DNA from: Vitrella brassicaformis CCMP3155
Lineage: Eukaryota; Protista; Chromerida
Direction: 5' to 3'
DNA: 64,000 bases
Assembly: GCA_001179505.1 (NCBI GenBank)
Contig: CDMY01000253.1
Span: 83,966-147,965, forward strand
The first letter of the stretch is position 1, and each line of letters begins with the position of its first letter. The position numbers were made by a program, and so were the translations under genes. The notes under the pieces were generated by a model that saw only the letters and a program-made list of their open reading frames with translations, had not been told where the DNA came from and made no database searches. Of this stretch, positions 1 to 64,000 are shown piece by piece.

Positions 1-3000
1 AGTGACGGCAGCCCCTGCAGACCCTGGTGCTCCTCAGCTCCCAGAAGCCCTGTCTCAAGGTCCATGCGATTGTTGTTCAGACGCAACACCTGACAGCAAA
101 ACCGCGCCCATACATCAATGAAGGAATGGCCACCATATGGACATCTGTCTCTCCTTACCACAAGCTTGGACAGCGGCCCCAGGGTGGCGACGGACGTGAG
201 CTGGTTGTTGTCGAATGTGAGCTCCCGGAGTGAGGGAAAGACCTCGTCAGTGATGACGTTGGCGGGGATCTCACGCAGCCGACAGCCCGACAAGTCCAGC
301 ACCCTGAAGTTGTAGCACGGGCAGGTCCCCAGCTTCTCCTCAAGCATCTCCATCGACAGCTTGCCGGCGAACCGCTCTCGAGCATCGTTCTGCGCATGTA
401 CCACGTGCCTTGTGCACTTTTCATTGTCTTCCTGCCTTTGAGGCTCGGTACCTGTTCGTTTGTGGTGACGGCTGCACCATCGAGGACCTTGAGTTTTTTA
501 AAGTAGAAGATGGTGTAGAGGCGGTAGTCCTCCACGGACACCACCGGATTACCCGCCAGGTCCAAGATGATGAGCTTGGAAAGGTTCTTGATGACGCTCA
601 GCGACCGCAGGTCCTCGACAAGGTTATTGGACAGGTACAGCTCGATGACGCTCTCGATGGCTGTGAAGCCGTCTAGGGAGTCTATCAGATTGTCCTCCAG
701 GCTGCATCCACGCGAAGGATCGAATGCATGGAGCTGTACCATTTTCCCGTATGTAGCTAGCTACCTGAGCTGGTTGAGTTTGGTCAGGTTTCCCAGCGCG
801 ATGGGCGGGTCTGTGAGTCTGTTGGATCCAGCATCGAGGCGCCTGAGGCACGCCAAGCTGGTGATGGGCTCGAGATCCTCCAGCCGATTCTGCTCCACAA
901 GCAGCTCCTCGATCGACGAGCAAGACTCAATGCCCTGCAAAGCCAAAGGGCGTGTGAGCGGTGAGACATGGTCATCCAGGAGACGCAGAATCGGCTGCAC
1001 TAATGGTCCTCACTCACCTTGACTGACGTGAGACGGTTTCCGTTGAGGTTGAGCCTTCTCAGCCGACGAAACCGTGACAAGTCAGGCAGCTCCGTGATCT
1101 CAGCGCCCGCCAAGTCCATCGACTCGACAAAGAGCGTCCATCTGGAAGGGGTCACCTCCCTTGCCAGCTGCTGCACCCCCTCCACAAACTCAGCCTTGAC
1201 CCCCTCCTCCCCCGCACCATCCCGTCTCCCTTCCTCCTTCCACCCCAGCACCACTCGTGCAGTCACGCACCCCTCCACCTCCCAGCACAGCCCTCCTGCC
1301 GGCGATATGTGGCGAGCTCGCACACCCGGCCCAAAGCCCCGGTGAGACGCGGCGAGAGGCGACTCGCCTTCTCGTGAGGAGCGGGATGACTCTGGGTGGG
1401 GGCTGTCGGGCGAGTCTGAGGGAGCGGATGCAGGGATGGCTCTTACAAGGGGAAGGGGGATGTAGCTGCGGCGCTGCAGCTCGGCGTCGTCCGGGGATGT
1501 GCGAGAGAGGTAACTCTGGGATGTTTGTCGCTCTGTGAGGCTGACGTCCTCTTCGTCGAGCCTCTTGAGCGACGGGAGAGCACCGACGATGCTCTTCCTA
1601 AACGGCAAATTGGCAATGTCCACCATGTCATGTTCTCCTCTTGCCTGGGATGTCTTCACCTGTATGTCTCCTTCCAGTAGCAAATGGGGTTACCCAAACA
1701 CGTAGCTTCCTCTACAGAGGGAAGACTCACACCTGCAGGCAGTGCAGGAAGCAGGGCAAGGGGAATGTCGACAGGCAGTGTCGTAATCTCTCTCCCTCAC
1801 CAAGCTCAGCAAACTCCTCGATAAAGCGCAAGTCATTGTACGCAACATTCAAGTAGCGAAGCACAGGCAGCCCCCTCAGCGCCCTGATGGACTGCAGCGA
1901 ATTGAACGACAAGTCCAGCGTCGTCAGCTGCGGCAGAACCACACTGTCCCCGGCTTCGCCTCCCTTCTGCGGCAGGAACACACTCACGGACTCCAAACAA
2001 TTGAAGCTCAGATTGAGCACCTTCAGACGGGTCAGCAACGGCAGCAACACGGCGTCGATTCTCCGTATGCGGCGGCCGAAGAGCACCAGCGAGTCGCACT
2101 GCTGGAGTCTTGAGGATACTTGCGAGGTCGACGCAGACATGGATGTGAACTTGCGGGGCTTGATGGGGTCGAACACAGATGGCACCGTGTTCGCAGCAGC
2201 AAGTAGAGACATGCGCTCCAGGGGGGAGGGCTCCAAGTCTCTAAGGAAAGTCTGCAGGTCGGCGGAGAAGAGAGGAGGGGGAGGGGGTGCTCTCGCGAGC
2301 GCATTCTTCTTTGCCGCGTCCTTCTTAGACCGCGGTGGCGGGTACGGCAATGCCATATTACAGCACTCACGAAAATGCCTGGAGACATGATCACGTGATA
2401 GACATCTTCGCACCCTCTTCATTCCTCCTCGGCTTACTTACCTTATGCAGCTCCCAAACAGTCCCACGGCGTCGTCCGATATGTTGGGTTCGGGCTGAGC
2501 CCTCCAAACGCCCACAGCAACCACATTGCCGTCTTTCCCGGCCTCGGCTCCAGACGAATCGCTCCCCGGCAGTGGCAGCGACTCGACAGCTGATGTCAGC
2601 TCAAGCCTGATGGGATCGCTGTCCGCCGTGTCATCGTCATGTCTCTCGCGTTTCGGCGAGTAGTCTGACACCGACACGGTGCTGGCCATCTCGCTCTCCT
2701 GTCCGTCGGTGGCGGTGGTGCTCTCGGCTGCTCTCTGGGAGGTGGATGGTGCAGGCGAGGCTGACTTGATGCCGCTGCCATGCTGGGGGGAGGAAGGGGG
2801 AGAGGGGGAGGGGTCTGCCTGTCTTGGAGGCGCCTCGTACTCGAAGTACACCAAGAACTCAGGCAAAACGAAAGCCGGGTTCAACACCCACCTGCACGAC
2901 AAAGCCTTTTTTCGCACGCATCAGTCGTAAAGGCGAATCCCTCTTACCAGAGCTTCTGCTGGGGATCGTCCTTCTTGACTCGAAAGACGGCCATGGGCGC

Positions 3001-5878
3001 CCCCTTTTCTCTGGCGACTCTTTCAGGCGTCTTGGCCCGCTTGGAAACAGTTGGCGGAGTGCTCGACGCTGATGGAGCACCAGTGAGAAATGAGAGGGCG
3101 TCATCATGTGATGAGGGAGAGGATGCGTCGTCATCTGAGTCGTCGGATGCCGAGCTGGGTGGGCCGGGGTGGGGGGCGGCGTCCGACGGGCCTCGCTTCC
3201 ACAGAGAGGACGGAGAGTCGTCTTCATAGTACTTGACTGTATCGGCTTTCTGACATACATGTTCTCGATCAGGGATGGATGTATTCTCTCTCTCTCTCTC
3301 TCTGCTTACCTGTGACGGCATGCATGTCGCACAGACGAGAAGCATCCCTCCAGGCGGGCAGTACACATCTCGCAACTCCGACGGCACGATGCGATTTGAC
3401 ACGGATACCGTGTCTCTGCTCGTGGCTGTGGCCGAGGGATTCGTCTGGTATGTACGACGGTCCGCAGCCCTGCAAAAGCATCAGTACAAGTCCGATATTG
3501 CCCTCACCGACTATGCATTTGTGTACACACCGCTGTGCCACTCGTAGAGATGCAGCGCCTACAGACGACGCCAGGTAAGATCTGAGTGAGGGAATCTCCG
3601 AAGAGGCGACAGAGTTGGTCAGCGGAACGAAGGGCACTGAGACTGAGGGAGACACAGCTGGGTCCTCATCAGCTCCCTCCGTCTTGTCCGAGCCGTCTGG
3701 TGGGGCCCCGAATCCCTCCTCAAGTATCCTGTAGACCTCCTTTGGGTTGTCGGTTTGCTTGAGATAGAAGAGATAAGGGTCTTGCGGACCGCTGCAGCTT
3801 GTTGCGTCGGGCGGCCGGAGTGGCGGGCAGCCGTTGTTGGTCAGATTCGAACAGTACTCCCTGTCGGACAGCACAGGCACACAGGCAAACAGACACTCAC
3901 CATCAATGCGCCAACAATTTGTTTCTCTTACCAGATTTCGTCAAACTTTAATCTCAAGAATCGGTTGTGGACCCTCGTAACACCCGTGACCCTGTCCATT
4001 GGTCACAATTCGTATACAGCGTGTCTTACGATGAGACAGTGTAATGGCATTTCCTTGCTGACTTGATCTTATTGACAGCGAATAGCGTGAAGTCCCTGGA
4101 TACGAACCTTGACTCGACCATCTGTACAATCCACTGATACCTGAAATGTGACAAACAAAGTACACACCTGCAGCTGCGACACAACGCGGCACACACGAAT
4201 GCTCACCACGCCTCATCGGTCGTGCCAGGCTCGAACCTCACATTCCCTCCCGTCTGCAGCTCAACGAGCAGCTGGTGGATCGACGCTGACTGGATTCTAC
4301 GGAGCTCTTCCTCATAGCTCGACCAAAGCTGGACATGCAAATCCACAACACCATGTCTCCATTACCTATGCTTTGAACATTTCACGTCTTACTCACAGTG
4401 CCAAGGTCATTGAGGAGTCCCTCGAGCATGTCGCGTCTTTCCTCGACCTCCTTCCGCCAGGCCGACAGCGAGGCGGCGGCATTGCCAAAGGTGTCGAGCG
4501 AGGGCTTGGGCAGGTCGAGGGCGAAGTCCAGTGCCAGTCGTGACTTGAGCACCTCCTCGTACTCCTCACGGACACCCCTGCGCACCTCATCCAGCCACCA
4601 CCGACCAAAGCGGCGACCATCTGTGGCCTGATGGATGGACAGCAGGAAAATGTACGATGGATGGGACACGAAAGGCGTGCAGATCGACCCACCCACCTGT
4701 CTCTTGATGGTTTTTATCTTCATGTTGTAGTAGAGCCGCTTCTTCAAGTAGGTGGTTTCCGCTGACTTGAGGGCATCGGGACCAAGACGCACACGATCGA
4801 GGATCTACAAATCGTCACAGATGGGCCGTTTCTCTCGCAGAGAAGGCCACGTATTGACTTTGCATACCTGCAGGCTCGGGAGATGGAAGAGCGTGTAGGT
4901 CTGATAGTTGCACAGATAGCACAGCGGGTTGTCGCCCCAGTCAGGGTCCGAGACATGGAGTGCACTCAGTGCCGGCAGCCGGGTAAGTGCCCGGATGTCC
5001 CTGAAGCTCGACAGCCGATTGGCGCTCAAGTTGAGGTGCTGCAGCTTGACACAACTGAGCCAATGGGTACCTTGCGCCACCGGCGGCTGACCAGCGGACG
5101 GGGTGGGGGGCGTCAGGCTGGTCAGCCGCATGTTGGCCGCATTGAGATACACGAGATTGGGAGCGAAAGTCAGGGAGTCGAGGGTTGTGAGCCGATTGCC
5201 CGATATCCATATCTCCTCGAGATAGGGGAGGGCAGGTTGCGAGGAGCCCCCGAAGAAAAGGGACGAGAGGCGGTTGAAGGAGATGTTCAGCAGGACCAGA
5301 TTGGGGACCCGCTGCACTCACAACCGACAAGCAAACACAAGCAACAATGAAGCAAACCTATGAACACCGGAGAAAGCAATCGGTCAGTCACTCACCTGCA
5401 GACCCTCGAGCGACCGAATCTCGTTCTCGCACAGCCACAGCTTTTCCAGCTGTGTGCATTCCTCCAGCCCCTCCAAGGACACCAAACCCTGCTGAATCAG
5501 CGTGAGCTCCTTCAGTCCCCGAAACCGCGAGAGCAGTTCAGGCCGCACCCTGCTGTCAAGCACCAGCTCCAGCCTTTCCACCTGCTCCGGCCTCTCAGCA
5601 AGCACATCAGGCGTCAGCTGGTTGGCCGCAGCGATGAGCTGGAGAGCCTCGGCCTCCTCCAATATGACTGTCCTCTCCTCTTCAGGCACCTCTTCGGAGA
5701 CGGGGCTCCCGCCGCCTCCCGAACTGGGCGGCCGAGGGCTCTTGGAGGGGATGGGAGAGGTCGCAGGCAGTGGCGACGCCGGCACGCTCGAAGGCGTGCG
5801 CGACGACTGTGCTGTCTGTTGAGAGGAGGGCGGGTCGGAGGGCTGCAGTGTGCCACGAAGCCGCTGTGCAAGCGCCAT
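1..5878 (-). CDS. LRRC9: Leucine-rich repeat protein, LRRC9-like (multi-exon; 3' end beyond the left window edge)
   Basis: ATG at 5878 (MALAQRL). Exons carry many SDS22-like LRRs (LEKLWLCENEIRSLEGL, LEEIWISGNRLTTL, LQHLNLSANRL, LTTLDLSFNSLQSI, VIELYLSNNLVEDL) and LRR caps (DNPLCYLCNYQTYTLFHLPSLQ, GNPVVSVEDYRLYTIFYFKKLKVLDG). Segments KRLYYNMKIKTIKR, VELQTGGNVRFEPG, VTRVHNRFLRLKF, VLPEFLVYFEY and DARERFAGKLSMEMLEEKLG are as I recall them from LRRC9 orthologues. GT-AG junctions were in phase where checked. Confidence 0.8.
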
Positions 5879-6126
5879 GCCGGAAAGATCCGACTGCAGT
5901 TGGCTCGTATCAACGCTCTCTCAGCGCTGCAATGGTTTTCCTTCGAAGAAATCACAATTTGATGCGAATTGACTTACACGGAAGCATGGGCGACCAGCAC
6001 GCAAATCACAATTTTGCATTGGGGCCCATTTCCTAGCTCGCATCCCTCCCCCCTCCAGCGTCTCGTTTGGATTCCCTGATTCCAGACTGCAGCTCACGAA
6101 GAGGCAGCAAAGAGCTTCTCGACGGA
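5879..6126. promoter_or_regulatory. Putative bidirectional promoter between LRRC9 and the sulfotransferase
   Basis: 248 bp between divergent start codons, with AT-richer patches. Exact direct repeat AAATCACAATTT at 5949-5960 and 6003-6014. Confidence 0.35.
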
Positions 6127-7344
6127 ATGGCTCGTTCTTCATCGACATCTGCAGCGAGCGTGGGTGATGCAGATGCAGCAAGAGATGCAGGCGGTCTCCG
6201 AGTGATAGGGGCAGGACACGGCCGAACGGGGTGAGCTTTTCACACAAGTCGTGGCACGCACACTGTGGATGCCTCTCTCCCGTTGCTTGCAGGACGATGT
6301 CCCTCAAGGCGGCTCTCGAAGCGATTGGATACGGCCCTTGTTACCACTTCTCTGGTGGGTGCCGATGACCTTACAGGGCTGACTCTTCATGATCTCTGCT
6401 GCTCATCACCGCGGTGTGTTGTACGTGCTGCGGTTGGAATGCTCAGAAGTTGCTATGGACCCTCAGGTGCCCCGACGCGCCAAGCAGTGGCTGAAGGTCT
6501 GCGAAGCCAACGGCAAGGGCATCGACAACTGGGTAAGACGACAGGCGCAAAGACGCTCACAGACACGAGTGCCATCTCATCTTCTGCTGCCCCTTGTTCT
6601 GTCCTGTCTGCAGCACGAGATCTATGACGGCTACGTGTCCGCCTGTGATTTTCCCACGAACCTGTACTACAAGGAACTCATGGAGGCGTTCCCGGACGCG
6701 AAGGTCAGTGCCGAGGAGGGAGGCACGTGATGAGTGTGAGAATGAATGCCATTCCTGCCTCTGTTCTGCTTCTCTGACGTGTCATCAGGTGATCTTGACG
6801 GTTCGAGACCCGCATAAGTGGTATACGAGCGCCAAAGAAACCGTCGTCCGCCATCGAGAAACGCTGACGGCCTTTCCGTTCAACATCGCGGGCTGGCTGC
6901 TCAACATGCATCACCTGATGAAACTTGTCGTCAACTACAGCGTGGTAGCCAGGTGGAACATGCACAGGCTGAGCGAGGAGGCCGCTGTCAAGGTTTTCAA
7001 CGAATGAATCGACCAGGTCAAAGCCACCGTGCCGACGGACAGACTCCTCGTCTTTCAGGTAGGCATGGACCGCCTTTAGAGGCTGGATTGACGGGCAGAA
7101 CCGTGACCCTTTCTGTTGCCCGCAGGTATCGGATGGTTGGGAGCCTCTGTGCCGATTCCTGGATGTCCCCGTGCCGCCCATCGACTTCCCTCGACTGAAT
7201 GACCGTCAGGTGATGCGCGAGCGGCAGGCCAGGATCTTCGGGAAGCTGTTGATCGTTGGGTGGGGGGCTGTCCTGTGTGCGGTGGGAGGGACGGTGGCTG
7301 TCGGATGGCTGGCCGCCAGGGCCATAGGAAGGCTGCGCAAGTGA
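6127..7344 (+). CDS. Sulfotransferase, Sulfotransfer_4 family (P-loop), with C-terminal hydrophobic helix
   Basis: Spliced product: MARSS...GLRVIGAGHGRTG|TMSLKAALEAIGYGPCYHFSE...DGYVSACDFPTNLYYKELMEAFPDAK|VILTVRDPHKWYTS...VPTDRLLVFQ|VSDGWEPLCRFLDVPVPPIDFPRLND...LLIVGWGAVLCAVGGTVAVGWLAA. These are the typical family motifs. Stop TGA at 7342-7344. Confidence 0.85.
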
Positions 7345-7808
7345 GGAATTGGCGCTGCCTGTCGTGGGTGTGCTGCCCGTCTGTCGCTTTTTGTGACGCA
7401 TGGGACAGGTGCATATGTGCTCTTTTTCGAACAATGGGGTTCGAAGCTGCTGTCGTGCCCTCAGCGCTGCGTGTTGTGCATGCGGGCTTTTTTTCAAAGA
7501 TTGTGCCACGCTGGTGTTTCGGTCTCGGCCTCGGCCTTGTGTCGGATTTGCGGGTGAGGGACTACACATAAGATGGGGCTCAAGCGATGGGCTTCTGAGC
7601 GCGTGAGCTGAGAAATGTTTTGCATAAGCTTTATACGAAATGCCAAACACGTATCTGGATAAGTCCATTTGGGTCATCACGGAGAGCACATACATACGCA
7701 TGCATGACACTTTCCCTCCCTCCACGCAGTAAGGAAGGCACGTGGCGTCATCCATGTACATGACATCAGCGCTAGACTGACCGTGCAATCCAAAACGTCA
7801 TCATGATG

Positions 7809-10800
7809 TCATGCAATGCCACTTGCCGCCCCCAATGCACTGGGCTGCGGCCGTCCCTTCCCTGCTTGCCCCTCCGACCCTTCGCTGCCGCTCTTGTTGT
7901 CTCTTTCCTCCTGGCTGCTCTTGGATGACCTGGACGATTTCGGTGAAGAGGTGGCCGCCCGCCCTGCAATCTTTCTGCCCAATGATGCGGCCTTTTCCCT
8001 CTTGATCCTCTCCACTTCGGCTCTCACGGACGCCATGAAGTCTGTGTTGGCCATCGTCGTGGGGGCCTCGGTTGAAGACCGGCGGTTCGTGCGACGCTGC
8101 AGACATGGATGATGGATGGACACACCAGGAGACATGAGCAGACAACAATTCAGTGAGACATGCAAGGATGAAGGATGCCGACCACGATGGATGCAATTAT
8201 GCTGTTTCTCCTGGGGCTTCTCGTGCCTGCCATTGCCGACACTGAAGAGGACCGACGCGACTTCCACGCGGCCCTCTGCCGCTGCCTGGAGGCAGGGGCA
8301 ACCATGATACGGATTTCCTGAGGTATCTCGACAAAATTCACGGACCGACTCCGCTGACGGGCGGCAATCCTGCGCCACATGCATAATGACTTGACGAGGT
8401 TCCCTCTGTTCTGGGCCTTGCTCACCTGGCAAATTCAATGCTTGCGCTGGGTCCTGTCTCGGTTGGAGGCCCTGGATCTGAGACAAGTTGACTGAGCACA
8501 CTCCCTTCCTCCCACTGATGGCTCTCGGGCACCGTCAACAGCCCCCCCGCCGCCCTGCCCCCTTCCACAGGAGCAAGGAGCACCGGTTCACCGTCAGAAG
8601 AAGAAGACGGGCCAGGCTGTTGACGAGGACTTGGCTCCCCGTCGTGAAGAGATGGACAGGATGGCCGTCTCAAGATAGATTTGAGGGGCACAGCATGGTG
8701 GTGAGGCCCAGGCATCGACAATCTCCTTCGCCGATTCTTTTGCCGGCCGCCGACGGATGAAAGGGCCACCGAGCGGCGCCTCCCTGACGCGGAGCTGTCG
8801 ACAGAGCGGCGTCTCGGATCTCTGTCTCTGTTGTTTGCGTTGTTGATGAAGGCATTGAGGGCTTGGAGTGTCTCGTTGTTAGAGCTGATCGAAGAGCTCC
8901 TTCTTTGCGCGTTGCTTGGCTGGCTGCAGACAGACAAATGAGGACCGATTGAGACACAGACCGGGGATGGATCGACGGACACGTGAGGGCGTCTCGAGCT
9001 CACCCTGGCAGGTCAATGGCAGAGACGATCGAGGACCGTCTGCTCTTCCCTTCTGAGCTCATCGACGACTTGCGGCTACTTGAATCGGAGAAGACGCTGC
9101 GGCGCCTGAATAAGACAGCGCAGAAATGTGATTTTCGTGTATGTAATGTGTGTACCAACCAGAGTGAATGCGGACCTGCCAATGACCGAGCCCTCTTCTA
9201 CAATGGATGGCAACTCGCTTTTGTCAACGGTGCAGGCGCTGGAAGACCCTGCCGGGATTGTGGCAGCCGTCTCCTCCAGTACCTTGGCCAGCTTGTCGGG
9301 ATGAAGGCCGTCCTTGGTAACCACATGGAAGCACATGGAAGGGAGACATGGAAGCTGTGAAGGTAATCAGTCAGTCTTCAGGCTGAGCCATTGCCTCACT
9401 TGTGCCATCATGCGATGCAGAAGGTCCTCACCCTCGAGCCAGTTGACGACACAATACGACACAAATGAGGTGCAGATGACCGGCAGTAGCAATGAATACA
9501 CGCTGCAATAAACCACACACATCTACCGCCCCCATGTCTCACTTTTCGCCCCTCTCACCTGGTCATCTCGTACACGATGATCGTCGTGGTCAATGGGGCC
9601 CTCATCAAGCCAGAGAAGAGCCCAGCCATCCCCAGGATCATGCACGCCTTCAGCCACTCTCCATCCCCACTCCAAAAGTAGAGTGCATGCCCAACCAGTC
9701 CTCCAAACATTCCTCCCGAAATCAAGGCTGGCGAGAACAGCCCCCCAGGGCCGCCTACGCCACCCGCAATGGCACATGCGACAATCTTGCCCAGAAAGAA
9801 TATGGCATACTGGTGCCATGGCAGGATGCAGGAATTCTGCAGCGATTTCCGCAAAGACCCAGTGCCGATCCCCCATATGCCGTCCAGCCCGGTAGCATGT
9901 TTCACGATGGCACCGATAAGGCCGACAACGAAGCCGCCCAATGCCATGTGGCACCACGGAGGGGGGTAGGGCAGCATTCGGACAAAATGACCTCGATCAG
10001 CCAGATGTCCCCTGACGAGCAGCAGGACGCGGCAAAAGACCTCTGCAAATATGGCGGTCAGCAGCCCCAGGGGCAAGGAGATGAGCATCCAAGGATGGAG
10101 AGTTGCAGACCGCCTTGTTATGTCAGACTTGAAGAAAGCATGGTCTTCCAAGAGCATGCGGCTGGTGAAAGTGCTCGCAACGGAGGCCACGAGGATGGTA
10201 GCCACCCCCACTCTGGAGAGGGACTCGACGAGCTCTTCGAGGACGAAAGTAATGCCGGCAATAGGGGCGTTGAAGGCTGCAGAGATACCAGCTCCAGCAC
10301 CAACAGTGACGAGGCTCGGTAGATAGGAGCACGGAAGCGGGCACCTCTTGGTGCAAATGCTGTAGATGGAGGTGACAATCGAAGCAGCCATGTGCACTGT
10401 TGGCCCCTCGATTCCCAGCGGATTGCCTGCAGCACAAGACAAGGGTGAAAACATAGATGTGCACAGAGCTTGACTGATTGAGTGATTGAGCGGCTTTCTC
10501 ACCGAAACCCAGGTAGATGGCGCCGAAAACCATCCTCAGAGGGGCCACTCGAAGCGGCACTGGCTTGTTGAGCGTGGTGTGGAGCTTGGTTGGAATAAGG
10601 CCGCTTCCCAGACACTCCGGGAACCACCGATGAATGAGGACGCCTACAATAAGGCCTCCTATTGTCGTGCTCAGGGTCATCGACACAGCCTGAGGCACGC
10701 CATACCTGACATACATCAACACATGGATGAATACAGACGACGGCCACTGTGCAGTCATTCTGCTCACCGATGGTACAGAGTGTCCCTGGCGAGACGAGAG

Positions 10801-11072
10801 CTCACCAGCTCCTCGACAAGGTTCTCAGCCTTCTGCAGATGCAGAACAGACAGGCGAGTACACTACTCAAACATGGTGGCCCAGCCAGCCACATATATAC
10901 ACACTGATGTCCTTGGTACCTCGAAGGCCACCACTGCACCGCCGACAACAGACCCAGCAAGGAAACAAAACAGCAAAAGGGCCAGCAGGTGGCACGATCG
11001 AAGCTGCAACGAAGAGCCCTGAGCGTCCCTGAAGCTGACGGCCTCCTTGAGATCATCCATAACCGAGGGCAT
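7809..11072 (-). CDS. CLC-family chloride channel/anion-proton antiporter with a long low-complexity C-terminal tail
   Basis: Motifs PECLGSGLIPTK, GNPLGIEGPTVHM, AAFNAPIAGITFVLEEL, GGPGGLFSPALISG, MRAPLTTTIIVYEMT and multiple TM helices. No CBS domains recognised. Start and exact 3' end uncertain. Confidence 0.9.
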
Positions 11073-11480
11073 TTCTTTCAATGGCGTTTTTCAGATCATT
11101 TCCGTCATCCTCGCGCGCCATTTGGCCCATTATGGCGCTGTTGCGTTGATGAGATCTGCTCAGCTTATTCTGGTCCTCCCAATAGGCCACTACAGGCCAC
11201 TCCATCATGGTTGTAACCAGCGGGCGCGAAAAATCGAGATCTGCGTCGAGATCGCAACATCGGACAACACAGCAACGCGGCATTGATAGCGGCCGCCACG
11301 GCCATAGTTTCGCCCCCTGTCTATCCGCTGCCCCTATTGATGGATGCCTAATGCTCCATGGAGCCGTGACGCCATCCTCCGCCATCCCCTGCCCTCTCGT
11401 GCCCGCCATCTCGCCGCTGGGCCACCCCATCCCCCGCTCTCCGCTCTAAAGGCTCAGCCGCTCTCTGCAGCCTACCTGCC

Positions 11481-14400
11481 ATGAACGCCCTCCTGCTGCT
11501 GCTGTTGCTCCTCTGGCGCATCCGCTCCGAGCTGGCCGTCTTGGCCACAATGGCTGCGTTCGTGATCTATGTGCGGACCCAACGGCGCCGCCGGATGGCC
11601 AGGGGTAGTGCAAAGGACACTGTGAAGTCTGCCGAGACCACCCCCACCAGTTCCCTCAGCCCCCCACGGAACGCCGGGAGTCCACAGTCGAGCACGCCCC
11701 GAGATAACGTAAGTCAAAAGGGGGAGGGGCACCCTCTGTGTGGTGTGGATGGTTCCGATGGTTTGTGTGGTTTGTGTGGTTGCAGACCATTCCTCGTGAT
11801 CCGCCGTCTTTGTCGACGCGCCAGCCGTCCACGCCGAGTCGTTCGGTGTACGGCGAGGTGGCGGACATTGAGATCAACTCACAACACCGGCTGGCTGACC
11901 TGCTCGATCAGCCCCGGCGACTCGCACTCGTGCTGCTCCGTAAGCAGAAAACGGCCAGCCGCCTCCCTCGTCGGTCGCATCTGCATGCACCCACCCCGTT
12001 GTGCTGTCTGGTTTGTGCGTCGTCAGGTTTGTGTGCCGAGCGTCACCTGCTGGCCCTCGATATCTACGATGAGCTGGTACGTGTGGGCTATCCCTTCGTC
12101 ATGCCCTCAACCACACCCTCAGCCACCCCAACTCCCACCCTCAGCAGCAGCACCAGCGAGAGCACCGACGTGACGGCCGTCACCCCTCAGCCCCAGCCCC
12201 AGCCCCACCCGCCCAACACGGCCAAGAACTGCGAGGGGTGGGGCTGGGAGGAGGTGTTCACAAGCATCGTGCAGCTGTGCATCCACACCAGCCAGTTCGC
12301 CAAGGCGGCTGGGGTGCTGGAGCGGTTCCGGGCTGACCCGTCGCTGCGTCCCACGCTGCACTTCTACGCGTCCATCATGAACGCATATGCGGCCAAACAG
12401 AGATATGAACAGGTGACATGACAAGTGGGGGAGGGGGAGAGGTGCAGAGACGTGTGTGGGGGGGGATTTCTTCTGTGTGTGTGTGTGTATGTGTGGGTTG
12501 TCAGGCTGTCGGTTTGTATGAGTTTGTGTTGGCGGATGGGCTGCAGCCCGACACCGTCATGTTGTCGTGCCTAATCAACCTCGCTGGTACACAGACAGAC
12601 ATGCTCACCTACACACATCCACACATCTTCTTACCCACACATCCCACCCTCCTTGCCATATTACACGTGTGTGTGTGTGTGTGTGTGTGCAGCCGATTTG
12701 AGTTGGAACGAGAAGGCCATCTTCTTCTTCGAACGACTAAAGGAAATCGGGACGCCATCCGTCAAGTAAATGGCACCTGAATGTGTCTCCCTGCCTCCTA
12801 ATCTTTCGTGTGGTGTGTGTGTGGTGTGCAGGGCGTACATGACGTTGGTCCGCATCTACGGCCGCATAGGCGACTACCAGGCAGCCATGGATACCCTCAA
12901 CGTACCACACACACAGACACACACACATGTCGCCATACTTGGACGTCTGCCATGCGTCGTGTGCTGCTTTGCAAACTGCCCCCCTCCCCTCCCCTCATCC
13001 ACCCCACACACACGTACAGGCGATGGTAGCATCTGGCGTGGAGCCCGACACGCTGCTCATCAACCAGGTGTTGCTGGGCTGTGTCAACGGCGGGCGAGTC
13101 GATATCGCAGAAGACATCATCCAAGGCACTCTCATACACTCACGACGTACGCCAGACAGACAGGGAGGGAGGGAGGGAGGGAGACCGCACAGACAGAGAC
13201 GCGATGAGATGTGGCTGGCCGTCCGCGCCTGTGTGTGTGTGTGCAGGCGAGTTGCTGGACATTGTGTCGGTGAACACGTTGCTCAAGGGCTACACGCACG
13301 CAAACCTGTTTGATAAGGCCATGGAAGCGTTCAACGTACGTATGAGGGTGGGGCCCCGATGGATGTGCGGACAGACGCGACCCCTTGCCCCTTTCGTGCT
13401 GTGCCTGTGCAGTGTTTGCTGGGCGGCGAGTTGCAGCTGGCCCCCAACGACATAAGCTTCAACACACTGATCGACGCGGCCATTCGCACACAGGCAACCA
13501 CTCACACACACAGAGAGAGAATGCGCCAGCACACAAACCACCGAGATACCACAGTTCCCTCTCCTGCCTTTCCCGCAGCGACAGGACAGTGCGTGGGAGT
13601 TGCTCTCGATGATGGAGGCCGCGGGCGTGCAGCCCGACTTCTGCACCGTCTCCACCCTCATCAAGGGCATCGTCAACCTCCCTCCCGTCCCCCTCCCATC
13701 CGCCCACGCGCCATTCGGCTTCCAGGGATCCATGAGACAGCACCCCGACACAGAGGCCGCGCTGCTGCACCGGCAGAGGCACATCGACCGCGTGTTGCTG
13801 CTGCTGGCCAAGCTGTCGGCTCGCGAGCCGCCTGTGTCGTTCGTGGCGGACGGCAAACGCACGGCGGGCAAGTTCCGGGAGGTGAGGGAGAATCCACTCC
13901 ATTGTGGGGGTGCCGATTTGGGCGCGGGCATCATGCGTCTGCCTCGTGTTTGTGTGGTTGTCGTCCGTCTCTAGGCGGTGTTTGACAGTATGTTAGACGC
14001 GTGTGTGGCCATGCGGGACCTGGACACACTGCAGCGGGTAGCCAACAGACCAACAGGGGTGGGGGAGGAGACGGGCAAGGTACATTGTATCTGTGTTGTT
14101 CTGCAGACGTTCAAGTTGATGAAGGCGAATGGCGTGACGCCCTCTGCCGTCACATACGGCACACTCATCAATGCCTTCGGACAGGTAAACACAACCCTGC
14201 CGCCCCCTACCCACACACACGTCGCCTCTCTCTCTCTGTGTGTGTGCGTGTGTGTGTATCAGTGCGGTCAGTTGCCGGCGTGTTTCGAGTTGTGGGATGA
14301 GATGCAGCGCGACGGCCTCCAGCCGACCTCGGTGACCTACGGGTGCCTCATCGACGCCTGCATCAACCAGAACGACCTGCACACGGCACACCGCCTCTTC

Positions 14401-16287
14401 CAGGAGATCCAGCAGCACCCGCCACCCCTGCACCAGCACCAGCAGCAGCAGCAGCAGCAGCAGACGGCGAGTGGTGGTGAGCAGGAGTGCGGGCGGCAGG
14501 GCAACACCATGCTCTACACCACACTCATCAAGGGATTCGCCAAAAGCAGACAGGTCCACACACACACACTTCGAGAAAGAGAGCTCATCTATGCGTGTGT
14601 CACGTCTTGTGTCGTGACCTCTGTCTGTATGTGTCTGTGTATGCCATCCATCCATTTAGACTGACCGTGCGATGGAGGTGTATGAGTCGATGAAGAGGGA
14701 GGGGGTGCCGCGCAACTCGGTGACGTTCAACTCACTCCTCGACGCATGCGCTCGGTAGGTACACAGGGGAGGGCCACACACATCACATCCGCATACCATG
14801 GCTGACATCCATCCATCCACGGCTGCTGGTGTCTGTCTGGTCCTTTGGCCTTTCTGTGTGGCTGGCTGCAGGACTAACGACGGCCGGCTGAATGACGTCC
14901 TGCAGGTAGCTGGACACCTATCCCTCCCTCCATCCATCCATCGATGCTGAGGACCATGGTGTGTCTCTCTCCTTGTTGCTCCACAGGACATGGTGGCTTG
15001 TAAGATCGAGCCCGACCTGATCACCTACTCCATCCTAATCAAAGGCAACTGCGAAAACGGAAAGCTCGACCGGTACCTAACACAACACAACACACACACA
15101 CACACGTGTTCCCGCTCGCCCTTACGTCTCTCCCTGTGTGTGTGTCTGTGTGTGATGCCATGCCATCAATCGGGTCCACAGTGCGGTTGAGTTGCTTTAC
15201 AGTATGAAGGCCAAGGGCTTCGTGCCCGACGAGATTGTGTACAACTCGCTGCTCAAGGGCTGCTCACACGCGGGAGACGTGGCGCTCGCCGAGAAGCTGC
15301 TCGAGGACCTCGCCAGAGACGAAATCAGACCCTCTAACGTCACATTCTCAATACTGGTGCGTGCGGACTCTGTGCTGTGTGGGGCGGGCAGGGCAGGGCA
15401 GGCGAGACACACAAAAAGGGTTGTGTGATTTGTGATATGTGTGTGTGCAGGTGAAGATGTATGGCCGCCTGCGTCTCGTCGAGGAGGCCTTCCAGACCGT
15501 CCAGGAGGTGGGTACGCAAGAGTGGCACACAACACGCCCACCCCACAGCCTCTCTCCGTGGCCAATCTCATCTCATCTCGTCTGGTGTGTATGACCATTG
15601 AGTGCCCATCCATCAGATGAGGGAGGTGTATCAGCTGCAGCCTGGTGTGTTCGTGTACACGACCCTCATCCAGGCATGCGTCAGATCCACACACTTCAAG
15701 CGGGCCTTCGAGGTCTTCCAGGAGATGCAGATGACCGGCGTCGAACCTGATGCAGTCACGTAAGCCACACACACACACACACACGCGCGTGTCTCAACTC
15801 GCAGGCATACACCAGAGGTCCGTCTCTTGTGTGTGTCAGGTTGGGTGCTTTGTTGCTGGGGTGCGTCCATGCCGGCCGTCTCGAAGTCGCTACTCAAATC
15901 GTTCAAATGTGCACAAATCCCCCCCTCCCTCCCTTACACACACACCCATCCATTCATCTCCTTTCTTTCTCATGCGTATGTATGTATGTCAGGGCGTACG
16001 GTCTCCGTTCCCACGTGGAGCTCCAGTCTGCCGGGTACGACCTCCCCCCTCTGCGTCTCATCCCGCCCCCCCACAAGCCGGTGATCCCCTGGCTGCCCCT
16101 GCAGCCCGAGGTCATCAACAACATCATCGCCTCATGCCAGCGCAACTGCAGACACGACCTGGCCGACGAGCTCGTCAAGGTCTGGCAGGAGCACGGCACA
16201 CACACGGGGGACGACTGGCGCTGTGGGGCCAGGGGCGGCAGGGGTGGGGGCGGCATAAAGCGCTACGGCGTACACAACCGCGTATAA
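11481..16287 (+). CDS. P-type pentatricopeptide repeat (PPR) protein with N-terminal hydrophobic segment
   Basis: More than 12 tandem PPR motifs over many exons, e.g. PSAVTYGTLINAFGQ, PTSVTYGCLIDACIN, NTMLYTTLIKGFAKS, RNSVTFNSLLDACAR, PDLITYSILIKGNCENG, PDEIVYNSLLKGCSHAGD, PGVFVYTTLIQACVR. N-terminus MNALLLLLLLLWRIRSELAVLATMAAFVIYV. Stop TAA at 16285-16287. Confidence 0.92.
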
Positions 16288-17221
16288 CTAACGGGCAGGG
16301 GGGCATAATGACACCCCAAACACCACACCACACCCCAAGCAGCACATGAATGTGTGTGTAAGGATCGATCCTTCTTGGAGAGCGAGTGGTGCATTGCATG
16401 CAGGTAGGTAGCCTCTGCCGTGTTCGGATGTCTCTGACTAAGGTAGATAAGGTCGGAGGGGAGGGAGGGAGGGAGGGAGGGAGGGAGGGCGGGGCAACAA
16501 TCTCAACGGTCCATTCTCTGTCGTCTGATTTGCCATGACGGGTGGGTGTGTTGTGAGCTGTGAGTGAGTGTGGGTATGCATAACGAGTGCAAGGCAAGGC
16601 AGTGCGTGTGTGTTGGTGCATGATCATGATGTATGGCGGACACACACACACACACACAGAGTTTTGCTTTCTCTGCCCTTCCACCCATCCACACACACCT
16701 GATGGAGACTGCGTGTGCTGCAGTGCTGTGGTTTATTGGCGTGGGCAGACTAACGTTTATCGACCTGGCTGGACTGAGGAACGGACGGATGACACATAGG
16801 CGTTCATGCGCTCGTGCGAATGGGAATGGCATTTTCGGTCCGAACACATTCCACCCACCCATCAGATTGGCTCACACGCAGAAGAGATAAGGCAAGGCTC
16901 AAAAAGTTCGACCCACAAACCGCCCTATCTCACAACCAAATGCAGCGGGCAGCTCAGCAAGGAAGTCAATCGGTCCGGACCTTCTTAGCCCAGCCCGGAC
17001 ACGCAAAGGCTCAGCCCCGCCCGCAGTCAGACGGAAAAAGAGGCAGCAAAGGGAGGGAGGGATACACTCACACCACACACACGGACAAATCGGCCACAGC
17101 ATGACATCACGGAGGATGCATCAAGGAAATGCAGCAAAACCCTTCACGGCTGCATGAGCACAATTGACTCTATTCCCCGGCTCCCTCTCCACCTCCCCCA
17201 CCCACCACCCCATATGGCTAT

Positions 17222-17980
17222 CTATCCCGTTTCCCCTTTGTCGGCGCGCTTCAGTCGGCGCACGTTGTCCATGGCCTCCTCCACCGTCATGCCAACCGAG
17301 AAGAACCCATGACCCTTCCGAATATACACGCGGTACTCCGGGTATGGGTATGCCTCCGTCAGCTCCTCGAGTGCGGTTAGATCTTCCGGCGTTGAGAAGA
17401 GGGTCTCGTGTTTGCTGATGGGCAGCCCGTTGAGGAGTGCGTCCGCCTCGCTGCTGAACATGTGCCCGTGGATAGCCACACGAGGCATGATGTGGTCCTT
17501 GTGGCCGACGGCCTCCTTCCCCTCTCCCTCGCCCGTCCCGTTGTTCATCAGTGCCGCGTAGAGCAGCGGTGTGTCGCTCGTGGGCTTCTCGGCAGGCGTC
17601 ATGGACAGGTAGTGCACTCGCCACTCCTGGCGATCGAATCCCACGACGATCACAAAATCCCCCTGGTCGATGCTCGGCCGATGATGTGCGGGCTTGCCCG
17701 ACTTGGTCACGACCAGAACGGTCCCATACCCCTCCAGCGGAGTGTCGGTGAGGTGCTCGTGAGTGACGATGAATGCCGCGTTGCCCCCCACGAGCCCATC
17801 GGGCAGAATGGGCATGCAACCCGCTCTCTCCAGCTCAACGAGGGCGTCGGCGAGCTCCCCTGCCAGTCCGATGAAGGAAGGGTTTGCCTTCACCGCTCCG
17901 GGAATGTCCCCCACTCGCTCCACCTTAAATTTGACGCGAGGTCCCCCCATAGTAAGCAGAACCTCCTCTTTGGACGTCAT
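17222..17980 (-). CDS. Class II aldolase/adducin-fold protein (intronless CDS)
   Basis: Uninterrupted ORF from MTSKEEV with GGNAAF, VTKSGK, KPTSDTPLLYAAL, AIHGH and RKGHGFF. These correspond to the GN(I/V)S, TPSG, PSSE, HxH and NHG motifs of the FucA/MtnB family, with three putative metal-binding His. The start may lie further upstream. Confidence 0.65.
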   Translation of the reverse strand: MTSKEEVLLTMGGPRVKFKVERVGDIPGAVKANPSFIGLAGELADALVELERAGCMPILPDGLVGGNAAFIVTHEHLTDTPLEGYGTVLVVTKSGKPAHHRPSIDQGDFVIVVGFDRQEWRVHYLSMTPAEKPTSDTPLLYAALMNNGTGEGEGKEAVGHKDHIMPRVAIHGHMFSSEADALLNGLPISKHETLFSTPEDLTALEELTEAYPYPEYRVYIRKGHGFFSVGMTVEEAMDNVRRLKRADKGETG

Positions 17981-18380
17981 GTGGTCTAGATACCCAGCAT
18001 ACACTGGCGGGCGGCGCTCCCGCAGTTCGCTTCCATGGTGGGGAAGTACCTGATCAATGAGCAACGCAACACACGAGGGGAATAGAGAGGAAAGTAACCT
18101 TACTGTTGTGTGTGTCCACCCCCAACGACATACCATGCGATAGCTGCGAAGATGAAGATCAAGAAGATAGAAAAAAGAGTGCTCATAGTGGCCGGCTGGT
18201 TGACGGCAACTTGTGTTGTGTGGGGCTGCTTGAAGAACTGCGAGTAACAGAGAATGTGATGATGACCTTCTTCGCCGTGATGCGAGCTCAAATTTAAACT
18301 GGGAGCTCAATTCGCAGACCGGGAGCTCCGCTCCACTCTGCCTGCACTAGGGTTCTGCAGGCTACTCAGCCCGCTTTGCA

Positions 18381-20186
18381 ATGAAACGGCGGTTGTCTGT
18401 CGGGCTTCCACTCGCACAGCTCTTCTTGCTGGTACTATAGGTTCTCTCGGTCTCTCCCACGTGGATTGCATATCAATGATAGTTCTGTCATGTGCTGCCC
18501 GTCTGCAGGGCTGGCGCTTCGGCTGTTTGGCCCAGGATACAAATGTGACTGGAATGGGGAATGAGACGGCGGTGAATGCCAACTACTGGCTGACGGGGAA
18601 GGACCTCATTGACCCAAGCTGGAGCATGCCGTAGGAGCGTTCAAGGGCCCAGCCCTGACCGGGCCCATCGCATTCTTCGCATGTCATTGTTGTTGCATGT
18701 TTCTGCTGCTGCAGAGTGGCGGGCTGGGTGCGATTGAGTCGGCCGTGGAGGAGTCCCTCAACACATACGGGAAGTACCTTCTCGCCAACGCAGCTCTCAC
18801 CAGATTCTCAGAGATATACAGAAACATCAGAGGTGTGTGCCGTGTGTCCCACACACACGTGAATGAACACCGCAAGCAGCCGTTGGCTTTGTTTGTCAGG
18901 GATGGATCCCGATTGTGATGCGAAGGGTGCGGTGTGTGCCTTCGTCTTTTCGCTGCGGGGGGCCGATGGCTCGAGCGGCGAATTCAAAGCACTCAACCCA
19001 AACAAATGCACACAGTCAGTAGGCCAAGAGTGAGGGAAGGCATTGCGGAGCTCTGGGATCACATACTTATGTGTCTCTGTGTCTCTTCGTATGTGTGAGT
19101 GACTGCAGGCGCTGCTGTGTGGTGCCGAGCTTCCGCGGCTCGTCTCCTTCTTCACTGCGCCTCCAGGGTCCGCCAGGCACCACACTGACCTTATTCGACA
19201 ATCTGGAGTGCAAGACAGAGGAGCCTGAGCCAGGTAGCTCGGTACGTTAGGTCTCTCGCATCAGCCGGCGATCGATTGGCGTCGCGATGTGTGCCTTTCG
19301 GTCCTCGCTTCGCTCAGACGTTCTGAAGCTGCCGCGCCTTCAGTACCACTGGCGCATCGCTGCCAAGAGTGGGGAGTCTGACACGATCGAGCCCAACCTG
19401 ATGGCAAACCACATGTGTCCGGAGTCACAGCCCATCGACGTCAAGACGGCTTTGGGTGAGCTCAAGGCGCCCCTCTTCCCGCCCGCCGAGGAGCGGAAGC
19501 TTGAGTCAGTCAGGCCGCATCCACACAAACGAATGCAGGGATGGGCAGGCGAACACACACACACCATCATGTCTCTCTCTGTCCGTTCAGAAAGGTGTGG
19601 CATAACCTCGTCGACGCCTTGAACCTGCCAGTCGTTTATCGCTCCGACCAGATAATGCGTCTGTTTCGCGACCGCCCCACGAGACTTAAAGGACTTCACG
19701 CCATCCTCCACTGCACAGGGTAGCGCCGGCAAGAGAGAAGGGCCTCAGAGCACCTGGCAGACTTACAGACTAGTCTTGTGTGTGTGCAGGTTCCCCTTGA
19801 GTCGTGAGCAGTATGAGCAGCTGTACCTGACGTATCTGCGCACCAATGAGAAGGCGCCCAAGGCCACCCTAGACCCGGCTGTGGCTGTGCTCAGCGAGTC
19901 GGGCAGACAGCAGGTGGCGAAGATCAACGAGGACCCCGACAAGTTTTTCGTCGACTACTTTGCCACCATGCTATATGACGAACCATCGCGGTCCAACCTT
20001 CGGGCCTCTGTGTGCTCCAAGTGCGACCAGCCGTGCGACATCGATTGTCGGCCGATGGAAAGGACGGTGCGGTCGGCGCTGTTTGGTCAGAGAGAGACGG
20101 GCGGGGGAGAGAGCGAAAGGATTGCTGTCGAGAATAGGCCGAGTCAGCAGAAATTTGTGCAGATTGGTGCTAGGACGGAATTGTGA
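18381..20186 (+). CDS. Secreted hypothetical protein (signal peptide, N-glycosylation sequons, Cys-containing)
   Basis: Spliced MKRRLSVGLPLAQLFLL|GWRFGCLA-QDTNVTGMGNETAV... Later exons join in phase (NKCT|QRCCVVPSF...EPEP|DVLKLP...KLE|KVWHNL...CTG|FPLSRE...RTEL*). I could not resolve the phase of one junction near 18630-18715. Confidence 0.6.
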
Positions 20187-20459
20187 TGGTGTATGTGGAA
20201 TATAATGAGTGCACTCAATGGATTTTGAACATGAAAGAGTTATTTATTCAGATGAATGGATGAAATGCAACGAGACACGCACCACGATAGATGTCGTTAA
20301 GTCTACTGAGACACAGAACAAATAGTACACACACAAATGCTACACGACTATCGACATCGGACGACCTACTTACCGCCTAGCGCACTCACTGCATTCCTCT
20401 TACAATGAATGTCACAATAATAATGGCACAAAATCAATCAGACAGATCAAGCGCCCTAT

Positions 20460-23400
20460 GCAAAGGCCAGATCGATTTGATTTACATCCGGTATCACTGG
20501 CACACGCCACCGACCCGCCGAGCACATGACATACGCCACATCGCCCTTGTCACCCTTATCAGCACTCGTCGGCTTCCCATTGCTCACAGAACTCCACGTT
20601 ATCCGGCCCGCCTCAATGGCCACCCACGTCCCCTCACCGTATAAACGGTTTGGCAGAACTTCTTCCCTCCCCTATGGCCGGTCGACTCGAGGATCTGAGG
20701 GGGATTTTGGCCTTTCCAGCAGTTGGCTGGATCGCAGCGCCCAGGACCCCACACTGCGTATCGGTTGGCACGTGGAAGCGACTTGCGCACTCTCTTCTTA
20801 AATATATCACACGAGGCTCCAAAAGGCAGGCCGGCGATGGTGGCCTCGGGATGAGCTCGAAAGTAGGCCAGCATGGGTGAGCTCATGATCGGGCCTCCCT
20901 TGCCGTGGCCAACCTCCTGCTTCGTGGGGACGAACCCAACAAGACCGCCCACCGGTTGCCGTGAGGAGCCTCCCAGTGTGATGAAGGCTGAATCGGTCGG
21001 CATGCCAGGTGCAAGAGACACCGCACTAGAGAGCTCTAGGGATGAAGAGGCCCCCTTTCCATCAGCAGAAGAGGATTGCGTCTCGTAGGGGTATTGAAGG
21101 ACGTATGCCGGTGAGCCTCTACTGACATCCAGCCACCGTAGCTGCTCCATAAAAAAAGAGAGGGGCGTCCGGCGATCTAAGCTGAGGACGGGCGGATAAT
21201 CGCCGTCTCTTCTCCTCTGCGCCTCGTTGTCCAGGCCTTCCGAGTGCGGTGACACTTGCCGCGTTCTCCTTCCGCTTGTCAGCCTTGTCCCGCTGTCCGT
21301 CTCTCTGTCGATGGCACCATACTTTCTGATCTCTGAGCGAGATTCATGCCCCACGGCTTCTCCGTTCAAGCCAGCATGTGCAAGTGAGCTTTCGGGTGGT
21401 GGGACGGTCACATCCGCGCCGTATGCATTCTCGTTGAAGTCCTGATATGGAGACACTTCCCCTTCTTTTCGTGTCTTCTTCTCCTTCAGCATGGCAGCCG
21501 ATAAGCGCAACACTGGTGGTACGTGGACTGGTCGGGAGGGGACAAAAACAGCTGTGGGAGGAAGTGTCGCCGTCGACGCTTCCTCCGGCCTCCAGAGGAC
21601 TCCATGCACCGAGAGTGATGGGTCGCCTGTCGCGCGTGGCCTTCCTGGGACAGACGGCTGCATCTGCTGCATCCGTGTGAAGCGGGATCGAAGGCCCTCA
21701 AGTTCAGTCAGCATGTTCTCCTCCCAACTCACTGCTGCGGCGCCTTCAGCAGTCAGTTGATGGGCGTCTTGAAGCCCAAAGCCACCCAGACCCAATAGTA
21801 CAGACGATGAGCTGTTGGATGTGTCATGTGACTCGGTCATGGCAGCGAGAGGCCGCACTTCCACAGAGCAGTGGCTGGACCACAAACGACTCGTCGACGA
21901 GTCGTTGCTGCGGGATGAAGAAGACGAGAAGAAGCTTCTCAGGTGCTGCAGACCCAGAAGGGAGGCAAGGGGCGTCTCTTGCTCACTTCTATACGTCTCA
22001 TGGATGTCCAGTTGGCTTCCTCTGCCACTTTGACACACCCACACTTTGACGCTGCGCTCGTGTGGCTCAGGGGAAGGCTGTGCCATCGGCAAGAGCTCCG
22101 GTGCCGAGCTGTCATTGTCTCTCCGAACCAATGCGAACTGGCCGCACGGCCTCCGTCCGGTTTGTCTCTTGCTGCGGGTAATCCATCAGCTCAAGTGTCT
22201 CTTTCCCGTCCCTGCCGACTGTCTCCGCCACAAACACGACCCCCAGAGGTCGGTCTGTGCCGTTGTCGAAGAGCCGTGAAAGAGAGGTTGTTGCCGTCTC
22301 GTCGGTCTCGTCGCTGGCGTGAAGCGGAAAGACGCTTTGTGACAGGAGCGCAAGGGCCGACAGGAGAGGCGGCAAAGGGGTGGGGGATGAAGGCCCGCCG
22401 GCATCCGCTGAAGGGTCATGCTCTAGCCTCGCATCGGCGTCGAGACCCGACGTGTGCTTGTGCCTGTGGCTTTTGACAGATGAATGCCACAACGCAACCT
22501 CTTGGTCCACTTGACGGGCCAGAGCCACCTGCCGTCCTTCAGCGTCAATAAAGCTCGGCCACACGATGATTGGGTGAATGCCGACCAGCCGTCTCAAGCC
22601 ATCCTCGTAGCTCTCGTCGGTGAGTACAGCGTCGCTCTCCCTCTGGACGAAAGCATGAGCCGCCACGCTCGGATTGAAGTGATGAAGACAATTGGGGTTG
22701 CCCAGTCGATTGAACTCCTGAGCTGGGTTGGCGCAGACGTTCGTGTCTGGGAAGTCGATTTCCGTCACCGCGGCGATTTCTTCATCTTCTTGGATGAATG
22801 AGCTGCTGGATCCCGTGGCGGTGAAAAGGCCCCGGGAGTCGCACTTGGCTGAGCGCGGCTGCGGGCCGAAGAGCGTGCGCCGCAGCATGGCTGACGCATA
22901 CATGTCAAAGGAAGCCCTGCATCCCACTGCAAGGCAAGGCACCCACAGACAGAGAGCATCCAAGTCTGTGTGGATCTTGTGTCTCTGTGTCTGTCTTTGT
23001 GTCTGACTGCTCACTGCTGCATCTGATAGGCAGCTCGGTCCACCTTCCATCTCTGCAGTGCATCTGGCCGACCAGTGACTGGTGCAGAGTGTCGTAGAAT
23101 AGGAAGTTGAAGCTTTCGTCCAGCATGGGGGCGAGCCTCGACGCCCAGTCGCACACCACAAGATGCACGTCACCAGGCTAACACAAACTCACAGAAGAGA
23201 CAAGAACATGCAACAACCACACACTCTTAGCGCAACTCACCTTTCTAGCCATTAGGTGTTTGTCTTTCTCGGGCATCGCCATGGCCTTCATTCTCAACAC
23301 ATTGGTGGTGGCGATGTCCTCCTGGAATATCGACTGGATCACCTGGTAAGGCGACAGAGCACCAAACATATCTTCACACGTCGCCTTGGCACACTTGTCA

Positions 23401-26400
23401 AGATCAGGCCGCGGGCCAAAAAGCGCGCTCTCCTCCATGTCCATCTGCAGCAATGTCAGCCCTTTCTTCTCATTCTCCAGCTCTTCATTGACCATAGCTT
23501 CGAGCTGCTTGCCCTCTTTGCTCTTGGCGTCCACCTCCTTCCTGACCGTCTCGTTAGCCTCTTTCCTGACATCGGGGGATTTTGCCTTGAAGGCTTCCGG
23601 AGGCTCGGTGAACTTGGAGGCGGTCTTGTTCTCCCTGGCGCTTCTCACGGCGCTGAACTCCGTGTATGGGTAGCAGATGTCCTGCTTGTTGAGCGCACCC
23701 AGATTGTGTCGATAGGCGATGCACAGATCTCGAAGGGCCTCAGTGATGGGAGGGCACACCTCTGGAAGGGAGAGGAAAAAGGCGAAACATACATGTGGAT
23801 GACAATATGAGATAGATGCATGAGTGCTCGCTCGTTTACTCTGGCATGTGATGGTTGCGGTTGTCCATGTGCCATCCCTGCAGGTGACGATGCTGAATTT
23901 CTCCTGGGTCAGCTTATCCAGCTCCACCCCGTCGTTCTCCACAGCCCAGTAACCCATTCGATGGCCTTTCATCTTACCCCCACGAGGCCTGTACCGACAA
24001 ACGAACGAGGCAAAGCTAGCTAGCGTCAACAACTTTCCTCCTGCGCATCTATGTCACTCACCCACCTTTCGGGATCGCATGAGACCCTTCTGGTGATGCC
24101 ATGCGGAAGTGTGGGCTCTAGGAGTCCTGCTGCGACCCCCACATGTTGGGGAATGTGGGGCCGAAGCACGTAGCCCCGAGCTGCAGCCATCGGGAATTCA
24201 GCGCACCGACCTGCCAGACAAAAAGACAGACGGCCGATCCTGAAGGTGGTTTGCTTGGCGTGTCGTGTGTGGGTTTCTCTGCATATATTACGGAAACATC
24301 TCAGCTGCCTTCCAGTCCAGTGTCCATCGTCACACGCAACGATGTCGACAGGGTCGATCTTGTTCCAGTTGAGCTCTAAGTTGTCTACCTCCTCGCCGAT
24401 CCACGGCCGAGTGTACTCCTCTGCGTCACCCGACATGCGCTGAAGGTCCTGCATACAAAGACACCCACAGCACGAAGGGAGTGATGCGCATGTGCGCAGG
24501 CCGTGCGTGAGTGAGTCTGCTTGACATACCGCGGAGTGTGTCTTCATGCATTTGATCCTCCGTTGGCTGGCGTGGTAGACGGTCTCGTCGGGGCTGTACG
24601 TCTCCTTGTCCAGCAGCTCGTACCCCCGATCCTCCGTCATGTTGAGTGCCACACGCGCGTCGGCACTGCACACCCCTGGTGGTGAGACAGACACACGAAA
24701 TCGACGGTTGTGCCTCTGAACGTCTGGTTTGTCTGTGTGCAGCCTCAATTATGACGTTTGCAGTTGAGTGGCATGAGGTTGGTCTTTGCGATGGATGGGA
24801 TGGTCCAGTTGCCGTCGTAGCAGGTGAAGGTCATGTATGCCGAGGGGTTGCCGTCGTGGAAGTACATGCGGTCGGTGCTTCACTGGATCTCCACACGCGC
24901 ATTGTGGATCGCTGGCACCTCCCACTTGTGGATCTTCAACTCGTGCACAGCTGTAGGAGAGAGAGACATGATATGGGAACGCCCTCCCGTTATTGTCTTC
25001 TCCTACGTGTTGGTTTGTACGGCTGTCCAGGTGAGGATGCCGTGCAGTGAGTGTGGTTGTCGTTGGTCAGGTACCTCATTGCGAATCCCTCTTTTGTGAA
25101 CTTTCCCTCGTCCTTCTTGCTGATCGGCGTCCGGCAGTCCACCTTGTGGTCGGGGTAGTTCCAGCTGCACAGGAGGTCCTCCACCTCAGGGCCCGTCTCT
25201 GCTTTCTCCTCGTCGCTCTCCACCGTACCCGTAGCGTTAGCCATAGTCTTGTTACCCTCAACCACACGTTGAGGGGCACAACGTGCTTTCGGCGTCGTGC
25301 TGTCCCGGTCTATGATTGTAGAGGTGCACTTGGTGGTGTTCCAGATGGCTTTCAAGGGCACCGATGAAGCAGATGTGGGCGCCGATGATGGTGTGGGTGC
25401 CGTAGTCGACGTCTCATTGGCATGCGTCGTCGCGTTTGGAGCAGCCGTGGTGGTGGCGGTGGAAGGAGAGGGCAGATTCGACGGAGGCAGAGTGGGCAGA
25501 GTGGGCTGTGCCTCAGCGGACCTTTCTTGCAGCAGCGCTGTAGCATTGTCCGTCGCGTTGGTGGCGTTCGCAGCGGCTGTCTCGTTAACTTCAGGCAGCT
25601 CCTCCATCAGGTCGAATGTGCAGCTGACATTGTGGTCGCTGTCGGTAAAATTGCAGACTTCAGTACGGCTCTCCACGTCTCGCTGGCACGATGGGCGGAC
25701 AGTGGCGTTGCGCCAAAACAGTGACTTCTCGGTGCTATTGAAGAGGATCGACTCACGATCAGCTTTGGACAGGACGCCCTCGCCTTCTGCAGGGGCGGGC
25801 TCACACAGATCAGATAACTACGACGTCGGTGTTGTTGTTTGTGGTCGCTCACCTTTCTCTTTCTCCTTGGTTTCTTCTCCTGCCTTGTATGCCTTAGCCC
25901 CCTCTCCGATGATGCCCGGTCCCGCCGCAGGGCCCTCCTCTGCCTCGCGCTCCAAAGGCGGGGGAGTGGGCAGGGGAGGCTCGATGTCTACCCAACACAC
26001 ATATACAGGCAGGACTCATGCGTGCATGAGGTGTCAGTCAGTCGGTGGTCACCTTGTTTGTCAAACCATAGATACCGCTCAAAGTCCATGGGAATCGCCG
26101 TGTCGGCACGCGGACAATTCTCTGGTAGAGACACACAACACGCAATCGGAATGAAGTCAGTGTCTCCAGGCAGGCGAGTATCTCCCTTGCAATGCTCGCT
26201 TACGATAGCAGGCGAGGTCGAGCGCCTGCCACTGGCCGTTCTCGCAGTACAGTGTCGTCTTGTGTATCTGCACGCCCAGCCCAGGGCTGTACCCCTCGGC
26301 ACATGTCAGTTCCCTCTTGTCGCCGTGGTTCTGGCCCTCCCCACTGATGTTATACGCCACGACTGGCTGGGGAAGAGGGAACTCGCCGCAATCAGCTGCA

Positions 26401-29400
26401 CACGAATAACGCACTAGCTAATATTCTTGTCTTGGTTGTAGTGTTTTCACAGTGCTTGTCTTGATTGATACCTTTGCAATCGAGGACAGTTTGTGTCCAG
26501 ATACCATCGTTCCATTTGATGACATCCTTGCCGTGTTTGGGGCCTGATGCACTCGTGTAGCCCTCTTTGCAGGCAACGTAGACCAATGTGTCGGGAGGGT
26601 TGGACGCCCCGGGGGGGAAGCCGCTTTTGAGAAGGAATACATACCGCAACGGGTCCAGCGGCACAGCACCGCACTCCCCTGCACACACACACACACCCAT
26701 AGACAGAGACACCACATGGACATCCACATGTCTCCGTTGCTGCCAGACGTACGTCGACAGGAGAGGTTGACGGCAGTGAAGTTGCCCTGTTCGCAGTAGA
26801 TGGTTGCAGGCGAGCTGGTACCAAGTGTGGGGTGTGTGGGCAGTCCCGGGCCATCAACTCCCGGCGGGGCCTTGTTGGCCACGCCGCACATGACGGACGT
26901 GCAGCCACCGGACGGGAACTGTGTCACAGAGGTCAGGGGGTCCGACTTGGCAATGACGTAGTAGCCGCCGGTTGATGCCACCCAGTCTTTGAGCTGGTTA
27001 ACATCACACGTCTTCTCACAGCCGAGAGTGACGTCCGTGAATGTGCTGTTGATGCACAGGATCCTCTGTCTCCCCTGCCTGAGCTCTTCGGGCAGCTGGG
27101 CCTGCAGCAGCTTCAACCTTCTGGCCTGCTCCTCGTTTTCCACCAGGTCGAGGGCACACATGTGGCGGATGGCTGCGTCGCTGGTGCACAGCGCCATAAG
27201 CTCAGTGCCGTGTGGGAAGGTGGGGCTGAGTTGCTTCTGCCATGATGAGGGGAAGCCGACGCCCTCGTGCAGCGCAGGAGGGATGACGTCCTCGGGGTTC
27301 TCAGCAGATGAGGCGTCGAGGAGCTTCTGGGCCCACACATTTGGAGGCAGCTTCTGAAGGAGGGACTCCTTTGTGCACTCCTCTGCAGCAAAAGAGAGCC
27401 ATACACTTGTGCCGATGGACCAACAGCAAGGCGAGAAAATATCGTCAGTATCGTCTCTGTGTCACTGACTTGCGCATCGTAGCCAGATTTTGGACCAAGA
27501 CCCATTGATGCATTTGATGGTGGTGAAGTCTGTCTCCAGGCCCGTTGCGGGGTGCCACGACTCGCCCGCCACATCAGACGACCGACACTTGAGCTTCACC
27601 TCCGTCTTGTGCCGGGGATAGGCATTCCAGTCAACGAAGCCACCCTCCAGCAGATAGTCCGATGTGCCGTTTGTGATGTACTGCGATGCTGTCTCGGGGT
27701 CGGCCGGCTCGTATTGGTAGGCGATGGGACACATCATGGCCTTGCTCTTCGAGGGAGGGGTGCCGTCAGGCTTCGGCAGGAAGTAAAGCAGGGGACAGGC
27801 ACCTGCAGACCGATAAGAGAGGGAGCTGGCATGGAGACCTCACACACTTTCCGTTTGTTCCTCTCAATGTGTGGTGCTTACGTCTGCAGACGAGTGCGAG
27901 GAAGGACCATGCTCCCTCCTCACACGACACGGTTGTGTTTGCCTGGCCGACCACCGGGTAGAACCCCTGGTGGCTGGCACACCGCACGTCGCGGACTACC
28001 CCTGACTTGATGAGCCCCGCGGTGGTTGGCAAGGGGAATGGCGGGTAGGGATGGGTCGCAGACACCACATAACCCGGCTTGCTCCGATACTCGGCGGGGC
28101 ACGGGCCTGTCATTACACAAGGAAGCGATGATACGAAGGCAATAGATGCGATGCCCTTCCTTCTCGCAAGTACGTATGTACGTTTGCAGCGGACTGTTTG
28201 CTCGGTGTAGAATCCGTCGAGGCATCGGACGATCTCCCAGTCGACAGTGGAATGGAAGTCAGGCGTGCGGCCCGGGGAGCACGTGACATTGACCTCAGCC
28301 CCGTGATGCCAGGGCACCTCCCCGCCGCTCGGCAGATGGGGAAAGCTGACCGTGTAATCGGGACTGAAGTGCGGCGGACCAGCACAGTTCCCTGGCGGCC
28401 GACACAGAGCTCCATGTGTACGGATGTCGTATGCGTCGTGTCTCTCTCTCGCATGAGTTGCGTACTCATGCAGATGAGCATGAGAGCTGTCCATTCGCCG
28501 TGCTCGCACTTGACGCGGTCGGGGCTTGACCCCTAGGATGGAAAGAAGCCCTTCTGGCAGGTCACCTCATACTCGGCACCAAACGACCGATCGCGGAAGG
28601 CCTGGCCGCCGGTGCCTCCCTTGACCATCTCCGCTTTGTACCTCTCAATGGACAGCATGGGGAAGGGATCGCAGTGCTCTACACACCAGATAGCAAAGAT
28701 GTAGATGGAGACACGAAGGCAGTGTTCTTCCATGCCTGTCTGTTGCTTGTCTCACTTGAGAACTCGAGCGTCCTCCCTCCCCACAAGCCATCCAGGCAGA
28801 CAATCTCCTCGTGGTTCTCCTCGCCTTTGGGTGACGACACCAGGGGGTCACATGATATCTCTCTTGACGACCCGTGCTCTCGGCTGCCCTCGGTGGGATA
28901 CGAGCGCACTATGTACAAAGAGGAGAGGGAAGGGAATGGCGGACAGCTGGCCGCACAGTCCAAGGTGCGGTGTGCAAAACCCAAACTGGCACTTGAGGAT
29001 CTCCTCCGATGCGAGCGGTCCGATGCTGCTCGCATTGATGGCTCGAGGGGTGCTGCCCTCAGCACACTGGATCCTCACCTGTGAGTTGTGGTAGACAAAG
29101 TCAGGCACACCTCGCCATTTGGCTGCAGGATTCGGCCCCTTGGCGTCGGGCAAAGGTGGCGGATTGCGGAGCTCCTGCGGCGTGGGCGTGATGCTTGTGT
29201 GCCCGATGTTTGAGGCGTATGTCCACTCTTCGCTGTAGCGGGGATCGCGGCCGACCTTTTGAAGGGCATCAGTCGGGCAGGATGCCGCACACTCCAGTGT
29301 GACCATATCCCACTGTATATTGGGGTCGAAGGAGCTCTCGCCCAGGCAGGTGATGTTGATCCTCTCTTGTTCGACTGCCAGGGGGTTGATTACGTCAAGA

Positions 29401-32400
29401 CGTGAGCTGCGGTAGCCACGACCGGTGTCACAGCTGAAAGGACAAAAGCATACCACGCAAAGTGCAGATGTGGTGGCCAGCTTCTCTGCTATCGTACCCG
29501 ACGGACACGACGGTCATGGGTTTGAAGCTCATAGGGTAGGTGCCGGGCTGATCGGGCTTTAGCAGAGTTGGCGACCGAAGGGTGTAGTTGGCCTTCCGGA
29601 GAGACACCAGATAGTCACGGCCACACCCGCCTGCAAATCCACCCACCAGCCACACAGCATCCAATGCCGCTTGGTTCCCACATGTATGTCTCTGCATTCT
29701 GTGTGCTGTCTGTGTACGTTTGCATTCGAGTGTGCGTGGGCTCCAGTGTCCGTCGAGGCAGACGAGGTCCTCTGTGGCCTGGCCGGTCATCGGCTGGAAG
29801 CCGTTGTCGGTGTCGCATGCAATGCTCCTGATGGCGCCATGGTTGTTGTTCTCCGTGTCACCCACGAAATGCATGCCCTCGCGGGGCAGCGCGGGGCTCT
29901 CCAAACACTTGGCTGAATGGACACATCGAAAGACAAAGGAGGCAGCTTTGCACAAATGACAAGGTGCGGCGATGTGTTTGCTTACATCTGCACGTGAGAC
30001 GGGGCGTCTGGTACTGGCCATATTCGCATCTCACTGTCTCACGTGTCACATTAGGCGTCACTGAGTTGTGCGTCTCGTCGCACTCGACTGTCGAGCTGTC
30101 CCCGTGTTTGTTGCCTGTATACGTCACCTTATATCCGAGGGTCTTGGCCAAGGGGAACTCATCGAAACCAGGACAGTGATCTATAGTACACAGAACCATC
30201 CATAAAGCTAGCTAATGTCATATGACGGCCATTCTTCTCTCTTCTTTCCTCACAAATGCACTTGAGGTGGAGCTCTGGCGTCCAGTGTCCAGCGAGGCAC
30301 CATATGAGCTGTGTCGATGCGAGGCAGTCCACGCCCTCCTTGCGACACGCCGGCACGGCCTCCTTAGGGTTGCATCCCACTTCCAGCCAGTCTCTCTGGC
30401 TGACGAGGTCGGCCAGCCGGCCGCTGCCATGAGGGTTGCGGGACGTCCGCAGAATCAGGTAGGGGGGAGGGGGAGCGTCGTATTGGCTGCACGGAGCTGC
30501 AGCGCAGCCATCTAAGAAGAGACACATTTCTCGTACGTCCCTTGCCTTGCCTTCATGCGCCTCGTTATCACTCACATTCGCAGACGATCGTCCGTGGCGT
30601 CCACTGGCCGTGCAGACAGTACACGACGGAGTAGGACGCGCCTCCAGCCGGTGCATGTGGCTCCACACATGTGATGTTGCGGTAGGTCATGTGCTGGAGG
30701 GACTCGGGCGAGTTGGGGTACACGCCGGGCGGCAGCTTGACCATATACATCATCTGACCCAGGTCGGGATACTCCTGGCAGTACGCTGACACACGAGAAG
30801 AGACCAAGGCAAATCTTTGTGTATGGTCGTGTGTGTGTCTGTAGCAAGCTACTGCACCTTCGCAGTGGAACCCCGGGATTGTGTATTGGCCATCGATGCA
30901 CTTGACAGTCCTTTCCACCCGCGGGATGCTGATTGTGACCTCAGCCCCGCCCTTGCAGTGGACCTTGACGATCGTGCCGTGGGTCTTCTCATTCACCTCT
31001 GGACCGCCGACCCAGTAGGACAGATTCTGACGAATCACCTCCTCTCGATAAGGGCGAGCACAGTCCTCTGAAGAGAGAGGAAGGAGTCACAGCCAACTCT
31101 TTATGCTCTATCCATTCGTCCGTTGGTGATTTTCCCCGTCTCACTTTTGCAGACGGTCTCTGGTGGCGTCCACTGCCCGTCGGGCTCGCAGTAGACAATC
31201 TCCTTCTTGCGGTAACGTCGCGTCGATGAGTAGCCCGGCATGCACATCAACACGCGGTAGTCGCCCGCCGTTCGCCCCTCTGTGCCTGCCGCGTAGTCAG
31301 CAGTGACATGCTTGTCGTGGAACTGATACTTCTCCATGTACTCTCCCCACGGCGGACACAACTCTGGACAGCGCATAGAGGAAAAAAGTGAGAAGGGGCA
31401 GAGAAGAGGAGCAGGAATATCATGTCTCACTTCTGCAGTTGCATGCGCAGTTGGTCTCGGCTTCGGTCTTGTCGACCCCATCGCACTCCTCGCCCGGCTC
31501 GACTATCCCGTTGCCGCAGATGGCGGTGCGGCCTGTGTGGTTGGGGGAATAAAGACATGAAGGGCAGTCCAATGTAACATCAACAGCTATTCTATGCCCA
31601 CCCAGGATGTAGTTGAGATCGTTGACTGCCAACGGCACTTCCGTCTTTGGATCAAACGATCGAAAGCGGATAGTCACAAGCCGCACGTCGCCTGCACACA
31701 CAATGCAATACACCTTTGAAAGCGTGCCTCTGTGCGTGTTGCTCACTGACCATGCAAACAGTTGAAGTCGTCTGCGTCGCATCCAATTGTGAATTTCTCC
31801 GTCTGATTGAGACTCGCAGTCGTGTCTTTGAGCACCAACAGACGGCCTCCTTGCGGTGTCAACTCCTGAAGCTCGCGGAATATGTGGACCTGAGAGACAT
31901 GTATCGAACCAAGATCATCATCGCATTCGCTTCCCCAGCGTGTATAGATCTCCTCACATTGTAGTTGCCTTCCGGTGTTGGAATGATTTGAAAGGTATAG
32001 AGCTGCGGGCGGCCCCAGCATGCACTCACCATGACTTCCTGCCGCTCTATCTTGACTGTCGCCCCTCCGCTGCCCCGCCTCATCCACCGCCGCTCCCTGT
32101 TCTCGCCCTCCTGCACCAGCACCACTCGACCAGTGTCGCGTGAAGGGCCGTCGCTGACACCACTGGCTGCCTTGCGCCTTCTTAGTGTGGAATTCGTTAA
32201 CTTCCAAAAGAGCGCTTCGAGCCTGAGTCTCAGGGGCCTCTGGCTCACTGGGTGGCAATGGATTGGCCTCCACCTGCACGCCAATCTTCATTTTGCCGAT
32301 GGCCCTGAGCGGCCAGGGCTCGATCACTATCTGGAACCGGCTGTCTGTCCCGCTGTCGAAGAGCACTGTGCGACGTGTGGTTGTCTCGCCATCCACGTCG

Positions 32401-33282
32401 ACATAGATGAAGAAGCTCCAGCCGGGCGCTAAGGCAGCCATAGGGTTCATGGCCGGGGGCGGCATTATGGACAGACACGACACATTGGACCGCAGCAGCG
32501 GTCCCTCGACGCCACGATCACCACCAGACAATCGAACACCGAAGCTGCAAAGCGAAGGGCAGAGGTAAGAAGCACAAAGATGGGGTCGTTGATCAGGTGA
32601 TTCCCCTACTCACCCTTCCAGCAGTTGTGGCGCGTCGCCCCCGTCCGGGGCGAAGGCCACTGGAAGGGTCTTGGGCGAGATGGCATCCTTCTAGCGCTTC
32701 AAGTCCTTGGTTGCGTCGACCACCTGGACGAACTCGCGAAGTCCGATGAGGGTCACGCCCTGTGCATACATGCGTTCGCACGCCTCTGATGCCTTAGTGT
32801 CGCTGGCATCTGGGCCGACACCTACAGATTCGACAGATCCAACGGAGAGGTTTGTGTTGTGTCCGTGTCATTTCATCTTTGTGAAGCTTCTCACCAATGC
32901 GCTGTGCCCCCTTCCCTAGAGTGCCACTCTGCAGCTTTTGCAGCATGGCAAGATCCACTCGAGGAGCGAATGCATCAGATGACGACTGCAACACTCTCCG
33001 CGAGCGGTCAAATGCACTCTCTGCAGTAACTGTCTCCTCCAGCTGGCCATAAGACAGTGGGGCGGAGACGGGGGATTCCTGGCCCAGCGTGTCTTGGCTG
33101 CCCCGAGAGAAATTCGCGCCAATGACGTCCTCCTGCATATGCAGCATGTCCACAAATGGGTCGTTTTCGCCAGAAGGCAATGTGCGCAGCACAGGGGAGG
33201 CGGGAGGCGCCATTCGGGTGGCTGACGACCACTCCACAGCAGCGACAAAGAATACCGAGAGGAAAACGGCCATTGGCGCCAT
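20460..33282 (-). pseudogene. Giant secreted LamG-like + CGNG/EECD + about 20 sushi (CCP/SCR) module protein gene carrying disabling lesions
   Basis: Signal peptide MAPMAVFLSVFFVAAVEWSSA, LamG-like segment, CGNGIVEPGEECDG, then repeated four-Cys modules ending C..G.W....C, mostly one per exon with phase-1 introns. In-frame TAG at 32691-32693 and 28533-28535, in-frame TGA at 24880-24882, frameshift near 28964-28975, conserved Cys to Trp (26512-26514) and Cys to Phe (28760-28762). The extent below about 22100 is uncertain. Confidence 0.75.
20599..22131 (-). CDS. Long Ser-rich open frame; probably the C-terminal part of the sushi gene, possibly a separate hypothetical gene
   Basis: 510-codon stop-free frame overlapping the end of the preceding sushi-gene frame (stop at 22112) in a different phase. 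A further downstream frame encodes VAYVMCSAGRWRVPVI, which resembles a CCP module end. Confidence 0.45.
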   Translation of the reverse strand: MVRRDNDSSAPELLPMAQPSPEPHERSVKVWVCQSGRGSQLDIHETYRSEQETPLASLLGLQHLRSFFSSSSSRSNDSSTSRLWSSHCSVEVRPLAAMTESHDTSNSSSSVLLGLGGFGLQDAHQLTAEGAAAVSWEENMLTELEGLRSRFTRMQQMQPSVPGRPRATGDPSLSVHGVLWRPEEASTATLPPTAVFVPSRPVHVPPVLRLSAAMLKEKKTRKEGEVSPYQDFNENAYGADVTVPPPESSLAHAGLNGEAVGHESRSEIRKYGAIDRETDSGTRLTSGRRTRQVSPHSEGLDNEAQRRRDGDYPPVLSLDRRTPLSFFMEQLRWLDVSRGSPAYVLQYPYETQSSSADGKGASSSLELSSAVSLAPGMPTDSAFITLGGSSRQPVGGLVGFVPTKQEVGHGKGGPIMSSPMLAYFRAHPEATIAGLPFGASCDIFKKRVRKSLPRANRYAVWGPGRCDPANCWKGQNPPQILESTGHRGGKKFCQTVYTVRGRGWPLRRAG

Positions 33283-34309
33283 CCTGCAGTGCAGCATCAC
33301 GCGGTACGAAGATGCGCCACTCAAATCAGATGCAAGCTGTGTGTGGGCGGACTTCACAATCGACAGCTTGAGGACAATGACGCAGTAGAGAGTCTATCCT
33401 TGGCTCAGCTGCGGAAGACATCACACACGGAAGAAATGGAATGCGAGCTTGCGGCGAGATTCACGGCGAGAATTCGAATTCTAGCCGTCTCCGAGACAGC
33501 ATTTATCGAACAAAGGGATATTAAACAGTTTCCGAGCCGGCTCTCCTCATTTCCCACTGTTCGCTTCACATCTCCTTCGTTTCTTTTCATTTTTCGGCGG
33601 GAGATTTCGGGCGCCACCCGCCCCAGGCCCACGCAGCCCCCCCTGCTTGCCGTTTGCGAAGAGGACGAGTCCGCCAGACCGCCCCTGACCCGCCCGCCCG
33701 TCAGACACTGACATCAGCCTGAGCCTCCTTTCTCCCTGGGTGAGTGGTCGTTGGCTTGTGTGGTCCGCCCATCCGACTTGTCCGAGTATCGTCCGCCCCT
33801 TCATTCCTCTACCGCCGTGCCGCGAGTGCCTCAGCCAGTGGCGCCCTTTCTTCTGCTGAATGGGTGGCGACTGCCTGACATCTTTCTGGCGTCAGCTGAG
33901 TGCGCGGACGCCTGCTTTTTCTCTTCAAACTCAAACATCTTCTCAGGTGAGTCCACGTGTCATATCTCTTTTTTTTGTTGGCTGCGGTGTCGGCATGGTG
34001 TGTGGATGATAGTCGAGGATTACTGCATTTCATTGCTGTGGTCGTCTCATGTGCCCTGTCGGTATGTTTGTGTGCAGATGAAATAATTTTGGGGTTCTTC
34101 CTGATTGCCGCCTCCTTTTCTCGGCGGAGTCCTCCAAAGGTGAGTGAAGTATTCAGTGAATCAGGGGTTCAGTGTACGCTAACGAAACAGTATTGACTCT
34201 GTTTTTGCCTTTGCTGCAGCACAGACAACTCTTTTCGACTACAGGAGAAGAAACAAAAAGCCGGTGAGCGGAAGAAACGAACGAGGAAAGTTGAGCACAT
34301 TCTGTGTGT

Positions 34310-35470
34310 AGCGCCACGGCAACACATACAGCAACAACCCCCCCCACCGACGGCGTTCTCCTTCTCCCCTCCTTAATTCGCCCTTTATGATACATCAAAA
34401 TCATCAATCCAGCTAATTCCCCCGCTCCTCCACACACAGGCAGACAAACGCATCGCATCGCATCGCATAAATGCAAAATAAATGGAGAATGTATAGTAGA
34501 GACCCACAGCATATGTGTGTCTATGCGCGTACGTATGTGTATGTGTCTGTGTCTGTGTGTATGTGTGTATGTGTATGTTTGTGTGTAGCCGGCTGGCTAG
34601 CTAGCTCTTGTTAGTTTGCTGTTCGTGAGGGTCTTGTTTGTCGTTCGTTGCTTGCGGCTTCCCTTGTTCGTTCGTTCGTGGTATGGCGGATGGCTTATCC
34701 AACACACAGGTACGCACGTAAAGACAGAGAGACAGACAGGAGGGACAGGAGAGAGAGGGTGGGGTTTGTTACATCTCATATGTCTTCCACTCTTTGTGTG
34801 TCTGTCTGTCTGTCTCTCTGTCTCTGCTTGTAGATGCAGGCGCCCAAGCTTGCCTTCTCCTCCTTCTCCTTCTTCTCGTCTCTCGATCGACGCCCATCGC
34901 CTCCCTCATCGCCTTATCGCCTCATCGCCTCATCGCCCGCCTCATGGCCTTCTACGCTTCAAAGAAATGGTAACGAAACCCGGCCCCGACTTGTGGACGC
35001 GCATCGACGCCACGGCAACACATACAGCAACAAACCCCCCCACCGACGGCGTTCTCCTTCTCCCCTCCTTAATTCGCCCTTTATTATATATCAAAATCAT
35101 CAATCCAGTTAAGTCCTCCGCTCCTCCGCAGACACACACACGCATACAAAATGAACGGAGAACATACTATTTAGAGACCGCCAGCCTTGTGTATGTATGT
35201 ATGTATGTGTGTGTTTGTGTAGCTAGCTAGCTCTTGTTCCTTTGTAGGGCCTTTGTCCTTTGTTGCGGCCGTATAGACAGACAAGCTTTGTTCCTGGCTT
35301 TGTTCGGTGGCATTTGTGTGACAAGATTATTACCTTCAGCGCAGGTACGAACGTAAAGACAGACAGAAGAGAAAGGATTACACACATGTTCAATTCTGCT
35401 CCTCATATCTCTTCCACTTTTCTTTGTGTGTCTGTCTCTGCTTGTCTGTCTGTCTGTCTGTCTGCCTGCT
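34310..35470 (+). repeat. Imperfect tandem duplication, unit about 0.63-0.7 kb
   Basis: AACACATACAGCAACAA..CACCGACGGCGTTCTCCTTCTCCCCTCCTTAATTCGCCC..TCAAAATCATCAATCCAG at about 34321 and 35018. CTAGCTAGCTCTTGTT at about 34598 and 35223. CAGGTACG.ACGTAAAGACAG at about 34707 and 35342. Confidence 0.85.
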
Positions 35471-35967
35471 CGTGAATCTCCTTCAGATGCGGGCAGGCCG
35501 CTTTGTATGGACCAGCATCATGATGGCGCCAAGTGAGCTGCTCGCCACCAGGACCATCTCTCAGGTACGTACATGTGCTGGGCACACAGGATCATGATGG
35601 AAGGATTGCTGCTTTGACTTGACATCAGACTTGACCGACCTTTGCCAGTGCGCACACCTCGTACATTCGTTGACGCTAAGGGAAGGGAATAAGAGACACA
35701 TGAGAGAACTGATGGCATATCTCTCTGCTTTCTTCCTGTCCGTGTTGTGTATTTGTTGGAGCTCAACGAGGGCAAACGAAACTCTTCCGGTCCAGAAGAA
35801 ATGCTGTGGACGTGAGAAGACACTGCACACACAAAGACATGAGAAATGAATGTCATCAATGTCTTCACCAGGTTCGCAGAAATCGGTGGCGGAGACGGAA
35901 AAGCAGCTGGACCTTGACGCAATGAAGAAGCCGTGTGTGGGTGAGAGAAGAACTCGTTCATTGACGT

Positions 35968-36395
35968 GTGGCGAGACAGGGACATGGCGACCATGATGAC
36001 GGTGCGGCCGCGGCGTCATCATCAGCCCCAGCAGCTGCCGCCGGTGGTGGTGCGGGTGCCTGTGGGCACGACAAGCCTGCTGCCGGTGGGTCTGGCCAGA
36101 CGAAGGTCAACAAGGCTCAGAAGGAGAAGGAAGAGCAGGAGCAACGATTCTGCAGGTGGGTGAGAGGGAGAGTGTGGGTTGATTGAAGGGGGAGTGCATC
36201 CAGGTGTGGTGTGCAGAGTTTGCTTCGGTCCTGGAGGGGACAGCCTGAACGAAATCAAGGAATGCCAGAGGTGTTCTGTAGCTGTTCACAAGAAGCAGGT
36301 GAGTGAGGGCGGGAGGGATGGGAGGTAGAAACTAAGGCACCGACAGGCAGACATGGGGAATGGATGAATGTCACCATGCCCGTCTCTCCCTCTCC

Positions 36396-36428
<33 letters not shown>

Positions 36429-36761
36429 TATCTGTGTGGTGTCATCAATCTACCAGCTCACCCGGCAAAGACCCACGGGGAGGCCACTGAGGCAGCCAGG
36501 CGGGACAACAAGCCGAAGTGGCACTGCCGTCGTCGCTGCGAGACGGAGAAGACCACCCGCCTCATCCCACAGTGCGCCATCTGTGGGTGGCCCGGCGGCA
36601 CCCTCAAGGAAACGACGAACGCGACTGATAAATCCACGTCACATGCGCGATCTGGCTCCTTTCATGTGTCTGTGTGTCCATCCGTATGAATGTAGGCATT
36701 CCGGTGCCATGCAGCCACAACGACAGCTCGTCATGTGACAAGGCGTTCCACCAATGCGGTG
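35968..36761 (+). pseudogene. Degenerate fragment of a PZP (PHD-Zn knuckle-PHD; BRPF/JADE/AF10/Nto1-type) chromatin-reader gene
   Basis: Spliced FCR|VCFGPGGDSLNEIKECQRCSVAVHKK, then CGVINLP...KWHCRRRC...PQCAICGWPGGTLKETT, then GIPVPCSHNDSSSCDKAFHQC. Several zinc ligands are missing or mis-spaced, and there is no usable in-phase acceptor before CGVINLP. Confidence 0.6.
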
Positions 36762-36920
36762 AGAGGACGAGACAACAGACATCACTCTGCGAATGCGTGT
36801 TGCCTTTCATTGATGTTGCCTGTATTTGCTTGTGTCTGTCTCGAGTGTGTCTGCGTCAGATTGGCGGCATTCTCGGAGAGGGGCGAGGCGTCGTCGCCTC
36901 ACGGCTGCCCACATTATATA

Positions 36921-37452
36921 GACGGCATCACATCACGGACGGCATCATCCATTCATCCATCAGCTGCTGACTGAAGATCCTCCTCGTGCCGATGGCTATG
37001 TCAGCTATTCGAGATGGACAACGAGGGACGGAGACGGCATCACATCACGGACGGCATCATCCATTCATCCATCAGCTGCTGCTGAGGGACGGAGACGGCA
37101 TCACATCACGGACGGCATCATCCATTCATCCATCAGCTGCTGCTGAAGATCCTCCTCGTGCCGATGGCTATGTCAGCTATTCGAGATGGACAACGAGGGA
37201 GCTTGGAGACGGCATCTGCACATCACGGACGGCATCATCCATTCATCCATCAGCTGCTGCTGACTGAAGATACCTGTGGCTGTCGCCACACACGGCATAT
37301 CGGCGACCAAGAAGCGAGCGGCACTGATGATGATCAAGAAGCGGACAAGGAGGAGGGAGGGAGACGGCATCACGGCATCCATCCATTCACCACCATCAGC
37401 TGCTGACTGAAGATACCTGTGGCTGTCGCCACACACGGCATATCGGCGACCA
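36921..37452 (+). repeat. Modular composite tandem array (A-B-A-A-B-A-C-x-A'-C)
   Basis: Unit A (49 nt, GACGGCATCACATCACGGACGGCATCATCCATTCATCCATCAGCTGCTG) at 36921, 37033, 37094, 37208 and degenerate at 37363. Unit B (CTGAAGATCCTCCTCGTGCC...GGACAACGAGGGA) twice. Unit C (ACTGAAGATACCTGTGGCTGTCGCCACACACGGCATATCGGCGACCAA) twice. Confidence 0.9.
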
Positions 37453-39683
37453 ATTTTTCGAGCATGATAGCAGCGAAACTCTCTATGCTCATGTCTCTCT
37501 ATGCTGCCACTTGGTGCAGGTATATCGGTGAAGCTCTCGTCGTCCTGCTGCTGTGCATGGATCGCATTCTAATATTCCCGACGGCCCCACAGGTACGTAA
37601 GTAAGGGAGAAAAAAGAGAATCATGAACGTTGGCTCATGGTCTCCTGTCTCCTCTCTTTGTTTCCTTATGCTTGGCCGCTTCGGCGGCCAGGCATCCATT
37701 GGCTTTCTCATCCATTGGCTTTCTCATCTTCAGAGTGTATCACTGACAATCGGGACGCCTCGGCGGAGCAGGGATGCGGTTACAAGATCCGGTGGCGTCT
37801 GGTCTGTGACAGTTACAGCGATTATGGGGAGTGCCCTATTATCTGTCTTCCCGTAGAGCGCCAGGCGCCACCTGGGAGCTGCGGCGCTATGTGCCTGGCT
37901 GAGAGGAGTCAGCAGCCCGACTGCCGTTGTGGCTTTACACGCCCATGCCCTATGCATAAGAACCACTGGGACAACAGCTGCTGTGACGTCACCGGAGATT
38001 GCACCGGACGCTAGGGACGGCACCGGACGCTAGGGACGGCATGCACTCGATGGATGTGTGTGTGTGTGGTGAGTTCTCCTTGTGTTCTTTGTTGTCTTCT
38101 TGTCCATGTATGGCCGCAAGCGTCGCATCACTGAGTCTCTGTACGTCCATTACACCACATATTTGTCCGTCACTTTTTGCCGCTTGCCGGTGATGGCGTG
38201 ATGTGTATTTGTGGGCTGACGAATGGCGAGAACGCGTACCTGTACAACGAGTGCGTGTGCTGTGTGCGCGCTGTCATGCGATGTCGGCGATATGATATTG
38301 AGCCTGTCTGTATGTGTACATGGGGGCGGGGACAAAGGAGGGAAAGTCGTGTGCGTCTTGTCAGGTGGGTTTGCTCCGCAAAAGAGAGAGCAGACCAGAG
38401 ACGAGTGACACACACATTGACAGAAGAGGAAATGAATGCAATATGCTTGCACGAACACCAACAAACTGCACAGACAAGGAACGCTTCAGACAAATCAACC
38501 AACGATTCGATCGACGCTGCAGCAGCCGATTGAGACGACAAGCTGTGAGTGCTTCTCGCTCGGTGTGCCTCCTTCTTTGGGCCTCTTTCATGTGGCCTCG
38601 TCGATGGATGCGCAAGATGCTGGTTTGCGTGCGCGGCTGAGCTGGATCGTGCAATTGATTGATTGTTGCGTTCAATGATTACTCAGTGCTCTCAGCCCCG
38701 TGTCAGTGTGTCCGTGTGTGTCCCGCCCACCACCATGCAATGCACTCACTTCCACACACGTCACAGATGCACGTATGGTGTACGCCTGCCGACCTGTCAA
38801 GGGCTCACTGTTTTGGAGCCAAATACACTGCATAAGCACCACACGACACGACACGACACAGTACAACAAACACTTATCACACGCACATGCATTCAACGAT
38901 TTGGCCAAACTTACCGCAGTGTAAGCGAAAGTAACAGCCGTGCGCATGAGCTACCGCCAGCAACTCTGCCGCTATGGCTCACGACAAAATCAACATTTGT
39001 GCTCATGCATGCCGCCGACGCCACGTGTCGGGAAGCCCCTGCCCGCCCGCCCGCGTGCACACAACACACACTCTCTTGCACCGCGTGTCACATTCGAGAC
39101 GCCAGAGACACCTCGCGCAACAAGAAAGAGAGCATATGTATCTGTCGCACACATGATACGCACACACTAAGCCACGCAACACGCATACATCCCGTCCCGC
39201 CCCGCCCGTCCCATGCATTCACAACAGCGCATAGACAAATACAAAGGAAACAGCGAGGTGCCACGCATGGCCGCCATTTCCCATCTCATGAGGAACTTCC
39301 ATCAGGAAGTCACATAATGAGTGGCACGTTCAACGTCACGGGGTTAGGTGGAGCGCCACAATTGTCGCCCTTAAAGCCGATAAGTCTCTGAAAGAGATAC
39401 ACATGAAAATGCATATATGCCTCTCTGGCGCCCGTGCGTCTGTCCAGCTGTTTTGTCTTTATAGTGTCGGTGTCTGTGTCAAGACTGGCTCACGTAGAAA
39501 CAATCTGCTCCATCCTGTGATCCATCACCTTCGCAAGAGAGCTGCACATATGGCACGCGCGAGAGGGACAGAATGGTTTCTATCATAATGCTGCCTTGGA
39601 TGCATGTGCTGCTTCGGCTTGTCAAGCAGACGTGAGACGTACCGTAATTTCGTACTCAGCTGCCATTTCTCCAGAGTTGGCCA

Positions 39684-40238
39684 CTAGAATCCAGTGGTCC
39701 GCGGGTGGGGCAAACTGTTAATTGATTTGCAATTTACGCCCTGCCTGCCATTGCATATCATGCATTGACCGACCAGCATAGACGCCTGCCCAAGTAGCGC
39801 GAATTGTTTCGTGTCGCTGCTTACGAGGTGATTTCGCAAATGTCGAACCCCATTGCTTGCGGGGATTTGAGGTGCCAGCTGTGAGTGGTGTCGGCAGGAA
39901 TCTGAAAAGGGCCAAGGTCTTCAAGGAACGCATATTCGAGAAACCCAGTGTCATTCCGGAAGAATTCTGCACACAAGACAGAAACGGAAGGCACAGACAT
40001 CTCTCCCTTCTCCACGTCTCGCTCGCTTTACCAGGGCAGTTAGCCTCAGGCTGTATGAGGCTGTCGGAATTCATGCCGTCACCTGTATCAGACAAGACGG
40101 ACGCACGAAGGTCAGATTTCGTGCAGTGTCGAGTGTGGAGTGGCTCAGTCAGTCACCTTCCGCCTGCAGTCGGCGGAGCTGGCAGTTGGCGACGCCAGCG
40201 AGAGCGATGAGCAGCAGGAGAGACAGCGCGCGCGACAT
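39684..40238 (-). CDS. Small secreted hypothetical protein with a signal peptide + QLRRL leader
   Basis: Spliced MSRALSLLLLIALAGVANC-QLRRLQAE|GDGMNSDSLIQPEANCP|EFFRNDTGFLEYAFLEDLGPFQIPADTTHSWHLKSPQAMGFDICEITS|... Phase-1 junctions are consistent. The last exon and stop are uncertain. Confidence 0.6.
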
Positions 40239-41072
40239 CGTAGTCACAGATGGATTGCAGCAAGATGCAACGTACGGGCGTAACGGTTGCCGTTAGCGCT
40301 CGCTTCTGGAAATTGTGGACAGATTCGACGTTGGCCACCGTCCCGCTTTCCCGATGACGATGACGCACAGTGATGACGCTGCGTGTGTTGGGCCTGCTCG
40401 TGTGTTGGGATTCTCAGCGGCGTCGCCCACTGGTGAGCCGATCCTGCATCGTGCACGCATGGTGGGGCCTGAGAGATCTGTCCTTCCTCCGTGTGTCCCT
40501 GCCCGCTTCCTCGTGCAGCGGACGAGCCTGCTGAGAACGGCGAGCCTCTCGCAGCGGCTGACCAGGCCGCAGAGCTCGAGCACACCCATGTAGGCCACCC
40601 ATGATGGATGTGGTAGGCCACCCATGAAGGCGTTCCTCACGCACACACATGTGGGTTTTTTGTGTAAAACAAACTCAGGGCGGCCCCATCCTGCCCGGCG
40701 GGAGTGTCCTCGTGTTGCGTCCCACCACAAGATTCTCCCCCTGCCCACACCCGTGCCCACACCCATGCCCTCATTCGGACCGGCAGCACCACATTGCAGA
40801 CACGGACAGTGGAATTGCAAAGCGATCGTTTGTGCATCTCGAGGCGAGACTTGTGTGTCGCTTTTTGCAAACACACTTCAGAAACCGCTTATGTATGTCG
40901 TCAAGTCAATCATCCTACAGGCTAGCAGTAGCCTGTCTCTCTCTCCCGTCCTACGGTATGAGAAATCTCACATACCCATCCGCCCGCACACCACACCCAA
41001 CCGACATCCACCCAAGCTAAGCTCACTTCCACGAAGAAAGACACCACATAGCCACCCACATATCCCACTTCG

Positions 41073-43240
41073 TCACACTGACGGCTGTGCAGGCCCAATC
41101 ATTTTGATACTCCTGCGTCTCCTCCTGCCCGAAGTCTTGCGTTCATCATTCCAATCGAGTATCTGCTGTGCCATATCAGCCATCTGCTTTGCGTGATGCA
41201 GCTGCGCCTCCCACGTGCACGCCCCTCGTGGCTGCTGGCTCTTGCTCGGCCTGTTGGGGTCCTCTGGCGCTGGATTGCGAAGCGTCCGAACATGGAACGG
41301 CTCCAGCGGGGGTGTCTTGTCAAGGTCCCGAAGCTGGGCTAAACACGTGTTCTTCAGAGACAGGTAAATGGCCTCAGCGGCAGACTCCACGTGTGTCTTC
41401 CTCTGGGCGCCTGGCTTGGGCAGGAAGTCCCTCACGAAGAGCCACGCGATGCCGAGCAGCTGAGAGTCCTCTACGCGAGGCCAGCAGGGGGCGTTGCGCA
41501 CGTAGGCATGCCCAGGTGTGTACTTCCACTCTGTGGGGAGAAGTTTGTTCTTGATGTGCCAATACTCGTCCCAGGTGCGGGAAAACGACCAATCGAAAAT
41601 GATGATGTCCTGGAAGCGAACACCGATGTACTGAACCGCACCCAAAACACACACATCCACAGTCGCTCTCTCCTCACACACAGCGAGACATGGCAGCTTG
41701 CCCACCGAGTGCCGGTATCTCTGGTCCGGTCTGTTGGTGGCCTCACGAATGGTGATGTACTCTCGCGGATCCTTGCTAGGAGGGTAGGGGTACATCCGCA
41801 GGAAGATCTGGCTGCCGTGGAGGTCACAGTGCTGGACGCCGTGGTGTCTCATACGATAGAGCACCTGTTCTATCGTGCGGATAAACACCCAGCCTTGCGG
41901 CAGGATCTCCTGCAATGCGCAAAGGCAGCAATGGCAGAAAGGGTAGACTCACAGCAACATTGGTGGCATGTCTCGCCCACCTCGTGCGTGACGAACTTTT
42001 GGTTCTCATAGGGAAGTTCCCAGCCTGTCACGTGGATCATCCGCTGCAGCAATAACTTATCTGAAACAACCACAGCAGACATAGATGCTCTGCATCAGCA
42101 CTACTCAAGTATTTCCCGCGTTTCTTGCCTTCCAGGAGCTCAATGCCGCGTGTTGGCGCAGGGCTGTTGCCCAGCAGCAGGGGAGAGGTGATCTTCGTCA
42201 TTTTCTGCAGGGCGTCAGAAAGAGTGTCGTCAGCGGTGTGGCTGACAGGTAGGGCAAACACCAAATACATGTTGGGGATCTGGGGGAAGTCGCCCGAACG
42301 GATCACATCGCCCCACTGCTCCCACAGCTGGCGAGTCTCTGACACACGCACACAGACAGAGTTGCCCTCGCCCATCTTGCGCCTCTATCCCCGCCTGTCT
42401 ACTCACTTCTCTTCTCGACGGCAAGGTATCCCTCCTCGTATCCCGCCACTTTGACGATGTCTCTTCTTAAGTCAGCCTTGATGGCCGCGCCAATCCGATC
42501 TAGGCATATAAAACACATAAAATCAGGGTGGCCTAGGCAGGTCAGTCAATCTGAGTGATTCAGATGGCCACCAGCTGAATTCAGCGCCCGCCACGCCGAG
42601 TGGCGAAAATCCCATACCCACAGCTCAGCATCCAACACGAAGTCTGCATGGATGGATGGTAGGAGAAAGTCCGAGAAAGTTGTTCCTTGAGTGCAAACTG
42701 ACTTACGCGGTGTGAGAATGTTTGCAAAGACGACCGCGCCGAACTGGCCCCATCTGGCGACATCTCGGCCATCGTATGGCTCGAGCGGCGTCACTTCCTC
42801 CTCAACCGTCACCAGAGGATTCGCTGCGTCCGCTCTCTGAACCCTACCTGCAGAACAAATACCCATCATCGGAGGGACCAATCCAGCAGCACTGTGCTTG
42901 CATGTTGCTTACGCACACACGCCAGGTAGGGGTGCCGATTGGCTTCGGGGGAACAGAGCTCGTCGATGATGGGCTTCGCATACTGAAACCTCTGCTCGCT
43001 TGTGAGGGGCTGCGTGGCGTTTGCTGAAACGTCGCTGAGCGACAAAGGCCACGGCCCATGAGCAGGTGGCACCATAAACGCAGCGGACGCATTGTCTTGC
43101 TGCCCTCGCCAGAGGCGTGAAATCCACCACGGTCTCTGCCTTCTTCCAACGGCTCCGACGTATGCCATGCCGTGTGCAGTCACCAGCAACAACACAAGGC
43201 ACGCATTGGCCAGTGCAAACAGGGAAACGCAGCTCATCAT
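41073..43240 (-). CDS. Atypical protein-kinase-fold protein with an N-terminal signal peptide
   Basis: Signal MMSCVSLFALANACLVLLLVTAHG. Spliced kinase-like elements: WGQFGAVV (Gly loop), GAAIK (beta3 Lys), YLAVEKR (alphaC Glu), HGVQHCDLHGSQI (catalytic loop) and IIIFDWSFS (DFG equivalent). The 3' end may extend further. Confidence 0.7.
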
Positions 43241-43319
43241 TGGTCCCCAGCGATGCATGCATGCGCCCCCAGACCCCCCCCCCCTCGAGCTCGCAAATGA
43301 ATCAGTTTCGCTATAGTCA

Positions 43320-45711
43320 ATGGACGCGCGGAGAGGTTCTGGTGGCTGCAGCGGCACCGAGCAGTGGTCCAACTCCGCCTCAGTCCAGCAGACGCTCTCC
43401 GGTTTCATCGCAAGCAAGGGCGTGAAGCGAAGACGAGATGATGATGGACAAGGGTGGGAGCGCACCATCGTGCACATCGACGTCGATTGCTTCTACGCCC
43501 AGGTGCCAATACAACAAAGATGCCCAAAATGTGTTACTGCATGCTGCGTGTGCGTCACCTTCAGTGTGAAGAGCTGAGAGATCCGACGCTCCGTGGCAAG
43601 CCCGTTGGCGTACAGCAGAAGTTTCTGGTGCGCGCGAATTGAGGCGTGCAGTATCATCCATGCCGACGCGCACCGTCCTCTTGTGTTTCTGTACTGAGCA
43701 GGTGATCACTTCCAACTACGCGGCTCGTCAGCATGGGCTCACCAAGGGCATGAACGTCAAGGAGGCCAAGCAGAAGTGTCCGCAGCTCATCCTCAAGAGC
43801 GGCGAGAACCTCGACTTCTACCGTGAGACCTCTCAACGCATCTTCGAGCTCCTCTGCAGCCCCAACACATGGCGACCCATGCTCCCCTCCTCCCGCACCC
43901 CGCACCCCATCAATGTGGAGCGCCTCGGCCTCGATGAGTTCTTCATCGACGTCACGCCACTGGTGACTGCCTACGACGACCGCATTGAGCAGCTGGAGAG
44001 GGGCGGCACTCCATCTGGGCAAGAGGCTGCCGAGCTGCCCGACAGTCGGCTGTCGAGTGTGTGTGGTAGCAGCAGTGTGTCGTTCGAGGGGCACGTCTAC
44101 TCTCACGAGGGAGCCGATCCATCTATCGCAGTGGATTGTGAGTCGGCGATGGGTGGGTGTGTGCGTCGCCTTGCCTTGGGTTCGATTGCGTGCGGGTTCA
44201 CGCGCCGCCTGCTGGTGGACAAGATGCAGCTGACAACGTGTGGAGGTGAGAGGGGGCAGGGAGTGTATGTGGTGCTCATTTGGGCAGGTGATGGGTGTTG
44301 GATCACTTGCGTCAGGCGTGTCATACAACAAGATGCTGGCCAAGAAGGTGGGCGGTGAGCACAAGCCCAACCAGCAGACCTGTCTGCTGCCGGATCGCGT
44401 GAAACAGTTCATGCAGGTGAGTGACCCCCGCTGCCCCATTCCTGTGCGTGGGCGCATCCGTCAGCCTGCGTGCACCTCATCTTGCGTCTTGGTGGTCAGG
44501 GTTGCACGTTGGGCAGCATCCCGGGCATTGGCTTTGCCACCTGCGCCAAACTCAAAGAGAGAGGGTAAGGGCACACGAACGAGCGGCGCAGTGCAGTGGA
44601 GGGAAGAAACAGAAACGGCCTGTCTGTACTGTGCACGTCTGTGTGCAGGCTGGCGAGTGTGCCTGACGTGTTGTCGAGCCCGCCTCACATGATTCGTGAC
44701 GCAGTGGGTCACGACATGGCCACAGTAGTGTTGCAGCTCTGCAACGGCATCGACCCCACACCCGTCAAGCAGACAGGTCGAAGAAGAATGCTCACTCGAC
44801 TGCCTGCTATAAGCGTAAACTGTCCCCCTGTCTGTGTGTGTCAGGTCCTCCCCAGAGTATAAGTGTAGAGAACTCCTATTGGGCGTCGCCGATCTTTGGC
44901 CGCGATGGCGTCATGAGGGAGATAACCAGGCTTGCTCCTCACCTCATCCAGCGGTCGTGGGAACACACGGCGAGGCACAGACAGGTGCCACAGACATTCA
45001 AACTTACCGTCAGGTACCACCAACTCAGAGAGAGCCAGCGAGGATGCGATTTCCAGCCAAGTATGGACCTCTTTCTCCTCTGTCTGTGTAGGTTTGTGGG
45101 CAAATCGAGCCGCGAGTGTCGACAGGCCGCCCTGCCCCCGAACGCCATCCCTCGTGCACCGCCAGCCAGCGACCGCAGCTCTGCGGTGGGCGAGGGGGAA
45201 CCTCAGTCGCCCCCTGTCCCTGGGGCCCTCATAAGACTAGCTGCATCACTGCTCAACAAACTGGTAAAGAAGGACACACGCCACCAGGGATACACAGGCC
45301 GTCTGTTACAGTGGTTGTGTGTGTGTGGTGTGTGTGTGTGTCCAGGTGCCCGACACATCTCGTCCGTTCCATTGCAACATCCTCAACCTGGCCCTCACCA
45401 ACTTCCACAGCGCCCCGCCGCCCCCACTCACATTCTCGCGTCCACAACCACCACAGCAATCGCGAGCAGCTGCCGCCCAGCCCCCATGCCCAGAGACGAT
45501 CGACCTTGACACATTCGATGAGGAGCAGAAACAGCCGTCATGTCGGGTGCCTGATGGTGTGGACGCTGCGTGGTTTATGGGGCTGCCTGCCGGCATCCAG
45601 GCGGAGGTGCGGCGGCAGCATGTGAATAGGGGAGGAGGGGGGCATGGTGCCAGGGGAGGGGGGCGGGCGACGAGCATTTTGGACTACGTCAAGAGACAAA
45701 AAGAGCCTTGA
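43320..45711 (+). CDS. POLI: Y-family DNA polymerase iota
   Basis: TIVHIDVDCFYAQ|CEELRDPTLRGKPVGVQQKFL|VITSNYAAR, ERLGLDEFFIDVT (catalytic DE), GVSYNKMLAK..HKPNQQT, and a C-terminal UBM-like WFMGLPAGIQAEV. VDCFYAQ and PVGVQQK are iota-type signatures. Confidence 0.85.
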
Positions 45712-47269
45712 TGTGCTCGGAGGGCTACAGTCGGGATGTTTTCTTCATGTCCATTCACATGTTTTCTGGGCGTGTGAGAGCGGCAAATGTTGTAGGCCCT
45801 GTACAGGTGTGCGTCTCGTCGGTGCTTCGTTCTCCTCCTCGTGTATGGTTTGTGGTCTTGGTTGTCGGTCTCGAAGGTGCTGCCGACTGCCTGCTCAGGC
45901 AGCAACTTCCAGACCGACCGACCGCACCATAAACCAACAGCACGTGCGGAGGGACACAAGACAAGTGTAGTGTGTACTTTGCCGATTGACTGACGCCATG
46001 CACTCACTATGTGATCCGTGTGTCAAGCGTTCTCATCCATGCCAGAAGAAGCGTATATATGTCGATATTCATAAAACCATGTCCTCTATCTCATTTCTCT
46101 CCCTCCCTCTATTGGCCTGTGTCACACCACCACACGTCAGTCGCTCACTAGGTCCGTTCTGGGCTCCTGTGTGGGTACTGATTGGCCTGCGCCGCCCCCT
46201 AAGGGCAGCACCTTCGAGATGGAAAAACTGGCCGACAAACCGCACGCACATCGGGGGCAGCACAACCGCGCGTGTACTATCGTTAGTCCATCAAGTCGGT
46301 TTATGTCATTGATTCATCGCAGAAGAAGTGTCCGCTTTACATAACACATGCACAACCCCGTCTCCCACTCATCGTCACCCAGTCCACACACGTGGTCACA
46401 CACACACACTCACACACTGGTCGGTTCTCGCCTCACAGCCATCCCACATATCCGCTCATACACCCGTATCATGGTCACGCAATTGGCTTTGCATGACATG
46501 ATCAGTCTGCCATCCGTCCATCCATACATGTTGACTAGTTCGCTCCATCAAGCACGCTGAGCCGCACACATCGCATCTACGACCCCACCCCCCCATGGCT
46601 GTGAGGGATCCCATCTAAGATATAAGTGTGTGTGGTAGTGTACACCGGCCATCAGACAGACGCATATCATCCGCCTCGCTCTCGCAAACCGCCCCCATTA
46701 CGCGCACACGTCACTCGCACGCAGCCACTCTGCCACAGACAGACAGACCGACAGACAGACAGCCATCCAGTACACACACACAGCGGACGCAGCGGTAGAT
46801 AAGACTACACCGCCCCCTTGATTCTGTCTGTCTGTGAGCAAAGTAGTTTGGCGGGGTGGGTGCTTGGCACGCCGCCCATACCGACACACACAGACAATAC
46901 ACACATGGAAACGTCTGTACTAGGGAGAGAGAGGGGGCTGGGCTCAACTCGGCTGTCTTGGCTGTCTGTCTAGTAGAGGGGCTTGGCTATGTGTGGGTGT
47001 GGGGGGCGAGGTGAGGGCAAGACAGACACACAGACAGACGAGCAGACTGACTGACTGTATGGTCGCCTGTCTGTGTCTGCCACACGAGGCGATGGAAGGC
47101 ATGATGGCACTTCACACATTCCGCAAAAAGAAGACGAGTCAAGACTAAAAAGCCAATCAGCCGTCAAGTGCCCCCCACCCACACAGAGTCCACAAAATGG
47201 CAAAGAAAACCCGGCACATCGAGTTCCCCTGACCCCCCAACCGATGGACGAAAAAGACGGAGAAAGGAA

Positions 47270-47900
47270 ACGATCAATCGACGACGACAAAAAGACCCCC
47301 ACGACACCATACGCGGCACCCCACCCATCCCTCCGTCCGACCCATTGACCAACCCCGTGTATTGGTCTCCATTACTGCCCCTCTCCTCAGCTCGCCATGG
47401 GCGCGGCCAGAGGAAGGAAAAAGCAGCAATGGGCTGACTGTAGTAAGGCGGTGTGGGGGTACCAACAAACGACAACAACACGTATTGCATTGCCCCCTCC
47501 CGGCCCGTCCACCGCTGCCCTTCCATGCCCCACTACTCCGGAAGAGCTGCGAGGTCAAAGCAGCAGTACTGACTGACCGATCGGCCGACGACGACAGAAA
47601 AGAACCCCTCGACACCACCCACCCCCACGACACCACCCAACCTCCCCATCCGACCGATTGTATTTGTGTGCATCACTGCCCCTCTCCTCAGCTCTTCAAG
47701 GAAGCGGCCAGAGGAAGGCAAAAAGCAGTGATGGGCTGACTGACTGACTGTAGTACGACGGGTGGGGGGGAATCGAATCAACCCAAACACAACACAACAG
47801 GCAATGCACTGATTGCATTGCCCCCGCCCGGCCCGTCCACCGCTGCCCATCGATCCCCCGCTACTCCTGGAGACTGCGAGGTCAGAGCAGTGGTGGACTG
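47270..47900 (+). repeat. Imperfect tandem duplication, period about 305 bp, in an intergenic region
   Basis: CTGCCCCTCTCCTCAGCTC..GCGGCCAGAGGAAGG.AAAAAGCAG..ATGGGCTGACTG at about 47375 and 47677. CCGGCCCGTCCACCGCTGCCC...CTGCGAGGTCA at about 47500 and 47827. Confidence 0.8.
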
Positions 47901-48821
47901 ACTGACTGGCGAGGGAATGCGCTGCGGTGACAAAAAAGACCGACCGACAAACGACGACAGCTATCCATCCACCTCTGCCACACACATACATCTTCCAAAA
48001 GGATGACGGACGACAGCAAGCCCCCCAACCATAAGCACAGTCGACCGACACACCGAGTGCCCCCGACGCCCAACAGATGAAACACAAAAGATGGAGAACC
48101 GACCGATCGACGACGACATTATGAACGCCACGACAGACACCACACGCGGCATCCATCCGACCAACCAGCCAGCCAGCCAGCAAATCTGTCTGTCTGTCTG
48201 TTTGTCTGTTGCGGCATACAGCACCATGCGGACACCTACACCTGCCCGACTGTGTGTTGTCCTGACGTGTGTGTTTGATCCAGCCCGGCCAGCCCTCGTG
48301 TGTGCTGGGAGCAGGGGGTAGGGATGAGTGGTGGATGGAAGGAAAGATACCGTACAGTCAGTCACTCGGCACCCGGGCAGACGACAAATGAGCGGAACCA
48401 GCCACACGACGCACTCACAAATTGGCGGGGCAGACAGACCAAACAAGATACTCACACCATACACACACACACGACAATCAGCACACGCAGGGCAGTCAAA
48501 CGACGACAAATCACAAACAAAGAGCGGGACAAATCGAGCCATACCAAAAAAGAGGTACGCGTGTCAGTCTGATACGTTTGGGTGGGGGTGGGGGTGACAG
48601 AGACATCACAGCGTAACGGTTCGCTGATGTTGGAAAAAAACACCATCACACAAACCGTTGGCTGGCAGGCAGACCAAACACTCATATCAGCCATATCTCT
48701 CTGGTTCTCTCACACCCAACCTTACACCCAGGCCGTTAGAGAGAATGCATCCCAACCCCCTTATTGTCCCTATCAGTCTGTCCGTCTGCCGGGGGTTTGC
48801 TACCTGTGAGTGTGTGTTGGT

Positions 48822-50414
48822 TTAGTTGTGTGTGTGTCCCTCCCGGCACCAGCCGCAGCACATGCCCTCCGGGAAGAGGAACGACCACACCTTGCCCCAG
48901 AAGCCCGTCTGCTGCTGGGTCCCTCCCTGCGTGCCGTCCTCGGTCGTCGGCTCGCTGCCCGTCTCGGTGTCCTCCTTCTGCAGACGCTGGTCCTCGCCAG
49001 ACACAAACACACTCTCTGCACACACACATACACATGCCGCATCGTCTCGCACTTCCATCTCGTGTGTGACGACATAGAAGGCCACTCACCTTTCGAAACG
49101 GTGGGCAGGTTGGGCGTCTTGGTGCTTACGCAGTGCAGCGGGCGAGCCGACAGACGGCGGGAGGCACGCTTGGTGCGTCCCTCGGTGGTGGCGGTGGCCG
49201 AGCCGACGGTGAAAACGCCCGCACCGTTGCCCGCCGCCTGGTGGTCCGATGGCTGGTCGTCGAAACGCAGAGGTGGCAACTCTGCACACACAAGGGAGAG
49301 AGGAGAGGGAACGGATCTGCAGAGTGAGAAGGTGTTTCTGTTAGGCAGTGCCACTGACCGATGGTGTGTTCTGTGCCTTTGGACGCCTTGGCGGGGCGGA
49401 AGGCATACCCCATACCCAGCTTTATCAGGCTCTTATCTTGCTCCGTCATCAGCCAATCCTTCTCCTCAGACCCCTCCCCCTCTCCCTCGTTAGGACTCCC
49501 GTACAACGACATCTTCTCGAACATGCCACCGTAGAGCTGTTGGAGCCAACACACAGACACACCACATTCACACACATACGCACACGACACACGCGTCACG
49601 TCCAGATCGGTGTCTGCCCACCTGGTGCTCCTTGGCCTTCTGCTGCTGCATGCGGTGGGCCAGGAGGGCCATCTCGGCGTCGGCCTCCTTGCCGTAGCTC
49701 TCGTGTGACGCCTTCAGCTTGCGCAGGTCGGCCACGGCGCCATCGAAGTCGCCAGACAGCCGACGGGCGCACGCGCGACGCAACAACGCCTGCAGACACA
49801 TTCACACACACACACACACATATGAATGAATGCATTCATCTCTCGTTGTGCTGTGGTCACCTTCGGGTGTGTATCATCGTGGGCCAGCAGCAGGTCGGTG
49901 TAGGTGAGGGCCTCGTCCAGCAAGTCGGCCTTGAGGCTGGCCAGGGCCGAGTTGCTCCACACGCTCATGGTGAGCTGCTGCACCTCCTCGGTGTGGGCCA
50001 TCCACGACTTCATGTCGACGGACTTGACCGACTCGAGTGCCTCCATGGCCTTCTTGTACTCCGTCAGCGCCGCCTTGGGGGCCTTCTTGGCCATCAGGTT
50101 GTTGCCCTCGGCCTTGTGGGCCCTGGCACTGAAGAACGAAAGGCACACAGACCGGTGGAATGGGATGGTGCAGTGCCTCATTTGTCGTTGTAGCGTACGC
50201 TGCCAGGTGGCTCCCCATCAAATCCGATGCGCCGGAACTTATGATGCCATCACCACCTGATAACGCATACGCAAGCGCAAAGGCATCCCATTGCAAACCC
50301 ATGGACGAGCATCACGGACGTACAGTGCAGTCATCCCCTCTCACCATGCCCAGTGGCCCTCCCCGCATCTTTGGTGCCAGTGGCACCTCCCGCGTACTCG
50401 TCACGGTCCGCCAT
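48822..50414 (-). CDS. Tetratricopeptide repeat (TPR) protein, FKBP/Hsp90 co-chaperone-like three-TPR clamp
   Basis: ARAHKAEGNNLM...ALTEYKKAMEAL, VWSNSALASLKADLLDEALTYTDLLLAHDDTHPK|ALLRRACARRLSGDFDGAVADL, followed by a QLYGGMF tail typical of FKBP-type TPR regions. Confidence 0.8.
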
Positions 50415-50815
50415 GGCGGCGCAAGGTCTCGCACTCGCTCGACGAAGGGACAAGGGATCGGCAAGGACGGCTGGCGCAGACTTCAATGAACGTTATCAAA
50501 AGCGATACAGTCAGCAACTCAACGGCCTCGAGAGAGCATCAGCTGCCTTTTTCGAGACCGGTTCGTCCCTGCGAGCTTACACATCGGTTTCACGTTTGCC
50601 CTCTTCCGAAGCGAAAGTCAATGGTGAACGAGCGCTAACACAAGAGAGACCGCGGGGTAACAGAAGGATGGCCGTAACGGAAGGATCCCTTCGGCCTTCA
50701 CCTGCTTCTGCCCCAGCGCCTCCACATCCTCCTTGCCTTCGTTCGTTCCCTCTCTGCGCATCTTTCCATCCATCGATTCGCCTCCATTTCGCCTCCTCGA
50801 TCACTCACGACGACA

Positions 50816-51421
50816 ATGGTGCGTGTGCTTGGGCTGCTCGTCCTCCTTGCCCTCGCTGGCATCGCGCATTGCCAGCTCCGCAAACTGGCGCCTGCAGGTG
50901 GGTGGGTGGGTGAGGTGTGTGCACGACCTGAGACATTCGTTCTCGTTCACATTGCTTGTCTCTTCCTTCGCTCTGCAGAGGAGGCGGAGGAGTACATCCC
51001 TGCGCCGACTGTCGTCGGTGTGGTGACCGGCAAGCCCACGGAGCTTCTCAAGGCGGTGGCGGAGCTGTATCTCCAAGCTGAGAACCTCAAGAATGAGCCT
51101 GGCAGCCTGACAGAGCAGCAGCAAGTCTTTGGTGAGGGGCTGGCCGCGAGAATCGACAATGGCGAGGACATCAGCGAGCTGATGGCGAGCAGCGGGCTGG
51201 AGAAGACGGTGTACCATGTCACCGATGACATCACACACACTGTCTATAAGGCCAAGGACATACCCGCATCCACGACCCAGCACGGTAAGCAATGCACCGA
51301 CAACGCATGCTTTGCTTTCTCAGCCTTTCTTCTTGATCCTTATTTGTCAGATGAGCTACCCGTAGCAAGGCCCTGTGGATTTGTTTGCCGGCGTTGGTAC
51401 TGCTACTTCGGGTGCTGGTAG
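50816..51421 (+). CDS. Small secreted prepropeptide (about 152 aa, 3 exons) with a C-terminal four-Cys cationic/aromatic peptide
   Basis: Exons 50816-50897, 50979-51284 and 51351-51421 (GT-AG introns of 81 and 66 nt). Product: MVRVLGLLVLLALAGIAHC-QLRKLAPAEEAEE...acidic region...DELPVARPCGFVCRRWYCYFGCW*. Confidence 0.75.
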   Translation: MVRVLGLLVLLALAGIAHCQLRKLAPAGGWVGEVCARPETFVLVHIACLFLRSAEEAEEYIPAPTVVGVVTGKPTELLKAVAELYLQAENLKNEPGSLTEQQQVFGEGLAARIDNGEDISELMASSGLEKTVYHVTDDITHTVYKAKDIPASTTQHGKQCTDNACFAFSAFLLDPYLSDELPVARPCGFVCRRWYCYFGCW

Positions 51422-52677
51422 ACGACTGTGCCGTGCATGCCGCCTCTATCGTGGCAGCACGATGAATTCGTGAGATCTGCTCTGTCCCTGTGAACTATGA
51501 ACCACCCGCTCTTCTCCTCGTCTGATATGGTATGGTCTGGTCTTGTGTATTTGTGGTATGCTGTTCATGTGGAGATTAGGCGAGTGGCACAGATCGTGTG
51601 GGTCATCTCTTCTGTTTGTCTTAATTCACCAGCTTTTCTTTTCGTCAGGTGTGTCATGGTTCCACGTATTCGTGATGGTTTGCATGGCTGGACTGTATGT
51701 ATTTTTCGTCGCATCGAGTGTCATGCTCGCTGCGGACACGTGTCGCTGTTTGTCGGTTCATTTTCCTAGTGTGTGTGTGTCCGTCTCTTCCTTCATACAT
51801 ATGGACCATGCACATGGAAGGCAGAGAGATCTGCCCATCTGGACACATACCTGTTATTCGTGGAAAAGAAGCGACGCGTATAGGGCATGCACTGCACGTG
51901 GACAGACGGGGGGAGACAGGCAGGCAGAGTGCACACATGCATCATGTAGACACATCTATCTGTTATGTATCTGTGTGTCGTTAGTGTGTCGTGTTAGTGT
52001 GGCGCGTGTGTCGGCACCTCTGTCAGTGTCACTCTAAATGGAGTGAGACAGTGGTCGGGTGGCTGACGTCGGGTGCACACGTGACTGCATACATGTTTCA
52101 TGTCATGGCGGTGCATGGGAGGGATAGGGACACGCCACATGGGATGGATGAGACCGCTCAACACATCATGAATCGTAGAAGGAGCAGTGCAGTGTGTGTC
52201 ATCATGAGATTCAGCTGAGCATCACCACTCCCCTATCCTTGACCGCCTCTCTCTGTCTCTTTCGCCACATTGTTGTCGGCTTTCATCCGACCTATAGGGA
52301 GCAACGCAATGAACGAACGCATCAACCCCTCCACACACAACACAAGTGACGAATAACTGCAAGAACGCCTGACAGCAGCAGGCTTTTCGACACTCAAGTG
52401 GGTGGCCGCGGGATACTCAATTGGCATTCATTTCACCCTCCATGTGATGTGATGAGTCCATCCATTATTCATAGCACTGTGGCTCTGGTGCAACCAAAAC
52501 TCAAAAGATGCCAGCCAATGCACTCACGACTGAGAGGCGGCCCTCACCATAAAGGGACCTGCCCCCACACACTCGTCCGTCCGTCTCTCATTTCCTCTTA
52601 TCATCTCAGCGCAATGCACTCGATCGCGTTGCTCACACACAGCCGCCTCTCTCTGTCTCTCTCGAATCGGTTGTGCC

Positions 52678-54077
52678 TCACGCGAATTTCCAGTAGATGA
52701 TGAATATGATAGCCAGCACACACACCCCGATGATCGAATACAGCAAGATCTTGTTCGCCACCACACGCCGACCCTGACTCACGCGACACAGACAAGTACG
52801 ATGGATGGACCGGTGTCTGTCTGTCTGTGTGTCTGTCTGTCTGTCTGTGTGTATGTATGTGGCTGTCTGACTGACCATGTTTGCGATGGTTCTTCTCGCC
52901 CAATCCAGGTTGTAGCTCACGTCAGACAACTACACACACACAGAGAGGATTGATCACCTCACCCCGCCCATAGCATCCATCCATCCATCCTTGCTTACGT
53001 TATGTCTGGTCCTGAGTATGGTTTCCCTCTGTGACCTCAGGTCCCCCAGTATCTCCCCACCGATCTGCTCGGTCTCCAGCGCCAAACGACGCGACTCCTG
53101 AGTGAGTGAGGCATGAACCGAACCGTCACACACACAGAGATGGCACCCACCATACGATGGTGTGCTGGTTGGTGTCCATCCATCTGTGTGTGTACCTCCA
53201 GCTGGTCGACGCCCTGCCTGAGTCCGTTCCGCGCGTCAAGTAACCGCTGACGGTGCTCGTGAGATCCACTACCCACTGACACAAACAAAGACACACACAC
53301 ATGTTTGTTTTCCCGTGTGTGTTTGCCCTGCCCTGCCCTGCCCCCCTGGCCCTCTCTCTCTTACGTACGTCCATTCATCTCGAATGCGCCTCCCCTGCCC
53401 CCTCTCTGCCCCAGCAGTGCCTTTCTCTCGAGGTCTGTCCTCGCATTCTGAAACTCCTGGGAAAGCTCTGTCAGATTCGTACGCCGGCTGGCCATCTGAA
53501 CATTACAGACAGACCAGACAGGCACGCACATGGGCGATGGATGAGTTGAGTTGGTCACTCATGTCATCTGCTGGGGTGTGAGTCACACTTACACTTTCGG
53601 CGATGTGTGGTGCTGTCGACGCCGGCAGGGTGCGGCACTCCATTTCCATCTGCCGCAACTGAACACACCCCAAATCAACACACACACACACACACACACA
53701 CATGGACACACACTTGCCTGAGGGCCAACATGCTGCGCTTGTCCTTTCTTGGCATACGTTCTGTTCTGCCTGTTGGATGAATTTCTGGCAGTCTGCGATG
53801 GCCTGCCGGAGGTCTGACGTCGAATCTGGTGCATACAGACACACACAATCGGCAACAGACAGAGGAGTCGATGGCACACATGGGGCCGTGTTTGTGCGGT
53901 CCCCCGGCCTTCAAGTTGACCTTCGTAGTTGTTGAGGATCTTGAGTTTGCCCTCCACCTCCACTATAAGACGGTCTGACAAGACAACCATGGACACACAC
54001 AAGCCATTCTTCCTTCCCCCGTCGCCCTTTTTGTTTTCACCGAAGTCTTCTTGGTACGTCGAGAAGAGATCTGACAT
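52678..54077 (-). CDS. VTI1: Qb-SNARE VTI1 (vesicle transport through interaction with t-SNAREs)
   Basis: MSDLFSTYQEDF N-terminus, AEQN|LRQMEMECRTLP Habc segment, QRLLDARN SNARE region, LSDVSYNLDWARRTIANM, C-terminal TM NKILLYSIIGVCVLAIIFIIYWKFA*. Confidence 0.88.
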
Positions 54078-54560
54078 GCCGACTGTTGTCATGCCGCACA
54101 CGAGCGATGCGATGCGCAACCCGATGAGCTCAAGAGCCCAGCTCTCCTGTGGACATTCACAAGGCTTTTTGGCACTCACAAAGCCAGGTGCTCTCCAAGG
54201 CAACGTGCTGCGCTAGAAAGGCAACACGGCTGTCCCTCCCTCTTTGCCCTCCTCCGCCAAGTAGCTCGCAACGTCCGATCGCTTTCCGAGAGAAGTTCGT
54301 TTTTTGTGCCTTCGCAGGCTCTCCGGCACGCCCACGGGTGCTGTAGACGCCTCTCCAATTGCCAGCGACCCTTCAGCTGCTCGGCGGCTGCATGCGCATC
54401 ACTCATCAGCCTGTAGATCTCAGATCCAGCACTACCACGAGCGTCGTCGTCCAGCAGAGACCTCCCTCCTACTCGGCGCGCGTCGCCACCAGGACCGCCA
54501 GTTTGTGTGTGATCTGATTCATCTGTCGTGCTGCGGTGAGTGGTGTTGGTTGCTACTGCG

Positions 54561-57500
54561 ATGGACGGGCAGCCGATGGATGTGGACGACACGACTCCCG
54601 GGGGAGCCGCCTCGAAGCGAGTCAAGCTGTACGAGCTGGATGCCGACTCGGGGGCATGGAAGGACAGGGGAACCGGACACGTCATCTGTGACACCTACGG
54701 ACGGGTGAGCTGAGGGAGGTGGTGAGGGGGGTGAAAGCAGACAGACAGACAGCAGCAAGGAAGGAAGGACAGTGAGGGCAGAGAGGCGCACGGGGTGATT
54801 GATTGCATCGAGACGAGTTGGTGCATGTTGCTGTTGCTTTTGTTGATGGCACTGTCGTCATGTGTGTTGTGTGTGTTGTGTGATGGTTCGATCTGTGTGT
54901 GCAGGAGTTTAAGATAACGGTCAAGGGCGAGGAGCAGGGCAACCTCCTACTCAACTCCATCGTCGACGAGTCGCACAACTACACACACCAGAAAGGTGCA
55001 GTGCAGACACACACACGCACACACACACACGCTGTGGACTCAGGATCCTCTCATGGCCCGTACTTGTTCCATGCGTGTGTGTGTGTGTTTGCCTCAGACA
55101 CGATCATCACGTGGCAGGAGCCGAAGCGTACGGGGGGTGCGGACGCCTACCAGGCCCTCTCCTTCCAGCAACCGGCGGGCTGTCACGAAGTCTGGTACGC
55201 GACAGGGGGGGCCAGCATATGGGCGACAGAACGAGTGTGGATGTGGTCGTACTCACTGTGGCTGGCTATGCTGCGTGTGGTGCAGGAGTTTCATCCAGCG
55301 GGCAATCCAGCCCCACTCACACCCAGGTACAGACAGAAAGACATGGTGGAGGCCAGGCCATGGAGCACACTCACGCAGCCAACAGGTAGGTGTCGGTTGT
55401 GAGCTCCTTTCTTCTCCCTCCCAGACGCATCCCACACGGTGCCGTTGAGCGTGTTGCCCCTACCCTCCCTCGACACACTCAACGAGATATGCAACCACCT
55501 CGAGAACGACGTAAGATAAGAACAACGGCCCACTTGCCGACGGACAGTGCACAGAGGGGCGAACACATGCATCTATCTGTGTGTGCCGTGTGTGTGCAGG
55601 TGGCATTCCAGGCCAAGCGCGAGCAGGTCATCGGCGACTGCATGAACGCGGTACACACATGCAGGCCGATAGCATCCTCTATGTAGCTATCGGCCTCTCT
55701 CTCTCTCTCTCTGTGTGTGTGTGTCTGTGTGTAGACGTTTCTGGACAAGCTGTACCGTGTGTTTGAGGACGCCGAGGACCTGGAACTGAGGGACAAGCTC
55801 ACCACTCTGTGGCACATCGTCAAGAAAATGGGTATGCTCGTCCGTCCGACCGCCAGTCCGTCCACAGAACACCCACTCAGAGGCCCCTCCCTGTGTGTGT
55901 CTGTCGGTGTGTATGGTGTCGATCAGTGATGACCTGTTCGAAGGAGTTGATTAACCTGCTGCTCGACGACGAACACTACGAGAAGACCTTCGGCATCCTA
56001 GAACGTACGCACACAGACAGACAGACAGACAAGGGCCACCCACCTCGACACACCACTCACTCCTCTTGTGTGTGCGGTGCGGCTGTGTGTTGCCTTGCCT
56101 CCCTCTCTTCTCTCAGACGACGAGGGCATCCCGGACGACAGGCGCATCCGGCATAGGTCCTACATCAAGGACAACTGCCACCTGGTCGAGGTAGCTAGCC
56201 CAACAAACCACATCACATCACATTACATCACAGGGAGGACACGCACAGACCTACCTAAGTACTGTGCGGATGGATTTGTGTGTGTGTGTGTGTAATGAAT
56301 GTGTGCAGCCGGTGCAGATCGCCGACAACGAGTTCCGGAAGCAAATCCACCTACACTTCAGGCTGTGCTACCTGAAGGTAGGTAGCTATACACACCAAAC
56401 AGCCGAGGGAGGGAGGGGGAGAGAGACCGCTGCCAGGCACACTGATGGACAAATGAGGCGCCGTGTGTGTATGTGTGTATGTGTGTGTGTGTGTGTGTGA
56501 GTGCAGGATGTGGCTTTGGCTCGAGTGCTGGACGACCAGTGCCTGGCCATCATATCCAACGTCAGTCAACCCACACCACACCACACCACACCATCAAGCA
56601 CTACACATCCTCATGTCTGTGTGTCTGTTTGTCTGTGTGTGTGTCAGCTGGCCGGTCAGCAGCAGCTGGATCTGTTGGCGCAGAGCATCGACGACTCAAA
56701 GGGACACCTAGCTGAAATATTCAAGTGAAGGACCGATCAACACACCGAGACACAAAGAAAGAAACCCCGATACGATACGAGGACGGACGTGCCTCTCCCT
56801 GTGTGTGCATCAGGGCGTTGCCAGACAACTACGACGCGTTGCTGTGGATCAACTCGCTGGTGGCCATGTGCCGGCAGATGATGCCCAACGAGAAGAGCCA
56901 GCTGTTCAACGCCCTCAACCAGAGACACATCTTCGAGGCCCTCGAGGAGTACCTCCGCAAGTCGTGCAACGGATACCAACAGTGGGAGCGACTCATGGCG
57001 CTGGAGGCCAAGACCAGGGAGGACCAGCAGAGGGACCACACCGGACAGCCACACCCACTTAGTAGTGGACAGGGGGTGACGGACGGCAACGCCGCAGCGG
57101 GAAGCGCCAAAACCGACGAACAACACAGTAGTGGACAGGTGGGCGAGAGAGAGAGGGAGAGAGGGAGGGAGAGGTCTTGATGGATGTCCTGGAGCAATCT
57201 GCTCCTTTGTTTGGTGCCTCAGATGTCGGTCAACGGTACGCCCCCTGCGGCAGCAGCAGCTGCCGCTGCCGCTGGTGGTGGTGGTGGCGCTTCGTCACCA
57301 CCCATGCCCGTGTCGAAGCTGACGTACGGCGCCGCCCCCCACCCGACGGTTGCGCATGTGCTGCAGCGGCCGTCCACCAATCCTGTGTCGGCCGCTGTGG
57401 AGATCATCCAGGCGGCCGTCACAGCCATGCCCGGACTCTACCGAAACTTCCTCAAACAAAGGTCAGAGGGACGAAGGTTTGCCGATACGGATGCAGTGTG

Positions 57501-60345
57501 ATGTCTTGTGTGTGTGCAGGTCTGCGTCAAGTGGTCAGGCGATGGTGGGCGGCGGCGGTCGTACTTCGATGGAGACCGACACCGACTCGTTCGCCCTCCT
57601 GTGCCGGCTGATGATTGAGAACCAGGACCAGGGCATACAGTCACAGGTAGGGAACTCACAGACAGACAGACAGACAGACAGGTACACACGCAACCAGGGT
57701 GTGTTCTGATGCGGTGCAGCTGGGTGAGGTGCTTCGTCACGTGCTCGACACGTCCAACATGGAGCAGCCCGAGAAGGTACGCAGGTCCCCACCTGCCATG
57801 CCACGTGGCACGTGTCATCAAGCTTGTGTGTATGTGTTGTGTTGCAGGACGACTTCCTGACGTTGTTCTACGAGAAGGGCGTCATGGAGGTCCTCATCGA
57901 GCCCATCCTCAGACCAAAGACGCACTTCCACACACAAAGTCAGTGAGCCGCGCACTCTTAACTGACTGACGCACAGGGAGGGGTACCACCACACACACCA
58001 CCCACACCCACGGTGTTTGTGGCACCAGGTGAGGAGGAGAACTACGTGTTTGCCAAGCAGCAGATCTGCGAGATCCTTGCCTTCATCGTCAAGAAGCACT
58101 CGTAAGTGACAGAGCAACCAACGCAATGACTTGTCATTCGTCGTCATCGTGTGGTGTGGTGTGTGTGGTGTGTGTGTCAGTTACCGCATCAAGTACTACA
58201 TCTTGCGTGTGGATCTGGCCAAGAAGGTGATGCAGCTCGCCAAGGCCAGGGAGAAACACCTCGTACTCGCCGCCATACGATTCATCAGGGCCATCGTAGA
58301 CACCAAGGCAACCAAACCACACAGACGCCAGAACCAAGGAGGGCAAGGAGGAGTGTGTGTGTGTATGTGCGTGTGTGTGGGTGGGTGGGTCAGGATGCGT
58401 TCTACTACCGATATTTCGCCAAGAACGACGTGCTGCGGCCCATGATGGAGCTACTCAGGGTACCTAGACACACACAGACATGTCAGTCAGACGGGACGCG
58501 CACCTGTGTGTTTGTGACGACGTGGTGGTGGTGTCAGGACCAGGGCGGTTTGTCGCGGTTCAGTGGGGGGATGGGCAACCTGCTCGAGTCGGCCATCCTG
58601 GAGCTCTTCAAGTTCATCCACTGCTCCAACCCCCCCATCAAGGAACTCATCACATACCTCGTATGTGCGCACAGACACACACACACACACAGACAGAGAC
58701 CATGTTATGTTGTCGGCACACGGGGATGCCATCCACATGTCATGGGCTGGTGTGTATGTTGGTGGGGTGTGTGTGTGTAGGGGTCTCAATATGAGGACCT
58801 GTTGAAGCAGCTGGCCGACCGCGCCAAGCTGACCGGCAACACCAAGATATACGAGGTGCGGGGCGTGTGTGACGAGAGGAAGAGAACACGGGACGGGCCT
58901 GGTGCTGCATACCCACGTCTGTCTGTCCGTATGTCTGCCTGCACTCACTTTCTGCAGCAACTGTTGATTGACTGGGAGAAGTGCAAGGAGGTCGAGGAGT
59001 TCCCACCCAAGACACACCCGCTGGGGCGCGACACATCAGCCATGGACAGAGACAGCGACTCAATCAGCTCAAGACGACTCGTACGTCACCTACGCACACC
59101 AAACCAAAACAACCATCACACACAAGTTGTTCTGTCATGTTGTCAGGCGCGCGAGGACGAGGAGCAGGACGCTTGGCTGGAGCAGGACGACGAGGACGTC
59201 CAGAGCCCCAACCAGCCCAACATAGAGGGGCCCATCGTGGAGGGCCAACCCGAGCAAGAACCCGAGATCACCACCGGCACAGCAGCAGCCGCAGCTGCCG
59301 CCTCATCCCCGCCCCAGCAGCCACCTTCTGGCGAGTCGGCCGAGGTCATGAATGTGTCGCCTCCATCGCCCTCGCAGAGCATCATGAGGACCGGTATGGG
59401 GCTGGGTGCGGCCAAGAGGGGGCCGCCACAGGTCCCGCCCATGCCACTGCAGCAGCAGCAGCAGCAGCAGAGGCCGGAACGGACCATCGCCGGCAGCAAA
59501 GATGCACTGCGGTACGCACACACATGCTACCAACGAAGGGGGGGCAGAACGCGCCAACAGGTCTATCTAAATGGATGTCGTGTGCTGTGCGTGGTCTGCC
59601 TGCTGTGGGCTCCTCCCTCAGTGCTGCGATGAGTGACTACGACGACGATGATGAGGAGGCCCAGGCCCCCCCGGCCTCTCCCCCCTCCCACCCACAGCCC
59701 CTCTCCACCGCCCCCGAGGGCCCACCCGTCACCTCACCACAGCCACCCGCTGCCGCACCCACACGACTCGAAAACGTATTCGCCACGGGCGGCGGCCCGG
59801 CCGGCAGCCGGTCGCCCATCTCCCGAGGCGCCAGTGCAGTGGCCAGGAGGGGTGCTGGTGTGATAACGATGAAGATCTCCTCCCATCGCAGGATCAGCGG
59901 TGAGGGAGGTCAGGGGCAGCAGCCGGGGGGTACTGCTGGTGCTGGGGGGCTGGCGAATGGTGTGGAGGGGAGGGAGGGGGCCAATGGCAGCGGGCCCATG
60001 GCGCAGGACACCGACCAGAGAGACCAGAGCCAACAGCCACAGGTCAGATAGACAGACGCCAAGAGAGGAGCCAAAACACCACAGCTAAGTGTCCTAAATG
60101 TCCATTGTCTTCTTGTGTGCTGTTGTCGCTTTCAGGCGGTTTCCCCTGGTCTGTCGCTGCCGGCAGGTGCCACAGTAGCCGCCGCCGGCGACGCACCACT
60201 TGCCGCCCAGGAGGACACGTCGATGCACAGCCCTCCCCGCGCAGCCATAGAGGAGGTAGGGGCGGGGCTGCAGGCGGCGGACACCGACCAATCGCAGCCG
60301 CACCACATCAAGAAGAAGCTCCGGCTCGAAGGAGGCAAGGAATGA
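54561..60345 (+). CDS. PPP4R3: Serine/threonine protein phosphatase 4 regulatory subunit 3 (SMEK/Psy2)
   Basis: EVH1-like KRVKLYELDADSGAWKDRGTGHV, DTIITWQEP...ALSFQQPAGCHEVW, FRKQIHLHFRLCYLK|DVALAR, DFLTLFYEKGVM, YRIKYYIL, KHLVLAAIRFIRAIV, NLLESAILELFKFI, and a low-complexity tail ending in NLS-like KKKLRL. Confidence 0.92.
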
Positions 60346-61234
60346 AGGACGCGACAGAAACATGAATGAATGGAATGTACACTACGCGAGCCAGAAACTA
60401 GCGAGGCAGGCCCTGTTCGTTGCTGGCTGACTGACTGGATAGCTTTCTGATAGCAGGCAGGCCAGCCGATGCGCCACCCAAACGGCCGGCGCCTGAAATC
60501 GTGTTGGCCTCGTTGTACAGACGTTACGCAGGAGGACAGGGCGAGGGAGAGAGCCGGGGGCTGCATAAGCGGGTGGGTGCTTCTTTGCTTGCGTGCGCGC
60601 CAGCCAGCCTCTGCTTCTCTGTTTGTCTGTCCGTGGTGTGCACTGGTCCTGTCCTGCTTTTGAAGCATCTCGGTTTAAGTGTATGGTATGCGAGTCCAGC
60701 CAGCCTTCGGTGACCCTTCCTTTCTTGCGGCGTGTGGTGGTAGATGAGAGTGTGCAAACCAGCCAGCCCCGTCCAGGCAGCATGCTGCAGTGTCAGAAGC
60801 GCCTCTGGGATCGTGCAATGTTTCCTGGACAGGACAGGATGGGTGTGTGTTTCTCATCGATCACACAGAGAGAGGTCCGTCTGCCAGCTCACTGTATGTA
60901 CCAGCCCAGCTTTGTGTGGTGCCTTTCTGTCTGTCTGAGGGAGACAGCAAGCAGGCCTGCAGATCTCGCCATTGACATCAGTGAGGGTGTAGGTGCAACC
61001 AAACTCGCTAGAGCAGACTTGGCTGCGTACGCCCTTCATGGAGGATGCCTGGCGAGACGTGCATGCGCTGCGACTCCCATTGCAAGACAATTATCCATCG
61101 AATTCCTCACCCTACTTGAGATATGAATACCCTACGAACCCCCTGCTGCTGAGAGTGGCGGGTTTGACAACCGGCTCAGATCTGCACGCCAGGATGGGCC
61201 GCGGCTCGCAAAAGTTCCTTCTCCCGCTGGAGCA

Positions 61235-62303
61235 ATGCGTGTGGTGATTCAGCGGGTCAGTCGAGGTACCGATATATAACAGGAAGGAGCACTCCAGGCG
61301 AAGGGATGCACATGCTTTGGGTGTGTTTCTGCATTCAGCGTCAGTGTCTGTGGACAACAAAGTGGTCAGCCAGATCTCCAGCGGCCTCGTCCTGCTCCTC
61401 GGCATATCAGCCACCGACACAAGGTCCGCACAGAACCAACCAACGTGGCGAATGAGTCATGAGAGCGCCAAGATAGATATGCACGTCGATGCAATGCGCC
61501 CTTCTGTGTGTCATGTGTGCAGGACAGAGGGCGATTCCCTCGTCAAGAAGTGCCTCAGGGCACGGCTGTGGCCTGGTGCGCAAGAACACACGACGGCCAC
61601 AACTCGACTCATGCACAGATCTTGATCTGTTGTGTGTCAACCAGATGCGTCCAATCCCCAGAGGAGTTGGGCTTCTTCAGTGCTGGATAACGACTATGAG
61701 GTGCTCGTCATATCGCAATTCACGCTTTACGGGTAACGCAGCGCACGCCGCAGCGACGTGTGACAAATCCAGGCGCCGTTCTCACTCTGTGTCTGCGCTG
61801 CGTGCAGCACGATGAAGAAGGGCAACAAGCCCGACTTCCACCTGGCCATGGGCGGCGATGCGGCAAAGGAGCTCTACGCGGAGATTGTCGAATTGTTCCG
61901 CCAGCAGCACAAGCCAGAGCGGATCAAAGATGGGGTGTTCGGGGCCATGATGGAAGGTACACAAACACCACACCCATCCCATCGCACCTTACGGAACAGA
62001 AAGCGGCCCGTCTGCCCTCCGTGTCGTGTGTCAGTTGACCTGGTAAACGATGGTCCTGTGACGATAATCCACGACACCAATACCAACAATAACAACGGTG
62101 ACAGCAGCAAGGAGGCGTCGTCATCGGGAGCATCGCAGCCGCAGCAGACCATCAGCAGCAAGAGGGACCTGAGGGGCGGGGACAGGAGGGCCGCGGAAGA
62201 GCCGTCGCCTGCGGACAAAGAGAAGAGGACAGGAGGGGAGGAGTGCGGTGGTAGTGGCGGTGAGGCGATGGCCCCATCTGATGGAGAGGCGAGGGGAGCC
62301 TGA
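61235..62303 (+). CDS. DTD1: D-aminoacyl-tRNA deacylase 1 with a low-complexity C-terminal extension
   Basis: Spliced MRVVIQRVSR|ASVSVDNKVVSQISSGLVLLLGI...LVISQFTLYG|TMKKGNKPDFHLAM...GVFGAMME|VDLVNDGPVTI. Both SQFTL and NxGPVT motifs are intact. Confidence 0.95.
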
Positions 62304-63291
62304 CGATGACATGAGTCAGCACGACCGCGGCGTGAGAACGTGTACAGACGTGGGATTTGAGTTGCATGCGGTCCGTTTGGCCCTCTGACGGCTTCCTCGT
62401 GGCGCGTCGGTCGTCAAGCTGAGATGCCAAATGACTAGTACTGCAGTGGTCGATGACATTCGGCGCCTCCACTGGATGTGGGCGTTATTACTTGGTTACT
62501 TGAGCCACCAGGCCAAATCGACGGAGATGAGTTGACTGCCGACGAGTGCGAAGCGAGCTGATGTGGCCACCCGGGGTGTACAGACATGCGGGTGCGTAGA
62601 GACCGACAACTCTGTGTCTTGATGGGCTAGCTCGCTGGCGACGCATTCTGACGTGATTTTGACAATTGGATTTTGAATGCCCATGAGTACGCGCACCACA
62701 TGCAGGCATCGTTAGGCAACAGCCCAAAACAAACAGCGGGTCCAGGACGCACTGGAGTGGGTTTCCAAAGACGCCCCCGGCGCGCCCCCGTCTCAAGAGG
62801 GCCTGTCGAGGGCCTGTGGGAGTAGCAAACCAGGTGAGGGCTGAAGGTCAACGCATGTTCCCGTATGCAAACTTTCCAATGCGCTGCAGCTTCGGGTCTT
62901 GGCTGGAGGTAGCTGCCAAGTAGCTGCTCACATCACGAAGATGCATATGACTCGGTGGTTCCTTGCGTGCCTTGTCTGCGGTATCGCTGCGGTGAAAGGC
63001 AGAGTTTTACACGGTATGTGGGCAAGGAGGTGATCGGACAACCTCCTCTGCTCTGTCCTCCGTGCTTTGCCTCCGTGTGGCGAGCGTTCGTTTAGGCTCC
63101 ACCACCCAATGTGTGCGAGACGGCAAAAAGCTCATCTTCTCAGACAGATACTCTCTCCTTCCACTGCATGCAGCATCATGGACAGACAATCTGACTGTCC
63201 CGTCTCAACCAAGGAACATTGTGTAAGGGCGCGACTTACCTAGTCGTGCGCTTGCCTAGTCTTTCATACTGATGTTGTCAGGTGGAAAAAC

Positions 63292-64000
63292 ATGTCGGAA
63301 GCACGAAACTTCGTCAAATACATCGACGGCCTCGATTTCTCCCCACTCTTGACACCAAAGAATGACAGCTTCGTCTCGGAGGTAGGAGGTGATGAATGGA
63401 GGAACGAGGAAGTGCAGATATGGACAGTCTCTCTCTCCGTCCATTGCTTGTTGATCAAGATGATGCGACTCACTCGCGGTCCCCAAGACCCCGAAGGCTA
63501 TTGGCTGGCGGTTGTTCTGGGTTGGCTCGCAGACCACGGGAAAACAGAAGAAATGAGGGAATGAGAAATGCGCCTACCAGTGCGAGCACGACAGCTGCAG
63601 TATGCCTGCCATGAACTCGCTAACAAGCTCATTCCCCGCGGTAACTCAGAGATTGCCAATGCGCTGGGAAGGTTCAACCTTCTGTCGAGAGAATTTAAAA
63701 AGCAGGTCAAAACAGCGTGGGAGGTAAGAAAAAGGGTAAGCGAGAACGACAAATACCGAGTGCTTCCCATTTATCTAAAGGAGTTGTCAATGGGCTTGCC
63801 CAAAAAATGGCATGATCGTGCCAAAGGATGGGATTCTCTCGCCATGGAGCTACAGCGGAGATACCGAGACATGATGTATACACTTGTAGCCACCATGTAC
63901 TAATACTTACCCCCATGATTGAGTTGGTGATTTCTCGGCTGTTTCTCCTCCTTTTCGGATGAGCGAGCGTGTATCGGACTACACCCAACCCCCTCCACCT
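63292..64000 (+). pseudogene. Decayed, lower-GC, locally intronless ORF of unknown origin (possibly TE-derived)
   Basis: ORFs 63292-63564 and 63568-63903 lie in the same frame, separated by a single TGA plus one codon. More stops follow in that frame. Confidence 0.35.

What the first reader, a model, noticed from the sequence alone, without database searches (positions are those of the whole stretch)
50816..51421. Candidate beta-hairpin antimicrobial peptide precursor with tachyplesin/gomesin Cys spacing in a protist
The spliced product of about 152 aa is a signal peptide, QLRKL, a long acidic pro-region and, in its own last exon, DELPVA-RPCGFVCRRWYCYFGCW*. The tail has C-x3-C-x4-C-x3-C, the same spacing as tachyplesin I ([17 protein letters not shown]), polyphemusin and gomesin. 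It is cationic (three Arg, no acidic residues) and rich in aromatics (F, W, Y, Y, F, W). An anionic pro-piece neutralising a C-terminal cationic peptide is the usual layout of many antimicrobial peptide precursors. I know of no such peptide from alveolates. It could be a convergent defence, predation or signalling peptide system, matured through the shared leader described above. The sequence and spacing are directly seen; the activity is inference.
Basis: partly seen in the sequence, partly recalled or inferred. Interest (0 to 1): 0.78.

Follow-up and report, generated by a model that had tools for sequence, protein, structure and literature searches.

The report
Secreted Vitrella protein with hypervariable hairpin tail
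The coral-reef alga Vitrella brassicaformis expresses a small secreted protein ending in a 17-residue, four-cysteine tail that probably folds as a hairpin; a close relative keeps the cysteines while the residues between them change very fast, which is suggestive of a defence or recognition peptide, but antimicrobial activity and release of the tail remain untested.

Summary
The three-exon model (50816-50897, 50979-51284, 51351-51421) is confirmed by spliced contigs in three public runs. It equals the deposited 152-aa protein CEL97104.1 ('unnamed protein product', Vitrella brassicaformis CCMP3155). The tail RPCGFVCRRWYCYFGCW, with spacing C-x3-C-x4-C-x3-C, is in the mRNA.

New evidence:
- A syntenic relative in an ENA metagenome is about 91% identical over 2.6 kb. 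From the first Cys to the stop it is only 65% identical, the most divergent of 2649 sliding windows.
- All four Cys, the length and the stop are kept, and 8 of 11 non-Cys residues between the first Cys and the stop are replaced.
- AlphaFold2 draws the tail as a beta-hairpin, with mixed confidence.

Against a strict tachyplesin reading:
- Net charge is +3 here, +1 in the relative, and -7 in a paralogue's related tail.
- No dibasic cleavage site precedes the tail and there is no amidation Gly.

The closest known analogue is capitellacin, the C-terminal hairpin of a BRICHOS precursor. The match is not significant (E=1.1) and no BRICHOS domain is present.

The gene belongs to a Vitrella-only family: shared leader exon, orphan mid-domain, Cys/aromatic last-exon tail. 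This scan had already noted that family on other DNA (the 14-Cys member, s1-248674).

Verdict: a real, fast-evolving secreted hairpin module. An AMP function is plausible but unproven.

The parts
50613..50815 (+). 5' untranslated part of the transcript (start is the furthest contig end, not a mapped 5' end)
   Evidence: Contig of run X6 begins at 50613 and that of X1 at 50717 (table 8).
50816..50872 (+). Predicted signal peptide (19 aa, ends AHC). It is part of a leader exon shared by at least 17 loci of this genome.
   Evidence: Sequence read directly and leader hits. The cleavage site is inferred from the -3/-1 rule. The -1 Cys is Gly in the relative and in paralogue P0006, so it is not a structural Cys.
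50873..50897 (+). QLRKLAPA: conserved post-signal motif Q-[LI]-R-[KR]-L of the leader family; end of exon 1
   Evidence: The motif is present in about 11 of 17 leader loci. Its role is unknown.
50898..50978 (+). Intron 1 (81 nt, GT..AG, in frame and stop-free here)
   Evidence: Joint 'skips 81' in contigs of X1 and X6. It is 77 nt in the relative.
50979..51284 (+). Exon 2: acidic orphan mid-domain ending ...GLEKTVYHVTDDITHTVYKAK plus a Ser/Thr-rich linker
   Evidence: 51% identical to paralogue C130, and the motif is shared with C47, C500, C548, C499 and C562. No Pfam or PDB match. dN 0.039 against dS 0.178 versus the relative, exons 1+2.
51285..51350 (+). Intron 2 (66 nt, GT..AG)
   Evidence: Joint 'skips 66' in contigs of X1, X2 and X6 and in JGI transcript contig L027. 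It is 76 nt in the relative.
51351..51367 (+). Start of exon 3: (D)ELPVA, conserved lead-in to the tail
   Evidence: 1 mismatch in 23 bases against the relative over 51351-51373.
51368..51418 (+). 17-residue tail RPCGFVCRRWYCYFGCW: four Cys (C-x3-C-x4-C-x3-C), 6 aromatics, net +3; predicted two-strand hairpin; hypervariable between relatives
   Evidence: AF2 strands fall at Cys1-Arg and Tyr-Cys4. 17 of 48 bases differ from the relative with all Cys kept.
51419..51421 (+). Stop codon TAG, at the same position in the relative
51422..52159 (+). 3' untranslated region, about 740 nt (end is the furthest contig end)
   Evidence: Contigs of X1 (to 52121), X6 (to 52159) and X2 (to 52178).

Best explanation
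This is an expressed three-exon gene of Vitrella brassicaformis, deposited but uncharacterised (CEL97104.1). It encodes a 152-aa secretory protein of a Vitrella-only family. The family is built from three modules: a shared signal-peptide exon, an orphan acidic mid-domain, and a last exon encoding a Cys- and aromatic-rich tail.

Shown: the mRNA and its splicing, the family, purifying selection on the front two exons, and extreme local divergence of the tail with the four Cys, the length and the stop kept.

Inferred mechanism: signal peptidase cuts after AHC19 and the protein leaves the cell. The last 17 residues fold into a beta-hairpin stapled by two cross-strand disulfides (Cys1-Cys4, Cys2-Cys3). 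The hairpin sits at the end of a flexible Ser/Thr/Asp linker. It is the working end that contacts a fast-changing outside partner, most likely other microbes (defence or competition; AMP-like or toxin-like), with the disulfide frame fixed and the surface residues free to change. The mid-domain serves as carrier or intramolecular chaperone for this very hydrophobic tail, as BRICHOS does for worm hairpin peptides. Whether the tail is cut off or works while attached is open.
For: - Splicing and expression: joints in X1, X2, X6; MMETSP transcript and the NCBI protein equal the model.
- Family: leader at 17 loci; mid-domain at 11 places. The three small members P0011, P0006 and P0013 share the leader, the mid-domain and a Cys/aromatic tail.
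- Restricted to Vitrella: a profile search of 1.84 billion representative proteins gave 9 hits. Six are Vitrella proteins or come from the ENA Vitrella relative, one (P0009) was not traced, and two are unrelated cadherin/Big_2 repeat proteins.
- Orthologue: L026 is collinear over 2.6 kb at 90.7% identity.
- Tail divergence: 17 of 48 bases differ against a mean of 4.3 (SD 2.9) per 48-nt window, the maximum of 2649 windows. Fisher p = 2e-8 against the flanks.
- The Cys frame is kept, at p about 0.003 under random placement of the substitutions.
- Exons 1+2 show dN/dS of about 0.22.
- No other copy of either tail variant exists in the genome, so there is no obvious donor for gene conversion.
- Hairpin: AF2 places strands 97-102 and 105-110 of P0001 in both runs. 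The mean pLDDT of residues 101-110 is 88 in the single-sequence run.
- The only PDB sequence match of the tail is capitellacin (7ALD), with the same Cys frame and terminal Trp. Capitellacin is the C-terminal part of a precursor with a chaperone-like BRICHOS domain (PMC7761999).
- Charges of the front part and the tail run opposite in four proteins: -11/+3, -8/+1, -8/+3 and 0/-7. This is only a hint, because n=4 and two of the four are orthologues.
Against: - No activity data of any kind.
- Charge is low and not conserved (+3, +1). The alignable tail of paralogue P0006 is -7. The larger relatives carry acidic Tyr/Cys-rich tails, which do not look like antimicrobial peptides.
- No recognisable processing site lies before the tail.
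- Synonymous differences in the tail are raised too (pS 0.8 on only 7.5 sites). Positive selection (dN>dS) is therefore not demonstrated, and balancing selection, local hypermutation or an unsampled donor could give the same picture.
- Only one orthologue is known.
- With a 6-row alignment the hairpin's pLDDT fell below 50.
- The capitellacin match is not significant (E=1.1).
Confidence: 0.4

Rival explanations
1. The 17-mer is cut from an anionic pro-piece and acts as a cationic, membrane-active beta-hairpin antimicrobial peptide of the tachyplesin/gomesin type.
For: Same Cys spacing. Acidic front part of net -11 and tail of +3. Hairpin prediction. 9 of 17 residues are identical to capitellacin, including the terminal Trp.
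Against: Net charge is +3 against +5 for the aligned part of capitellacin and +6 for tachyplesin I as quoted, and it drops to +1 in the orthologue. The charged turn RRWY becomes GWFY. There is no dibasic or RxL site, and Arg-Pro sits at the proposed border. BRICHOS-type AMP precursors commonly have a dibasic site (PMC6265681; PMC7761999). There is no Gly for amidation, whereas gomesin is amidated (PMC10053013). Paralogue P0006's related tail is -7.
Confidence: 0.12
2. It is a wall, matrix or adhesion protein. The Cys/aromatic tail stays attached. It either cross-links (disulfide, di-tyrosine) or binds polysaccharide in the thick multilayered wall of Vitrella sporangia.
For: Across the family the common feature of the tails is Cys plus Tyr/Trp, not positive charge. 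P0003 has 24 Tyr in 84 residues, P0004 ends EQYYYD, P0005 has 14 Cys and P0006 has 8 Cys and 8 aromatics. No cleavage site is present. A linker rich in Ser/Thr/Asn precedes the tail.
Against: Structural tails are not expected to keep exact length and Cys frame while 8 of 11 non-Cys residues between the first Cys and the stop are replaced, against a roughly 9% background. This tail has only 2 Tyr. There is no localisation evidence.
Confidence: 0.22
3. It is a signal or recognition peptide acting between Vitrella cells (pheromone- or self-recognition-like). Long-term balancing selection keeps old, very different alleles of the tail.
For: Synonymous and non-synonymous differences are both raised, and only within 48 bases flanked by 93-98% identical DNA. 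This is the pattern expected around a balanced polymorphism. No donor copy exists in the genome. By my recollection, the alveolate ciliate Euplotes uses disulfide-rich secreted pheromones with a conserved prepro part and a variable mature part.
Against: Only two sequences exist. Sexual or mating biology of Vitrella is not established. The four runs laid carry the same tail as the window (table 3: none), so no polymorphism has been seen. No receptor candidate is known.
Confidence: 0.15
4. The tail binds metal ions through its four thiols, as a secreted metallothionein-like function. Earlier notes of this scan suggested this for other His/Cys-rich peptides that share the same leader.
For: The same leader exon heads His/Cys-rich peptide genes and a ZIP transporter according to earlier notes (s1-233248, s1-226986; I confirmed only that the leader is shared by many loci). 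The 14-Cys tail of P0013 looks metallothionein-like.
Against: The tail has no His, only four Cys in a symmetric ladder spacing, and a high aromatic content. Secreted Cys in an oxidising medium normally form disulfides. The hairpin prediction pairs the Cys.
Confidence: 0.05
5. It is a young orphan gene whose tail has no selected function and is simply drifting or decaying.
For: The family turns over quickly. In the ENA relative the orthologue of paralogue C130 has internal deletions and has lost its tail exons. One transcript contig carries a frameshifting 142-nt skip.
Against: The four Cys, the length and the stop are kept despite 35% base change (p about 0.002-0.003). dN/dS is about 0.22 in exons 1+2. 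The splice sites are kept although intron lengths changed. The gene is expressed in several runs.
Confidence: 0.06

Closest known systems
[quoted passage not shown]
   Same: The peptide lies at the very C-terminus of a secreted precursor, behind an acidic pro-region. Capitellacin has the same C-x3-C-x4-C-x3-C frame and the terminal Trp, and 9 of 17 aligned residues are identical. The pro-domain is proposed to chaperone a hydrophobic, aggregation-prone hairpin (PMC7761999).
   Different: No BRICHOS domain (Pfam, no hit; PDB profile search, no hit). No dibasic cleavage site, which is common in that group. Charge is +3/+1 instead of +5 or more. Aromatics make up a third of the residues. The organism is an alveolate alga, not an animal. 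The match is at E=1.1, so this is resemblance and not homology.
Tachyplesin/polyphemusin (horseshoe crab) and gomesin (spider)
   Same: Identical Cys spacing, about 17-18 residues, and a two-disulfide hairpin (predicted here).
   Different: Those peptides are strongly cationic (+6 for tachyplesin I as quoted in the finding) and C-terminally amidated (gomesin: PMC10053013). By my recollection their precursors carry the mature peptide directly after the signal peptide, with the acidic piece behind it. Here the order is reversed and there is no amidation signal.
Cone-snail toxin precursors (conserved prepro region, fixed Cys frame, hypervariable mature loops)
   Same: The same evolutionary logic applies. 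A leader is shared across a gene family, the front part is conserved, the Cys frame is fixed, and the loops are hypervariable, with synonymous change raised as well. The comparison with conotoxin evolution rests on my own knowledge.
   Different: No sequence relation. A single hairpin rather than a knot. No venom context. Only one orthologue pair is available, so selection is not formally shown.
Vitrella leader-sharing secreted Cys-rich peptide families
   Same: The same leader exon and the same mid-domain. I verified that P0013 (C47) and P0006 (C130) align with this protein.
   Different: This member has the smallest tail (4 Cys, 17 residues). It is the only one whose frame matches known hairpin antimicrobial peptides.

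Membership tests
Tachyplesin/polyphemusin/gomesin-type hairpin AMPs | Four Cys spaced C-x3-C-x4-C-x3-C in a peptide of about 17-18 residues | tested here: met
   Direct reading. Kept in the orthologue.
Tachyplesin/polyphemusin/gomesin-type hairpin AMPs | Strong net positive charge with an amphipathic distribution | tested here: not met
   +3 here and +1 in the orthologue, against +6 for tachyplesin I as quoted. The positions of the charges are not conserved.
Tachyplesin/polyphemusin/gomesin-type hairpin AMPs | C-terminal amidation signal (Gly, usually followed by basic residues) | tested here: not met
   The ORF ends ...FGCW-TAG. Gomesin amidation: PMC10053013.
Tachyplesin/polyphemusin/gomesin-type hairpin AMPs | Precursor order: signal, mature peptide, then acidic C-terminal extension | tested here: not met
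   Here the tail is last and the acidic part lies before it. The order in the known precursors is from my memory and was not checked in a paper.
Tachyplesin/polyphemusin/gomesin-type hairpin AMPs | Detectable sequence homology | tested here: inconclusive
   phmmer against PDB chains found only capitellacin, at E=1.1. Chains under 20 residues, such as tachyplesin, are not in that library.
BRICHOS-related AMP precursors | BRICHOS domain in the pro-region | tested here: not met
   No Pfam family at E up to 10 on exon 2, the 201-aa ORF or P0001. The profile search against PDB gave no hit. The AF2 mid-domain model is of low confidence, so a fold-level relation is not excluded.
BRICHOS-related AMP precursors | Mature peptide at the C-terminus of an acidic pro-region | tested here: met
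   Front part net -11, tail last.
BRICHOS-related AMP precursors | Dibasic (furin/kexin) site before the peptide | tested here: not met
   ...QHDELPVA-RP.... The feature is described in PMC6265681 and PMC7761999.
BRICHOS-related AMP precursors | Antimicrobial activity of the released peptide | not testable with these tools
   Needs peptide synthesis and assays.
Cathelicidins (protegrin-type) | Cathelin pro-domain | tested here: not met
   No Pfam hit.
Vitrella leader / HT-x-W/Y-K mid-domain / Cys-aromatic tail family (orphan) | Shared signal-peptide exon with Q-[LI]-R-[KR]-L | tested here: met
   17 loci; the closest is 81% identical over 26 aa.
Vitrella leader / HT-x-W/Y-K mid-domain / Cys-aromatic tail family (orphan) | Mid-domain motif ...G-L-E/K-x-x-x-Y-...-H-T-V/L-W/Y-K at the end of its exon | tested here: met
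   Alignments A2 and A4; genome profile search E 8e-33 for this gene and 2e-27 for C130.
Vitrella leader / HT-x-W/Y-K mid-domain / Cys-aromatic tail family (orphan) | Last exon encodes a Cys- and aromatic-rich tail | tested here: met
   P0011 has 4 Cys and 6 aromatics in 17 residues. P0006 has 8 and 8 in 30. P0013 has 14 Cys in 35.

The most novel reading that the evidence does not exclude
Vitrella, the free-living photosynthetic relative of apicomplexan parasites, makes a convergent counterpart of animal hairpin defence peptides. This would be a released two-disulfide beta-hairpin with the tachyplesin/capitellacin frame. It would be matured from a precursor whose own non-BRICHOS pro-domain chaperones it and co-evolves in charge with it. 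It would be one item in a genus-specific, fast-evolving arsenal of secreted Cys-rich peptides, all launched from one shared leader exon.
Probability: 0.15. Interest if true: 0.8.

Novelty: new variant of a known kind. Interest (0 to 1): 0.5.

Why it matters
If the tail is a working hairpin peptide, it would be, as far as I know, the first disulfide-stapled beta-hairpin effector from an alveolate alga. That would be an independent invention of a design known from horseshoe crabs, spiders, pigs and worms. Two natural variants (17 residues, same frame, 8 replacements) are already in hand for direct structure-activity comparison.

It also gives a concrete, testable case of very local hypervariability: 48 bases inside 2.6 kb of otherwise about 91% identical DNA. 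This occurs in a protist that lives on corals among dense bacterial communities and is the closest free-living model for the secretory biology of apicomplexan parasites.

If the tail is instead a wall or recognition module, it still marks the working end of an orphan protein family.

Tried and rejected
- Pfam on exon 2, the unspliced ORF, P0001 and the relatives: no family.
- ESM Atlas by features and by structure: nothing usable, TM no higher than 0.36.
- PDB profile search with the mid-domain alignment: no hit.
- Word-based protein searches: only the gene itself, its ENA orthologue, and a fragment of the C130 orthologue. No orthologue of the C47 member was found.
- Profile search of 1.84 billion representatives: 9 hits. 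Six are from Vitrella or the ENA Vitrella relative, one (P0009) was not traced, and two are cadherin/Big_2 repeat proteins that match only the beta-strand part present in the larger relatives.
- JGI metagenome scan with a 17-base anchor before the tail: 30 hits, none of which aligns to the locus, so all are chance.
- Search for a second copy of either tail variant in the genome: none.
- AF2 with the 6-row family alignment did not improve the model (mean pLDDT 51). I therefore ran no fold search: the confident part would be about 15 residues and the matches meaningless.
- Papers: no paper links Vitrella to peptides of its own. The ENA sample code appears in no paper.
- I considered and rejected an antisense gene (ORF 50801-51292 on the minus strand), because the GT..AG joints fix the transcript to the plus strand.
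- I considered that the stop-free in-frame introns mean an unspliced 201-aa product. I rejected this because the spliced form is what the runs and the deposited protein show, and because the intron lengths are not multiples of 3 in the relative.
- The joined spliced model was never typed or sent to a search tool. Exons were searched by reference, and the database records P0001 and P0011 served as the spliced protein.
Full report
**What is there.** The window is contig C253 (83966-147965) of a 72,700,666-base, 1064-contig assembly. These are the figures published for Vitrella brassicaformis (PMC4501334). The protein record confirms the organism: CEL97104.1, V. brassicaformis CCMP3155.

At 50816-51421 the plus strand carries an ATG, a hydrophobic leader, and two short GT..AG introns (81 and 66 nt). 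The last small exon ends ...DELPVARPCGFVCRRWYCYFGCW-TAG.

**Expression and splicing.** Contigs of three public runs laid on 50400-52400 skip exactly these two introns. X1 and X6 show both joints and X2 shows the second. Run X8 holds intron 1 unspliced, as a DNA run would.
- The transcript runs from about 50613 to about 52159, with a 3'UTR of about 740 nt.
- The deposited 152-aa protein P0011 is identical to the spliced model. It is also listed as a complete MMETSP transcript ORF.
- A JGI transcript contig (L027) confirms the second joint. At the first junction it has an odd 142-nt, frame-breaking skip, which is probably an assembly artefact or a rare aberrant form.

**The family.** The leader exon (signal peptide plus Q-[LI]-R-[KR]-L) recurs at 17 or more loci of the genome in front of different bodies. 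One is in this window, at 40238-40164 on the minus strand.

The mid-domain ends in ...GLEKTVY...ITHTVYKAK. It has no Pfam, PDB or Atlas relative. It recurs at 11 places in the genome.

Two other small annotated proteins have the same three-part build:
- P0006 (contig C130, 176 aa) has a 30-residue, 8-Cys tail with net charge -7.
- P0013 (contig C47, 165 aa) has a 35-residue, 14-Cys tail.
- In the three-way alignment, the tails of P0011 and P0006 share P-C-x-x-V-C ... W ... Y-C-Y-[FY] ... C-W. The four-Cys tail therefore looks like a short version of the same module with the charge reversed.

Larger relatives (P0003, P0004, P0005) carry the same motif in front of acidic Tyr- and Cys-rich tails.

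A profile search of 1.84 billion representative proteins found nine hits. Six are Vitrella proteins or come from the ENA Vitrella relative, and one (P0009) I did not trace. The other two are unrelated cadherin/Big_2 repeat proteins. No relative from any other named organism turned up.

Earlier notes of this scan had already described the shared leader and the C47 member. I used them as leads only.

**The key new result.** One ENA metagenome contig (L026, sample ERZ893784) is collinear with window 48580-51587. It is 90.7% identical over 2.6 kb, so it comes from a different Vitrella strain or species.

Identity by region:

| Region | Identity |
|---|---|
| 5'UTR | 93% |
| Exon 1 | 95% |
| Intron 1 | 90% |
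| Exon 2 | 93% |
| Intron 2 | 98% |
| Lead-in DELPVARP | 96% |
| 3'UTR | 95% |
| First Cys to stop | 65% (17 of 48 bases differ) |

- That 48-base stretch is the most divergent gap-free window of 2649. The mean is 4.3 substitutions, SD 2.9. Fisher p = 2e-8 against the flanks.
- The relative's tail reads RPCRLECGWFYCYFVCY-stop. It has the same length, the same stop and the same four Cys. Eight of the 11 non-Cys residues between the first Cys and the stop are replaced, often by two-base changes.
- Random placement of 17 substitutions keeps all four Cys in 0.3% of trials.
- Exons 1+2 are under purifying selection: dN 0.039, dS 0.178.
- In the tail both classes are raised: pN 0.29 and pS 0.8, the latter on only 7.5 synonymous sites. 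I therefore cannot claim dN>dS. The pattern fits diversifying selection with saturation, long-term balancing selection, or local hypermutation.
- Neither tail variant has another copy in the reference genome that could have served as a donor.
- In the relative the introns are 77 and 76 nt. The tail is therefore reached only by splicing, and the in-frame introns of the reference are a coincidence.

**Fold.** AlphaFold2 on P0001 (the database record with most of exon 2 plus the tail) gives weakly supported helices. For the tail it gives two strands, Cys1-Arg and Tyr-Cys4, around a two-residue turn. This places Cys1 opposite Cys4 and Cys2 opposite Cys3.
- In the single-sequence run the mean pLDDT of residues 101-110 is 88.
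- With the 6-row family alignment the strands are the same, but pLDDT drops below 50.
- I take a two-disulfide hairpin as likely (about two in three), not as shown.

**Comparison with known peptides.** Searching the 22 tail-exon residues against all PDB chains returns a single sequence: capitellacin (7ALD, 'BRICHOS domain-containing protein').
- It aligns over the whole 17-mer with the same Cys frame and terminal Trp, and 9 of 17 residues are identical. The E-value is 1.1, so the match is not significant.
- Capitellacin is the C-terminal 20 residues of a precursor with a signal peptide and a BRICHOS domain. It is cut after Lys-Arg. The BRICHOS domain is thought to chaperone the hydrophobic hairpin (PMC7761999; PMC6265681).
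- That layout is much closer to the Vitrella protein than the layout of tachyplesin or gomesin precursors.
- The Vitrella protein has no BRICHOS domain, no dibasic site (Arg-Pro precedes the first Cys) and no amidation Gly.
- It is also much less cationic: +3, and +1 in the relative, against +5 for the aligned part of capitellacin and +6 for tachyplesin I as quoted. It is more aromatic, 6 of 17 residues.
- The charged turn RRWY of this genome is GWFY in the relative. What is conserved is the frame and the aromatic core (Y-C-Y-F), not an amphipathic cationic surface.

**Charge bookkeeping.** Net charge of the front part against the tail:

| Protein | Front part | Tail |
|---|---|---|
| This gene (P0011) | -11 | +3 |
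| ENA orthologue | -8 | +1 |
| P0013 | -8 | +3 |
| P0006 | 0 | -7 |

The totals stay at -5 to -8. This is compatible with compensation between carrier and tail, but n=4 with shared ancestry, so it is only a hint.

**Reading.** The solid part, which I hold at over 0.9: this is a real, expressed, secreted-type orphan protein whose last 17 residues form a conserved four-Cys frame with hypervariable filling.

The functional part is inference. I rank the readings as follows:
- An outward-directed effector or ligand for dealing with other organisms (0.40). The strict cationic tachyplesin-like AMP is counted separately (0.12).
- A wall, matrix or adhesion tail (0.22). This is favoured by the Tyr/Cys-rich acidic tails of the relatives and by the lack of a cleavage site.
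- A conspecific recognition peptide under balancing selection (0.15).
- Metal binding (0.05).
- No selected function (0.06).

The family also turns over quickly. In the ENA relative, the orthologue of the C130 paralogue has internal deletions and has lost its tail exons.

**Limits.**
- There is one orthologue only, and the sample behind it is unidentified.
- The runs are contigs, so they give no expression levels and no strand. The strand follows from the GT..AG joints.
- No signal-peptide predictor was available. The cleavage site after AHC is inferred from the -3/-1 rule, and from the fact that the -1 Cys is Gly in the relative and in P0006.
- Statements on tachyplesin and gomesin precursor order, conotoxin evolution and Euplotes pheromones rest on my own knowledge, not on a paper read here.
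- The joined spliced model was not sent to any search tool. Exons were searched by reference, and the database records P0001 and P0011 stood in for the spliced protein.

Noticed in passing
window 40238-40164 (-) and downstream to about 39320: A second gene in the window starts with the same leader exon (MSRALSLLLLIALAGVANC-QLRRLQAEG, then GT). It continues into a different multi-exon body. The post-signal motif here is RRL, the form cut by the Toxoplasma export protease, but nothing shows that it is cut.
   Followed up: partly
window 50898-50978 and 51285-51350: Both introns are stop-free multiples of 3, so the unspliced gene is one 201-aa ORF. In the ENA relative they are 77 and 76 nt, so this is a coincidence of the reference and not a conserved feature.
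   Followed up: yes
L027 (JGI 3300017148, Ga0186167_110447), junction at window 50843/50985: This transcript contig skips about 142 nt across the exon 1/exon 2 border without GT..AG and breaks the frame. Its second joint is canonical. It is probably an assembly artefact or a rare aberrant form.
   Followed up: partly
L070 (ENA ERZ893784 k147_1774928) against G000:C130:~11200-12070: In the ENA relative the orthologue of paralogue P0006 keeps the leader. It has internal deletions in the mid-domain and runs straight into the 3'UTR, so the 8-Cys tail exons are gone. It is either a decaying copy or a metagenome assembly gap.
   Followed up: partly
G000:C548, C500, C499, C562 (P0003, P0004, P0005; loci L028-L032): Larger Vitrella proteins carry the same ...GLE...HTLWK motif after an Ig-like, beta-strand-rich part. 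They end in unusual tails: one has 24 Tyr in 84 residues with runs such as YYYYC and DYYYD, one ends EQYYYD, and one has 14 Cys. These could be cross-linking, sulfation or mineral-binding tails.
   Followed up: partly
G000:C212, C659, C644 (loci L011-L014, L019, L020): Another group of leader-sharing genes ends in a different conserved tail of the form ...C-x-C-F-x-x-I-[DQK]-C. I saw it only in frame translations and built no gene models.
   Followed up: no
G000:C277 and C553 (loci L018, L023): Two leader variants with C-D-F-V-R-K-L after the signal peptide are followed downstream by similar candidate tails starting (S/F)SWCY...C...C. They may form a further small sub-family.
   Followed up: no
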